IMG/VR virus record: IMGVR_UViG_3300033145_000155
Strand: one strand, 5' to 3'
Length of the DNA: 49,010 nt
DNA from: a virus
The position numbers and the translations under genes are program-made. The notes under the pieces are model-generated. The model did not search any database. It saw only the letters and a program-made list of their open reading frames with translations, and was not told where the DNA came from. Shown here in pieces: positions 1 through 49,010 of this stretch. Within the stretch, counting starts at the first letter, position 1, and each line of letters opens with the position of its first letter.

Positions 1-114
1 GAAACCAACGCAGGTAAAACTTACATGCTAAGGACTGCTCGCAAACCTGTTCACATAGATTCCTTCGATCCTGGTGGTACTAAATGTCTCAGAGATTTAA
101 TTGAAAGCGGTGAT
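1..114. repeat. Terminal overlap. Bases 1-114 are identical to 48897-49010, so the genome is circular or terminally redundant with a unit length of 48,896 bp.
   Basis: Both ends compared base by base; 114/114 identical. Confidence 0.95.
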
Positions 115-732
115 ATTATAGCAGATACGCAATGGGAAGCTGATGATCCTTTCAACCCTAAAGTGTTTGCTAATTGGATGCGAGCAACCGACCTCCGATT
201 TCAAATAGGTTACTTTGAACAGTTCGGAACCTATTGCATTGACTCTGCTACTACATTCGGTGAAGCTATTATGAATTACCAACTTGGAAGCCAAGGTAGA
301 TCGGGCGAATCACCTAGGATGCGTCAAGACTATATGCCACAGAAAACTTACATGACTAATTATATTAAAAAGTTAATGCGACTCCCTTGCGATTTCATTC
401 TTACTGGTCACTTACGTGAGATTAAAAAGTTAATCCGAGTTGATACAAAGACTGGCATTTCAACTGAGGAAATCAAGTATCGTTTCTATACCACTGGTCA
501 AGCTGTTGTGACTATCCCTTTACTCTTCGATGAGATCTATGTCATACTTGGAGAAGCAGGTCGTGAAGGTCCTCGGCGCAAGATGCTGATTGATTCTCTT
601 GGTGAGTATGTAGCGAGGTCAAGGCTGAAAGCAAAGGGATTGCTTAACTCTGTTGAAGAACCAGACATTAAAGAAATATTGAAAAAGATAGGAATGGATT
701 ATCAAGATAAACCAAAGCTTGTTATTGAGTAA
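1..732 (+). CDS. Sak4-like / RecA-fold ATPase. This is the 3' part; the same gene starts at 48804 and wraps the window ends (274 aa in total).
   Basis: Walker A GETNAGKT. Position 1 is in frame with the ATG at 48804 once the 114-nt overlap is removed. Lies next to DUF669-like and Cas4-like nuclease genes. Confidence 0.7.
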   Translation, partial: ETNAGKTYMLRTARKPVHIDSFDPGGTKCLRDLIESGDIIADTQWEADDPFNPKVFANWMRATDLRFQIGYFEQFGTYCIDSATTFGEAIMNYQLGSQGRSGESPRMRQDYMPQKTYMTNYIKKLMRLPCDFILTGHLREIKKLIRVDTKTGISTEEIKYRFYTTGQAVVTIPLLFDEIYVILGEAGREGPRRKMLIDSLGEYVARSRLKAKGLLNSVEEPDIKEILKKIGMDYQDKPKLVIE

Positions 733-756
733 AATAAAAAGAAAGGAGGAAAGGCT

Positions 757-1008
757 ATGTCATCATCATTACCAGTAGCAGAAACAGATGTAAACACGAT
801 TAGGGATCTTATTATTGGAAACATAGATATTGCACGAGGGATAAGAACAAAGTCTGAAAGGCTACACTGTGGAATATCAAAAGAAGATGTATCTGATAAA
901 CCAGATGTGGCAAATAAGCTAGTTGGTCAAGAGCTTATTGATAGACTGTATGAAATGCGGACGATTCTCAATGAAGCTGATGAAGCACTCACTGGATTCA
1001 ATGGATAA
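757..1008 (+). CDS. hypothetical protein (83 aa)
   Basis: ORF with AAAGGAGG SD upstream. Confidence 0.7.
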   Translation: MSSSLPVAETDVNTIRDLIIGNIDIARGIRTKSERLHCGISKEDVSDKPDVANKLVGQELIDRLYEMRTILNEADEALTGFNG

Positions 1009-1032
1009 GATCGTTTTATAATTAAACAAACT
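1008..1032. repeat. 25-nt palindromic element (PE25) copy 1
   Basis: AGATCGTTT-TATAATT-AAACAAACT, followed by CTTAAAGAAAGGAGG. Confidence 0.8.
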
Positions 1033-1075
1033 TAAAGAAAGGAGGTTAAACTAACGGTAGAGGGAAAGTAACTAT

Positions 1076-1096
1076 TAACAACTAACAACTAACAAC
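1076..1096. repeat. Tandem heptamer TAACAAC x3 in the leader of the 1119 gene
   Basis: Read directly: TAACAAC at 1076, 1083 and 1090. Confidence 0.8.
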
Positions 1097-1118
1097 AAAC
1101 TTTAAGGAGGCATAAAAA

Positions 1119-1538
1119 ATGTCATTAACAGATTATTCAAATCTTGAAAAAGAAATTACCGATGCACCAGAGCCAAAGACTTTACCCCGAGGTACTGAGG
1201 TAAAAGCACGCATCATTGCTATGCGTGAAGGTATCAGTGAAAAGAACGATGCACAGTGGTACATGCCTGTGTTTGACATTCCTAAAGAACCCCTCGCAAT
1301 GGAGTTCAATGATTTCTTCTGGGACCTAGCAGATCGTGATAAGCTGGATGAAAAATCAGCTTCTCGTTCATTCAGGAAATTCAAACTCTTTGCTGAAGCT
1401 TTTGGCATTGACTACTCCAAACCGTTTAGCTGGACAGAGGACTTGATTGGCCTGGAAGGTTGGGTCATTCTTGGTGTGAAGAAAAGCGACGAGTATGGAG
1501 ATCAGAACACTGTGTCAAAATATGTAGCAGGTAGGTAG
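1119..1538 (+). CDS. hypothetical protein, possibly a DUF669-like ssDNA-binding partner of Sak4
   Basis: 139 aa, sits directly after the Sak4-like ATPase, SD AAGGAGG. The family assignment is from memory of the sequence pattern only. Confidence 0.4.
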   Translation: MSLTDYSNLEKEITDAPEPKTLPRGTEVKARIIAMREGISEKNDAQWYMPVFDIPKEPLAMEFNDFFWDLADRDKLDEKSASRSFRKFKLFAEAFGIDYSKPFSWTEDLIGLEGWVILGVKKSDEYGDQNTVSKYVAGR

Positions 1539-1585
1539 CTACATCATTGCTAAGGCGGCATTTATTAACTAGCAACATATTGTAT

Positions 1586-1611
1586 GGGGAGCGCCGCCCT
1601 CCCCTTTATTT
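1586..1611 (+). terminator. Rho-independent terminator candidate
   Basis: GGGGAG-cgccgcc-CTCCCC followed by TTTATTT. Confidence 0.6.
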
Positions 1612-1630
1612 AACAACAAGGAGATAAACT

Positions 1631-1942
1631 ATGAACAACGATAAATTTATGTTAGTAACAGAAAAGAGTATTGCTAGGAGTAACAAACTCTTGGATCGCA
1701 AGGGTTTGGTTTACACTGTCAACGACGACCGCTTGATTAACTTCAAACAAGTAGGTGCAATAGAACTTAAGTCACCTACCGAATCCCTCATGTCTATGAT
1801 GAATAAGCATGTAGCAGCAGCTTCATCAATGGTGAAGGAGCCCACTAAATACACACGCAAGCATTGGAATAGTGTGCTTGATGATATACGGAATTACACT
1901 ATCCTTCTCGATGCGCTGTTGATAGACATGGGGATTGAGTGA
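1631..1942 (+). CDS. hypothetical protein (103 aa), possibly DUF1599-like
   Basis: SD AAGGAG. The C-terminal pattern DDIRNYTILLDALL resembles DUF1599. The call is weak. Confidence 0.3.
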   Translation: MNNDKFMLVTEKSIARSNKLLDRKGLVYTVNDDRLINFKQVGAIELKSPTESLMSMMNKHVAAASSMVKEPTKYTRKHWNSVLDDIRNYTILLDALLIDMGIE

Positions 1943-2583
1943 TGACATGTAAAAATTGCGGTACTAATAGGCCAGGAGATATTATAAAGGTAACCTCAGA
2001 CTTAATGCATTGTGCAGTATGTGGAGAGAAAGTAGATCCTTATAAAAGATATGTTAAGGTAGATAGTAACTGGGACAGATACTTTCACTCCATTTGTGAA
2101 TCGGTTGCTTCCAAGTCACCTTGCCTATCCCGCAAAATAGGTGCTATCCTCGTGAGGGATCATAGTATTGTAAGTACGGGGTACAATGGTCCTCCACGAG
2201 GAATACCTCATTGCGGCCATGATAGATATATGAATGATGATACCTTATATGCTCTTATACAGAGCCCTCAAAAATTTCAACCTCATAGAATAAGAAATGA
2301 ATGTCCTCGCAAAATCCTTGGCTATGCCTCAGGTACTCACATGGAACTATGTCTTGCTCAACATGCAGAGGAAAACACTGTATCAAATGCTGCTCGTTTA
2401 GGTGTGTCAATTATTGGCACTACACTTTATATGAACTCAGTAATCCCTTGTAAAAACTGCTTTGGTACTTTAATTAATGCAGGGATTGTAGAAATAGTAG
2501 TAGATGAAGTAACTGTCTATGATAAACATACACAGTTCCTCATCAACAATTCAGTTATTAAATTAAGGAGGTTTGAACTATGA
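1942..2583 (+). CDS. dCMP (deoxycytidylate) deaminase with an N-terminal CxxC...CxxC zinc ribbon
   Basis: HAEENTVSNAA and PCKNC zinc-binding motifs of the cytidine/dCMP deaminase fold. The ATG at 1942 overlaps the upstream TGA. Confidence 0.85.
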   Translation: MTCKNCGTNRPGDIIKVTSDLMHCAVCGEKVDPYKRYVKVDSNWDRYFHSICESVASKSPCLSRKIGAILVRDHSIVSTGYNGPPRGIPHCGHDRYMNDDTLYALIQSPQKFQPHRIRNECPRKILGYASGTHMELCLAQHAEENTVSNAARLGVSIIGTTLYMNSVIPCKNCFGTLINAGIVEIVVDEVTVYDKHTQFLINNSVIKLRRFEL

Positions 2584-2753
2584 TAAGACACTACTTAAAA
2601 ATAACTCCAGCTATCCCCATTAAGGATAGACATAAAATAGAAAAATTAATAACAAAGATGGGATATGTATTTATAGGAGGAGGAACATCTAATGTCAAAG
2701 AAGTCCTCTTTGAAGATACCTTTTCTGATATATCATTTGAGGAGAAAGAATGA
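2580..2753 (+). CDS. small hypothetical protein (57 aa, below the ORF-track cutoff)
   Basis: ATGA start/stop overlap with the deaminase gene. Fills an otherwise empty 216-nt gap. Confidence 0.4.
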   Translation: MIRHYLKITPAIPIKDRHKIEKLITKMGYVFIGGGTSNVKEVLFEDTFSDISFEEKE

Positions 2754-2762
2754 AGTTGAATA

Positions 2763-2787
2763 AGTTCGTTTTATAATAAAACAATCT
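2763..2787. repeat. PE25 copy 2
   Basis: AGTTCGTTT-TATAATA-AAACAATCT, immediately followed by GGAG (the SD of the 2800 gene). The 31-mer 2761-2791 is identical to 39627-39657. Confidence 0.85.
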
Positions 2788-2799
2788 GGAGATGAGATT

Positions 2800-3078
2800 A
2801 TGAAAATTCTATACACAGCTATGGAAGGAGGTTATTGGTTACCTCTAAATATTGATCAGTCCATTGAACAATTAAAGGAATATTGTGAGCTAAATAAGAA
2901 AACAGGGATAGATACTCACAATAGAATACTGATAAACGGAGGAGGGATTAACTGTGTATATGCAGCAGCTATTATGTTTTCAGATGGTACTATCTGGGAT
3001 GATATAATCTGTGACTATGATAAGGTAGACCCAAAATTATTTGACAGTATCTTACGGAGGTATAACTATGAACGATGA
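2800..3078 (+). CDS. hypothetical protein (92 aa)
   Basis: ORF with an SD supplied by the PE25 flank. Confidence 0.7.
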   Translation: MKILYTAMEGGYWLPLNIDQSIEQLKEYCELNKKTGIDTHNRILINGGGINCVYAAAIMFSDGTIWDDIICDYDKVDPKLFDSILRRYNYER

Positions 3079-3310
3079 ATATAGGCCTAGGTTTAGTTTT
3101 GAAGTTACCTATGAGCAAAAACAGCGTGCTGATAAGATTCTCGCTACCTATGGTTTACGTAAAGCTATATTTGGCTATATCCTCGATGATGTCTTAAACA
3201 TGATTGAGGAGTATGGTGGCGTAGCTATAGGCGTGATGATGAGTGGGAAGCTTAAACCTCGGGATGTCATACCAACTATGAAAAGGGCTGAGGAGGCTGG
3301 AAAGAAATGA
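3068..3310 (+). CDS. hypothetical protein, possibly a ribbon-helix-helix DNA binder
   Basis: Start moved to the ATG at 3068 (SD GGAGG 8 nt upstream). The N-terminal PRFSFEVTYEQKQRADKI looks like a beta-strand followed by a helix. Confidence 0.5.
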   Translation: MNDEYRPRFSFEVTYEQKQRADKILATYGLRKAIFGYILDDVLNMIEEYGGVAIGVMMSGKLKPRDVIPTMKRAEEAGKK

Positions 3311-3579
3311 ACCATAGAGATTTAGGCAGGGTATCAATATCAAGTGAGATGATTCTTAATCATCCTGAACAGGTTGCTGAAGTCTTCGCACTCTTAAAGT
3401 TTATACCTATTCATGCTGAGCATAAGCTATACAATAATGATATTGAGTATGTAGCATTGTCTGAGCGTTTTGAAGAAGTCCAAACCGGATGTATAATACC
3501 ATACTATCAGTTAAACATTACACAAGATAAATGTGGGAAAGTAAATCTGGTTGAAGTAGAACAAGTAGATAACATCTAA
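3307..3579 (+). CDS. hypothetical protein (90 aa)
   Basis: ATGA overlap with the upstream gene. Confidence 0.65.
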   Translation: MNHRDLGRVSISSEMILNHPEQVAEVFALLKFIPIHAEHKLYNNDIEYVALSERFEEVQTGCIIPYYQLNITQDKCGKVNLVEVEQVDNI

Positions 3580-3595
3580 ATATTTGGAGGTAATG

Positions 3596-3796
3596 ATGGC
3601 AAACTTAGACGATCTTAATTATCCTTCTATATCTGACATGTCTGCTGATGAGGGCATTGAACTCCTTCGCCAGATTCGATTAAGTCGTAGGATTCCAGTG
3701 AAGAAGGTAAGCACTACAACAAAGACTAACCCAAAGAAAACTTCAAACATCAGTGCTGAAGCGGCTGCTGAATTACTTAAGATTTTAGGAGGATAA
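3596..3796 (+). CDS. hypothetical protein (66 aa)
   Basis: ATG 5 nt after GGAGG. The track start at 3584 is a TTG inside the SD. Confidence 0.6.
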   Translation: MANLDDLNYPSISDMSADEGIELLRQIRLSRRIPVKKVSTTTKTNPKKTSNISAEAAAELLKILGG

Positions 3797-3799
3797 ACA

Positions 3800-5116
3800 A
3801 TGACAATTGAAGTAGGTATTGTAGGAATGATTCCAATCGAATCAATAGTTGTCTCAGACAGAGCTCGAGAGGTAATGGGAGATCTTAATGGACTAGAAGA
3901 CAACATGAAGGAAACTGGACTAATCTCACCACTCGCTGTCAAAGACAATGGCAATGGAATTTATAAACTTCTCGCTGGTGAACGTAGGTTTAACATACTT
4001 AAAAAGAACAAGGTTAAGGAAATCCCTGTTCGTATATATAACAAAACCTTATCTGAAATCGAGATGAAGATCATTGAGAAATCTGAAAACTTCTTCCGTA
4101 AAGATATGGAGTTCTGGGAGTTTGATAAACTCACCTTTGAAATCCATGAGATGCAGCAATCTATCCATGGTGTCAAAGCTCCAGGCCCTGGACAGGAAGG
4201 ATGGTCAACTGAAGACACTGGTGATATGATAGGTGGTGTGTCCAAAGCTACTGTGTCTCAATCTATTAAACGAGCTGAAGCACGTGAAGCCTTTCCTGAA
4301 CTATTTGATAATTGTAAGACCGCAGCTGATGCGACTAAGGTACTTAAGAAAGTTGATGAAGCCTTGATTAAACAAGCCATTGCACAAAAGCTTGAAGCGC
4401 AAAAGCCTTCTGGTACTCTTGGTCAATTATCAAAGTGCTACATCCTCAAGGATTTCTTTGAAGGTGTTAAGGAAATCCCTGATGGTATAATGCACTTGGT
4501 TGAGATAGATCCTCCATATGCTATTGAGCTAGGTAAGGCAAAGAAAGTTGAAGGGGAATCTCAATATCAATTAGATGACTATAGCGAAATTGATAAAGAC
4601 ACATATCCAGAATTCCTTTCCAATTTACTCAGTGAAACTTATCGAGTCATGGCTGAGCACTCTTGGCTTATCTTCTGGTTTGCTCCCGAGCCTTGGTTTG
4701 ATTTAGTTTATAAAGCTATCATAGAAACAGGCTTTGACTCAACAAGAATGTGCGGTATCTGGACTAAGCCTTCTGGTCAGTCCAAGCGTCCGGAGATGCA
4801 CTTGGCAAATAGTTATGAAATGTTCTTCTACGCATGGAAGGGTCGTCCAGCGCTGAACAAAGCTGGAAGATCAAACATATTTCAATATTCTCCAGTGCCT
4901 GCAATCCAGAAGACACACCCAACTGAACGTCCAATAGAATTAACAACTGACATTTATGATACCTTTGCTTTTCCAGGGTCTCGTATCTTAATCCCATTCC
5001 TCGGTTCAGGCAATGGATTGATTAGTGCACATCAACTGGGAATGTCTGCAGTAGGATTTGAACTAGGAAAAGGTCATAGAGACTCGTTCTTGGTTAAGGT
5101 TAACGAGATGAAATGA
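3800..5116 (+). CDS. ParB-like N-terminal domain fused to a beta-class N6A/N4C DNA methyltransferase
   Basis: ParB box LLAGERRF. Motif IV is EIDPPYA, followed later by motif I IPFLGSGNG. This order (IV before I) defines the beta class. Confidence 0.85.
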   Translation: MTIEVGIVGMIPIESIVVSDRAREVMGDLNGLEDNMKETGLISPLAVKDNGNGIYKLLAGERRFNILKKNKVKEIPVRIYNKTLSEIEMKIIEKSENFFRKDMEFWEFDKLTFEIHEMQQSIHGVKAPGPGQEGWSTEDTGDMIGGVSKATVSQSIKRAEAREAFPELFDNCKTAADATKVLKKVDEALIKQAIAQKLEAQKPSGTLGQLSKCYILKDFFEGVKEIPDGIMHLVEIDPPYAIELGKAKKVEGESQYQLDDYSEIDKDTYPEFLSNLLSETYRVMAEHSWLIFWFAPEPWFDLVYKAIIETGFDSTRMCGIWTKPSGQSKRPEMHLANSYEMFFYAWKGRPALNKAGRSNIFQYSPVPAIQKTHPTERPIELTTDIYDTFAFPGSRILIPFLGSGNGLISAHQLGMSAVGFELGKGHRDSFLVKVNEMK

Positions 5117-5277
5117 GACTATTATTATACATACTTTTAATCTTATGCCTTATACTAGGCATATTATTAATCATCAACTGCTTCATACCATTTGGCATAG
5201 GTGTTCTAGTCTTTGGCTATTGTATAATAAAAGTGCTTTATGAAACAGACCGTTTTATAATAAAACGATCTGAATAA
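5113..5277 (+). CDS. small hydrophobic protein (54 aa), uncertain
   Basis: ATGA overlap with the methylase stop. Predicted sequence is MRLLLYILLILCLILGILLIINCFIPFGIGVLVFGYCII... The 3' end consists of a PE25 copy, so it may not be coding. Confidence 0.35.
   Translation: MRLLLYILLILCLILGILLIINCFIPFGIGVLVFGYCIIKVLYETDRFIIKRSE
5247..5271. repeat. PE25 copy 3
   Basis: AGACCGTTT-TATAATA-AAACGATCT, 17 nt upstream of the polymerase ATG. Confidence 0.85.
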
Positions 5278-5288
5278 AAGGAGATAAA

Positions 5289-7799
5289 ATGAGAAGGACT
5301 TACGTACCTCCATCAGGAAACAAAGATGCTAAATTAGCAGGAGTTGGCGAACAGCCTGGCATGGAAGAGATTCGTTCACGGCCACCCAAACCTTTTGTTG
5401 GCCCTGCTGGACGTGGATTAGAAGAATGTCTTCAGATGACTAAAATAGTGCGCCGTGATCTTTACTTAACCAACGTAATCAAAGACCTTGACGCACCTCT
5501 CAAACATTACATAGACCTCGACAATCGTGGGAATCCAACTATCCACCCCGAAGGCTATCAATACATCCAGGAGCTTGCCGAGGAACTTAAATCCCTAAAC
5601 CTCAACGCCGTAATAGCCTTTGGCAACATTGCTTTACTCGCACTTACAAACCGTGTAGGGATAACCAAGTGGCGTGGGTCTGTCCTTGAATCTACCATTG
5701 TTCCTGGGCTTAAAGTAATCCCTACATTCCACCCTGCCACCTTCATCCCACCAAAGTTCAACTTCCTCAACAGACCTTTGATCTGCGAAGATTTACTCCA
5801 AGCTAAATATGAATCTGAGTTTAAAGAAATAGTTCGCCAACCTCGTGATATAACTGTCAGGCCCACATTTAATGAATCAGTTGATGTGTTAAACTATTGT
5901 TATGAAGCTGGACTGCGTGGCCAGACAATAGGTATTGATATTGAAGTTATCAATGGCGAGGTTGATTGTATATCTTTTGGATGGAACTCTGCTAACTCTA
6001 TCTCAATCCCCTTTCGTTATCAGCAAGGGGATTATTTCAATGTAGATCAAGAATTAGAAATAATGTTGCTTATCTCAAAGATTATCCAAGAGCCTCGGAT
6101 TACCAAGTGTGGTGCTAACTTCATATTTGATACACAGTTTATGTTTCACAAGTATGGCATTGTCCCTCGTGGTATATTACACTGTACACAGATTGCACAG
6201 AAGATTTCCTATCCAGACTTTCCTGCTGGACTAGACTTCGTAACCAACATGCATACAGACATCCCTTACTATAAACAAGATGGTAAACAATGGATGAAGA
6301 TGCAAGCTGGCACCTGGGAGCAATGGTGGAACTATAATGGCATGGACGCTATTGTTCCTGTTGAGGCTATACCTAAACAATTAAAGGTGCTTGAACACCA
6401 AGGTAACATTGAAACTTACGAACGTCAACGTAAGTTAATCAAACCTTTAATCTATATGTCCGAGCGTGGTATTAAACTTGATGTCCAAGGTATGATGGAA
6501 TACAAGGATGAACAACAGGCTGAGTTAGACATCCTCGCCGAAAATCTTAACAAGGAAGTAGGTTATGATATTAACTATAACTCGCCTAAGCAACTAATGG
6601 ACTACTTTTACAAAGAGTTAAAAATCAAACCTTATAAAAAGCGCAATGCTCAAGGTCAGTATAATAACTCAATAGATGTTGATGCACTCAAACGTATATC
6701 AAGGCAAGGTTATAAAGCAGCTCAGACCATGCTAGACATTCGTGGTCTTAGCAAGCGTATTTCAACTTATTTAAACATAGGAAAGGTGGATAAAGATGGA
6801 AGATATAGAAGTTCGTATAAGCCCGTTGGAGCTGAAACAGGAAGGCTCTCATCGGGTGAAACTATCTTTGGAACTGGAGGTAATCAGCAAAACTGGCCAC
6901 ACGATTTACTTCGATTTTTCCTCTTTGATGAAGGATATATCGGATACTCTTTCGATCTTAGTCAAATCGAAAATAGAATTGTGGCGTATGTTGGTGGAGT
7001 CCTCCCACAAATCGAAGCCTTTGGACAAGGAATAGACCTTCATCGTCTTACTGCTTCAATCATCTTCAACAAACCTTACGATCAAATTTCAGGTGAAGAT
7101 GGTTCTTCTGAACTTGGTGATGGTAGACAGTCCGAACGCTATTGGGGTAAGAAAGGTAATCACGCAATCAACTATGACATCGGCTATAAGAAATTTGCTC
7201 TTGTCAATGAGATGAATGAAACCGAGGCAAAGCAAGTTCTCGAAACAGTCCATCGTGGGTATCCTCAAATTCGAGGCGGTTATCAGATAATCATTCAAAA
7301 CATGCTTAAGAAAAATAGAATGGTTACAAACTTATACGGTCGTAATAGGTTATTCCTCGGCCCTATTATTCCATCCTATCCTGGCGTGCCAAAGGGTGCA
7401 TGTGAGAGTACATTCCGAGATGCTTATGCACATCTTCCACAATCAACTTGTGCTGACAAGATCAATGAACAAGGTATTGAATACATCTATTACAATCAAG
7501 ATTTATTCAAATACATTGAACTCCTTGCTCAGATACATGACTCGATTGTGTTTCAAGTTCCTTTGTCAATTCCCTGGGAAGAACATGCTAGGATGTTATT
7601 ACTAATTAAGCAATCGCTTGAACAGCCTATTTATTGGCATGGGACAGAGATTAAAACTCCATGTGATTTATCTATTGGTAAGTGTATGTGTAAGGACATG
7701 ATGATAGAATTGAAAAGTAAGGAAATTCCATCTGATAATGACTCATTAGCAACCAAACTAAAAATTATCTACAACACAATTAAAAATAATGGAAACTAA
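5289..7799 (+). CDS. Family A DNA polymerase with an N-terminal UDG-family-4-like domain and a 3'-5' exonuclease region
   Basis: UDG-like motifs GEQPGMEE...FVGPAGRGL and FHPATF. Pol motif A DLSQIENRIVA, motif B-like KKGNHAINYDIGY, motif C QIHDSIVF. Confidence 0.85.
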   Translation: MRRTYVPPSGNKDAKLAGVGEQPGMEEIRSRPPKPFVGPAGRGLEECLQMTKIVRRDLYLTNVIKDLDAPLKHYIDLDNRGNPTIHPEGYQYIQELAEELKSLNLNAVIAFGNIALLALTNRVGITKWRGSVLESTIVPGLKVIPTFHPATFIPPKFNFLNRPLICEDLLQAKYESEFKEIVRQPRDITVRPTFNESVDVLNYCYEAGLRGQTIGIDIEVINGEVDCISFGWNSANSISIPFRYQQGDYFNVDQELEIMLLISKIIQEPRITKCGANFIFDTQFMFHKYGIVPRGILHCTQIAQKISYPDFPAGLDFVTNMHTDIPYYKQDGKQWMKMQAGTWEQWWNYNGMDAIVPVEAIPKQLKVLEHQGNIETYERQRKLIKPLIYMSERGIKLDVQGMMEYKDEQQAELDILAENLNKEVGYDINYNSPKQLMDYFYKELKIKPYKKRNAQGQYNNSIDVDALKRISRQGYKAAQTMLDIRGLSKRISTYLNIGKVDKDGRYRSSYKPVGAETGRLSSGETIFGTGGNQQNWPHDLLRFFLFDEGYIGYSFDLSQIENRIVAYVGGVLPQIEAFGQGIDLHRLTASIIFNKPYDQISGEDGSSELGDGRQSERYWGKKGNHAINYDIGYKKFALVNEMNETEAKQVLETVHRGYPQIRGGYQIIIQNMLKKNRMVTNLYGRNRLFLGPIIPSYPGVPKGACESTFRDAYAHLPQSTCADKINEQGIEYIYYNQDLFKYIELLAQIHDSIVFQVPLSIPWEEHARMLLLIKQSLEQPIYWHGTEIKTPCDLSIGKCMCKDMMIELKSKEIPSDNDSLATKLKIIYNTIKNNGN

Positions 7800-7802
7800 A
7801 AT

Positions 7803-8996
7803 ATGCCTAATAATAGAAATCTCCCCGACTGGTTGGATAGTTTCATGCTCCTCACAGAGAACTCCGAGCCTCCATTACTCTTCCGTAAGTGGACTGCTAT
7901 TTCCGCTATTGCTTCCGCTTTGCAAAGAAAGGTTAGAGTGGAGCTTGGACTATCCCTTACTTTTTATCCTAATTTATACATAGTCCTTGTCGGCCCAAGT
8001 GCTACCGGCAAGGGTACAGCAATGAAGTATGCTTCAGACATTATTGAACAGGTTCCCTCAATTCGTCTAAGTGCTCAAGCTACTTCGCTTCAAGCTCTTA
8101 TTCGCCGAATGAAGGAGACTAACCTAACCGACATTGACTTGGCTACAGGTGACCAACAGTACCATTCATCGCTTACTATTTTCTCCACCGAATTTACTGT
8201 ATTCTTAGGTTATCATAACAAGGAATTAATTTCCGCTCTTTGTGAATGGTATGACTGTCATGAACGGTGGAGTTATGAAACCATAGCAAGGAAAAAGGAA
8301 GAGGTCATTGGAGTCTGGGTTAACATCCTTGCAGGGACAACTCCTGATGCCATTCAAAGTTCACTACCTATTGAATCCATAGGAGGTGGTCTAACTTCCC
8401 GCATCATCTTTGTGTATGAAGAGAAGAGGGAAAAGTTAGTCATCTTTCCTACGAAAACAGATGAAGAAATCCAGCTTCAACAAATGCTAATTAATGATCT
8501 GGAACAAATAAGTATGCTGTCTGGAAAGATGGAATATGGTTCTGACTTTGCTGAAGCTTACTCTGCATGGTGTTATAATGCAGATGAGAATCCTCCCTTT
8601 TATGATCCAAAGTTTGATGGTTACTGTGGTCGGCGAAGGAATCATTTAATATCCTTGTCAATGATCTGTTGTGCAAGTAGAACCGACAGCATGATTATGA
8701 CAGCTGAGGATCTTGCAAGGGCTTCTGAATTCTTACTTGGAGCGGAAGTTAAAATGGGCAAGGTTTTCAGAGGTATGGGCAAAAGTGATATCTCATCTTT
8801 GATCAATGATGCTATTGTGTTCATTGAGAATTCAATTACTAAGGAAATCCCTGTTTGGCAATTTGCTAGACAGTTCGAAGGTAACATGGATAAGTTTATT
8901 ATGGACAGAGTTTTGTTTACATTGGAGGCTAGCAATTATATTAAGATAGTGAAAAGGCCTGGGACTGACACTTTGATAACCATATTAGATCGTTAA
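7803..8996 (+). CDS. P-loop NTPase, possibly a DUF3987-like replicative helicase or primase-associated protein
   Basis: Walker A VGPSATGKGT. Sits directly after the polymerase. The family guess is from memory only. Confidence 0.45.
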   Translation: MPNNRNLPDWLDSFMLLTENSEPPLLFRKWTAISAIASALQRKVRVELGLSLTFYPNLYIVLVGPSATGKGTAMKYASDIIEQVPSIRLSAQATSLQALIRRMKETNLTDIDLATGDQQYHSSLTIFSTEFTVFLGYHNKELISALCEWYDCHERWSYETIARKKEEVIGVWVNILAGTTPDAIQSSLPIESIGGGLTSRIIFVYEEKREKLVIFPTKTDEEIQLQQMLINDLEQISMLSGKMEYGSDFAEAYSAWCYNADENPPFYDPKFDGYCGRRRNHLISLSMICCASRTDSMIMTAEDLARASEFLLGAEVKMGKVFRGMGKSDISSLINDAIVFIENSITKEIPVWQFARQFEGNMDKFIMDRVLFTLEASNYIKIVKRPGTDTLITILDR

Positions 8997-9011
8997 ATTG
9001 TTAAACGATCT
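8987..9011. repeat. PE25 copy 4, at a convergent gene junction
   Basis: AGATCGTTA-AATTGTT-AAACGATCT. Overlaps the stop codons of both convergent genes. The 23-mer 8992-9014 is identical to 16783-16805. Confidence 0.85.
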
Positions 9012-12000
9012 TATTGACCACTCCTTAATTTTCCAACCTCCTCTCTAAATCCAGGAGACATGACACCACCAGCTTTAATAACTGTCCCTAATTCTTCATA
9101 CAGTTCTTTACGTTCCTCATCTGAAGCAGAGTTAAGTCTGTCAACATAAACCTTGGCTCTCGCTTCAGTTGTAAGACCTTTCAACCGTAACCAGAAAGTA
9201 CGATTAGGTAATCCCTTTATCTTTTCTTGGAATGTGAATCTATCCTTAAGTCTATCATATGTATCCTTGTCTTTAAACTCCCTCATATAATCTATAACTT
9301 CTTTCCTACTTACATTATCCTGATAGAGGTAGCCTTCAACTCTCATATCCAGCCCACGATTCTGAATCCATCTTTGAATATCACTTGCTTCCTTAGCCTC
9401 ATCTATCTTCTCTCCATATTGTGAGTAAGGATTAGTTACACTAAAGAATCTTTTAATAATAGGTATCTTAGACAATACCATTGCAAGGTGCTGTTCTTTC
9501 TTGTTCTTAGGAAGATCACCAAATGATGCATCGTAGCCTTGACCAAGTAAATAAGACCATAGTGTTCCACTGGTTGTTAATTCCTCTATCATATACTTAG
9601 TGCGTTCAGGAGACATCCCAGTTGCTTCACCAAAATCTATAAATGTTTGAGGTGTTTGACCAGGAATATATTCCTCTTTACTTTCTGGCCAACTAAAAGG
9701 TTTATCAGACTTCCTCCAAATATCTTCATTCATCCAGAAGTCTTTATTAGTAACATATCCAAGCGTTCCACTAATAGTAGGTGGCAACTCAGTTACCCCA
9801 ACAGGGCTTTGCTCCTTAAGTGAATCAACTATTCTATTAACATCTACTTCATTGCCAAGCCATTTATCTACACTACCTTCAAAGAATGTTTTGAAGAACT
9901 TCTGACCAGGGTCAATAGGTATTTTAATATAAGGATACCTCATCTGACCATGCTCATCTTCAAATCCAAAGTCGTCACCTAAAGTAAGACAAAGATTATT
10001 TTGTTCATCTATATTTCCTTTAAGTGCTTGTGAACTTTTTGGATGCATCTTGTTCTTAGCTATATAAAGGCCAGCTACCAATGCACCAAACTGTGCAAGT
10101 TTATAAGTAGAGCTTAAAGCTGTCCCACTCCCTGGTTTGAAAGATCTAAACAATCCTCTTGTACCTACAACAGCTGCATTAAGATAAGGAAAAGCATTAT
10201 CAGCTGCTTTAGTAATCCCTCCACCCTGACCAAAGTCCATATAGTCTCTTGCAGCAAATGTAGCTTCCTGTGTAATCTTTGGATTTTTATTAGCTTCTTC
10301 AAATGTAAGGCCTTGTTCCTTTGCACGATTTCTAATAACCCTATCTCTAATTGCCAGCCTAGTCATTATCTCAGACGTCTCACCAAAGTAACCTAAGAAA
10401 TTATATATAGCATCTATTGATCCTTCAACATGCCTACCACGTTGGAGTAGTCTACCTTGGTGAACAAGAAATTCCATCCCTCCACCTTCTTCAATATACT
10501 TTTCATAACGTCCCTTGCGAAGCGCTGCATCTGTAAGTATAGTTGCTAAGTCCCTACCTATCTGCAAACCAAATACTGGCATGTGAGGACTATAAACAGA
10601 TGTCCATTTTCCATCTTTAAATTCCCTAGCAGCAAACCAAGTATGCAATACATCTCTTGGTAAATTAGCCAACGCAAATCCCCAGTTAATACCAGTAGCA
10701 AATGTCCTTAACACTGGTGATGCACTAGCATACCTCAACACCTGCCCCATCTTATAACTTATCTCTGGGTTATTAGTTATCCACTCCTTTGACATTTCAG
10801 GTGAGATATAAAGTTCCTGGCGCTTACCTTTTTCATACACTAAAATTCGATGCCATCCAGTTGGTATCATATCCTTTGGGTCTTCTTTAATCCTAACAAA
10901 GGGATTAGTATTATCAGCCTTTGCAACTTCAAGCAAACTTAGATTAGCTCTATTATTCAATATACGTCCATAAGATCTATTAAATACTTCAAGAGCCATA
11001 ATCTCACTTGAGGATTCATAGATGTCAGTCTCCTTACCTTTTGACAAAGCCTCAACACCTGAACTGTAAATAGTTCTATCAGTCTTCTTCAATTTTGGGA
11101 CTTGTTTATCGTAGATTTCTACCAACTTAATCCTTCGATAGTTATGTGAAATAAGTGCATCATATTCTTGTTCAGAAATCAACTCAGCATCCAACAAATC
11201 TTTCAATGGTTTCTTCATCCAATCAAAGTATGCTCCAACTTTACCCCCCACACTTCCATCGTCCTTTAAATGATATAAGTTGTAAGCCTCAGCATCTGTA
11301 TAATCTCTCACTCCATTAACTTTTTTATATTTAAATATCTCCATTCTAGCAGCACATTCAGCTGGGGTATATCCTTCTGGATAGGCAAATTCTTTAGGTA
11401 ACTTGTACTTACTTATATCCAACATCCTTACTGACAATGCTAAGGTATCAAATACTATCTTATCACCTTTACTCATTCCACTGTAAGCTTCCTTCCTCAT
11501 CTGCTTTAACATATTGGCCGAGAGTGAACTAGCTCCTTTGGATAGGTACATCCTCTGTATTATATCATAACCTACATCACCAAGAGCTTCAAGCAACTTA
11601 CCACGGATATTTCCTGAACGGTCTACAAATGAACGATTAAAGTTTTCTCTTAACATCTGAGCAGCTTCTTTAGGTCTGAAAGCTTTCATCCCCTGAGATT
11701 TTCTTACATAGTCAAAACCTTTCCTAGCCCCTTCAATTAACTGCTTAGCACCTTCACCTGCTGCACCTGTAATGTCGTAGAGTTTGGTTGGTTCAGATCG
11801 TTTTGGAATTAAACGATCTGCTTTATCTAACCCTATCCCATACTTATCAAGTAATACATTTTCCTTTAACGGCCTCTTTGTCTTTTCAAATGTAAGGAAT
11901 TCTGAGTGAGCAATTCTAGGTATCCTTTGCTCTCCTCCCTTTAAATCCACTAAAAGACTACCTTTATTCACATACACAAACTTACCTAAATATCTCATAC

Positions 12001-14710
12001 CATATTTAGTAGCAAACCTTTTTATATAATCAGACACAGGAATATTATATGACCTAGCTTTATCATACCCTTTCATTGTAGATACTCTTTCTCCTGTAGA
12101 CTTAGATATGTCTTGAATTTTAATAGTTACCCTACCATAAGGCTTTAATACCCTAGCAAACTCTTTCATAGCTCCATCATGATAAGCTAGTAATGCATCT
12201 AAGCTTTCAAAACCTCCAAATCTTTTTGCCATTGTAGGTATCTGTTTACCAACAACTAAATATGGAGGATCACTTATTATTGAATTTATAGATTGATCAT
12301 CAAGAGGTATATGTTTAGATACATCAGCCTTTATTGTGTCTTTAGTCTGAGGTACTTTATCCATCTTAATTATAGGTCTTATTTCATTAGGTAGATTTTT
12401 CCATATTTTACCAGAGCTATAATTTACATCTAAGTCTACCTTACCTTTATGCATTAGGTTTATAATATTAGATAATAACTCATCATGGTTCTTACTCCAT
12501 GACTTAATTACTTTCTTAATATTTTTAGATGCTTGAGTTGGGTCTACCCCTGAATATAAGGTATTGCTACTATCATCTTTTATAATATTATCTACTGCAT
12601 CTAAAGTGGACAAATCTAAACGCTCAGTTCGTTTGACATCCAAACGATCTGCATTCCTTGCCCACTCCGCAGCGTCACTAACCGTCTCCTTCCAAACATT
12701 GAAGTCTTCACCTTTATCAAACTTATCTCTAACTTCATCAGCCCTTATAGCTAATTCACTAAGGTGATTCCTAATCTCTTCAATAGGAAGTTCTTCTCCA
12801 TTAAGCCATCTATTAACATCGTTGATTAGCTTACCAGTAAATAAGTCAGGGTCTCCCAAAACATTCTTAATTCGCTCTTTGTAAAGTTTATGTAATGTAT
12901 TAGTCTCTTCAACTGACTTGTCACGGAAAGGTGATTGGTCAGTGGATAATTCAGCAGGTTTAGGAGTACCTGTTTGAGTATCAAGTTCGGTGGTAAGTTC
13001 TTCACCTTTAGGTTTAATTCCTCTTGACCTTTCAAGCTTTTCCCACTGTTCTTTCACAGTCATCTTGTTGATTTCTTTGACTGGATAACCAGCTCGATTA
13101 AGTTCATGTTTTTCATCTTTGGTTAACTTAACTTCTTCTAATATATGCTTAAGTCTTTCTATATCTAACTTACTATAATCTGTTTTACCTTGTAACATAC
13201 TCTTGTCAGTAATTTCCCTATACTTATTAAAGAACATTGATCCCTCTTCTGTAAATACATCTGGAAAGGTATCAATCTTATCAGCAAGCCCACTACTTAA
13301 AATATAGTTATGAATACTTGTCATTATACCTTTTCTTTGATATTCTTTTAATGTATGTAAACCTTCTGTATAGGCTACATTATCATATATAGATACGTCT
13401 GCAGATCCAACTATTTTTTCTCCAATCTTTGCCTGTATTTTAAATTCTTTAGGGTCTTTAGTACTAATTACATTATAAGATATTTCTTCACCTTCAATCT
13501 TTTCTTTCTTTGTTTTCTTCTTTGCCTTCTTTTTTGCCTCAATTTTTTTCTCCTTGATTAAGTCTTGGCCAGTAGTTACTTTTTTCTTAACAGCCTTTTC
13601 TTTCTTAATCTCCTTAACCTTCTTCCCTTTCTCCTTCAAATCACCTTTTACTACACTCTCAGTATCTATATTCTCATTCAGTTTTCTTGCTTCAAGTTCT
13701 GCTTGTACCTTTTCAACATCTAAGACTTTCTGCTGTGCTGCTTTAACTACTTCATCAGGAATCCTATCAATCTCTTTTTGTTTAATAACTATTTTCTCAG
13801 CCTTATCCAAAATAGGCTTAGCGTCCTTTGCATATTGTTCATGACCTCCTTTGTATGTCCTACCCATGACAACTATTCCAACAACATCAGCTATAAAATG
13901 CAAAGCTCCTCTAACATTAGGCATGTATTCAAACATGTCTAACTCAGCCAATGTATGAATAGGCGTTGATGCAGCTGTGTAAGGTGCCATGCCTATCTCA
14001 CCTATAATAGCACTATAGTCTGTAGGTTCTTTCTCTCCACCTTCACCTACAGCTTTCTTACTTAAATACTTACCAAAGGTCATAGGTGATTGTAGTAATC
14101 TATCAAATGGTGCAACTATACTCTCATGCCATCTTCCCGCACCTTTCTCCATTCCTTTACTAGCAGCTTCATAAAGATCAAGGAGAGTGAAATCCTCTGA
14201 CTTGAGTATCCTAGAACCCATCTCCTTTGATGTTTCAACAGCTGCAGACAATGCACCTTGAGCAAATCCAGGAAGGGACATAGCAAAGGTAAGTGTCCCT
14301 CTCACAGCATCATAAGGATTCTTAGCCATTCCCCACAGTTGGTTAAGCGCTTCCATTGCACCACGCTTATCATCATCTGTCATGGTAGGAGGTTGGAATA
14401 AAGTAGAATCAGTAATACCTTCTCCAAAAGCCATCTCACCTACCTTTTCATAGAAAGGCTTTGGTGCAGCCGAGATCATCTGATTCATTATATGAGGATC
14501 TTCATATAAGTCAGAAACAGGTGCAGTCGAAGCTTCGAATTTAGGGACAGGAGCAAGCAACTCAGGTTGCGGCTGCCTGAGGAGGTCAAGCCCGGAAGTT
14601 ACTTGACCTCGGCCTTGACCCTGTCCCTGTTTCAGTAAATCCATTTCAGATTGTTTTGTTATTAAACGATCTGATTGTTCACCCCTTAATAAATCAAGAC
14701 CTGACGGCAT
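9011..14710 (-). CDS. Giant multidomain (polyvalent-type) virion/internal protein, ~1,899 aa, with a GNAT-like module and a DPPY methyltransferase-like module
   Basis: Start set at the MPSGLDLL ATG at 14710 (SD GGAGGAA 8 nt upstream). GNAT-like region HTLKEYQRKGIMTSIHNYIL. MTase-like region SIISDPPYL...RVLKPYGRV...AHSEFLTFEK. It is the last gene of the structural operon, after internal-protein-like genes. Confidence 0.75.
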   Translation of the reverse strand: MPSGLDLLRGEQSDRLITKQSEMDLLKQGQGQGRGQVTSGLDLLRQPQPELLAPVPKFEASTAPVSDLYEDPHIMNQMISAAPKPFYEKVGEMAFGEGITDSTLFQPPTMTDDDKRGAMEALNQLWGMAKNPYDAVRGTLTFAMSLPGFAQGALSAAVETSKEMGSRILKSEDFTLLDLYEAASKGMEKGAGRWHESIVAPFDRLLQSPMTFGKYLSKKAVGEGGEKEPTDYSAIIGEIGMAPYTAASTPIHTLAELDMFEYMPNVRGALHFIADVVGIVVMGRTYKGGHEQYAKDAKPILDKAEKIVIKQKEIDRIPDEVVKAAQQKVLDVEKVQAELEARKLNENIDTESVVKGDLKEKGKKVKEIKKEKAVKKKVTTGQDLIKEKKIEAKKKAKKKTKKEKIEGEEISYNVISTKDPKEFKIQAKIGEKIVGSADVSIYDNVAYTEGLHTLKEYQRKGIMTSIHNYILSSGLADKIDTFPDVFTEEGSMFFNKYREITDKSMLQGKTDYSKLDIERLKHILEEVKLTKDEKHELNRAGYPVKEINKMTVKEQWEKLERSRGIKPKGEELTTELDTQTGTPKPAELSTDQSPFRDKSVEETNTLHKLYKERIKNVLGDPDLFTGKLINDVNRWLNGEELPIEEIRNHLSELAIRADEVRDKFDKGEDFNVWKETVSDAAEWARNADRLDVKRTERLDLSTLDAVDNIIKDDSSNTLYSGVDPTQASKNIKKVIKSWSKNHDELLSNIINLMHKGKVDLDVNYSSGKIWKNLPNEIRPIIKMDKVPQTKDTIKADVSKHIPLDDQSINSIISDPPYLVVGKQIPTMAKRFGGFESLDALLAYHDGAMKEFARVLKPYGRVTIKIQDISKSTGERVSTMKGYDKARSYNIPVSDYIKRFATKYGMRYLGKFVYVNKGSLLVDLKGGEQRIPRIAHSEFLTFEKTKRPLKENVLLDKYGIGLDKADRLIPKRSEPTKLYDITGAAGEGAKQLIEGARKGFDYVRKSQGMKAFRPKEAAQMLRENFNRSFVDRSGNIRGKLLEALGDVGYDIIQRMYLSKGASSLSANMLKQMRKEAYSGMSKGDKIVFDTLALSVRMLDISKYKLPKEFAYPEGYTPAECAARMEIFKYKKVNGVRDYTDAEAYNLYHLKDDGSVGGKVGAYFDWMKKPLKDLLDAELISEQEYDALISHNYRRIKLVEIYDKQVPKLKKTDRTIYSSGVEALSKGKETDIYESSSEIMALEVFNRSYGRILNNRANLSLLEVAKADNTNPFVRIKEDPKDMIPTGWHRILVYEKGKRQELYISPEMSKEWITNNPEISYKMGQVLRYASASPVLRTFATGINWGFALANLPRDVLHTWFAAREFKDGKWTSVYSPHMPVFGLQIGRDLATILTDAALRKGRYEKYIEEGGGMEFLVHQGRLLQRGRHVEGSIDAIYNFLGYFGETSEIMTRLAIRDRVIRNRAKEQGLTFEEANKNPKITQEATFAARDYMDFGQGGGITKAADNAFPYLNAAVVGTRGLFRSFKPGSGTALSSTYKLAQFGALVAGLYIAKNKMHPKSSQALKGNIDEQNNLCLTLGDDFGFEDEHGQMRYPYIKIPIDPGQKFFKTFFEGSVDKWLGNEVDVNRIVDSLKEQSPVGVTELPPTISGTLGYVTNKDFWMNEDIWRKSDKPFSWPESKEEYIPGQTPQTFIDFGEATGMSPERTKYMIEELTTSGTLWSYLLGQGYDASFGDLPKNKKEQHLAMVLSKIPIIKRFFSVTNPYSQYGEKIDEAKEASDIQRWIQNRGLDMRVEGYLYQDNVSRKEVIDYMREFKDKDTYDRLKDRFTFQEKIKGLPNRTFWLRLKGLTTEARAKVYVDRLNSASDEERKELYEELGTVIKAGGVMSPGFREEVGKLRSGQ
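11795..11819. repeat. PE25 copy 5 (intragenic, perfect arms)
   Basis: AGATCGTTT-TGGAATT-AAACGATCT. Read on the minus strand it encodes DRLIPKRS. Confidence 0.85.
12626..12650. repeat. PE25 copy 6 (intragenic)
   Basis: AGTTCGTTT-GACATCC-AAACGATCT. Encodes DRLDVKRT. Confidence 0.75.
14648..14672. repeat. PE25 copy 7 (intragenic, near the 5' end of the giant gene)
   Basis: AGATTGTTT-TGTTATT-AAACGATCT. Encodes DRLITKQS. Confidence 0.8.
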
Positions 14711-15812
14711 ATCTAACTTCCTCCATATCTCCAGATGGCCATTCAACTGTCCAAATTATAGTCTTACCATCTTCAGCCCATTTAACTTCTTTAATCTTTC
14801 CACCACCGGCAGTGATCTTATCTTCAATAAACTGTACTTTAACCTCAGAAGTTTTTTGCTCTTGTTCACCGGTCTCCATCCTAAACAATTCATTTTGAAC
14901 TTCATCAGAACTCATATATTTATTAAGGTCTTCAGTCCACTTAGGATCTTTGAAATAAGTCTGACCTTTTAATCCAGCCTTAGCTTTTATCTCAGTTAAT
15001 TTCTCTCCAAGAGTCAAACCACCACCAAGAGCTGTAATGTCTCTAAGCCATGTATTGAAATCTGGCTCAGTGTCATTAGGTCCTCTATAACCACCTGCTA
15101 CAGCCTCTTCATAATCCTTCTTATGGCCAGTCCAAGCAGAGTTTTGATACTCTTCAAAACTACCTTTAAATGAACCACCTGCTTCAGTTTGAGCATATTC
15201 GTAATTTTTAATAGCATTTGTACGCTCATCCTTATTTGCAGACTTATACCAATCAAGGTATTGCTTAGTAGTCAATTTAATATCTGTCCCAGGTATAGTA
15301 ATTGAAGGCGTCTTCTCACCAATTAATGCATCATAGTAATCCATCATCTTCTGCTTATACAATGTATCAGACACATCACTAACCTTTTTCTGTCTCAATG
15401 CCTCGACACTTTGAGCACCACTAAGGGCACTGGAAATGTCTTGAGGTGTCAGGCCAGCCAAATCGGCACCTGAGATACTTGGCTGACTAGAAACGAAAGG
15501 GTTTGCCATTCCTCCTGGTTGCTTGATAGGAGCAAGACTTTGATCTGGGGTGAACATGCTACCTCCAGACAAAGTGCCAAGAGCAGAAGCTGGAATATCC
15601 ATCTTTATTCCATCTTTACTAATTGCCCCTTTTGTATCATCAGGGCCTAGCATCTGCTGTAACAGCTTCATGTAATTCTGTGCAGCGATGTTCTGCATAG
15701 TAACTTTATTCACATTAGCTCCTATTGGCTGACCAGCTCCAATGTCCTGTCCTGCAGCTGCAAGATACTGCAAGAACATTTTGTTTTGCATGAGATTTTC
15801 TAAACCTTCCAT
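14694..15812 (-). CDS. hypothetical structural protein (372 aa), possibly an internal virion/ejection protein
   Basis: SD GGAGG. Sits between a Gly-rich membrane-like protein and the giant protein. Confidence 0.6.
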   Translation of the reverse strand: MEGLENLMQNKMFLQYLAAAGQDIGAGQPIGANVNKVTMQNIAAQNYMKLLQQMLGPDDTKGAISKDGIKMDIPASALGTLSGGSMFTPDQSLAPIKQPGGMANPFVSSQPSISGADLAGLTPQDISSALSGAQSVEALRQKKVSDVSDTLYKQKMMDYYDALIGEKTPSITIPGTDIKLTTKQYLDWYKSANKDERTNAIKNYEYAQTEAGGSFKGSFEEYQNSAWTGHKKDYEEAVAGGYRGPNDTEPDFNTWLRDITALGGGLTLGEKLTEIKAKAGLKGQTYFKDPKWTEDLNKYMSSDEVQNELFRMETGEQEQKTSEVKVQFIEDKITAGGGKIKEVKWAEDGKTIIWTVEWPSGDMEEVRYAVRS

Positions 15813-15824
15813 AATTAATTCCTC

Positions 15825-16763
15825 CTATAAAAATGCAGATGCAGCGCCAAGAAATGCTCCAACGCCAGCACCAACTCCAGTGCCTATTCCAGGCACAACA
15901 CTTCCAACCATTGCCCCAGCAGCTGCCCCACTCAATGCACCACCTATTGCTGACTGTGCTTGAGAGGGTCCTGAGGTAGCTCCAGGTGTAGCTGTACCAC
16001 CACCAATAGCTGCTAGTAAATTACCTCCATGTTGAAACACTTCCAGATCCCAAAGTGCGTCAGACTCATCTATTTTAAGATTAGCATCCATCTCTTCCTT
16101 CTTAGCTACAATTTTAATTCTGTTAACATCAGCTATCATCTGAGATGCAGTCTTTTGATATTCAAGTTTGAGTGCAATCAGACGAATGGCATCATCTGAA
16201 AACGCCTTCATATGTAAATCAGCTGCATACTTTGCAACTTGCCTATCCTGATTTTCTTCAATGTTAGCTCTGCCAATGACAAAGGCAGAACTCATCACTG
16301 CATTTATATCCAGCATGCCTGCATTGAACCTTGGTAGAATTTCAGCTATTAACCTGGCATCTAAATCAGCAGCAAATTCATCCACTGCATCATCTATCCT
16401 ATCAGTATCAAGAACATTACTTATCAATGTGTCAAGGGTTGTTCCAGTACTTAGTAATGTAACAAGTGACTGCAATTCATCAGGAGCTGCAAGCATTGTG
16501 ACTAAGTCAGCATCAGGATCGTATGCATTCTGAAGTGTCCAAGGTGAGTTGCCCAGAGCTGAATTCATCACATCAGTTATTGATTCAGTTATTGTATCAA
16601 CACCTGAGTTATCCAACCAATCACCATGGATAGTTTCTAAATATGCTGAATGACTAACAGCACCAGAACCTCCACCTCCACCGCCACTCCCACCTTTGAA
16701 ACATACTAATGGATAAAATCTATATCCATAATCTTGTTTAAATTTCCACCAATTTATATTCAT
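15825..16763 (-). CDS. hypothetical structural protein with a poly-Gly tract and a Gly/Ala-rich hydrophobic C-terminus (possible internal/ejection protein)
   Basis: Start moved to MNINWW (SD GGAGA 7 nt upstream); the track start at 16856 overlaps the upstream gene. The C-terminus is GGALSGAAAGAMVGSVVPGIGTGVGAGVGAFLGAASAFL. Confidence 0.6.
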   Translation of the reverse strand: MNINWWKFKQDYGYRFYPLVCFKGGSGGGGGGSGAVSHSAYLETIHGDWLDNSGVDTITESITDVMNSALGNSPWTLQNAYDPDADLVTMLAAPDELQSLVTLLSTGTTLDTLISNVLDTDRIDDAVDEFAADLDARLIAEILPRFNAGMLDINAVMSSAFVIGRANIEENQDRQVAKYAADLHMKAFSDDAIRLIALKLEYQKTASQMIADVNRIKIVAKKEEMDANLKIDESDALWDLEVFQHGGNLLAAIGGGTATPGATSGPSQAQSAIGGALSGAAAGAMVGSVVPGIGTGVGAGVGAFLGAASAFL

Positions 16764-16777
16764 CTCAGTCTCCATTA

Positions 16778-16802
16778 AGTTTGTTAAATTGTTAAACGAT
16801 CT
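16778..16802. repeat. PE25 copy 8
   Basis: AGTTTGTTA-AATTGTT-AAACGATCT. Overlaps the stop codon of the 16792 gene. Confidence 0.75.
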
Positions 16803-17244
16803 TATCAATGTTAAATGAAATAAAAGTATAATCAGCACTACCCCCAAGATAGTCAACTACTTTAACAATATAAGGCTCTTGAGTATAAGCAACTATTCGA
16901 CTGCATCCTTTTGCTTTAGCATACTTTGCAATAGTCTGAAGTCCATGAATCCAACTAGACTCATCAACTGAATTATATCCATATAAGCAATAGATTAATA
17001 AACTCTTTGAACCACTAGCATCATCATATAAAAATCTTGTTAAAACTATCCCTTCAAAATTGTTTTCATTCTCACTTTTATTATATGAAGCCCATACAGT
17101 AATTGTTCCATTGAGGGCAGATGCTAAAATCCTATTCATCTTATCTGGATGCTCATTTACGATGGGTGGTAAAGATTGTTCAACTGCATACTTTATAATA
17201 TCCCATAGTCTTGAAATTTGATCTGGTAACAGTCGTGTTAGCAT
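16792..17244 (-). CDS. hypothetical protein (150 aa), weak acetyltransferase-fold resemblance
   Basis: TAATG overlap with the upstream gene. The strand-helix pattern LLIYCLYGY...IAKYAKAKGCSRIVAYT is GNAT-like, but there is no clear Q/RxxGxG/A motif. Confidence 0.55.
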   Translation of the reverse strand: MLTRLLPDQISRLWDIIKYAVEQSLPPIVNEHPDKMNRILASALNGTITVWASYNKSENENNFEGIVLTRFLYDDASGSKSLLIYCLYGYNSVDESSWIHGLQTIAKYAKAKGCSRIVAYTQEPYIVKVVDYLGGSADYTFISFNIDKIV

Positions 17245-18653
17245 TATTTTTGTCCTCGCAACGAGCTAGGTGGAGAATATACTCCTCTTATCCCTCTTAA
17301 GTCAGTCATTTTAAATCTTATCTTAATATATTTTATAGGTGAAATAACTGCAACGTAATCAAAGTTTAACCTAACTACAAATTCATTCCCTGAGGCAGTG
17401 ATAGCTGCAATCCCTTCATTGTTTAAAGGTACTTCACTTGTATATCCCCAGACATCTAATGTATTAGCCCAGCCAATAGCTGCTTTAGCACCAAAGGTAA
17501 TTAAAGTATCTGATTCAACCGAACTAATTGTTTTCTGTCCTCGATAACCAAGGTCGAATATTGTAGTGGTTAGTGAAGGTATATAGTCATCAACTGTGTT
17601 GGGTAACATAATTAGTTCATCATCGTAATTACTCATAGTCCATAATGCAGAAGGGTGCTGTGGAACTTCTGTTAATCCATAAGGGGAAAGTAAGAAAGTT
17701 TTCTTACTATTACCAATATAAAAGTCATTCTTAATTCGATCATACTTAACAATTATATCTTCATTTTCATCTTCAAGGTCTTTCATATATCTATAATATC
17801 CAAGTTCTTTAATTCCTTTACTCGTCATTTCCCTTATTATATAATCAGTGCCTACAAACACATGACGTCGGAGGTCTCCATCAATAGCGCCACGGTTAAC
17901 TAGTCCAACGTCCTCCAACTCAGTAAATCCAAAGGTGGTAACAGGACTACCAACAGGCCTTAACATTGTAATCCCTTTAGATGAATAACCTATTACATTG
18001 TCACCTAATCGTCTAACATGGTAAACCTTCCCACCATAAGGACAACGTCGATAACCTGCTTCATTCTGTCTATCAGGTGTAAAGTCCATTTCACCAATCT
18101 TAGACCAGCAATAGAATGCCTCATCACAGTCATGCCATGCACTTACTATGCCTCCACCTACTGCTTGACCCTTAAAGTTACACACAGTTCTCATCATGGG
18201 AATAGTTGCACTTGCAGCTACTTCATGCCAGTCTCCTAATCCCACATCCCAATAGATCATAATAACTCCATTGGTCATAAAAGCGTAAAGGCCAAAGTCT
18301 GCAACTTCCATCAAAGACCCAATGCCAAAGGTTAATTCATCTATATCAAATATATGAGTGGCTACATAATCATCTGAAATTAAATATACCTTATCCTCAT
18401 GGTTGAGTAAAGCATCTCTGATGATTAAGAAGTTATATTTTTCACCTACAATAAACTGTGGGAATGGCCAAGAGTATTCCATGTCAACTACACCAACCAA
18501 AGGATCATCATCTGAAATTTTATATCCTTCAAGGTCATTCTTACCTACACGAAATCCAAGACATTCAAACAACCACTCATCGTTCACTGGTATAGAACGT
18601 TCAGGGCTAAGACCTTTTTTTAAAGAATCTATAGTTAATTCATATTCACGCAT
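17244..18653 (-). CDS. hypothetical structural protein (469 aa), possibly tail tubular/nozzle
   Basis: Size and position in the structural operon only. Confidence 0.5.
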   Translation of the reverse strand: MREYELTIDSLKKGLSPERSIPVNDEWLFECLGFRVGKNDLEGYKISDDDPLVGVVDMEYSWPFPQFIVGEKYNFLIIRDALLNHEDKVYLISDDYVATHIFDIDELTFGIGSLMEVADFGLYAFMTNGVIMIYWDVGLGDWHEVAASATIPMMRTVCNFKGQAVGGGIVSAWHDCDEAFYCWSKIGEMDFTPDRQNEAGYRRCPYGGKVYHVRRLGDNVIGYSSKGITMLRPVGSPVTTFGFTELEDVGLVNRGAIDGDLRRHVFVGTDYIIREMTSKGIKELGYYRYMKDLEDENEDIIVKYDRIKNDFYIGNSKKTFLLSPYGLTEVPQHPSALWTMSNYDDELIMLPNTVDDYIPSLTTTIFDLGYRGQKTISSVESDTLITFGAKAAIGWANTLDVWGYTSEVPLNNEGIAAITASGNEFVVRLNFDYVAVISPIKYIKIRFKMTDLRGIRGVYSPPSSLRGQK

Positions 18654-19152
18654 AGTAACCCTCTCTACATAAATACTTATCTGAATTCCATATTCTAAGA
18701 ATTGTTGAACGGCTTACTTTAAACATCTTAGATACATAAGAAGCTGAGAATTTATATCTTTGATGGCGAAGATACATTCCTTTGTCTACAGGAATACACA
18801 GTTTTCTAATCAGCCATATCTCACCTTCATGAAGCTTTAATTGACCTCCTCCTCGATTAAATAGATTCCTTTTTGCCCTATCCATATTATTGTCTCCATA
18901 AGTTCCACAGTACAAATGCTTAGGATTAACACATTTTCTATTATCACATTTGTGAAGAATTAGTTTACCTTTTGGTATAGGGCCATTAACAATTCTCCAA
19001 GATACTCTATGAGCATAATCCAACTTTTCACTAACACTGAATTGTCCATATCCATTAACTATATACGCTTGCCATTCCCAACAGTCATCTTCACCTTTAA
19101 CATCTACCTTAGCCCAAAATCTTTCCAATAGTCTTTGAGATAACTCCCTCAT
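18646..19152 (-). CDS. HNH homing-type endonuclease
   Basis: HKCDNRKCVNPKHLYCGTYGDNNMD (HNH_3-type motif). Confidence 0.8.
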   Translation of the reverse strand: MRELSQRLLERFWAKVDVKGEDDCWEWQAYIVNGYGQFSVSEKLDYAHRVSWRIVNGPIPKGKLILHKCDNRKCVNPKHLYCGTYGDNNMDRAKRNLFNRGGGQLKLHEGEIWLIRKLCIPVDKGMYLRHQRYKFSASYVSKMFKVSRSTILRIWNSDKYLCREGYYA

Positions 19153-19319
19153 AATCCTCTCCTATTATCTATGAACTTTCCATCTCTTGCTGAATGATGT
19201 TTTGAGTGCTTACTTGCACGGTAAGCTGCATAAACTCTTTCTCAAGTGGCTTTGTCTTTGTAGACATTTCCTTTTTGTCCAAGTCTATATTTTCCGTTCC
19301 CAACTGGGATACAAGGCAT
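19149..19319 (-). CDS. small ORF interrupted by an in-frame UGA (25 aa + UGA + 30 aa)
   Basis: SD AAGAGGTGA then ATG at 19319. In-frame TGA at 19242-19244. The same frame continues open with no start codon and ends in an ATGA overlap with the HNH start. Confidence 0.35.
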
Positions 19320-19331
19320 GGCTGTCACCTC

Positions 19332-19805
19332 TTATTCTTCAAGTAAATCATTTTCCAACTCGTCTATTAAATAACTTTTAACCTCAACATCTTTAACCGT
19401 AGGTACCCAAAGAAAAGATGTCCAAAATTCTGTGACAGCATCTTCAGGTTTCTCAGCTTTGTATGATATAGAAATTGTCAACCTATCAAATGCACTTGCT
19501 TTAATATCAGGTTTGATAACTAACCTTTTCTTTGTAAGAACAAATACATTAGATGTCCCAGTCTCATCACCCATCAAGGCAAAGGTAATAGCTACTTCCT
19601 GCTTAGGTTTTTTACCAAGGTCAATAACACCTTTTGTTATAGTCCCTCCACAGGGAAACATGTAGCGGAGGACTATACCTTTAACCTCGTCACCTAATAC
19701 AGCGTTGGATATTGGATAAGGTGTTATTAAAGCAACTGTCTTTTTCCTTGATCTTCGAGCAAGCCGTTTTGTTACCATCTCAAGATGTTTAATTTTGTCT
19801 TCCAT
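19332..19805 (-). CDS. hypothetical protein (157 aa)
   Basis: SD AAGGAGAG. Confidence 0.65.
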   Translation of the reverse strand: MEDKIKHLEMVTKRLARRSRKKTVALITPYPISNAVLGDEVKGIVLRYMFPCGGTITKGVIDLGKKPKQEVAITFALMGDETGTSNVFVLTKKRLVIKPDIKASAFDRLTISISYKAEKPEDAVTEFWTSFLWVPTVKDVEVKSYLIDELENDLLEE

Positions 19806-19821
19806 AATTACTCTCCTTATC

Positions 19822-20181
19822 CTAATCTACTTTTAAATAAGTGCATGGAGGATCTTCTTCAAATCTCGTAGCCTTAATACTATCTAATTCCTCATACAGT
19901 GCTCTTGCTACTCTATGTCTACCGTCAAAGATCTTTGCATCTTCATCAAGAATAATCGGAAAACTCATATCAGCTTCAATCACCATTTTCATATGAGAAA
20001 CAAACTCTCGAATTTTCATGCCTCCTATATTTGCGTCAAGGCAAAGATAATCCATTGGGATATCTTTAACAGGTAAATCCTTTGCACGAGCAATTAAATC
20101 AGAGACAACCCATCGTTCTCCTTTATCGCCATCAACCTTCTGTCCTGAAATGCTTGTCCACTTTTTCTTTATCTTAATCAT
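19822..20181 (-). CDS. ParB/Srx-fold (ParB-like nuclease domain) protein
   Basis: FDGRHRVARA, a DGxHR-type motif. Confidence 0.6.
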   Translation of the reverse strand: MIKIKKKWTSISGQKVDGDKGERWVVSDLIARAKDLPVKDIPMDYLCLDANIGGMKIREFVSHMKMVIEADMSFPIILDEDAKIFDGRHRVARALYEELDSIKATRFEEDPPCTYLKVD

Positions 20182-20904
20182 TTATCCCTCCATCTGACTT
20201 ACTTCTGCAATTAGTTCTTCAACAAGATCCATTCCAAGCTGTTTCATTTCAATAGCTATTGAACTAGTCCAGTCATTAACTCCTTGCGTATTACGATTAG
20301 TTATCTCAATGTATCTCATAGCGGACATGTAAAGTAACATTGGATGGACTTCTGACCAATAGTTCTTATCTTCATCTTCAACAAGCTCCATTGAATAGAA
20401 TAGTCCATTGACAGTGATCGTTAACTTTTCACTCGTAGGAACATTAACAATAACTGAATTATACTCATGTGCATTGCCAGCTGGAATTTCTACAAATCCA
20501 ATGAAAGCTTCAATGTCTTCAACTGTCGCATCCTCTGGAGAATATCTTGTAATGCAAGGTGAGTAATACAAAGGTGTTCCAGCTGTACGTGAGCTAGGCA
20601 ACCCTGTCAAATAACCCTCCATTAAATTCTGAAGACTTACCTTCTCAAGTTGCCAACGAGCACTTGTTGAAGCAGCCCAGACTTCTTTAATAGCACGACA
20701 ATAAGGAAATGAGACACTGAACCTATTAACCTCTAACAACCGATAACAACTAGCCCAGGACTTCTGTGTTTCATCTAATCTATCAAGGAACTTCCTTCCT
20801 TCATTGATATAAATATCAGCGCCGTTGTCGGAGAAGTCTTCATTAACAAGGTCAAACCTCCCTGATAAATTCCTAAACATTGTACGTAGTTGAAGTAAGT
20901 TCAT
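20182..20904 (-). CDS. hypothetical structural protein (240 aa), possibly a head-tail adaptor
   Basis: First gene after the major capsid terminator. Call is by position only. Confidence 0.5.
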   Translation of the reverse strand: MNLLQLRTMFRNLSGRFDLVNEDFSDNGADIYINEGRKFLDRLDETQKSWASCYRLLEVNRFSVSFPYCRAIKEVWAASTSARWQLEKVSLQNLMEGYLTGLPSSRTAGTPLYYSPCITRYSPEDATVEDIEAFIGFVEIPAGNAHEYNSVIVNVPTSEKLTITVNGLFYSMELVEDEDKNYWSEVHPMLLYMSAMRYIEITNRNTQGVNDWTSSIAIEMKQLGMDLVEELIAEVSQMEG

Positions 20905-20919
20905 TTCATCACCATTAAC

Positions 20920-20944
20920 AGATCGTTTAATTATTAAACGATCA
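20920..20944. repeat. PE25 copy 9
   Basis: AGATCGTTT-AATTATT-AAACGATCA. The core GATCGTTTAAT-T-ATTAAACGATC is a perfect 11-bp-arm palindrome. Confidence 0.85.
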
Positions 20945-20954
20945 TTTATAATAA

Positions 20955-20994
20955 GCTGTGAGGTAAGGGAAAGGAGTAAACCTTACCCCACAGC
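20955..20994 (-). terminator. Stem-loop terminator candidate downstream of the major capsid gene
   Basis: 14-bp stem with one mismatch (GCTGTGAGGTAAGG / CCTTACCCCACAGC) and a 12-nt loop. On the minus strand it is followed by an A/U-rich run. Confidence 0.55.
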
Positions 20995-21019
20995 CGTTAT
21001 TGACCTACCTGGAGGTTAG

Positions 21020-22321
21020 CTACGGTGTTAACAAGTTTGGTAAGCCAACACCATTTAAGACTGCGCATTTCTGCGGCAGTCCAAACTCAAGACCACACTC
21101 AGTGAGGTATTCCTCATTAGTGCCATCAACCCTGCGCTGACCATAACCCTCAGAATGTTCCTTAGACTTACTTTCACCATAGAAAGATGTATCATCTATG
21201 TAACGGTAAGACATTTCCTTAGGCTCAAGAATCACTCCCATGTTACGAGTGGTTGCATCGTAAGAAAACAACGGATGAGTCTTCATATGAATAGTCCCAA
21301 AGGGAGTTATCCAAGTACGAATCTGCATACCGTAAGTTTTCTGTGCAGGTGCAAGGTTGATCTGTCCACCAGCCATTGCAAGAGCGTCAAGGCCAAGCAA
21401 GAATCCAGAACCACAGAGGCAGAGTTTTTCATCTGCTCCGTACCTAAATATCTGCTCAAGCATATTTTTAAACCAGGTTTCACCACCAGCTGCCCAGGTC
21501 TGCCCAGCGTAAGCAGCATTCAACGTATAGTCATCACAGTTTGCAGGCGCATACTGACGAATGAAGTTGATCACACCTCTAGTGGTTCGCTCAGGTTTTC
21601 CATTGTCGCCTATGTTCTGGGTCATAATACCCCAGAGGAACGCAAGCTCCATTTCCCAAGAATGCATCTCAAGACATTCAGACTTTGCCTTCTGATACTG
21701 ATCACCAGTGCGAAGACGAGTCTTTCGAGCAGTCCGAGTAAGGGACAAGGGTGAGCGAAAGATCTGAGTATAGTTATCAACTTCAACCGGATTCAGCGCA
21801 ATCGCATCAGGCATTTCACCACCCTCAGGATTGATGTTACCGATGATTTTAAAGGTATCACAGTCAGTAAGATCATGGTCAGCTGAGTTATCATCAGCTT
21901 CGAGTAGTTTAATGGCAACAACAGAGTTTGTAGTACCTCTGGTAATGCCAGTTATCTTACCCACAACATCAACTCGCCAATCAGATGCATCACGAAGAAG
22001 AATCTGATGTCCCTCACGCATACGATTTGCGAGAATAGTGGTTATCTGGATATAAATTGTATCCCCAGCAACCCCAGCACCTGCATAGGCAGCTGTCATA
22101 TCAGGTAAAGTATATACACCAGCTACATCTCCACCAACAGCTGACTGCTCCTGAGTCCACCAATGGAACTTAGGATCATCAACACTTTCACTACCCATCA
22201 TTGAAAGTATTGCAGTCAAAGGAGCCATACCATTAGGATACAAATAGAGTATCTGCTGTCTCCAATTTTCAGGACGCTGGTTATCTACCCAGTCACCCGT
22301 ACCTCTCATACCAAGAAACAT
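21020..22321 (-). CDS. major capsid protein (presumed HK97 fold)
   Basis: 433 aa, directly after an acidic scaffold-like gene, strong SD, own downstream terminator. The N-terminal pattern GDWVDNQRPENWRQ...LYPNGMAPLT resembles podovirus capsid proteins as I recall them. Confidence 0.75.
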   Translation of the reverse strand: MFLGMRGTGDWVDNQRPENWRQQILYLYPNGMAPLTAILSMMGSESVDDPKFHWWTQEQSAVGGDVAGVYTLPDMTAAYAGAGVAGDTIYIQITTILANRMREGHQILLRDASDWRVDVVGKITGITRGTTNSVVAIKLLEADDNSADHDLTDCDTFKIIGNINPEGGEMPDAIALNPVEVDNYTQIFRSPLSLTRTARKTRLRTGDQYQKAKSECLEMHSWEMELAFLWGIMTQNIGDNGKPERTTRGVINFIRQYAPANCDDYTLNAAYAGQTWAAGGETWFKNMLEQIFRYGADEKLCLCGSGFLLGLDALAMAGGQINLAPAQKTYGMQIRTWITPFGTIHMKTHPLFSYDATTRNMGVILEPKEMSYRYIDDTSFYGESKSKEHSEGYGQRRVDGTNEEYLTECGLEFGLPQKCAVLNGVGLPNLLTP

Positions 22322-22344
22322 AATTAGTTACCTCCATTAAGTTC

Positions 22345-22369
22345 AGATTGTTTTATAATAAAACAATCT
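22345..22369. repeat. PE25 copy 10 (perfect palindrome)
   Basis: 22344-22370 is CAGATTGTTTTAT-A-ATAAAACAATCTG, with 13-bp perfect arms. Confidence 0.9.
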
Positions 22370-22377
22370 GGTTATTG

Positions 22378-22737
22378 TTAAGCATAGTCATATCCACTAG
22401 GGAATGTAGAAGTGATTGCAGCAAGCGGATGCCAATGCATACCATCACTATACATCAACAGACGATCACAAGCACTGTTGAGAACTATATCAACCCAGCA
22501 TTCTGAATCGTCTCTGTCCGTAATAGTAATAGTGTTAATAGCATCTGCTGCCCTAACCACTATTGAATAAAATCGTCCTTTTGCCTCAGCTACAGGTGGA
22601 AGAGCGATTACCATAGGAGCAGTCAATGCACTAGGACGTACTACATAGTCATAATTAGCCATCTCGACTGACTCAGTAGGATCTATATATTTATCAACTA
22701 CTTCCTTATCATGTTGAGCAAATCTATCTTCAAGCAT
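22378..22737 (-). CDS. hypothetical protein (119 aa) between scaffold and capsid, possibly head decoration or accessory
   Basis: SD GGAGG. Call is by position. Confidence 0.6.
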   Translation of the reverse strand: MLEDRFAQHDKEVVDKYIDPTESVEMANYDYVVRPSALTAPMVIALPPVAEAKGRFYSIVVRAADAINTITITDRDDSECWVDIVLNSACDRLLMYSDGMHWHPLAAITSTFPSGYDYA

Positions 22738-22753
22738 TATTGTTACCTCCGTA

Positions 22754-23488
22754 TTAACGTCTTAAGGTATCATTCATCGACGCAAGCTCTTCCTGCATCG
22801 GTGTAAGATCTGGTTTATTATCAGGTTCTCCAGACTTCCCTTTTCTACGGGGGAGTTTAGGAGCACCACCTTTACCGTCAACATCTTTCTTCACAGCTTT
22901 CTTCTGTAAATCAAGACGCTTACGAACCTCTTCACCTACTTCACTAAGAACCTCATCATATTTTTTATCAGGGTTCTCTGAAGCTACTTCTTCAAACACA
23001 GCAGCGACAACCTTCTTAAATGGTACAAGGTCTTCATTGTCTTCATAGAACTTCTCACTTGCATTTTTCAAGTTGGTCATAACAGCTATGTTAGTTTTCA
23101 CTATATCGGGTATGGAACGTAGCACACCTTCACCAAGAACTTTCCTTGTGTCGGTTACAGCTTTCTGATATATTGAATTGAGCATCTTGTTGAATTCCTT
23201 AGGATCACGGATAAGTTCTTCAATGTCTAACTCACCTACAAAGTCCTGGTCTTCAAATGTTAAAGGTGGTTCGTCATCTTTCTTATCCTTGTCCTTGTCA
23301 TCTTCAACGTCTTTAGTGTCTTTGGTATCTTTAGAAGATTCTGCCTCAGCTAGTTTTGTGCGGAGACTTTCTATAAGTTTATCTTTGTCGTCTGATTCAG
23401 AGTCATCTTTGTCATCATCAGATTTGTCATCTTTATCTTTATCCTCATCCTCATCACCTTTAGATTTCTTATCGTCAATCTTTATCAT
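22754..23488 (-). CDS. scaffolding-like acidic protein
   Basis: D/E/K-rich N-terminal half, helical C-terminal half, located between portal and capsid. The start is uncertain (ATG at 23488, 23500 or 23503, or a +1 continuation from the 23630 ORF). Confidence 0.65.
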   Translation of the reverse strand: MIKIDDKKSKGDEDEDKDKDDKSDDDKDDSESDDKDKLIESLRTKLAEAESSKDTKDTKDVEDDKDKDKKDDEPPLTFEDQDFVGELDIEELIRDPKEFNKMLNSIYQKAVTDTRKVLGEGVLRSIPDIVKTNIAVMTNLKNASEKFYEDNEDLVPFKKVVAAVFEEVASENPDKKYDEVLSEVGEEVRKRLDLQKKAVKKDVDGKGGAPKLPRRKGKSGEPDNKPDLTPMQEELASMNDTLRR

Positions 23489-23630
23489 CAGCAGGATCAT
23501 CATCACCTTCTAGATCATCCTTCTTATCCTGATCTGGATCATCTTCAATAGTCTCACCAAAAGATTTAAGCATTTCACCTATGTCATCCTTTACCTCTTT
23601 TTCTTTATCATCATTCACTTCGTTTCCCAT
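23475..23630 (-). CDS. acidic 51-aa ORF, possibly the true N-terminus of the scaffold protein
   Basis: SD GGAGG then ATG at 23630. It ends at a UGA after which the scaffold frame continues at +1 with the same acidic composition. Confidence 0.45.
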   Translation of the reverse strand: MGNEVNDDKEKEVKDDIGEMLKSFGETIEDDPDQDKKDDLEGDDDPADDKD

Positions 23631-23643
23631 TTCACTAACCTCC

Positions 23644-23668
23644 AGTTTGTTTATTTATTAAACGATCT
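23644..23668. repeat. PE25 copy 11
   Basis: AGTTTGTTT-ATTTATT-AAACGATCT. On the minus strand it is immediately followed by GGAGG. Confidence 0.8.
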
Positions 23669-23671
23669 TAA

Positions 23672-24136
23672 TTACTTAACACTTAATTGCCTCCAAATCT
23701 CCTTCCAATAACCATAGTTAGTTGAACCATCACCTCCGATATTTACCAACGCTAGTACATCATCCTGCTGTGCCGCAAAATCTGTCAACACAGGTAATTG
23801 ATTAAGATACATTTTCCCATCTGATTTAATCCCATCTTTAAGTGATATATCGTTGTCTTGGAAAACAAATATCTTAATCTGTCCTTCAGTCCCACCTCTA
23901 ATATATTCTATAACAGAGGCACCAATCCCAGAAGTTAAAACTACTTCTATCTTCTGAGCACTTAAATCAATACCGATTACTAAAGCTGTGTCTCCAGCTG
24001 ATATGGACAAATTTGTAACAGTTATGCTATTAGAATATTCTTCTATAGCATTGATAGCTACAGCAAGTGCTCTGATATAAGCTGGTATTTCAGCGACTAG
24101 TACTTGATCAGTTGGTTTATTTGTGTCTAAGCTCAT
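23672..24136 (-). CDS. hypothetical protein (154 aa)
   Basis: SD GGAGGA. Confidence 0.65.
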   Translation of the reverse strand: MSLDTNKPTDQVLVAEIPAYIRALAVAINAIEEYSNSITVTNLSISAGDTALVIGIDLSAQKIEVVLTSGIGASVIEYIRGGTEGQIKIFVFQDNDISLKDGIKSDGKMYLNQLPVLTDFAAQQDDVLALVNIGGDGSTNYGYWKEIWRQLSVK

Positions 24137-24404
24137 CTTTCTTATCCTCCAGAATACTTAAAAATACATCAGGCATGCTTAATATATAGTCAACAGCCTT
24201 AACCCTTCCATTTAAATCTCCCATGTGAAGTAAGACGGATGCCGTGGAAGAATTATTATCAGCTGCGTCATCAACTATAGATTTCATTTCAAGTTCAAAT
24301 CCTTCCTTCCATGACTCAAGCTCAACAATCATATCAGTCCATAGGATAGAATTTTTAAAGTCCTCTATATCACCCTTAGTTGTCCTTATATTTGTCCCTT
24401 CCAT
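24117..24404 (-). CDS. hypothetical protein (95 aa)
   Basis: SD AGGAG. Directly after the portal gene. Confidence 0.65.
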   Translation of the reverse strand: MEGTNIRTTKGDIEDFKNSILWTDMIVELESWKEGFELEMKSIVDDAADNNSSTASVLLHMGDLNGRVKAVDYILSMPDVFLSILEDKKDELRHK

Positions 24405-24405
24405 T

Positions 24406-26355
24406 TTACACTCCTGTAGGTACTAGATTTCCACGTTCAACTTCACGTGAGACTTCTTCATCAGGCATGACTTGCCCTTGAATCTGATTAACATTGCGCC
24501 TGAAGTCTTCTACATTCTTTGCTCCAAGCTGCTGAGCAATATACATGAAGATTCTTGTTACATCAAACTGCTGTGCCAATTCAGGTGTTGTGCCTATTAC
24601 CTCAAACATCTTAATCCATGATTGAGAGAAGTTACCTCCAGGAATTGAACCATCTCTTACAATTAAATCATAGTTGACTGCCAAGTCATAAGGAGTTACT
24701 CTTACACGTTCTTGCTTACCGTATATAGATTTAAGTTGCTCAGCGTAGCGTCCAACTAATTTGACATAACTATCTTGAGACATATACTGTTGCGTATGCA
24801 CAGCAAACATAGATCCCACATCCTGCATGAATTGCATACCTATTATCATAGCAATACGTTGTAAGCGAGAAATTGCAGAACCCCGTGTACCTTGGAACTC
24901 CGCACCGGTCAAGCGTTCAGGTCCACCTTGTCGTAATGCACCTTGCATTGATTGGTCAGCACCGGAGATTCTATCCATCCACTGAGTGATGTATGCAGAG
25001 TCTGATATGTTAAGCCGAGTAATGTCATTTACCTGAAGTTGCTGAACAACCTTATCTACTCCACGTCCCCAAGCAGGGCGTCGTAACCTAATTAATTTCC
25101 CAGGCTCAGGATCTTTCAAATCCTCTATGTTGATTAAATAAGGGTCAACAACAAACATGTCGTTGATAGCTTTTTTGACGTTAGCTACATGTGAATTAAA
25201 CAAAAAGTCTAACGTATGCTGTAAGCCATACAACACTTCCATACGTCCAATAGGTGTAATCGAGTATCCATCGAACTCTGGACTTGCTACCGAAATAGGA
25301 TACATCCCATGGTTGTGGTCAGCTTTTTCACAAGCTATTATCACATCATCTGCAGCAAGCTCAAAGTACCATTTCTCAGGATATTCACTAGCTCCAAGTT
25401 TCCATTCTTTAGGTATTAAGTTAATATACATCTTAATGGTGTCAACTGGATTTGTAGAATCTGTCATTGATCTACGTAGGTCAGTTGAACCACCATGCTT
25501 TTTCTGCCTATCACTTTGATCCATTGCTAATGTTGATCTTTTGTTCTTTTTAAACCTTAAATACTTTACATTGAATAAGCTTGAATTCGGTGTATTTTCC
25601 TCACTTAGGAGATTCATATAATTATCACGATCTACCCAGCCAATGAATTCACCATCTTGGATATTGTTACTTGACACAGATGGATCGGGGAGCCACATGT
25701 AAGGTTCTATGTTGCTTAGGTCATTACCTTCGAATAGCAAAGAGTCGACCATAGTAGTTTGATTCTGTGTACTTTCACCTAGGTCAGATAACGTAACCAC
25801 AGATGATTTAACAGGCTTACGACCATACTGAGATTTCCATCCAGGGATTGCAATCCCTACACCGTAACTCAATGAATCACGTAAGACTGTGTGTACTGCA
25901 AGTGGTACCTTATTTTTAATACAATGAAGTTTAATAACTAACTCCATTAACATTGCACCTTGAGTATCATCATCTTCAACGCCTTCATATTGGAACATAG
26001 GATCTTGGAAAAAGGCCATTGAGAGGTAAGTTAACAACGCTTCAAGCATTGAATAAGAATAAGGAAAGACAATTGAAACAGGCTTTGTCATGTCCTTTTT
26101 CTTTAACTTCTCTTCCTTATCCTTAAGTGGAATGTAAGTTGTTAAAGTCTTATCTATCTCACGCCAGGAATCGAAACGCTTGGAGATTACATTGCGTGAT
26201 TCTCTAGCCCGTTGCCAGATTTTATCACGTAACTTTTTATGGAAGTCACTATCTGGCTTTAGATCAAGATCATTAGGATATTCATAATTAAAGTTTTCCT
26301 TATTATAAATATCTTCTTTCCAGCTTGAAGGTTCTCCAGTTACTATGTAAGGCAT
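24406..26355 (-). CDS. portal protein
   Basis: 649 aa, lies between TerL and the scaffold/capsid genes. No search was run. Confidence 0.7.
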   Translation of the reverse strand: MPYIVTGEPSSWKEDIYNKENFNYEYPNDLDLKPDSDFHKKLRDKIWQRARESRNVISKRFDSWREIDKTLTTYIPLKDKEEKLKKKDMTKPVSIVFPYSYSMLEALLTYLSMAFFQDPMFQYEGVEDDDTQGAMLMELVIKLHCIKNKVPLAVHTVLRDSLSYGVGIAIPGWKSQYGRKPVKSSVVTLSDLGESTQNQTTMVDSLLFEGNDLSNIEPYMWLPDPSVSSNNIQDGEFIGWVDRDNYMNLLSEENTPNSSLFNVKYLRFKKNKRSTLAMDQSDRQKKHGGSTDLRRSMTDSTNPVDTIKMYINLIPKEWKLGASEYPEKWYFELAADDVIIACEKADHNHGMYPISVASPEFDGYSITPIGRMEVLYGLQHTLDFLFNSHVANVKKAINDMFVVDPYLINIEDLKDPEPGKLIRLRRPAWGRGVDKVVQQLQVNDITRLNISDSAYITQWMDRISGADQSMQGALRQGGPERLTGAEFQGTRGSAISRLQRIAMIIGMQFMQDVGSMFAVHTQQYMSQDSYVKLVGRYAEQLKSIYGKQERVRVTPYDLAVNYDLIVRDGSIPGGNFSQSWIKMFEVIGTTPELAQQFDVTRIFMYIAQQLGAKNVEDFRRNVNQIQGQVMPDEEVSREVERGNLVPTGV

Positions 26356-26356
26356 T

Positions 26357-26686
26357 TTATTCCTCTACTTTTCTTTGATGTTCAAGTTCAGCTATTGCCT
26401 GTCGTCTGAGGATTTCTTTTTCTTTTGCTTTAATCGCTTCCTCATAAAGTTGTTCTTCGGTCTTTTCAGGTTCAGGTTGTGCGTCCAAGATTGCTTGATA
26501 TTCTTCATCAGTCACAAACTTAACTTCGATATCTTTCAGGTTGTACCCTGCATTTACAGCGTTCTGGCGTAGTGTTTCAAGGTTCATCTCGGCATATACT
26601 TTATCATCAATCTTGGGGTCAGGATGTGTTTCTCCGCCACTCTGCGATTCGATCAGTTTTCCTGTTTTAGTTATTGATATTCTCAT
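26357..26686 (-). CDS. hypothetical protein (109 aa)
   Basis: SD AGGAGAA. Confidence 0.65.
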   Translation of the reverse strand: MRISITKTGKLIESQSGGETHPDPKIDDKVYAEMNLETLRQNAVNAGYNLKDIEVKFVTDEEYQAILDAQPEPEKTEEQLYEEAIKAKEKEILRRQAIAELEHQRKVEE

Positions 26687-26695
26687 AATATTCTC

Positions 26696-28468
26696 CTATC
26701 TAAATGCCATGTAGTGGATATATGCTGAGCCTGTTTTTGCCCCTGCCTTTGTCCATGTAATTGTGAAACCATCTGCGCCAAGAACAGAGATAACCCCAGA
26801 ATAAATAATACCCGCAGCTTGATTAAGCTGGATACTGTTTACAACAGAATAAGACCATGTGTCCGCTGTCCTATTATGCCAATCGTCTATACTATAAGCG
26901 TTCGATCCGTCATCAAATCCAAACGATGCTTCTGCTGCTACATTAGTCACAGCGAAAAATATTACAAAAGAAGGTTTGAACCCTACTCCTGAAATTTCCT
27001 GTGTTCCTGTGGCATCAGCGGTATCTTTCGTGAATGTTCCAATCTTCATTCCCACTGCCCATTCAGGAGCTATTGCACCAGCGTTCATAAAGAGTTTCAG
27101 GTTAGCTGTACCTTTGGCAAGTCGTGCCAGGACACCTAAGGCCCTGTAATAGATATCGCCGTCAGCATCGGATCCTATGGCAAGATTAGAACCATCATCC
27201 TTAGCAAACCCTATATGTCCTGAACTTGCATAGTCCAGATTACTCAAATTAGCATGGTTAGCAACTTCCACTCCACTGAAAAATTGTGAAGTTACCATTA
27301 CTACCTTTGTAAAACTACCACCTGCCTTTGGAGCTATAATACAACCTATCAGACAACCAAAGTCATTTAGATAAGATGGTACTGTGGGAGCTACTATAGT
27401 ATTCAGTACTGCTTCCGCTAATGAATAACTATCTGTGCCTAAGACCTCATAAACATGCTCATCATCTATATGCTTATAAATATAATGATTGCCATACTTA
27501 TTGTTCCCAATGGTAGCTAATACCCCACTTCCATCATCATAATGAGAACAGTCTATTGTATTTCTATTTACTTCTGTCCAACCACCTAAGCCATCTTTAT
27601 ACAGCATAGTGAATTGAGTCGTATTACTGTTATATGAGGATAAAGGAAATCTATTCAATCCACTATAAACTACTCCAGTTTCCATAGTGAATTTGTCAGT
27701 AGCTAAATAATGTATTGTGGAGCCATTTTCTAGTTCTATTTCTCTTAGTTCTTTTGCTCTTTTATGTAATTTCCTAACTCCATCTTGGAACCTAAATCCG
27801 CTGCTAATGTAGTGAACATTGTTAAGGGCATCCCTCCTCACCTTGCCAATAGGGATGTTTCTCTTGTCGGCTTCATAAGGACTGGATGTTGAAAGAGATA
27901 TTGTTGGAGATCCTGCGTTGTAGTTTAGACAGACATAATAGGTCGTGTCAGCCAACGTAATTGCTATGTTATCTTCTAAATCTTTAGTAACCCTCTCAAG
28001 CTTACCTGTAAGGCTATCAGTAATTCTTAGAAGTGAGACTAAGGCTTCTACCTTGAATGTCCCTGCATTAGTTCCTTCTATTACTTCACCTCCACTAACT
28101 ATCATAGGGCTTTCAGTATAACCTTGCTCTTCTTTATCATTATTTACATATTCTGATACATCTACCCCATCAACAGATTTTCCAGCAGGTAAAATAATAT
28201 TTCCATCATCATCTATTGAAACAGCACTACCTTGAACTTTCCTAGCTCCACCATCTCCACGAACCACTGCATTGTCAGGGATGTTAGCGTCTGAAGAAAC
28301 TCCTTCTCCAATACCTGGCATGTCACCTTTACGCAACACATCTTCATCAAGCACAGGAGCAGCATTAACTTTGATAGGGTCATCTACTTCTATAGACTTA
28401 TCATAATCTCCATCATCGTATTGAATTATATCTGGATTACCACCTATCCTAATTGTTCTTAAAGCCAT
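26696..28468 (-). CDS. fibre/receptor-binding-like structural protein (590 aa)
   Basis: Gly/Asp/Ser/Thr-rich composition predicted to be mostly beta. Call is by size and composition only. Confidence 0.4.
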   Translation of the reverse strand: MALRTIRIGGNPDIIQYDDGDYDKSIEVDDPIKVNAAPVLDEDVLRKGDMPGIGEGVSSDANIPDNAVVRGDGGARKVQGSAVSIDDDGNIILPAGKSVDGVDVSEYVNNDKEEQGYTESPMIVSGGEVIEGTNAGTFKVEALVSLLRITDSLTGKLERVTKDLEDNIAITLADTTYYVCLNYNAGSPTISLSTSSPYEADKRNIPIGKVRRDALNNVHYISSGFRFQDGVRKLHKRAKELREIELENGSTIHYLATDKFTMETGVVYSGLNRFPLSSYNSNTTQFTMLYKDGLGGWTEVNRNTIDCSHYDDGSGVLATIGNNKYGNHYIYKHIDDEHVYEVLGTDSYSLAEAVLNTIVAPTVPSYLNDFGCLIGCIIAPKAGGSFTKVVMVTSQFFSGVEVANHANLSNLDYASSGHIGFAKDDGSNLAIGSDADGDIYYRALGVLARLAKGTANLKLFMNAGAIAPEWAVGMKIGTFTKDTADATGTQEISGVGFKPSFVIFFAVTNVAAEASFGFDDGSNAYSIDDWHNRTADTWSYSVVNSIQLNQAAGIIYSGVISVLGADGFTITWTKAGAKTGSAYIHYMAFR

Positions 28469-28479
28469 TGTTTATCTCC

Positions 28480-28504
28480 AGATCGTTTTATAATTTAACG
28501 ATCT
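28480..28504. repeat. PE25 copy 12
   Basis: AGATCGTTT-TATAATT-TAACGATCT. On the minus strand it runs directly into GGAG, then the ATG at 28468. Confidence 0.85.
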
Positions 28505-28722
28505 TAAATCCCAAGCAATTTATTATTGACAGCCTTTTTAAGTTCATCTACAGTTTTAGTCAAGTTATCTATTTTAGATATTACTATAGTTGAACAAGCA
28601 TGTTGTCGTTCTGCACAAGTTTTATCCTTCACTTTACCATTACTCCCTAAATACTTACCAGTAGTCCCTGAAACAAATGCTATAACTATCCCACTTAATA
28701 CATAAGTAATTGGTTCAGCCAT
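28504..28722 (-). CDS. small membrane protein (72 aa, one N-terminal TM segment), holin-like candidate
   Basis: Start moved to MAEPITYVLSGIVIAFVSG (TAATG overlap with the TerL stop, SD GGAGGG). Confidence 0.5.
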   Translation of the reverse strand: MAEPITYVLSGIVIAFVSGTTGKYLGSNGKVKDKTCAERQHACSTIVISKIDNLTKTVDELKKAVNNKLLGI

Positions 28723-30269
28723 TATATAGCCCTCCACTCCTCAATAGGAGAATCATATTTAAGTTCATTGTATTCAGCCTCTACATCAGCAGTGTTTTCC
28801 TTAGGGCTGAAATACCTCTCTCCCAATTCAAGCATTTCTATTAAATAAGCCTCAGCATCCATTATGTCCCAGAGTGCAGAACGAGGAAACATTAAAAGTT
28901 GCGCTTCTAACTTCTTCATTGTCTGACATGAATCATTGTGATAGATGTAACCGCCACGGTAATAAGGTACAAGTTCCTTAATACGAAGTTCTTTCTTCAT
29001 CCCACCTCTAGTCTTAAGCCAGACTAGTTCATAGAAACTTCCACGCCGAAACATTTCGTTTTTAATAGGTTGTTTAATAAATTCATTCAACGAAGTTTCT
29101 TCAATTCCTAATACCTTTGCATCCAACATTTGAGCCATGCCAAACATAGCATCATAGATTTCATCTGGATACATTTTCTCTGATATGATATCCCTAATGA
29201 ACAATCGAGCAGATGTTAGATCAATCCCTATACCAATTATAGCTGACTCAGCAGAATGGATTTTTACAGTTTTAGCAGGGTCGAGAATAATAACCGTCTC
29301 AATATTATTATCCTGCTGAACTTCAACATCAAGCATTTTAATATCATTCTCGCCAACACCTCTATCCGGTGGTAAGTTATAGTATCTAAAATACTCCTGA
29401 CGAAACGCTGAGTCTTTCGTTGAAATAGGTAAGTTGCGTAACTCACGAAAGAAAACATCTGTCTGGCCAGCATCTACGTGTTGCTGCCATTCAATAGCTA
29501 TTGACTCATCAGACATAAAGTTAGGTGCTGTTGAATGAAAGTCATTGTCACAAGCTTCGAGTCGCACAGAGTCCCACTCAGGTGAGTCGAGCAACTTTTG
29601 CAACACTGAGTCTTCATGTTTTAAAGTATCAATGTAGACTATTTTACAATTCTTAGCCATATCACCTATCCTTGGCAATGCTTTGACTACGTCAGCATAA
29701 AGCCACTCGTACCATCCTTTGCGAATTTCTTCATTGTTAATCTTAACAGGGTCTTCAAGGTCATCTATTACAATGAGTCCTGGACGGTCATTTTTGAACA
29801 GCACACCACGAACCTGCTGACCTGCACCTCTTGGCCAAACTAATGTATCGTAAGCAACCCAAGATTTTTTACTAAACACCTCGTCAAATTCCTTGTTATT
29901 CACATCTCGTTGTTTGAAGTCTCCGAAGAAAGCTTTAATATCACGGTTGGTGACAAGCTCTCTCCGGAGATTTTCAGTTTGCAGACTTGCTGCATCATGA
30001 GACTTATTAATGTAGCATATAAACCCTGTATGCCTAAACAATATCCACCTAGCCATTAATGCAAGAGCAACGATGGAAGTCTTCCCCCAACCACGAGGCG
30101 CTGCAATAGCTACTTTCTGTGCAGGGCCATCTATGAGATCGAAGATTTTTCCATGTACAGAGTCAGCAAAAGGCATTGTGAACCGCTCAGGAAAGAATGT
30201 TAAAGCTGTAGCCTTTGTCGATACAGAACATGTTGAAAGTATTTTTTCGAGCTCTTGATCTTTTTTCAT
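28722..30269 (-). CDS. terL: terminase large subunit
   Basis: Walker A-like AAPRGWGKTS, Walker B LIVIDDLED. 515 aa. Confidence 0.85.
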   Translation of the reverse strand: MKKDQELEKILSTCSVSTKATALTFFPERFTMPFADSVHGKIFDLIDGPAQKVAIAAPRGWGKTSIVALALMARWILFRHTGFICYINKSHDAASLQTENLRRELVTNRDIKAFFGDFKQRDVNNKEFDEVFSKKSWVAYDTLVWPRGAGQQVRGVLFKNDRPGLIVIDDLEDPVKINNEEIRKGWYEWLYADVVKALPRIGDMAKNCKIVYIDTLKHEDSVLQKLLDSPEWDSVRLEACDNDFHSTAPNFMSDESIAIEWQQHVDAGQTDVFFRELRNLPISTKDSAFRQEYFRYYNLPPDRGVGENDIKMLDVEVQQDNNIETVIILDPAKTVKIHSAESAIIGIGIDLTSARLFIRDIISEKMYPDEIYDAMFGMAQMLDAKVLGIEETSLNEFIKQPIKNEMFRRGSFYELVWLKTRGGMKKELRIKELVPYYRGGYIYHNDSCQTMKKLEAQLLMFPRSALWDIMDAEAYLIEMLELGERYFSPKENTADVEAEYNELKYDSPIEEWRAI

Positions 30270-30445
30270 AATTTAATTAATCTACAGTTCCCTTGATGTA
30301 TTGAAGGTCTTTTCGTATTTCTGCTAATTCCGCTTCAGGTGTCATTTTAGTCTCCTATTTGGTTATTGGTATAGCTTCAATTTCAGTTGTCATTTTACAC
30401 TCTATTTATAACTGTATCCTTTGTTGAGCAAATTGAGAACTCATT

Positions 30446-32812
30446 TTACCATGATCCTTCGACATACACTGGATACATATATAAATATGTGCCAGCTGAC
30501 CGTTTAACGCTTACTCTTACATATATCATGTATCCATTTTCAAGTTCATATGCGTAATCAGATGTAGTAAATACCCCTGAGCCTGTAAATGTTTGATCTA
30601 TGCCTATCTGTGTCACAGTCCCATTGTACTGCTGTTTATACAACTGTACTAAAGTTGTAGTTGCTTCGTCATCTGTGTTAACAAATATAGTAATAATGTT
30701 AATGATAGCCTCATTTCTTACTGGAATTTCAAAATCCCACACATCATATACTCCATCTCCTGCAACGCCACTACTTCGCACATCACCAGCAGGCCAGGTC
30801 ATTGTTCCATTAGGACTTTCACCATTAAATCTTCCATGAAGTGTAATTACTCTATTATTACTCGCAAACTCAGCACCTGAAAATTTATCTCCAGGAATCA
30901 AATGCCAATTATACCCATTAATATTATACGATGTTGTAAAGCCAGATGACGCCATACAACTTAAAAAAACATCTCTGGTAGTCCCAGCATCATCATACCC
31001 TGTTCCATTCGCACTTGTATTTTCAGCTACAATTCCAATGAAATTGTTATAGTTGTTACCTTCCTCTGAAGCTACTTTAACTCCATAGGTAGCGGCATCC
31101 ACTGAATAACAATCAATCATACCACTCATAAAAACATTTCTTGAGTTCCGCTGATAAAGATAAATCCCGCCTTTTTCTGACTGAGAACGAAGACCAACAA
31201 AGGAATTATCGTAAATTATACCAGGAGATACTCCTTGAAGTAAAAACCCATAAGAATTACTTTGTGAATATAAATTATAGTATCTATTCGCTGCTAACTC
31301 ACCATAGAAAGTTATTCCATAGCAATTTGTATATGCATTATTTGACCTAACATCTTCAACAAGAGATAGATAGGCATTTTTTATCCTAATACCTCCAGCT
31401 CTATTATTATTATCAAAAAAAATACCTCCTAAATATGTATTCTGTGCGCAGTTATCCACTGCACTTCCACCCCAATCAAGCAAATATTCACCTACTGGGA
31501 AACTATTACCAGCTTTAATAATAGATAAACTTTTATTACCAGAAATATACTGGTTCGTTGAAGATATTGCCGTGTTCACAATATAAGTTTTCAACCCAAA
31601 ATAGACTGGTTTCTCTGTAGCTAATGCTTTATAAATTGCATTATAATCGTCAGTAACTCCATCACCTGTTGCTCCCCACCATTCAGGTTTGACCCCACTG
31701 CATGCAGATTCTCCAAAAGCAACACTCCCATCCCCGCTAAACACCTGATAAAGTCCAGCAGAGAAAGGGCCGTTGATGGTGAGAGTTTTTGTGTTAGCGA
31801 CTGTTAGGATTCTTCCTTTAGAAGGTATTAACAAAGTAGTGTTTGCATTGATAGTACAATCATCAACAATTGTAGATGCAGTAGATACTTCTAACTCAAC
31901 ATTAGCAGCACCTATTTTGGTAACAGCTATTTCAAATGTTGAGAACCAAGCAGACTTTACTTTAGTCCCTGAGGCGAAAGTTATAGAACCATCACTTGAG
32001 ATAATTTGATTATCTCCAGCAATCAACTGAGAATTTAATGTAAGAGTCCTTCCAGCATCAATGCTAAGAACTCCTCCATTGAATATCTTAAGTGATAAAT
32101 TACTAGGAATAGTATTATCATAACTTATTACATTCTCATCTGAGACTTCCAAAGTAACTTCTTCATTCTCAACCTGAGCAACTACAGAACGAAGACTATT
32201 AAACCAATCAATCTTTAGTATAGTTCCATCTAAGAAATCATAGTCACCAAGCCCAGCAAAGATTTGATAGTTTCCAGCTTCTATATTTTTAATATTAGAG
32301 AAAACTACTTCTGAATCAACTTGGATGATGTTATTAGGTGAATCCCACTTTAATGTAACATCATTACCCAGTGCACAGGTAGTAGTTATATGAGCTTGAG
32401 AGGTTACTAACAAAGTAACCGAGTCATCATTGGTTAGGTTAATAGCTTTGTAAAGGCTAGGAAACCAAGCTGAGCGAATAACAGATCCATCAGCGAAGTC
32501 TACATCTCCAGCGCCTGTGAAGATTTGACGATCTGGTGCTCTGATATTTCTGGTGTTGATAGTTAGTTGGCCAGAGTTAACTATTGCACCATCTCGCTCG
32601 AAAGCAAGAGTGACGTTGGAAGGGATTGTTAGAGCTGTTACAGTCTGCGGTGAGACAATTTTAATAGTTCGTTCATTAGCACCAACTGCACTTATTGCAT
32701 CGTTGAGAGTTTCGTAAGCACGAGTTACTATTATGTCAGGGAAGAATTCTGCATATGCAGGAGTGACAAATAGTGCTAAAGCTAAAATTATTGAAAGTAT
32801 AAGTTTCTTCAT
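30446..32812 (-). CDS. secretion-signal-bearing beta-helix (pectate-lyase-fold) protein with four N-terminal tandem repeats; tailspike/depolymerase-like
   Basis: Start moved to MKKLILSIILALALFVTPAYA-EF (SD GGAG). Four 86-94-aa repeats each end in a W-F/W motif. The last leads into EWWGATGDGVTDDYNAI, typical of pectate_lyase_3-type domains. Confidence 0.65.
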   Translation of the reverse strand: MKKLILSIILALALFVTPAYAEFFPDIIVTRAYETLNDAISAVGANERTIKIVSPQTVTALTIPSNVTLAFERDGAIVNSGQLTINTRNIRAPDRQIFTGAGDVDFADGSVIRSAWFPSLYKAINLTNDDSVTLLVTSQAHITTTCALGNDVTLKWDSPNNIIQVDSEVVFSNIKNIEAGNYQIFAGLGDYDFLDGTILKIDWFNSLRSVVAQVENEEVTLEVSDENVISYDNTIPSNLSLKIFNGGVLSIDAGRTLTLNSQLIAGDNQIISSDGSITFASGTKVKSAWFSTFEIAVTKIGAANVELEVSTASTIVDDCTINANTTLLIPSKGRILTVANTKTLTINGPFSAGLYQVFSGDGSVAFGESACSGVKPEWWGATGDGVTDDYNAIYKALATEKPVYFGLKTYIVNTAISSTNQYISGNKSLSIIKAGNSFPVGEYLLDWGGSAVDNCAQNTYLGGIFFDNNNRAGGIRIKNAYLSLVEDVRSNNAYTNCYGITFYGELAANRYYNLYSQSNSYGFLLQGVSPGIIYDNSFVGLRSQSEKGGIYLYQRNSRNVFMSGMIDCYSVDAATYGVKVASEEGNNYNNFIGIVAENTSANGTGYDDAGTTRDVFLSCMASSGFTTSYNINGYNWHLIPGDKFSGAEFASNNRVITLHGRFNGESPNGTMTWPAGDVRSSGVAGDGVYDVWDFEIPVRNEAIINIITIFVNTDDEATTTLVQLYKQQYNGTVTQIGIDQTFTGSGVFTTSDYAYELENGYMIYVRVSVKRSAGTYLYMYPVYVEGSW

Positions 32813-32885
32813 TTTTATCTCCTTAGTTTTTCTCTGTTCTAAACAATTCTTGATAAACACCACCTCTGCATATGAGTATTTAGTT

Positions 32886-34532
32886 TCATATCCTTACCTC
32901 ATTAGATTGTTTTATTGTTAAACGATCTTGGGCCTTAGCTAACTTTTCACGCCAAGACTTTGAGTTAATTACTTTAGGTTTCATAGTGTTAAATTGTATA
33001 ACTTGTTTATTGTCAATGTCTTTGACAGTTTCTTTCACATAGGAGAATTTGTCAAGCTCGTATACTTGATTGCTTCTATTGCTGCCATGAACTACCATGT
33101 AAGTGTAAGAAGGTGGAATGGTGTAGACTGTGTCAAATAGGTCACCCATTCTTAAATGAACAGTTTCGTATAAGTCTATTTTTTGTTCTTTCTTTTGCAC
33201 TAAAGCTATGAAAGGGCTTGTTCTAGATCTACCATGAGGAGCGTAGAATGTGTATACTTGGCCATCTGGAGATTGACCAAAGACTTGGTAATTAATGAGG
33301 AAGTTATCTTCCTTCATTATCCTAGCCATGTGCTTCATGTGAGCTATCCAACCAGGAACTACCCAATCATCTATGTCCATGCGAGCCATGATGGGAGTGC
33401 GAGGATAGTTGAGACGCTTGGTAATGTTCTCAGGACATCCCTTGTCAGTCTCCTTAGCCCAATTCTTTGATTGTTCAACTGAGTTTCTCCACTGGGATAA
33501 ATCACCTGAAGTGTATAGAAAGTTGATGTTAAGGCTTCCCCAATCAAGGGATTTGATTCGCTCAGTTGCTTCACAGTCTTCTGGGCCGACAGAGAGATAA
33601 ACAGCAAAGTCTTGGTCAGTTTGAGATTTAAGACTGTTGATAAAGTAATTTTGCATCATAGATAGGTGATTCTCATCTATGACACCTAACTCGTGGAAAG
33701 GTCCAACTTTGTTGTAGATTGCCCTGGACACAACAATGGTTTCTAAGGAAGAAGGATTTGGGCCAACCTTTATTCGATTACGAGGAAACCAAACACAGGA
33801 GAAGCCCCACTTTGATTCAAACAGCTTACGACCTTTTTGAATTAACTCTTCATTGTTTTTAGTCTTTCCATATTTATTATGTCTATCACCTCTATCGTTG
33901 TAAGCAATTAGATTTCTGTCTGTGATGGTGGCTATCTTCCAACCATTTTTTCTAACATTCATTGAGAAGTCAAAGTCCCAAGAACCGATGAAGTATCTTA
34001 TGTCTATGATGTCAGGGATTAAGGCTACTTCTTGACGAATCAGCATTGATGTTCCACCTATGAGGTCAACATCTGCAGTTGGACTAGTTATGGATTCAAT
34101 AGGAGTGCATGTTACCTTGGTGCCGTTGACAGTTCTATGATATACAAGCTGATTATGCATCACATCTACCATACCATAGTCAGGGTTGTTAGTTAAGAAC
34201 TCTAACTCCGCATCCAATGTACCTTCCTTATAATCCATATCATTGTCAGACATGAAGATGAAAGGTGTTTTAGCTGCACGTTTTAAGTTAGTTGCACGTG
34301 GAGGAGCTATGCCACCATTTCCAGAGGAGAAGTAAATGTCTTTTTCAACGAATCCAGATGCAGATTCAATGATTAGGTCTTTCATCACCTTAGATACTTT
34401 TTCTTCTCCTTGAACATGGAGACAGAGATTTAAGGAAAGTGAAGTAGACTTAGGTATGCTAAGCAAGGTTTTGGCTAACCTATCTTCCCTCATCCAAGAT
34501 ACTATAGCTACAGTGATTTGTGGTTTAGTCAT
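32886..34532 (-). CDS. two-domain glycosyltransferase (tandem GT-A/GT2-like modules)
   Basis: N-terminal ITVAIVSW...MSDNDMD (DxD). Second module SLKSQTDQDFAVYL...ARMDIDDW. Confidence 0.65.
   Translation of the reverse strand: MTKPQITVAIVSWMREDRLAKTLLSIPKSTSLSLNLCLHVQGEEKVSKVMKDLIIESASGFVEKDIYFSSGNGGIAPPRATNLKRAAKTPFIFMSDNDMDYKEGTLDAELEFLTNNPDYGMVDVMHNQLVYHRTVNGTKVTCTPIESITSPTADVDLIGGTSMLIRQEVALIPDIIDIRYFIGSWDFDFSMNVRKNGWKIATITDRNLIAYNDRGDRHNKYGKTKNNEELIQKGRKLFESKWGFSCVWFPRNRIKVGPNPSSLETIVVSRAIYNKVGPFHELGVIDENHLSMMQNYFINSLKSQTDQDFAVYLSVGPEDCEATERIKSLDWGSLNINFLYTSGDLSQWRNSVEQSKNWAKETDKGCPENITKRLNYPRTPIMARMDIDDWVVPGWIAHMKHMARIMKEDNFLINYQVFGQSPDGQVYTFYAPHGRSRTSPFIALVQKKEQKIDLYETVHLRMGDLFDTVYTIPPSYTYMVVHGSNRSNQVYELDKFSYVKETVKDIDNKQVIQFNTMKPKVINSKSWREKLAKAQDRLTIKQSNEVRI
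32904..32928. repeat. PE25 copy 13 (inside the 3' end of the GT gene)
   Basis: AGATTGTTT-TATTGTT-AAACGATCT. Encodes DRLTIKQS. Confidence 0.8.
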
Positions 34533-35001
34533 TTGATTTCCTAAATATTGCTATCCTTGCTGATTGATCATCTAGACGATTACAGTTTTTAAGCATGGGT
34601 AATAATCCCTCTGATTGATGATCGTTGTTGAAGTCGTCTATAGCGATATACCGTGAGTGCTTTTGTGCATAGTATAGTTGATTCATCCTTGGTAAAATTC
34701 CGTCTACTAAAGATAGACCAAAGTGGCCTTTTATATCTGCGTCGACATTATTCCATAGACGAAATTCCACGTTAGCAAGATTAAACTTTTTAACTTCTCT
34801 AAGATATATAGAATCTGTTTCATACGAGATTATATCCAAACCTATATTGTTTAACAATATAGTTGACAACCCTGACCCAAATTCAAGGATGGAAGTAATA
34901 TCATACTTTTGTACATAATGATTTATTTTATTCCAACTAGCTATGTCCAGAAACCTAGTAGGAAATGGCCATTCTTTGTATATGTCTTTGTCAGTTTTCA
35001 T
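34525..35001 (-). CDS. class I SAM-dependent methyltransferase-like protein
   Basis: Motif I ILEFGSGLST, acidic post-I ISYETD. Confidence 0.55.
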   Translation of the reverse strand: MKTDKDIYKEWPFPTRFLDIASWNKINHYVQKYDITSILEFGSGLSTILLNNIGLDIISYETDSIYLREVKKFNLANVEFRLWNNVDADIKGHFGLSLVDGILPRMNQLYYAQKHSRYIAIDDFNNDHQSEGLLPMLKNCNRLDDQSARIAIFRKSND

Positions 35002-35026
35002 AGTTAGTTTTATTATAAAACGATCT
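35002..35026. repeat. PE25 copy 14
   Basis: AGTTAGTTT-TATTATA-AAACGATCT. Abuts the ATG at 35001. Confidence 0.75.
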
Positions 35027-35030
35027 TTAT

Positions 35031-35534
35031 TTAATCAAAACTCCATATGTAGATTAGACGGTTTTGAATAGATATTATTTTAACTGGGTTAATATTAGAT
35101 GTCCATTGACTTATGTCGTCCTTTGATATATTGTGGACTTTGTTATCTTTCCATTTATAAGGAAAAGATAAAATAGCATTATAGCTTATCCTTTTTACTT
35201 CTTTAAATGCATCAACTTGATTACTTAAATGTTCCCATACTTGAAGAGCTATAAACAGATCAAACTGCTTATCTTTCACTGGATAAGGAACATTGTTTAA
35301 GTCATGGATTATTTCCTTATGTCCTAAGTTTTTAGGTCTTAATTCTATAATGGTTGAATCATCAGACATATACATGCCTTCTGAGCCAGCTTCGCATATT
35401 GAAGAAGGTTGGATAGTCTTTATTTCATCAATTACTAAAGACATATAATCCCACCTAGCACTATTCCCATGTTGGTAGTAAGGAGAGCCTTTAGCTATTT
35501 CATCGTACTTTGATTTAGTTAATAGATTATCCAT
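35031..35534 (-). CDS. class I SAM-dependent methyltransferase-like protein
   Basis: ICEAGSEG (motif I-like) and FDLFIALQVWEHL (Methyltransf_11/23-like). Confidence 0.55.
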   Translation of the reverse strand: MDNLLTKSKYDEIAKGSPYYQHGNSARWDYMSLVIDEIKTIQPSSICEAGSEGMYMSDDSTIIELRPKNLGHKEIIHDLNNVPYPVKDKQFDLFIALQVWEHLSNQVDAFKEVKRISYNAILSFPYKWKDNKVHNISKDDISQWTSNINPVKIISIQNRLIYIWSFD

Positions 35535-35545
35535 TAAAAATTATC

Positions 35546-35794
35546 CTACTTATCAATCAAAGCATCAGACCCTTCATCTTCTTCAATAGCATCTATTGAA
35601 TGATTAGGGTCAATTTTATCTAGTCCATAATCTATGATCTTGGAAAGAGGACGAGTCCAAGGTATTGAACCTTTATGTTTAAGCTTTAACTTTCCAAGAC
35701 GTGAGCTGATGGTTTCATCAGGGTCACCACCAGCAAAAGTGTTTCCAAGTTGGTCAATGCTTATTAAGATGTTTAATAAATATTTTCCTATCAT
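35546..35794 (-). CDS. hypothetical protein (82 aa)
   Basis: ORF in the operon. Its start overlaps the upstream small TM ORF. Confidence 0.55.
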   Translation of the reverse strand: MIGKYLLNILISIDQLGNTFAGGDPDETISSRLGKLKLKHKGSIPWTRPLSKIIDYGLDKIDPNHSIDAIEEDEGSDALIDK

Positions 35795-35933
35795 TAGTTA
35801 ACCCACCAATTACTAAGTAAATAGCCTCAACAGAGTTTTCCTCAGGGAGAAGCCAACAAAGAGCTCCAGCCAAAACTAAAAAGACTAAAGGACCTAAATT
35901 TGATTTTATAAGTTCAGTGATTACTTCTTTCAT
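35754..35933 (-). CDS. small membrane protein (59 aa, below the ORF-track cutoff), holin candidate
   Basis: SD AGGAGGAG then ATG at 35933. Hydrophobic core LGPLVFLVLAGALCWLL. Confidence 0.45.
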   Translation of the reverse strand: MKEVITELIKSNLGPLVFLVLAGALCWLLPEENSVEAIYLVIGGLTNDRKIFIKHLNKH

Positions 35934-35941
35934 GGCTCCTC

Positions 35942-36331
35942 CTATTTATAATGAAACTTACTTATCCCTAACTTAAATTTATCTATCCCTTCCATATGCT
36001 TCATAAACAAGGCAAATGCTGTCTTACTATTCCATATTGTATGGTGTCCTTTTGTCATACCTAAAAGTATACAGGCTGTTGTATCTTCTTCTTTGTTGCC
36101 CCAGTGAAATCGAATCAATGTATGCCCCTTAACTACTATTTCAAAGGTATCTCCAAATTTATGGCTTTTAACCCTAACACAGTCATATATTCCTTCTGGA
36201 ATTTGGAATCTTTTAAGGTCATTAGAATCAGGCTCCAGCGTCAAACAAAGAAGTTCACCATCAATAATAAGTATTCCTGGACACCCTAAATTAGATTCAT
36301 TAAACCTTAATATATCAACTATCATTTTCAA
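35942..36331 (-). CDS. DUF5675-like protein with a YkuD-like His...Cys signature; candidate cell-wall hydrolase
   Basis: FHWGNKEEDTTACILLG resembles the L,D-transpeptidase-fold H-x(n)-(S/T)-x-C-I motif. This is an inference. Confidence 0.4.
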   Translation of the reverse strand: MKMIVDILRFNESNLGCPGILIIDGELLCLTLEPDSNDLKRFQIPEGIYDCVRVKSHKFGDTFEIVVKGHTLIRFHWGNKEEDTTACILLGMTKGHHTIWNSKTAFALFMKHMEGIDKFKLGISKFHYK

Positions 36332-36833
36332 CTACCTCTGCTTCAACAATGCCAGATTCCTCAACAGCCTTAGTCCCGCGCTGTTTGAAAGCTTCTAATT
36401 CCTCCTTTGTTAAAGTGTAAGAAGCATTAAGGTTATGGATTTTGGTAGGAGCCCTTAATCCACTGAGTTCCAACGCAACTGTATCTGCCACAGCTTTTTT
36501 ATCCTTAAGTGTTGACTCACCAGAATTATCATCAAAGATCTCATGATAAACATCTAATGCCTTGTTAGTCAACACTCTAATTTTTTCTGAAACTTTTTTC
36601 GCTTCCTCATCACGGTCAAGGCGAATCTCGGAAAGTTTACGTTCACCAAGCTCGGAGTTAAGGGTGTTGGAAACTGTCTGGGGATGGATATTTAAAATCT
36701 CTGCTATCTCTACATTCTTATACCCAAGCCCTTGAATTTCATAGGTTTTACGTTCACCACTTTCTGCACGTCGCTTGTCTGGCACAAGAAAGTCAAACCC
36801 ATAAAGCCCCTGTCTAGTCTCCACACCTTCCAT
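36315..36833 (-). CDS. HTH protein (sigma-70 region 4/LuxR-like helix-turn-helix), possibly the terminase small subunit
   Basis: GYKNVEIAEILNIHPQTVSNTL. It is the second gene of the late operon. Confidence 0.4.
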   Translation of the reverse strand: MEGVETRQGLYGFDFLVPDKRRAESGERKTYEIQGLGYKNVEIAEILNIHPQTVSNTLNSELGERKLSEIRLDRDEEAKKVSEKIRVLTNKALDVYHEIFDDNSGESTLKDKKAVADTVALELSGLRAPTKIHNLNASYTLTKEELEAFKQRGTKAVEESGIVEAEVVENDS

Positions 36834-36838
36834 CTTGG

Positions 36839-36952
36839 TTACTTCCTACCTTTCCCATTCTTTGGTTGTTTCGCTGGAGCACATCCTCCACGACCTTTAT
36901 TATCCCTCTTACCATTCCCACTACCATCTTTCTTAGGAACTCCTTTACTCAT
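36839..36952 (-). CDS. small basic Gly-rich protein (37 aa, below the ORF-track cutoff)
   Basis: SD GAGG then ATG at 36952. Sequence MSKGVPKKDGSGNGKRDNKGRGGCAPAKQPKNGKGRK. It is the first ORF after the late promoter. Confidence 0.45.
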   Translation of the reverse strand: MSKGVPKKDGSGNGKRDNKGRGGCAPAKQPKNGKGRK

Positions 36953-36991
36953 AGCAATTTACCTCAATTTCCTTTCCATATTCTAAATTCT

Positions 36992-37020
36992 ACCATATCA
37001 TAACTACAAACGTTTGTCAA
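36992..37020 (-). promoter_or_regulatory. sigma70-like promoter of the long minus-strand (late/structural) operon
   Basis: On the minus strand: TTGACA, 17 nt, TATGGT, preceded by TGa (extended -10). Confidence 0.6.
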
Positions 37021-37045
37021 CGTATTTTTCAGTACAATTACTACC

Positions 37046-37070
37046 AGACCGTTTATTTATTAAACGATCT
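37046..37070. repeat. PE25 copy 15 (in the divergent control region)
   Basis: AGACCGTTT-ATTTATT-AAACGATCT, about 26 nt upstream of the late -35 box. Confidence 0.8.
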
Positions 37071-37215
37071 ATACTTAACCGTACATGTTGGGACATTTTA
37101 TAAATCTTCAGACAAAATGTGAGAGATGTAACCCCCGCGCTATTACGTCTAATTTCCCCCATTGGATTGAACTGTTAATAAAATCAATGGGTTACGTGCT
37201 AGGTAAAAATAAACA

Positions 37216-37243
37216 TTGACAATGGTGGTTGTTATGATATGGA
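37216..37243 (+). promoter_or_regulatory. sigma70-like early promoter
   Basis: TTGACA, 16 nt, TATGGA, with TGa as an extended -10. Confidence 0.5.
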
Positions 37244-37293
37244 ATATGTTCATTGACAATTGAATAATGCACGTGCCGGAAACGAGGTTTATT

Positions 37294-37470
37294 ATGAGGT
37301 TGAAAAACATCAAACGAAAATTGATGGAATTGAATGACGACGGCAAAGGTAATACAAACATAATGTTGAATCCGTGGAATGAAGGTTACATAACGGCGCT
37401 CGTGGATTACGCTGTTATAAATGAGGATGAATTTGATACATTGATGAAATGGTTTAAAACAGGAGAATAA
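37294..37470 (+). CDS. hypothetical protein (58 aa)
   Basis: Start moved to the ATG at 37294 (GAGG 8 nt upstream). Confidence 0.5.
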   Translation: MRLKNIKRKLMELNDDGKGNTNIMLNPWNEGYITALVDYAVINEDEFDTLMKWFKTGE

Positions 37471-37569
37471 CATTAACAGGCGCGTGCATTATTGAATTAT
37501 TAATGGCTCTTTTACAATTGAATAACGTTGCAACTCCATGATACAAACTAAAATGGAAGGAGTTTTATC

Positions 37570-37926
37570 ATGGAATTAACAGAAGTTGTGAAAAACGTAA
37601 CATTGTCAAAGGTTTGTTCAATCAAACCAGACAAGGATTCTGATGAGTCTAAATCAGTTACGCTAAATGTTAATTTTGACGGAGTAACCTTAAGTGATGT
37701 TTTCGCAAAGGCCGTTTCAAGCGCTGTTATTCAGTGGCAAAATGGGTCCGGGCGCAAACAGTTTGACTCATGGGAGCATAATGGTAAAGTCAACATTGAC
37801 TTTAAAGCGCCCGGTAAAGCACCACAAGTTGACCCTGAGACCGCAATGGTAGCGAAACTCAAAGGCATGAGTCCTGATGAACAAAAGGCGTATATTGAGA
37901 ATATGTTAGCCAAGGCAATCAAATAA
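37570..37926 (+). CDS. hypothetical protein (118 aa), paralog of the 42640 gene product
   Basis: SD GGAAGGAG, own terminator. Its C-terminus aligns without gaps to that of the 42640 protein (10/33 identical). Confidence 0.75.
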   Translation: MELTEVVKNVTLSKVCSIKPDKDSDESKSVTLNVNFDGVTLSDVFAKAVSSAVIQWQNGSGRKQFDSWEHNGKVNIDFKAPGKAPQVDPETAMVAKLKGMSPDEQKAYIENMLAKAIK

Positions 37927-37961
37927 CTAAACATTTTCATGGAGTTGCAAACATTAAGGAA

Positions 37962-37998
37962 AAGGGCAGTGGTTTAATTATCACTGCCCTTTCTTTTT
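37962..37998 (+). terminator. Rho-independent terminator
   Basis: AAGGGCAGTG, 10-nt loop, CACTGCCCTT, then TCTTTTT. Confidence 0.8.
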
Positions 37999-38504
37999 GC
38001 CAACATTCTATGTTGTTATACTTGGAACGTTGGACTTGGAACATAGCATTAAATAACTCTCTTTGTATCTACACTTGGAACACCTAACCATTAACCGCTG
38101 AACGTAACCTAAACCTTAACCTTAGGATGCAGTAGTGCATTCCAGCTAACATCTCCAGTTCGTTCAATGATAAAACGATCTGTTTGATGTTCAACTTGGA
38201 TTAAATACACTGAATTGTACATTGACATGAGGGTGTAGTTGTGTTAATGTATGTTTGTATTTATGTTTGTATGTAAATGTGTATCCTACAGATAATATAT
38301 AACCGTGGAATACATAAAACGATCTAAGGCATACATCTATAAATAATAATAAGTAATATATATATATACTATATATAAAGATATATATTAAAGAAGAAGG
38401 AGGACTAAGATCGTTTAATGGTTTTTGGTTTGGACATATCATCTGTAGGATACGGATTTACATGGTTACAAGGCTACATGATTACAAATGATTAGGAGGT
38501 AGAT
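37999..38504. other. Repeat-dense non-coding region; candidate replication origin or other cis-acting DNA site
   Basis: Contains iteron-like ACTTGGAAC x3 (+1 variant), a TAACC-rich tract, a PE25 copy, tandem 12-mers, nested inverted repeats around a (TA)n core, and TACATGRTTACAA x2. Confidence 0.5.
38157..38181. repeat. PE25 copy 16
   Basis: AGTTCGTTC-AATGATA-AAACGATCT. Confidence 0.7.
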
Positions 38505-38705
38505 ATGTTAGAGAAAATAGATGTTATGGAGTACTTTGGTGAATGGATAAGTGAAGATGAATGTGAGACAGTGATTGAATGTGCCTTGCGTAGAAGACGT
38601 TGTGGAGGGTTTACAGATCAGATGAATGCTGTTAGAGAGTATTTGAAAGAAGTGTTAGGACATGATGTTAGGTTTATGAGTGGATATAGGAGAGTTAAGA
38701 CATGA
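38505..38705 (+). CDS. hypothetical protein (66 aa)
   Basis: SD AGGAGG. Confidence 0.7.
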   Translation: MLEKIDVMEYFGEWISEDECETVIECALRRRRCGGFTDQMNAVREYLKEVLGHDVRFMSGYRRVKT

Positions 38706-39406
38706 ATAGAGAAATTAAGCAAGAGAGTAGTATGCCTGTGCAGTCAAGAGTGAGTATAATTGACTTAGCAAACTTAGATATGTATTGGACTGATACAGGG
38801 TATAGTGTTAAGACTATGAGTCAGTTAGTATCATGGAGTATGAGTTTGCTATATGAAGTGTTAGCGTCTAATAATTGCATAAAGGCACGTATTGATAGAG
38901 TAGATGATGCTAATAGGTATTTAGAGAGTAGAGGACTGTATCAGAGAAGTATGAGGGAGAAGGGATTTAAGAAGTTAGGAGCAGCTATTAAAATGGAAGT
39001 TATTAGGGATGAAAGAGGAAATGTTAAGGATGTACTACCAAGAGAGCATAACATACTACATAATAAGCGTAGCGTTAATAGTTTTGATGGTAGGATATTT
39101 AGCGGAGAGATTGAGAGAATGACTAAGATATATGAAGATAGTGAACCAAAGAAGGAAGCAATAAGTGAAGAGTCAAGGAAAGCTACTATGCAAGCAGTTG
39201 CAGACCGTATGAAGCGTGAGGACGAGGGTGAAAGTGAGGATATGAGCAAAAGCAAACTATCCAGCGAAACCTTAGTTGGTGAGAAAATGACTGGTGAGCA
39301 AGCAGAGAATAAAATGAAGGAGATTAAATTAAAAGATAAGGAAAGGGTTGAGGCAGAGAAGAGTTTGAACTTCAAGGATTTGATGAAAGGTGTGAGAAAT
39401 GAGTAA
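38702..39406 (+). CDS. hypothetical protein (234 aa), K/E-rich C-terminal half
   Basis: ATGA overlap, SD GGAG. Confidence 0.7.
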   Translation: MNREIKQESSMPVQSRVSIIDLANLDMYWTDTGYSVKTMSQLVSWSMSLLYEVLASNNCIKARIDRVDDANRYLESRGLYQRSMREKGFKKLGAAIKMEVIRDERGNVKDVLPREHNILHNKRSVNSFDGRIFSGEIERMTKIYEDSEPKKEAISEESRKATMQAVADRMKREDEGESEDMSKSKLSSETLVGEKMTGEQAENKMKEIKLKDKERVEAEKSLNFKDLMKGVRNE

Positions 39407-39629
39407 GATATTTATTGTAGCAGGTAACTATAAACAAACGAAAGAATATGCTATATGTAAAGGTATTAAATATAGTAGGTTCGTCTATGTTAATGAAATG
39501 TATAAGATGCAAGGTATAAGAAAAGGAAAGTTAATATTTACTGGATCATGGGATAGAAGACCCAATTTTAATATAGATGAAATTTTACTATATGCTAAGT
39601 ATATGCAATTTAACATTGTATATGATTAA
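39399..39629 (+). CDS. hypothetical protein (76 aa)
   Basis: Overlapping start, in the operon. Confidence 0.65.
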   Translation: MSKIFIVAGNYKQTKEYAICKGIKYSRFVYVNEMYKMQGIRKGKLIFTGSWDRRPNFNIDEILLYAKYMQFNIVYD

Positions 39630-39653
39630 GTTCGTTTTATAATAAAACAATCT
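39629..39653. repeat. PE25 copy 17
   Basis: AGTTCGTTT-TATAATA-AAACAATCT then GGAGG. Identical 31-mer to the copy at 2761. Confidence 0.85.
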
Positions 39654-39664
39654 GGAGGTGAAAG

Positions 39665-39874
39665 ATGAACAATCGAATAATTAGTCAAAAGGTAACTGGC
39701 CCAGAAAGAACATTTGTATCAGAGGATGTTAAGCATATCTTAGACCAGATAGATAACATTCTTTATATTCAACGTAAAATGATTGATACTATATTGAATG
39801 AGCAGGTTAAATGTATAGATACTAGTATACTTAGTGCAAAAGAATTAAATAGGTTAATGAAGAATGATTTGTAA
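39665..39874 (+). CDS. hypothetical protein (69 aa)
   Basis: SD from the PE25 flank. Confidence 0.7.
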   Translation: MNNRIISQKVTGPERTFVSEDVKHILDQIDNILYIQRKMIDTILNEQVKCIDTSILSAKELNRLMKNDL

Positions 39875-39904
39875 ACTGTAATAATATTACAGTGTTAATG
39901 CTTA

Positions 39905-39933
39905 TTGACAAACGGTTAAAATTATGTTATGGT
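39905..39933 (+). promoter_or_regulatory. sigma70-like promoter
   Basis: TTGACA, 17 nt, TATGGT, with TGt as an extended -10. The first 10 nt (TTGACAAACG) match the late promoter. Confidence 0.55.
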
Positions 39934-39996
39934 ATCACTGACACAATGGAAAAGGTAATGTTTGATAAACTATTAAATAAAGGAAAGGAAACTATT

Positions 39997-40197
39997 ATGA
40001 TTAAAACACAGTGTAATTGCAACTATGGATTTGTCGAAACAGGAATTGGCAACCCTATTGGGCCGGATCAAAACCATCTAATTATCCAAGTGCTTGATGT
40101 GGATGGTCATGTACTATACAGCAATCACTTTATCAATGAGGACATGGATGATCTTGAAATGAGGTGTATTAGATGTGGGGAAATAGCAAGGTATTAA
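39997..40197 (+). CDS. hypothetical Cys-rich protein (66 aa)
   Basis: Start moved downstream of the promoter to the ATG at 39997 (AAGGAAAGGAA upstream). Contains CNC...CIRC. Alternative starts are at 39946 and 39958. Confidence 0.5.
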   Translation: MIKTQCNCNYGFVETGIGNPIGPDQNHLIIQVLDVDGHVLYSNHFINEDMDDLEMRCIRCGEIARY

Positions 40198-40222
40198 TTA
40201 TGAAATGTAAGGAGATTTAATA

Positions 40223-40405
40223 ATGAATTACAAAAACATAACTTTAATCATGAAAATAAAAGGATTTGGAATAAGGACTGATATTGATGAGAGAGAAGCG
40301 ATAATTGAGGCGCTAACGAAAGACCTTGAAAATTGCAAAGGTGTTGAAAACTATCTTAGCGATCCAACTATTTCAATTTACGCAGAGGAAAAGGATGAAA
40401 TTTAA
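40223..40405 (+). CDS. hypothetical protein (60 aa)
   Basis: SD AAGGAG. Confidence 0.65.
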   Translation: MNYKNITLIMKIKGFGIRTDIDEREAIIEALTKDLENCKGVENYLSDPTISIYAEEKDEI

Positions 40406-40586
40406 AGTAACTATCAACTGGCATTGTGAGGTGTTAAAATTCTACACTCATGCCAAAAGTGATTCCAAAACACTCAACAATGCTATTAGTCAGTTGGCAA
40501 AGAGGGTGGGAAGAACTACAAGGTCTGTAAGACTTTATGTTACAGACCCTAACTATGATAGATGGAAAGTGGAGGTGTTGAGATGA
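40395..40586 (+). CDS. hypothetical protein (63 aa)
   Basis: Start moved to MKFKV (GAGGAAAAGG upstream). Confidence 0.6.
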   Translation: MKFKVTINWHCEVLKFYTHAKSDSKTLNNAISQLAKRVGRTTRSVRLYVTDPNYDRWKVEVLR

Positions 40587-40789
40587 AAAAGACAGTGGTT
40601 GACATAGGCTATGGAGATTTGGATATTTATGTAGATGGTCAATTAGCCCTTCATATTGGACAGGTTAGTGATGATGATACTATTAATCTCTTTCTATATC
40701 CTAAAGGTGATTTGGTTAAGTCTATAATGAATGAGGAAGATTCCAAGTCAGAATGTACTCATGAAATCCTGATACCGAAAAAGAGGTAA
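40583..40789 (+). CDS. hypothetical protein (68 aa)
   Basis: Start moved to MKKTVV (ATGA overlap, SD GGAGG). Confidence 0.65.
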   Translation: MKKTVVDIGYGDLDIYVDGQLALHIGQVSDDDTINLFLYPKGDLVKSIMNEEDSKSECTHEILIPKKR

Positions 40790-40793
40790 AATA

Positions 40794-40994
40794 ATGAAAG
40801 ACGAAACAAAAGTAAATGCTTACCTTCCAATATTAATGGCAGGAGCAATGGCTACAGTAAGAAATCCACAAAGGAAGGTTTATGGTGCCTCAACTATTAA
40901 ATCAAATAATTCACTGGAGATTAATAAACATCGTAAGAAGAGGAAGGCTAAGAATAAAATATCTATAGCGTCAAAGAGGAAAAATAGGAAATGA
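40794..40994 (+). CDS. hypothetical basic protein (66 aa)
   Basis: SD AGAGG. Confidence 0.6.
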   Translation: MKDETKVNAYLPILMAGAMATVRNPQRKVYGASTIKSNNSLEINKHRKKRKAKNKISIASKRKNRK

Positions 40995-40997
40995 ATA

Positions 40998-41022
40998 AGT
41001 TTGTTCAATCATTAAACAATCT
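40998..41022. repeat. PE25 copy 18
   Basis: AGTTTGTTC-AATCATT-AAACAATCT, followed by TAAAGAAAGGAGG as in copy 1. Confidence 0.7.
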
Positions 41023-41042
41023 TAAAGAAAGGAGGAACTCCA

Positions 41043-41174
41043 ATGCAGTATCTAAAAAAACGTAAGTTGTCGTGGGAAGATTATCTAATAGGCTTTATAA
41101 TCTTCGGATGTCTTTCTATCATCGGAGCGATAGCAGGAGCGGTGTTTGTATCTGTTTTGAACTTCATAGGGTGA
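41043..41174 (+). CDS. small membrane protein (43 aa)
   Basis: SD AAGGAGG. Hydrophobic LIGFIIFGCLSIIGAIAGAVFVSVL. Ends at GGG-TGA. Confidence 0.5.
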   Translation: MQYLKKRKLSWEDYLIGFIIFGCLSIIGAIAGAVFVSVLNFIG

Positions 41175-41308
41175 TATCATAAAGATTAAATGTCCAGAAT
41201 GTAAAAAGAAAGTTAAAATCATCCGCTTTGGCTATGGCTATGTTGCACACTGCTGTGGAAAGGTACTTTACAATGAAAGCAATGCAAATCATACAAAAAA
41301 GAATATAT

Positions 41309-41521
41309 ATGATAAAGCATAGTATTTACAAACCACCTTTACCATTGAAAAGGATGCGAAAATATCCTCCGCCGAAGTTTAAGGCATATCAAAAGAATGG
41401 TAAGGTTAGAATTTACACTGAGGAGGAAATAATTAAATATTGCGAGGAGAACAACTATGGAATTGACGAGAGAAGAAGAAGCAAATGTTCTCAAGGAGGA
41501 CCTTGTAAAGACTCATCGTAA
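41309..41521 (+). CDS. hypothetical protein, start uncertain
   Basis: Part of track ORF 41228-41521. The upstream part overlaps a zinc-ribbon-like frame. No clear SD. Confidence 0.3.
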   Translation: MIKHSIYKPPLPLKRMRKYPPPKFKAYQKNGKVRIYTEEEIIKYCEENNYGIDERRRSKCSQGGPCKDSS

Positions 41522-41762
41522 GTTAACAAAAGCACATAAGAAGATGAGAGCATCAAGGGAAACTTACCTTGAGCACGAAAAAGTGTGGAGTAAACTAAAT
41601 GAACAACATAGAAGATTGGACTATCAACTTGCTATGTTAGATGGGAGATATAAGGTGTTATCTCCTCAAGGGACAAGGAAGACAAGGGAAAAGGATGTAA
41701 GTGAGCTTACTACAGATCAGATATTAAGGATTGCTGAAGAGCTTGGAGTTGATCTGAAGTAA
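41457..41762 (+). CDS. hypothetical coiled-coil protein (101 aa)
   Basis: SD GAGGAG. Confidence 0.7.
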   Translation: MELTREEEANVLKEDLVKTHRKLTKAHKKMRASRETYLEHEKVWSKLNEQHRRLDYQLAMLDGRYKVLSPQGTRKTREKDVSELTTDQILRIAEELGVDLK

Positions 41763-41786
41763 TGAAATAAAAGGAGGCTAAATACA

Positions 41787-41954
41787 ATGAAAGTAACTAA
41801 TAAAGAATTCTCTGAGCAGAAAGGAGGTTTCATTGAGAAGTGTAAAAGAGTCTTTGGTGATGACTTATCAAATCGACAGCATAAACATCTACCTCTAACA
41901 AGACAAGCATCGAAATTTAGAATGGGAAAAGGGATTGTTTATCAATCTCAATAA
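41787..41954 (+). CDS. small hypothetical protein (55 aa)
   Basis: SD AAGGAGG. Below the track cutoff. Confidence 0.55.
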   Translation: MKVTNKEFSEQKGGFIEKCKRVFGDDLSNRQHKHLPLTRQASKFRMGKGIVYQSQ

Positions 41955-41981
41955 TAAATAAACTATAAAGGAGAGATTAAC

Positions 41982-42191
41982 ATGGAACAGACAGTATTTG
42001 ATTCACCATCAAAATATAATGTTGGAGAATTAATGAATAAGCTAAAGGATTATCCACCTGAATCTAAGATTAGAATAACTATCAGGATGGAAGGAAACGA
42101 AGAGCTAATATTTATGCCTATTAATGAAATTTACTTTGATAAAGACCTAAATGAACTTGATATAGATGCTCTATGGAAGGACAGAATTTAA
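41982..42191 (+). CDS. hypothetical protein (69 aa)
   Basis: SD AAGGAGAG. Confidence 0.7.
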   Translation: MEQTVFDSPSKYNVGELMNKLKDYPPESKIRITIRMEGNEELIFMPINEIYFDKDLNELDIDALWKDRI

Positions 42192-42208
42192 TATTAGGAG
42201 AATAACAA

Positions 42209-42355
42209 ATGAAAGCATTGAATATTATAGTAATAATCCTTTTAATCACAAACATTGTTTTACCTTTTATTTTAGAAGGTTCAGTAAATAAATGGAGTAG
42301 TGGTTTGGGATGGGGATTGGCTGTTGGATATTACTATATTATAATATCTACTTAA
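42209..42355 (+). CDS. small membrane protein (48 aa)
   Basis: SD AGGAG. Two hydrophobic stretches. Confidence 0.5.
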   Translation: MKALNIIVIILLITNIVLPFILEGSVNKWSSGLGWGLAVGYYYIIIST

Positions 42356-42370
42356 GAAAGGAGAAAAACA

Positions 42371-42535
42371 ATGGAGTACAATTTTAAACTAACACGACCA
42401 GCTAAGGCACACGGAGGAGATCGTTATGAGTATTCTGTTAAGGGTAAAGAAGATCACATGGTCTTCTACATCCCACAAAGTATATCAAGAAAGGAGGGAA
42501 AGATTAAAGATGAAATAAAAATTACTATTGAGTAA
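42371..42535 (+). CDS. small hypothetical protein (54 aa)
   Basis: SD AAGGAG. Confidence 0.55.
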   Translation: MEYNFKLTRPAKAHGGDRYEYSVKGKEDHMVFYIPQSISRKEGKIKDEIKITIE

Positions 42536-42562
42536 GTGGGAGTAAATACACAATGATTTCCG

Positions 42563-42591
42563 TTGACATTGTGTCAAACTTTTGTTATCAT
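42563..42591 (+). promoter_or_regulatory. near-consensus sigma70 promoter with an extended -10
   Basis: TTGACA, 17 nt, TATCAT, preceded by TGt. The -35 box is part of the palindrome TTGACA-TTG-TGTCAA. Confidence 0.65.
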
Positions 42592-42639
42592 GTAATTTCA
42601 TCAGATGGGAAACCATCAAAAAAACCAAGGAGGTTAGTA

Positions 42640-43011
42640 ATGAAGAAAGTAGTTGTAGACGCAAAAGTACCTGAGAACGTAGAAAAGGGGATCTCAGCAA
42701 TGACAGCAGCTATCACCGTTGACTATGCCGAGAATATTAAGGAAGCAGTTGAGATGTTTGGTGAGGAAGCAGTTCTCACAAATGCTTTCGCAAACTGGAG
42801 GGTAACACTGCAGGGCAACATTAGAGGTGCACTCAGACGTGGTGAGAATGCAGATGCTATTGCGGCTCGTCTCGCCAGTGCAAAGATGGGTGTTGCACAG
42901 AGTGGTGGAAAAGCTGACCCAGTTCAGGCTTACCTGGCGGCTTTCCAGAGTGCTACTCCCGACAAGCAGAAAGAAATGCTTGCAGAACTGCAGAAGAGAG
43001 CAGCTAAGTAA
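42640..43011 (+). CDS. hypothetical protein (123 aa), paralog of the 37570 gene product; monocistronic unit
   Basis: Start moved to MKKVVV (SD AAGGAGG). Has its own promoter and terminator. Visibly more G+C-rich than its surroundings. Confidence 0.75.
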   Translation: MKKVVVDAKVPENVEKGISAMTAAITVDYAENIKEAVEMFGEEAVLTNAFANWRVTLQGNIRGALRRGENADAIAARLASAKMGVAQSGGKADPVQAYLAAFQSATPDKQKEMLAELQKRAAK

Positions 43012-43026
43012 GTAAGTAAAACTAAG

Positions 43027-43058
43027 ACCTCCTGGTGTAAAGCCAGGAGGTTCTTTTT
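43027..43058 (+). terminator. Rho-independent terminator
   Basis: ACCTCCTGG, 7-nt loop, CCAGGAGGT, then TCTTTTT. Confidence 0.8.
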
Positions 43059-43096
43059 AACACTTAAAAATGGTACATTGAAGTAGAGTGTCTAAC

Positions 43097-43143
43097 AGTT
43101 TGTTTAATGATTAAACGATCTTTAATATTAAACGATCTTTAAT
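43097..43143. repeat. PE25 copy 19 plus a tandem duplication of its right arm
   Basis: AGTTTGTTT-AATGATT-AAACGATCT (43097-43121). The 17-mer ATTAAACGATCTTTAAT occurs twice in tandem (43110-43126 and 43127-43143). Confidence 0.8.
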
Positions 43144-43145
43144 AT

Positions 43146-43244
43146 AGTGATAGCGGTACAGCGGTAATGTACCTGCGCAACTCATCAGCGCATAAAGGGG
43201 TGTAGATTAGATTTACCGTATCGGTGAGAATCCGGTCTATCACT
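43146..43244 (+). ncRNA. non-canonical class-II tRNA-like cloverleaf (identity unassignable)
   Basis: 7-8-bp acceptor stem, 4-bp D stem (the loop has A14, GG and A21 equivalents), 5-bp anticodon stem with the 9-nt loop AACTCATCA, 6-bp variable-arm hairpin, and a 5-bp T stem abutting the acceptor 3' strand. The T loop is TGAGAAT, not TTCRANY, and position 8 is C. Confidence 0.35.
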
Positions 43245-43251
43245 TTAATAT

Positions 43252-43353
43252 GACGGGAGTGGCAACTATAGTAACCCTAAGGATTTAATCCTTGCAGAGC
43301 AGATAGTGTGAAAGTCACTCAAAATACTAATACACAAGATTCTGCCTCCCGTC
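43252..43353 (+). ncRNA. second structured RNA candidate in the same leader
   Basis: The 8-bp closing stem GACGGGAG/CTCCCGTC encloses the hairpin AAGGAT-tta-ATCCTT and the stem GCAGA/TCTGC. Confidence 0.3.
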
Positions 43354-43376
43354 TCACAATGAAAGGAGAAAAAGTA

Positions 43377-43607
43377 ATGGAGTTTCCAAAAGGTATACAT
43401 GGACATGACAGAGAGCATCCCGAAAGAAATCTGAAATGGTGTAAAGAACAAAAAGAGAAAATAGCAAAAGGGATAGAAGATAACCTGACAAGAGAATTTC
43501 AGAGAGATGAAAAATTTGAAAATCTAATGAAAGAAGTTGATAAAGGGGATTTTGAGATGGGTGTCAATGTCGGCACAGAAGAAAATCCCAGATGGATACA
43601 GCTTTAG
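43377..43607 (+). CDS. hypothetical protein (76 aa)
   Basis: Start moved to MEFPKG (SD AAAGGAGAA). Confidence 0.6.
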   Translation: MEFPKGIHGHDREHPERNLKWCKEQKEKIAKGIEDNLTREFQRDEKFENLMKEVDKGDFEMGVNVGTEENPRWIQL

Positions 43608-43715
43608 AAGAGGTTAATGCAAGAGGCTAGAAAATAAATATCGGTACAGCCCGCTTTGTGAAAACTGCGATGCCTCTCACAACAATCTTGACGAGAGTGG
43701 TTAAGGAGAAAGAAT

Positions 43716-43961
43716 ATGGGTGAGATAGCAGAAATGATGCTTAATGGGTTGCTTGACGGGGAGACCGGGGAATATATAGGTGACCTGAATATGAAACGCT
43801 ATGGTATGAAAGAACCAGGATTCCCTATTTCCTACGAGCGTGAGACAAGAGAAGCGGATGCGATAAAAACTAAATGTCCTCAATGCGGTAAAAGATTAAA
43901 AACAAGGGCTGGAGCATTACAACATCTTTGGGATAAACATGGCATGAAAACAGGTTTTTAG
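43716..43961 (+). CDS. C2H2 zinc-finger protein (81 aa)
   Basis: CPQC-x12-H-x4-H (KCPQCGKRLKTRAGALQHLWDKH). SD AAGGAG. Confidence 0.65.
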   Translation: MGEIAEMMLNGLLDGETGEYIGDLNMKRYGMKEPGFPISYERETREADAIKTKCPQCGKRLKTRAGALQHLWDKHGMKTGF

Positions 43962-43989
43962 TATAATATAATGAAAGGAGCAAAAGCAA

Positions 43990-44229
43990 ATGAAAGCAAT
44001 AAAAAGAACGAAACAACCTACTTTAAAACAAATGCAGAACATGGCATCTAATCTTCAAGAGAAGTATGGTCTATATTCAAGTATTCAAATAGACTCCCAC
44101 AAATTTTCATCTAATCATGCACAGACAGAATATTGGATTTCAGTTCAAACAGTATGTGGGCAATTTCTTAAATCTTGGGAAGCAGTCCTTGATAAATATG
44201 AAGAATTAATGGAGGACAAAGATGCCTAA
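43990..44229 (+). CDS. hypothetical protein (79 aa)
   Basis: SD AAGGAG. Confidence 0.7.
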   Translation: MKAIKRTKQPTLKQMQNMASNLQEKYGLYSSIQIDSHKFSSNHAQTEYWISVQTVCGQFLKSWEAVLDKYEELMEDKDA

Positions 44230-45076
44230 ATACCAGCGTTGGAAAAATATCATGAAGTGTTATCCTTTTGAGGAAAAGCGCTTAGCTAAATGGCATCCTC
44301 CTTACATATGTCAACCTAAGTTCGACGGTGTAAGATGTCGAGCTATCCCATTGCAGACTGGACCTAAAGGTAATGAATACTTACTTGTCTCCAGTGAAGA
44401 AAACATCATCTATTCAGTACCTCACATAAATGAAGAATTAAGCGGATTTGAGTTAAAGGATGAACTAGATGGTGAACTCTACTTCCACGGTATGAGTTTT
44501 GAGGAAATCCTTTCAATCACCTCACGCACTGTAAACTTGCATATAGACTATCGCATGATGAAGTTTCACATCTTCGACATTGTAAATGAAGAACCTCAAA
44601 TGCAAAGGATATTGAAGTTGGAAGAACTACGTGGGTTAAGCCGTGTGCTACCTATTGCGCCATTCTGGCTAGCTGAATCATTAGATGAAGTCAAACATAT
44701 ATATGATAAGTTAATAGCATTAAAATATGAAGGGATTATAATAAGACACTTTCAAAATATCTATGAATGTAAGCGTTCAACTTACATGATGAAATTTAAA
44801 CCTAAAAAGAAAGATGAATATAAAATCATTGGATGGAAGGAGGAAATTTCAAAGGATGGAATACCTAAAGGCCGTATAGGTTCACTTATTATGTCTTCAC
44901 AAGAAGATGAAGAATTTAGTGTAAGTGCTGGGCTTGATGGAGATGAAAAGGATAGACTGTGGAACATTAGGAACTTATTAAGCGGTAAAAGTGCCATAGT
45001 CCACTATCAGCACTTAACTGATAAAAAAATACCTAAAGGAACTTTCAATGTGGAGGTAATTGAAGATGGAATTTGA
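44222..45076 (+). CDS. ATP-dependent DNA ligase
   Basis: Motif I PKFDGVR (KxDG), motif III ELDGELY, motif IV EGIIIR, motif V MMKFKPKK. Confidence 0.85.
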   Translation: MPKYQRWKNIMKCYPFEEKRLAKWHPPYICQPKFDGVRCRAIPLQTGPKGNEYLLVSSEENIIYSVPHINEELSGFELKDELDGELYFHGMSFEEILSITSRTVNLHIDYRMMKFHIFDIVNEEPQMQRILKLEELRGLSRVLPIAPFWLAESLDEVKHIYDKLIALKYEGIIIRHFQNIYECKRSTYMMKFKPKKKDEYKIIGWKEEISKDGIPKGRIGSLIMSSQEDEEFSVSAGLDGDEKDRLWNIRNLLSGKSAIVHYQHLTDKKIPKGTFNVEVIEDGI

Positions 45077-45347
45077 TGGTACTGAGTATAATCCTATATG
45101 TGAGGATATACCTACAAAAAATGAAATGACAATAGATAAAAAAGTATTAGATGTATTCTATGCTCATGGAAAAATGTTAAAATTGCATGCTGATGCTCTT
45201 GCTTGCCACTATGAATGTCTTGGGATGAACGCTGAGAATTCATTAGCTGTATGTCAAGATAGAGTAATACCTTATTCTAATAATGACTATCTCAACGTCA
45301 TGATGAAGTGGAGACTTGTTGACGAGAATAATGAGTCAATAATTTAA
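45066..45347 (+). CDS. hypothetical protein (93 aa)
   Basis: Start moved to ATG (MEFDG) with GGAGG 9 nt upstream. Confidence 0.6.
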   Translation: MEFDGTEYNPICEDIPTKNEMTIDKKVLDVFYAHGKMLKLHADALACHYECLGMNAENSLAVCQDRVIPYSNNDYLNVMMKWRLVDENNESII

Positions 45348-45366
45348 CTATCTAAGGAGGTAAAAA

Positions 45367-45534
45367 ATGGATTATGAAGAAGCTATTGAATGGCTGAATG
45401 GTAAGAGGTCTATGACGAACACTGTTCCACAAGAGCCTTGGGAAACATGGGAAGTACGGATAGCACAAGCAGATGCTGCTATGGTTCAACAAGCATACTG
45501 GATTGTTAAGGCACATAAAGAAGGATTAATATAA
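45367..45534 (+). CDS. small hypothetical protein (55 aa)
   Basis: SD AAGGAGG. Below the track cutoff. Confidence 0.55.
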   Translation: MDYEEAIEWLNGKRSMTNTVPQEPWETWEVRIAQADAAMVQQAYWIVKAHKEGLI

Positions 45535-45559
45535 ACTAAACTAAAGGAGGAGAAGAAAG

Positions 45560-45961
45560 ATGTTAGAACAAAAAGAATTTTACATTGCAGGAGTGAAGTT
45601 TCATAAATTGGCTACAGTAATTAACAAGTTGAGAATAGGGATACGGCTTACCCTAACACCTGAACCAACTAACAGATTCGATCCTAATGCTGTTAAGATT
45701 GAATACCATGATTTTGATGAACTTGTTATGCTTGGCTACGTACCAAAGAAATTCAGCTCAGAGATAAGTGCAAGATTTGACATAGACCTTAACTTTGAAT
45801 GTGTAATCACTGAACTCAATCCAGGAGCTAAACCTTGGGAGCAGTGCAAAGTTGTAATAAGGGATATTAATGAAGATGACAAATGTGATCCTGTGTTTGA
45901 GCCAGCTGACCCTGACGTAGGTGATGGTCCTGACTTTGATTCAGAATGTAAGGAGGAATAA
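45560..45961 (+). CDS. HIRAN-domain protein
   Basis: FYIAGVKFH...LTLTPEPTNRFDPNAVKIEY. Confidence 0.65.
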   Translation: MLEQKEFYIAGVKFHKLATVINKLRIGIRLTLTPEPTNRFDPNAVKIEYHDFDELVMLGYVPKKFSSEISARFDIDLNFECVITELNPGAKPWEQCKVVIRDINEDDKCDPVFEPADPDVGDGPDFDSECKEE

Positions 45962-45963
45962 TT

Positions 45964-46341
45964 ATGAGGTATGTATATTGTGCTAATTGCGGCACCCGCT
46001 TATCAATCATGAGAAAGGCTATGCCTAAGTATGGCAAGATAATCGACATTGTAGAATATCACGAGTGTCCTGATGAGCCTATCGAGATTAACCTCGAACC
46101 TGTTGACATTCCTAATTTTATTGAAACTAAGGATAAGAACAAGTTCGTTCAACAATTAAACGATCTCCAACCACCTTCAATTTTAAGTTCAATAGGTTCA
46201 GATCTTAAAGATAAACGTAAAACAGAGAATGTTAAAGGCCCTAACTTATCCTCGGCGCCAACTGGCTTGAGTGACTTAATAGACTCAATGCAGAATTCAA
46301 TCCCAGAGGGTGACATAGGAAAGGAACCTAATGATGCCTAA
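45964..46341 (+). CDS. hypothetical zinc-ribbon-like protein (125 aa)
   Basis: CANC...HEC. Contains an in-frame PE25 copy. Confidence 0.65.
   Translation: MRYVYCANCGTRLSIMRKAMPKYGKIIDIVEYHECPDEPIEINLEPVDIPNFIETKDKNKFVQQLNDLQPPSILSSIGSDLKDKRKTENVKGPNLSSAPTGLSDLIDSMQNSIPEGDIGKEPNDA
46142..46166. repeat. PE25 copy 20 (intragenic)
   Basis: AGTTCGTTC-AACAATT-AAACGATCT. Confidence 0.7.
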
Positions 46342-46627
46342 TGTTTACATAGTAAATAGAAGCGCTCACGACTTTTCACCAGCTGAGCATTATGGAAAGA
46401 TAATATTCCTTTCCGAGGGACCTATGAATCGTTACTCAACTAACAACATGTACAGGTCATTCAGTTCAATTATGAAGAATTCAAAGGAACATGACCATAT
46501 AGTTCCTTGTTCACTCAATGTTATGAATTCGATAGCTTGTGCAATCTTTGCGAGGAAACATGGAAGACTTAACTTACTCCTCTTTAAAGAAGGTAATTAT
46601 ATTGAGCGTAATCTGGTTATTGAGTAG
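46331..46627 (+). CDS. hypothetical protein (98 aa)
   Basis: Overlapping start, in the operon. Confidence 0.65.
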   Translation: MMPNVYIVNRSAHDFSPAEHYGKIIFLSEGPMNRYSTNNMYRSFSSIMKNSKEHDHIVPCSLNVMNSIACAIFARKHGRLNLLLFKEGNYIERNLVIE

Positions 46628-46826
46628 CATAATCATAATAGGTTCAACATACTTAATTATTAAACCAGATAAGCAAATCTCTGAAGGGGCAATAGTCTTA
46701 GATGGTGTTAGGAAAGCAATGAATAGTTTAGGGCCTAACTATCATTACCGTATGCTTCATGATGGAACTTTGCAGGTTAATAAAGGAGATGGAAAGTGGT
46801 TGAAGTTAAAATATGAAAGGAGGTAA
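46560..46826 (+). CDS. hypothetical membrane-anchored protein, start uncertain
   Basis: Hydrophobic segment VIILSVIWLLSSIIIIGSTYLII. Overlaps the upstream gene by 68 nt if the ATG at 46560 is used. Confidence 0.45.
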   Translation: MEDLTYSSLKKVIILSVIWLLSSIIIIGSTYLIIKPDKQISEGAIVLDGVRKAMNSLGPNYHYRMLHDGTLQVNKGDGKWLKLKYERR

Positions 46827-46830
46827 TAAG

Positions 46831-47010
46831 ATGGGAGACGCACCTAATGTAATGTACCTTGGAGATGGAGTGTATGCTGAAGCAGATGGATTTGGTGTGG
46901 TGTTAAGAGCTAACGACCACAGAGATGAACAATGCACAGATAAGATATATCTTGAACCAGAAATAATGGAGAGGTTAATTAACTTTTATAAGATGTGTAT
47001 GGGAGAATAA
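46831..47010 (+). CDS. hypothetical protein (59 aa)
   Basis: Start moved to MGDAPN (SD AAAGGAGG). Confidence 0.6.
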   Translation: MGDAPNVMYLGDGVYAEADGFGVVLRANDHRDEQCTDKIYLEPEIMERLINFYKMCMGE

Positions 47011-47035
47011 TTATTAAATGAAAGGAGGAGAAGAA

Positions 47036-47188
47036 ATGACTACCGAGAGAGCTTTAAAGAGATGGAGAAAAGAAGCGTTGATGATGAAGGAGGACCCTGA
47101 TCCTGATAATGTATATGAGCAAGAGCTTGCTGAACGCATCCTTCGATTAACTCAGGAATTGTTAGATCAATATTTAATAAGAAAATGA
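47036..47188 (+). CDS. small hypothetical protein (50 aa)
   Basis: SD AAAGGAGGAG. Below the track cutoff. Confidence 0.55.
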   Translation: MTTERALKRWRKEALMMKEDPDPDNVYEQELAERILRLTQELLDQYLIRK

Positions 47189-47200
47189 AAGGAGAAAAAG

Positions 47201-47383
47201 ATGGAACCAATTGTAGCTAAACTAGATAAATCTTCAAAGGGAAAACGTCAGCGTTATATAGTGGGTGATACTGACTCACCTATATCCGGCGCACTATATC
47301 TTAGGCCAAGTGTTGAATTGCCAGCTGAGATAACTGTGGTGTTTCCTTTGAAGAAGAAAAAGGAGGAGAAAAGAAATGCATGA
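47201..47383 (+). CDS. hypothetical protein (60 aa)
   Basis: SD AAAGGAG. Confidence 0.65.
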   Translation: MEPIVAKLDKSSKGKRQRYIVGDTDSPISGALYLRPSVELPAEITVVFPLKKKKEEKRNA

Positions 47384-47795
47384 GATTATTGAGGGTAAGA
47401 TAAAGGATCTTAAGAAGCAAATAAGATATACCAAGTTACTTGATGAGGATCTAAACAAGATAGTCGAACTTTTCCCATCAGCTGGAATATGGCTAGACCA
47501 AGATATAAATATAACTATACTAGTACAAAGTATGGATGAGGTCAAAAGACTACTAAGGATTTTCTATTCCTCAGGGATTCATCTAAAAGAATTCTTTAAG
47601 AGTGAGACAGAGCCTAAGTGGATACTACAGGGGACAAACGCTGAAATTCACTTTACTCCTGTCTGGTCAAAGGATGAGGGTGCAACCTGCAAACTTGTTA
47701 AGGTAGGAGAGGTTACCCATACTTATCCTCAGTATAAACTTGTCTGTGATGATGGAGAGGAAATATTTATAGAAAATGAAAAAGGAGGTAGTTAA
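47376..47795 (+). CDS. hypothetical protein (139 aa)
   Basis: SD AAGGAGGAG. Confidence 0.7.
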   Translation: MHEIIEGKIKDLKKQIRYTKLLDEDLNKIVELFPSAGIWLDQDINITILVQSMDEVKRLLRIFYSSGIHLKEFFKSETEPKWILQGTNAEIHFTPVWSKDEGATCKLVKVGEVTHTYPQYKLVCDDGEEIFIENEKGGS

Positions 47796-48803
47796 ATGAC
47801 TTTCCCAATCCAAGAACAACCAACCTGGTCTATCCGTGACTCGTCTAAACTTGACGACTTCAAACGTTGCAGGCGTTATTATTTCTACTCACACATCCTC
47901 GGCTGGCGTCCTGATTATCCAGCGCATGACCTTTACTTCGGTGAATGCTGGCATATGGCTAGAGAACACCAGCTCCTCCACGGCTATGATGATGTTGAAG
48001 GTGCTTACAATGTATTTATCAATCACTACCGCAAACTATTCGCACCTGAAGATGATGAGATAAACAAGCCAAAGACACCAACAGCTGTACTTGGTGCACT
48101 TATGAAATTTGCTGAGGAACGTTCACGTGACTTGATTGACAATGAGGTTGTCATAATAGATGGTGCGAAGATGACTGAAATATCTGGGACTGTCCCAGTT
48201 GATGAAAATCGTGTGCTTCACTATCGTATGGACTCTATTATGCGTCGCCTTGATGATGGTATGATATTTTCCTGGGACCATAAGACTACGCATGAAAAGT
48301 GGATTAATGGTAGACAATGGGAAGAACAATTTCACCTTGGTATTCAAAACGGTACTTACACACATTGTCTCTATTGCATGTTTCCTATTGAACAAGTCCT
48401 CGGCATTGAGTTCTGTGGCACGGGATTTACATTCTTAAAACGTGGTTCTGCTAATCGACCAGCTGGATATCACACAACACTTAAACGTGTTCCTGCGTTT
48501 AAAGATCCAGATCAAATGAACGTCTGGCTCTGGAATGTGATTGATGAACTTGATGAGGTAGATAGGGAAATGGATAGGTTATTTCATTGTAAGGAAGAAG
48601 ACGCTGTGTTAATGGCTTTTCCAATGAACCCTAAATCATGCTCAGACTTTCGAGGTTGTCCTTTCCATGACTATTGTTTAAGCTGGAGTAATCCTTTACA
48701 ACGATGCTACGAGCCTCCATTGGGATTTAGGGAGGAGTTCTGGGATCCTTCAAAGATGGACACTACAAATAAGAAAAACTTAGAATGGGGAGGAGATAAA
48801 TAA
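47796..48803 (+). CDS. PD-(D/E)XK nuclease, Cas4/RecB-like exonuclease with Cys cluster
   Basis: Core D...SWDHK. N-terminal Cys (FKRCRRYY) plus C-terminal C-x5-C-x5-C (CSDFRGCPFHDYC). Adjacent to the Sak4-like ATPase. Confidence 0.7.
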   Translation: MTFPIQEQPTWSIRDSSKLDDFKRCRRYYFYSHILGWRPDYPAHDLYFGECWHMAREHQLLHGYDDVEGAYNVFINHYRKLFAPEDDEINKPKTPTAVLGALMKFAEERSRDLIDNEVVIIDGAKMTEISGTVPVDENRVLHYRMDSIMRRLDDGMIFSWDHKTTHEKWINGRQWEEQFHLGIQNGTYTHCLYCMFPIEQVLGIEFCGTGFTFLKRGSANRPAGYHTTLKRVPAFKDPDQMNVWLWNVIDELDEVDREMDRLFHCKEEDAVLMAFPMNPKSCSDFRGCPFHDYCLSWSNPLQRCYEPPLGFREEFWDPSKMDTTNKKNLEWGGDK

Positions 48804-49010
48804 ATGGCCTACGATTACAAAGAAGAACTAAAAAAGGTAAAGGAATACTATGAAGGTGACCCTTTACAAAAACGATTCAGTGCATTAGTAACTGGGGAAA
48901 CCAACGCAGGTAAAACTTACATGCTAAGGACTGCTCGCAAACCTGTTCACATAGATTCCTTCGATCCTGGTGGTACTAAATGTCTCAGAGATTTAATTGA
49001 AAGCGGTGAT
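48804..49010 (+). CDS. 5' part of the Sak4-like ATPase gene; continues at position 115 of the window after the 114-nt overlap
   Basis: SD GGAGGAG, ATG at 48804. In frame across the junction. Confidence 0.7.
   Translation, partial: MAYDYKEELKKVKEYYEGDPLQKRFSALVTGETNAGKTYMLRTARKPVHIDSFDPGGTKCLRDLIESGD
48897..49010. repeat. Terminal overlap, identical to 1-114
   Basis: Direct comparison. Confidence 0.95.

What the first reader, a model, noticed from the sequence alone, without database searches (positions are those of the whole stretch)
43146..43244. Non-canonical class-II tRNA-like cloverleaf with a 9-nt anticodon loop
The region folds into a full cloverleaf.

Helices:
- Acceptor GTGATAG (43147-53) pairs with CTATCAC (43237-43); A43146-T43244 can add an eighth pair.
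- D stem GTAC/GTAC, with the loop AGCGGTAAT (A14, GG and A21 equivalents present).
- Anticodon stem TGCGC/GCGCA.
- Variable-arm hairpin GTAGAT-tag-ATTTAC.
- T stem ATCGG/CCGGT, which directly abuts the acceptor 3' strand. G53, T54, A58 and C61 equivalents are present.

Deviations from a standard tRNA:
- C at position 8.
- T loop TGAGAAT, lacking the TPsiC dinucleotide.
- A 27-nt variable region.
- A 9-nt anticodon loop, AACUCAUCA, containing two UCA triplets and CAU.
- No encoded CCA.

Five mutually compatible helices in tRNA order are unlikely by chance. Expanded anticodon loops are characteristic of frameshift or suppressor tRNAs, and three ORFs in this genome are interrupted at UGA (see the separate findings). 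It could also be a decayed tRNA or a tRNA-like regulatory or priming element.
Basis: seen in the sequence. Interest (0 to 1): 0.7.

Follow-up and report, generated by a model that had tools for sequence, protein, structure and literature searches.

The report
Mobile tRNA-shaped leader RNA in phage
The cloverleaf-like fold is real and conserved, but it is not a working tRNA or stop-codon suppressor: it is one half of a ~225-base non-coding RNA module that unrelated phages carry just upstream of a gene's ribosome-binding site, and its function is still unproven.

Summary
A relaxed cloverleaf grammar hits only this site in the window, and 0 of 400 shuffled genomes gave an equally clean hit.

It is not a tRNA:
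- ARAGORN (down to 60% threshold) and Rfam find nothing.
- U8 and the T-loop UC are missing.
- The 'anticodon' loop is 9, 10 or 8 nt, with unrelated sequences in three haplotypes.
- TGA is an ordinary stop (18 of 74 ORFs), and no sense-strand ORF is split by UGA.

Near-identical contigs, plus one otherwise unrelated phage (85% identity over 242 nt), carry the element together with a second closed-stem element B (43252-43353). The acceptor-like stem, D-like hairpin, second hairpin and T-like arm are kept. Element A has three compensatory pairs and B has one. The variable-arm hairpin is not kept.

A+B is an optional ~225-nt insertion directly upstream of the Shine-Dalgarno sequence in two unrelated phage lineages, always in gene sense. 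A B-like copy in the other phage ends in a canonical tRNA T arm, which suggests tRNA ancestry.

Best reading: a horizontally exchanged, tRNA-shaped structured leader RNA, probably a pre-tRNA-mimicking processing or stability signal. Its function is unproven.

The parts
43026..43052 (+). Intrinsic terminator hairpin plus T-run that closes the upstream gene (ORF 42553-43011).
   Evidence: 11-bp stem, 6 G-C pairs, followed by CTTTTT. The same terminator-then-leader layout is seen in about 45 relatives.
43067..43086 (+). Family-conserved motif after the terminator (AAAATGGTACATTGAAGTAG; relatives have aaaTGTACc/a). It is a candidate promoter for the downstream leader.
   Evidence: It sits at the same distance after the terminator in most relatives. 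It does not recur elsewhere in the window. The promoter role is an inference.
43097..43121 (.). One copy of the genome-wide palindrome AGATCGTTTAA-N3-TTAAACGATCT. In relatives this lies directly before the Shine-Dalgarno sequence.
   Evidence: the half-site has 25 hits against 3.3 expected. Relatives show palindrome-then-RBS with no insert.
43110..43143 (+). A 17-bp tandem duplication (ATTAAACGATCTTTAAT x2), specific to this contig.
   Evidence: family D2. The duplication is absent from L012-L015.
43137..43145 (+). A/U-rich spacer CTTTAATAT that precedes element A. It forms the 5' edge of the shared module.
   Evidence: family D1. The same 9-mer precedes A in the unrelated phage L052. The blastn match between the two phages starts at 43136.
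43146..43244 (+). Element A, a tRNA-shaped four-way junction. Closing stem 43146-53/43237-44. D-like hairpin 43155-60/43168-73. Second hairpin 43174-78/43188-92. T-like arm 43220-24/43232-36 with the 7-nt loop 43225-31.
   Evidence: present and non-random; 98.6% of cells paired over 3 haplotypes, with 3 two-sided compensatory pairs; the CM finds it only in the window, L012-L015 and L052.
43179..43208 (+). Hypervariable segment inside A, comprising the loop and 3' strand of the second hairpin plus most of the 'variable region'.
   Evidence: 15 substitutions and 28 inserted nt here between the window and L012/L013. The 1,450 nt upstream differ at about 0.6%. The segment differs again in L052.
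43243..43251 (+). Second copy of the CTTTAATAT spacer, between A and B.
43252..43353 (+). Element B, a second closed-stem structured domain. It has the 8-bp stem GACGGGAG/CTCCCGTC, a small D-like hairpin, the hairpin AAGGAT-TTA-ATCCTT with a hypervariable loop, and a long arm GCAGA...TCTGC abutting the closing stem. A 46-nt core is invariant.
   Evidence: z = -3.24. (consensus fold, one compensatory pair, A-U to G-C). (conserved in L052). CM R2 also aligns the B-like element C of L052, whose equivalent arm is a canonical tRNA T arm.
43362..43379 (+). Shine-Dalgarno sequence AAAGGAG and the ATG (43377) of the downstream 76-aa ORFan (43377-43607). B ends 8 nt before the Shine-Dalgarno sequence.
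   Evidence: The same ...CTCCCGTCTCACAATGAAAGGAG junction occurs in L012-14 and at element C of L052.

Best explanation
**What it is**
Element A (43146-43244) is the first of two structured RNA domains, A and B, which together with their A/U-rich spacers form a ~225-nt non-coding module (about 43137-43358). The module is transcribed in gene sense as part of the leader of the gene that follows. Phages gain, lose and exchange it as an optional cassette, always at the same kind of place: between a leader hairpin and the Shine-Dalgarno sequence.

**What it is not**
A has the topology of a tRNA: an 8-bp acceptor-like stem stacked on a 5-bp T-like arm with a 7-nt loop, a D-like hairpin and an 'anticodon-position' hairpin. 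It probably descends from tRNA genes. It is not a decoding tRNA.

**Most likely mechanism (inferred, not shown)**
The acceptor/T-arm minihelix mimics a pre-tRNA, so host tRNA-processing enzymes (RNase P at the 5' side, RNase Z or RNase E at the 3' side) cut the leader. This would release compact, stable tRNA-like RNAs and leave the downstream mRNA with a short, defined 5' end next to its ribosome-binding site. It would work like a 'tRNA punctuation' or stability signal. The anticodon-position loop and the variable region are not needed for that recognition, so they are free to vary.

**Shown versus inferred**
- Shown: the fold, its conservation, its strand, its optional and mobile distribution, and that it is not a tRNA.
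- Inferred: transcription, processing, and any effect on expression.
For: **The fold is present and non-random**
-.

**Structure is conserved across three haplotypes of A**
- 24 pairs, 98.6% of cells paired, against 25-41% when the 3' partners are slid.
- Two-sided compensatory changes occur at two pairs of the second hairpin (G-C to A-U, C-G to U-A) and at the first T-stem pair (A-U to G-C).
- The competing hairpin TTACCG/CGGTGA, which RNAalifold preferred when only near-identical sequences were available, is broken in L052. The T arm is kept there.
- B has one compensatory pair.

**The + strand is the relevant one**
- The one-sided changes that fall at pairs of the A model and of B's closing stem are C>T or A>G, which give G.U on the + strand and would give A.C on the - strand.
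- The element is co-oriented with the downstream gene in every context.

**Optional and mobile**
- About 45 relatives of the upstream gene lack it and have a 63-180 nt leader instead of about 365 nt. The CM searches give no hits in them.
- L052 shares only this 242-nt stretch (85% identity) with the window over the 14 kb available.
- L055 has L052's promoter and leader but no A+B.

**Conservation pattern fits recognition of the acceptor/T/D body only**
- The closing stem, D-like arm and T arm are conserved. Only the anticodon-position loop and the variable region are hypervariable.

**Possible tRNA ancestry**
- Element C in L052 is homologous to B (CM 18.7 bits over the full model). It ends in GCAGG-TTCAAGT-CCTGC followed by CTCCCGTC, a canonical T arm plus acceptor strand.

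**Constant spacing to the RBS**
- B or C ends ...CTCCCGTCTCACAAUGAAAGGAG in three contexts.
Against: - There are no expression data, so transcription start, processing and RNA stability are all untested.
- Only three distinct haplotypes of A exist. The closing stem and the D-like hairpin never vary, so covariation says nothing about them. The shuffle control for the whole structure is weak (36 of 500 shuffles reach the observed values).
- In the L012 haplotype the second hairpin and the T arm have low predicted probability (0.04 and 0.01). The four-way junction there is 4 kcal/mol above the MFE.
- The T loop lacks the UUC that forms the tRNA elbow. Position 54 is U in two haplotypes and C in the third, so a tRNA-like L-shape is not assured.
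- B carries 37 nt where a 7-nt T loop would be, so B is a poor RNase P/Z mimic. Its invariant 46-nt core suggests some other specific interaction.
- Sigma-70-like hexamers (TTGTTT-17-TAATAT before A; TTAATA-16-TATAGT inside B) could start transcripts inside the closing stems. That would destroy them.
- L013 has two G>T changes that break B's closing stem.
Confidence: 0.4

Rival explanations
1. A trans-acting stable small RNA. A (and B) would be released as tRNA-like RNAs that act on host factors, for example as decoys for tRNA-targeting defence nucleases or for tRNA-modifying and processing enzymes, or as guides through their hypervariable loops.
For: - The scaffold is conserved while the loops are hypervariable: the A second-hairpin loop, and the B hairpin loop TTT>CAC>GTG. 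This occurs between phages whose flanking DNA is about 99% identical.
- The module is an accessory cassette in a variable gene region between ORF152 and the ligase.
- It is shared by unrelated phages.
Against: - The module always sits at a fixed short distance from a Shine-Dalgarno sequence, which an independent sRNA gene would not need.
- It has no terminator of its own.
- No complementarity of 12 nt or more was found between the variable segments and the phage genome or the relatives.
- The host genome is unknown, so host targets cannot be tested.
Confidence: 0.15
2. A cis-regulatory leader of another kind. It could be a ligand- or protein-binding translational switch in which B's closing stem (GGGAG/CUCCC) competes with the SD. 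Alternatively it could be a put/nut-like RNA that makes RNA polymerase terminator-resistant.
For: - B's 3' strand contains the anti-SD-like CCUCC about 12 nt upstream of AAAGGAG, and B has an invariant 46-nt core.
- In L052 the module lies downstream of a strong sigma-70-like early promoter. The B-like element C lies after a small HTH gene on the divergent arm, which are the positions occupied by nutL/nutR or putL/putR in lambdoid phages (the lambdoid layout is from my own knowledge).
Against: - There is no Rfam riboswitch or leader match at E<=10 in the window, L012 or L052.
- The possible CUCC/GGAG pairing is only 4 bp across a 15-nt loop, so it would be a weak switch.
- The downstream genes are unrelated ORFans, so there is no common metabolite logic.
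- In the window the module follows a terminator rather than preceding one.
Confidence: 0.15
3. A functionless remnant. A and B would be decaying tRNA-gene relics, or a selfish non-coding insertion, that spread by recombination at short homologies (CTTTAAT and AATGAAAGGAG). They would look conserved only because the transfer was recent.
For: - The module shows presence/absence polymorphism with microhomology at both junctions. The native sequence in relatives is ...TCTTTAATGAAAGGAG, e.g. L047 and L003.
- It is single-copy and rare: only L012-L015 and L052 were found in every collection searched.
- tRNA hallmarks are degraded.
Against: - Of the differences between the haplotypes that fall in stems, four pairs change on both sides with pairing kept (three in A, one in B), and the remaining one-sided changes are mostly G.U-compatible. 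Differences otherwise pile up in loops. This is the signature of selection on structure.
- The exceptions are the outermost pair of the second hairpin in L052, the innermost pair of B's hairpin in L012/L013, and two breaks in B's closing stem in L013.
- A 46-nt block of B is identical in unrelated phages that are only 85% identical overall.
Confidence: 0.15
4. A DNA-level element, in which the inverted repeats act as operators, a replication origin or a cruciform rather than as RNA.
For: - Perfect palindromes are present (GGTACA-N7-TGTACC and TGCGC-N9-GCGCA).
- The element lies next to a genome-wide palindromic motif and a 17-bp tandem repeat.
- The - strand folds at least as well in silico (z = -2.9).
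Against: - G.U pairs (in the T stem; in the second hairpin of L012 and L052; in B) would be A.C mismatches on the other strand.
- A whole stem is replaced with its pairing kept, which is not how dimer-binding operators evolve.
- Orientation relative to the downstream gene is constant.
Confidence: 0.05
5. One reading: a functional non-canonical class-II tRNA with an expanded anticodon loop that suppresses UGA or shifts the reading frame.
For: - Cloverleaf topology with an 8/5 acceptor/T branch and a 6-bp D-like stem recalls tRNA-Sec.
- UCA occurs twice in the window's loop.
- Non-canonical tRNAs such as the allo-tRNAs do exist in sediment bacteria and phages (PMC5389517).
Against: - Not detected by ARAGORN or Rfam.
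- Loop length and sequence are not conserved, and UCA is lost in L012/L013 and L052.
- U8, U55 and C56 are absent.
- TGA is a normal stop codon and no ORF needs suppression.
Confidence: 0.02

Closest known systems
Class-II tRNAs, bacterial tRNA-Sec and allo-tRNAs (Mukai et al. 2017, PMC5389517, read)
   Same: - Four-way junction, with the T arm abutting the acceptor stem.
- An 8-bp acceptor with a 5-bp T stem, as in bacterial tRNA-Sec.
- A long (6-bp) D-like stem and a D-loop containing AGCGG.
- A long extra region.
- Allo-tRNAs also occur in sediment bacteria and phages, have very diverse anticodons, and some were proposed to be regulatory RNAs.
   Different: - Not found by any tRNA detector.
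- The anticodon-position loop is 8-10 nt rather than 7, with no conserved U33 or R37.
- C replaces U8, and the T loop is YGARAAU instead of UUCRANY.
- The D loop is 7 nt rather than a tetraloop.
- The extra region (27-54 nt) has no conserved hairpin.
- The acceptor branch is 13 bp, not the 12 bp (8/4 or 9/3) that defines allo-tRNAs.
tRNA-like processing signals: tRNA-mRNA co-transcripts (E. coli thrU-tufB operon), mitochondrial 'tRNA punctuation', and RNase P-processed phage RNAs (P1/P7 C4 RNA, P4 CI RNA). These are cited from my own knowledge, not checked here.
   Same: - A tRNA-shaped unit embedded in a longer transcript next to a coding region.
- Only the acceptor/T-arm body needs to be kept.
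- A/U-rich spacers flank each unit.
   Different: - No cleavage has been shown here.
- The units are not functional tRNAs.
- The module is an optional, exchangeable cassette rather than a fixed part of an operon.
Viral tRNA-like structures (plant-virus 3' TLS, the tmRNA tRNA-like domain, YrlA/Y RNA tRNA-like modules). Reviews PMC5723415 and PMC4810234 were listed but not read.
   Same: An RNA that copies the tRNA shape without decoding, encoded by a virus.
   Different: - Those elements keep the T-loop/D-loop elbow and usually a CCA or aminoacylatable end.
- This one sits in a 5' leader, lacks both features, and matches none of the Rfam models for them.
HK022 put RNAs and lambda nut sites (my own knowledge)
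   Same: - Two-domain structured RNA in early leaders.
- In L052, one copy lies on each divergent early arm.
   Different: - No sequence or Rfam similarity.
- Put RNAs are two simple stem-loops, not multi-way junctions.
- The window copy follows a terminator.
tRNA-derived non-coding mobile elements (eukaryotic SINEs; bacterial MITEs)
   Same: - Short, non-coding and tRNA-derived in appearance.
- Presence/absence polymorphism.
- Terminal inverted complementarity, with short direct repeats at the edges.
   Different: - Single copy per genome.
- The flanking CTTTAATAT is part of the module in both contexts rather than a target-site duplication.
- No transposase or reverse-transcriptase partner was seen.

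Membership tests
Canonical tRNA | Recognised by tRNA search models (ARAGORN; Rfam tRNA covariance model) | tested here: not met
   There are 0 genes in the window and none at the element even with ARAGORN thresholds lowered to 60%. Calls at lower settings fall at other coordinates or on the other strand. Rfam gives no hit at the gathering score or at E<=10 on 601 nt. The L012 and L052 copies are also negative.
Canonical tRNA | 7-nt anticodon loop with U33 and a purine at 37, and an anticodon conserved among orthologues | tested here: not met
   The loops are AACUCAUCA (9 nt), UUUUGGCACA (10 nt, or 8 nt if the U-A pair closes) and GUUAGCCA (8 nt) in the three haplotypes.
Canonical tRNA | Tertiary-core nucleotides: U8, G18-G19 pairing with U55-C56, and the T54-A58 pair | tested here: not met
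   Position 8 is C. Positions 55-56 are G and A in all haplotypes. Position 54 is U in two haplotypes and C in L052. GG and A58 are present.
Canonical tRNA | Acceptor stem of at least 7 bp with a 5-bp T stem stacked directly on it, and a 7-nt T loop | tested here: met
   Stems 43146-53/43237-44 and 43220-24/43232-36 with loop 43225-31. The T stem shows a compensatory A-U to G-C change.
Canonical tRNA | Aminoacylation, CCA addition and use on the ribosome | not testable with these tools
   This needs biochemistry. No CCA is encoded.
Bacterial tRNA-Sec / UGA suppressor | UCA anticodon in a 7-nt loop, a 6-bp D stem with a 4-nt loop, an 8/5 branch, and in-frame UGA codons to read | tested here: not met
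   The 8/5 branch and the 6-bp D-like stem are present. However, the D loop is 7 nt, UCA is not conserved, and Rfam tRNA-Sec gives no hit. TGA ends 18 of 74 ORFs and no sense-strand ORF is split by TGA.
allo-tRNA (PMC5389517) | 12-bp acceptor branch in an 8/4 or 9/3 configuration, tRNA-Sec-like D stem with a tetraloop, long V-arm hairpin, 7-nt anticodon loop | tested here: not met
   The branch is 8+5 = 13 bp, and the fifth T pair covaries. The D loop is 7 nt. The V-region hairpin is not conserved.
tmRNA | tRNA-like domain plus a tag reading frame, detectable by ARAGORN or Rfam | tested here: not met
tRNA-like RNase P/RNase Z substrate (functional class) | Coaxial acceptor/T-arm minihelix of about 12 bp with a T loop | tested here: met
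   A 13-bp stack is predicted and conserved in A. Element C has a canonical T arm. B has an expanded arm in its place.
tRNA-like RNase P/RNase Z substrate (functional class) | Actual cleavage at the 5' and 3' borders | not testable with these tools
   This needs in vitro cleavage assays or end mapping.
MITE-like transposable element | Terminal inverted repeats, a target-site duplication created at insertion, and multiple copies | tested here: not met
   An 8-bp terminal complementarity exists. However, the flanking CTTTAATAT is present at both borders in two unrelated contexts, so it belongs to the module. There is a single copy per genome.
Known riboswitch, leader or ribozyme families (Rfam 15) | A match to a curated covariance model | tested here: not met
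   There is no hit overlapping 43146-43353 at E<=10, and none in the L012 or L052 copies.

The most novel reading that the evidence does not exclude
A+B is a member of an undescribed class of mobile, tRNA-derived non-coding cassettes in phages. In this reading a conserved tRNA-shaped scaffold is recognised by host tRNA enzymes or by tRNA-targeting defence nucleases. Its anticodon-position loops are under diversifying selection, so the RNA acts in trans as a programmable decoy or guide in the phage-host arms race, and not merely as a leader.
Probability: 0.12. Interest if true: 0.8.

Novelty: new variant of a known kind. Interest (0 to 1): 0.5.

Why it matters
The finding removes a tempting but wrong annotation: an exotic suppressor tRNA with a 9-nt anticodon loop in a phage that in fact uses the standard genetic code.

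In its place it documents something less expected. A structured, apparently tRNA-derived, non-coding module behaves like an accessory gene:
- It is optional.
- It is exchanged between unrelated phages of one community.
- It is always placed right before a ribosome-binding site.
- It has a conserved scaffold with hypervariable loops.

Phage accessory regions are usually mined only for proteins. If such RNA cassettes control mRNA processing or expression, or interfere with host tRNA biology, they would be an overlooked layer of phage gene regulation or counter-defence. The element matches no Rfam family, so it is a candidate new RNA motif. The claim is directly testable with a few transcripts and a reporter.

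Tried and rejected
**Standard detectors**
- ARAGORN on the window and L052 found nothing, and nothing at the element when relaxed.
- Rfam at the gathering score and at E<=10 on the window, L012 and L052 regions found nothing relevant.

**Similarity searches**
- blastn of 42900-43500 against 50,697 phage records: no match.
- Exact-pattern scans for pieces of A:
  - IMG/VR gave 0 with a 24-mer that happens to span a variable base.
  - IMG/VR gave only L052 with a 21-mer.
  - GTDB genomes gave 0.
- Exact-pattern scans for pieces of B and C:
  - IMG/VR gave only L052.
  - GTDB genomes gave 0 for the B core and for C's T-arm-plus-acceptor 22-mer. No host tRNA or prophage source was identified.
It returned 36 relatives, none with the module and none close.
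- The downstream 76-aa protein is an ORFan.
- Look-ups of cluster members gave the near-identical contigs L012-L015 but no further haplotypes.
- A homologue of the L012 downstream gene led to L055. It lacks the module but is informative as an empty site.

**Ideas rejected**
- UGA recoding.
- Coding potential of A: the haplotype lengths are 99, 127 and 107 nt, so indels are not multiples of 3.
- Antisense targets of the variable segments within the phage or its relatives: nothing beyond 9-13-nt chance matches.
- Paralogues of A or B elsewhere in the window or in about 50 related loci.
- A Cas12a-repeat resemblance of GTAGAT...ATTTAC, because the strand order is wrong (by reading the sequence).
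- Group I intron, integron attC and bridge/omega-RNA readings: no Rfam hit, and no RT, recombinase or TnpB partner gene was seen among the neighbouring ORFs screened.

**Left undecided**
- The alternative 3' hairpin TTACCG/CGGTGA, favoured by RNAalifold on near-identical sequences, was rejected after L052.
- A possible D-loop to variable-region pairing (GCGGUAA/UUACCGU), and a competing long-range helix CGGUAC/GUACCG that is favoured in L052, could not be decided with three haplotypes.
Full report
**1. The observation**

- Closing stem: AGTGATAG 43146-53 with CTATCACT 43237-44.
- D-like hairpin: GTAC/GTAC, which extends to the 6-bp hairpin GGTACA 43155-60 / TGTACC 43168-73.
- Second hairpin: TGCGC 43174-78 / GCGCA 43188-92, around the 9-nt loop AACTCATCA.
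- A 27-nt region containing GTAGAT-TAG-ATTTAC.
- T-like arm: ATCGG 43220-24 / CCGGT 43232-36, around TGAGAAT, directly abutting the 3' strand of the closing stem.

- It hits one place on both strands of the 49-kb window, and that place is this element.
- 33 of 400 dinucleotide-shuffled genomes have some hit, but those hits contain 3-13 G.U pairs.
- None of the 400 has a hit with at most 1 G.U. The real element has 1 G.U and 12 G-C among 21 pairs.

The same junction with the 6-bp D-like stem and no variable-arm hairpin scores -29.9. The D-like and second hairpins are near-certain in the ensemble (0.93-0.98). The closing stem is moderate (about 0.55). The T arm is weak (about 0.3). The variable-arm hairpin is negligible (about 0.09).

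**2. It is not a tRNA**

- ARAGORN finds no tRNA or tmRNA in the window. It finds none at this site even at 60% of its score threshold, and at still lower settings it only produces calls at other coordinates or on the other strand.
- Rfam 15 gives nothing at gathering thresholds. It gives no tRNA, tRNA-Sec, tmRNA or other hit overlapping the element at E<=10 on a 601-nt slice.
- U8 is C, and positions 55-56 of the T loop are GA.
- The suggested motive for a suppressor is absent. In a rough gene call, TGA terminates 18 of 74 ORFs, often at ATGA overlaps. No sense-strand frame is interrupted by in-frame TGA in a way that would join real ORFs.

**3. Relatives**

The window is a phage genome. It encodes a DNA polymerase, an ATP-dependent ligase and a ParB-methyltransferase. 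Its polymerase is 48% identical to that of Desulfofustis phage LS06-2018-MD01. It has no nucleotide match among deposited phages.

The element lies in a 365-nt gap between ORF 42553-43011 and a 76-aa ORFan that starts at ATG 43377.

About 45 loci encoding homologues of the upstream ORF (42-77% identity) were fetched from IMG/VR and JGI metagenomes.
- Their gaps are mostly 63-180 nt (a few reach about 255-295 nt). The common layout is: terminator, a conserved aaaTGTAC motif, a palindrome, then AATGAAAGGAG and the start codon.
- None contains the element (CM searches).

Four near-identical JGI contigs (L012-L015, 96-98% identical) do contain it.
- In L012/L013 a 30-nt stretch (43179-43208) carries 15 substitutions and 28 inserted bases. 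The preceding 1,450 nt differ at about 0.6%.
- The loop becomes UUUUGGCACA.
- The 3' strand of the second hairpin changes GCGCA>GUGCG, giving two G.U pairs.
- The extra region doubles in length.
- The T stem gains a G.U pair.

**4. A second domain and an unrelated carrier**

Immediately downstream, after a second copy of the spacer CTTTAATAT, lies element B (43252-43353). It has an 8-bp closing stem GACGGGAG/CTCCCGTC and folds with z = -3.24. It is conserved in L012-L014, and its hairpin loop changes TTT>CAC.

A 25-mer from B's core hit one IMG/VR contig, L052. Over the 14 kb available, L052 shares nothing with the window at the nucleotide level except a 242-nt stretch, 43136-43367, at 85% identity. 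There is only one weak protein similarity elsewhere.

In L052 the A+B module sits on the gene-sense strand of a divergent intergenic region. It is about 170 nt downstream of a sigma-70-like promoter (TTGACA-17-TATCTT) and directly before the ribosome-binding site of the first gene.

A contig with the same promoter and leader, L055, runs straight from the leader hairpin into the Shine-Dalgarno sequence without A+B.

The module is therefore an optional insertion in two unrelated phage lineages. In both it lies between a leader hairpin and the SD.

**5. Structure conservation**

Three haplotypes of A were aligned to a covariance model.
- 24 pairs are 98.6% paired, against 25-41% for slid controls.
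- Three pairs change on both sides with pairing kept. Two are in the second hairpin (G-C>A-U, C-G>U-A). One is the first T-stem pair (A-U>G-C).
- With only three sequences the shuffle control is weak (36 of 500).
- The closing stem and the D-like hairpin never vary.

The hairpin TTACCG/CGGTGA competes with the T arm and was preferred by RNAalifold on the near-identical set. It is broken in L052, while the T arm is kept there.

B shows one compensatory pair (A-U>G-C) and a 46-nt invariant core.

One-sided changes at pairs of the A model and of B's closing stem are C>T or A>G, giving G.U on the + strand and A.C on the other strand. Together with the constant co-orientation with the downstream gene, this points to an RNA read from the + strand.

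Exceptions:
- The outermost pair of the second hairpin is lost in L052.
- The innermost pair of B's hairpin is lost in L012/L013.
- L013 has two G>T changes that break B's closing stem.
- The variable-arm hairpin is not conserved in L012 or L052.

**6. A link to tRNA**

On the other arm of L052's divergent region, after a 64-aa HTH-like gene, lies a third element, C (L052 12207-12322).
- It begins TAATATGAGGGG...GGCAAC and ends ...GCAGG-TTCAAGT-CCTGC-CTCCCGTC-TCACAATGAAAGGAG.
- That ending is a canonical tRNA T arm followed by the same 3' closing strand, spacer and SD as B.
- The B covariance model aligns C over its full length (18.7 bits). It places C's T stem on B's GCAGA/UCUGC stem, which in B encloses 37 nt instead of a 7-nt loop.

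B also has cloverleaf topology: a closing stem, a small D-like hairpin, an anticodon-position hairpin with a hypervariable loop, and an arm abutting the closing stem.

This suggests, but does not prove, that the family descends from tRNA genes. No bacterial genome in the GTDB set contains C's T-arm-plus-acceptor 22-mer.

**7. Interpretation**

*Shown:*
- The fold.
- Its conservation, with a few compensatory changes.
- Its strand.
- Its tandem partner B.
- Its optional, exchanged distribution and its fixed position next to an SD.
- Its failure of every tRNA membership test except the acceptor/T-arm geometry.

*Inferred:* what it does.

The conservation pattern keeps the closing stem, the D-like arm and the T arm. 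It leaves the anticodon-position loop and the extra region free to vary in length and sequence. This is what one expects if only the tRNA 'body' is recognised, as by RNase P, RNase Z or the CCA-adding enzyme.

Each unit is preceded by an A/U-rich spacer, and the last unit ends 8 nt before the SD.

I therefore favour a pre-tRNA-mimicking processing or stability signal in the leader, with confidence about 0.4.

Rivals:
- A trans-acting tRNA-like decoy or guide RNA (0.15).
- Another kind of cis leader, either a switch using B's GGGAG/CUCCC/GGAG triad or a put-like antiterminator (0.15).
- A functionless tRNA relic or selfish insertion (0.15).
- A DNA-level element (0.05).

**8. Comparison and novelty**

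The nearest described RNAs are class-II tRNAs, tRNA-Sec and the allo-tRNAs of Mukai et al. (PMC5389517), and tRNA-like structures used by viruses.

The element shares their topology but fails their defining features, and it matches no Rfam family.

I rate it a new variant of a known kind: a virus-encoded tRNA-like structured RNA. Its unusual property is that it behaves as an exchangeable non-coding cassette.

The evidence base is thin. There are three haplotypes of A, four of B and one C, all from one series of JGI samples, with no expression data. Interest is therefore moderate (0.5).

Noticed in passing
window, about 18-25 sites, e.g. 8988-9010, 20921-20943, 23645-23667, 28481-28503, 32905-32927, 37047-37069, 41000-41021, 43097-43121, 46143-46165: A ~25-bp palindrome, AGATCGTTTAA-N3-TTAAACGATCT, containing two GATC sites. 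The half-site TTAAACGATC has 25 hits at up to 1 mismatch against 3.3 expected. Nearly all copies lie at gene boundaries, typically 0-10 nt before the Shine-Dalgarno sequence, on both gene strands. One arm is near-perfect and the other degenerate (AGTTTG or AGATTG). Relatives keep the palindrome with symmetric changes. It may be an operator, a processing hairpin, or a gene-cassette boundary like the PeSL elements of T4-like phages.
   Followed up: partly
window 43110-43143: A perfect 17-bp tandem duplication (ATTAAACGATCTTTAAT x2) that adds an extra palindrome half-site and an extra CTTTAATAT. It is absent from the near-identical contigs L012-L015.
   Followed up: yes
window 43067-43086 and the equivalent place in about 30 related loci: A conserved aaaTGTAC(c/a) motif sits at a fixed distance after the terminator of the ORF152 homologue across a diverse phage family. 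It may be a promoter (-10-like TACNNT). It does not recur elsewhere in the window.
   Followed up: partly
window 43371-43962: Gene-cassette replacement. In contigs 96-98% identical on both sides (L012-L014), the 76-aa and 81-aa ORFs of the window are replaced by an unrelated 100-106-aa gene. That gene is itself only 65% identical between L012 and L014. The stretch between ORF152 and the DNA ligase is a hot spot of accessory-gene turnover across the family.
   Followed up: partly
window 43308-43607: The public gene call (99 aa, GTG start at 43308) overlaps the 3' part of element B. The ATG at 43377, preceded by AAAGGAG, is the more likely start (76 aa). The protein has no homologue among 5.8 billion sequences other than itself.
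   Followed up: yes
L052 (minus strand) 11672-11850 and L055 1-240: A sigma-70-like promoter (TTGACA-17-TATCTT with an upstream TG) is followed by a ~130-170-nt leader conserved between L052 and L055. The leader folds very stably (-52 kcal/mol, z = -4.1). It is another unannotated structured leader RNA.
   Followed up: no
L052 12207-12322 (+): Element C, a B-like element with a canonical tRNA T arm (GCAGG-TTCAAGT-CCTGC) but an imperfect acceptor stem (6 of 8 pairs) and a long irregular central arm. It lies between a 64-aa HTH-like gene and the next gene. ARAGORN does not call it.
   Followed up: partly
window 9011-14746 (-): A 1,911-aa ORF whose only recognisable part is a DNA methyltransferase-like region (residues about 739-957). 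It contains two internal copies of the palindrome motif, at 11809 and 14662.
   Followed up: no
window 43161-43167 with 43213-43219; 43155-43160: The D-like loop GCGGUAA is complementary to UUACCGU, which lies just 5' of the T arm (7 pairs). The 5' region contains a direct repeat, GCGGTAC-A-GCGGTAA. In L052 the T>G change (UUACCG>GUACCG) instead favours a long-range helix with the first repeat. This may indicate a pseudoknot or a conformational switch, but three haplotypes cannot settle it.
   Followed up: partly
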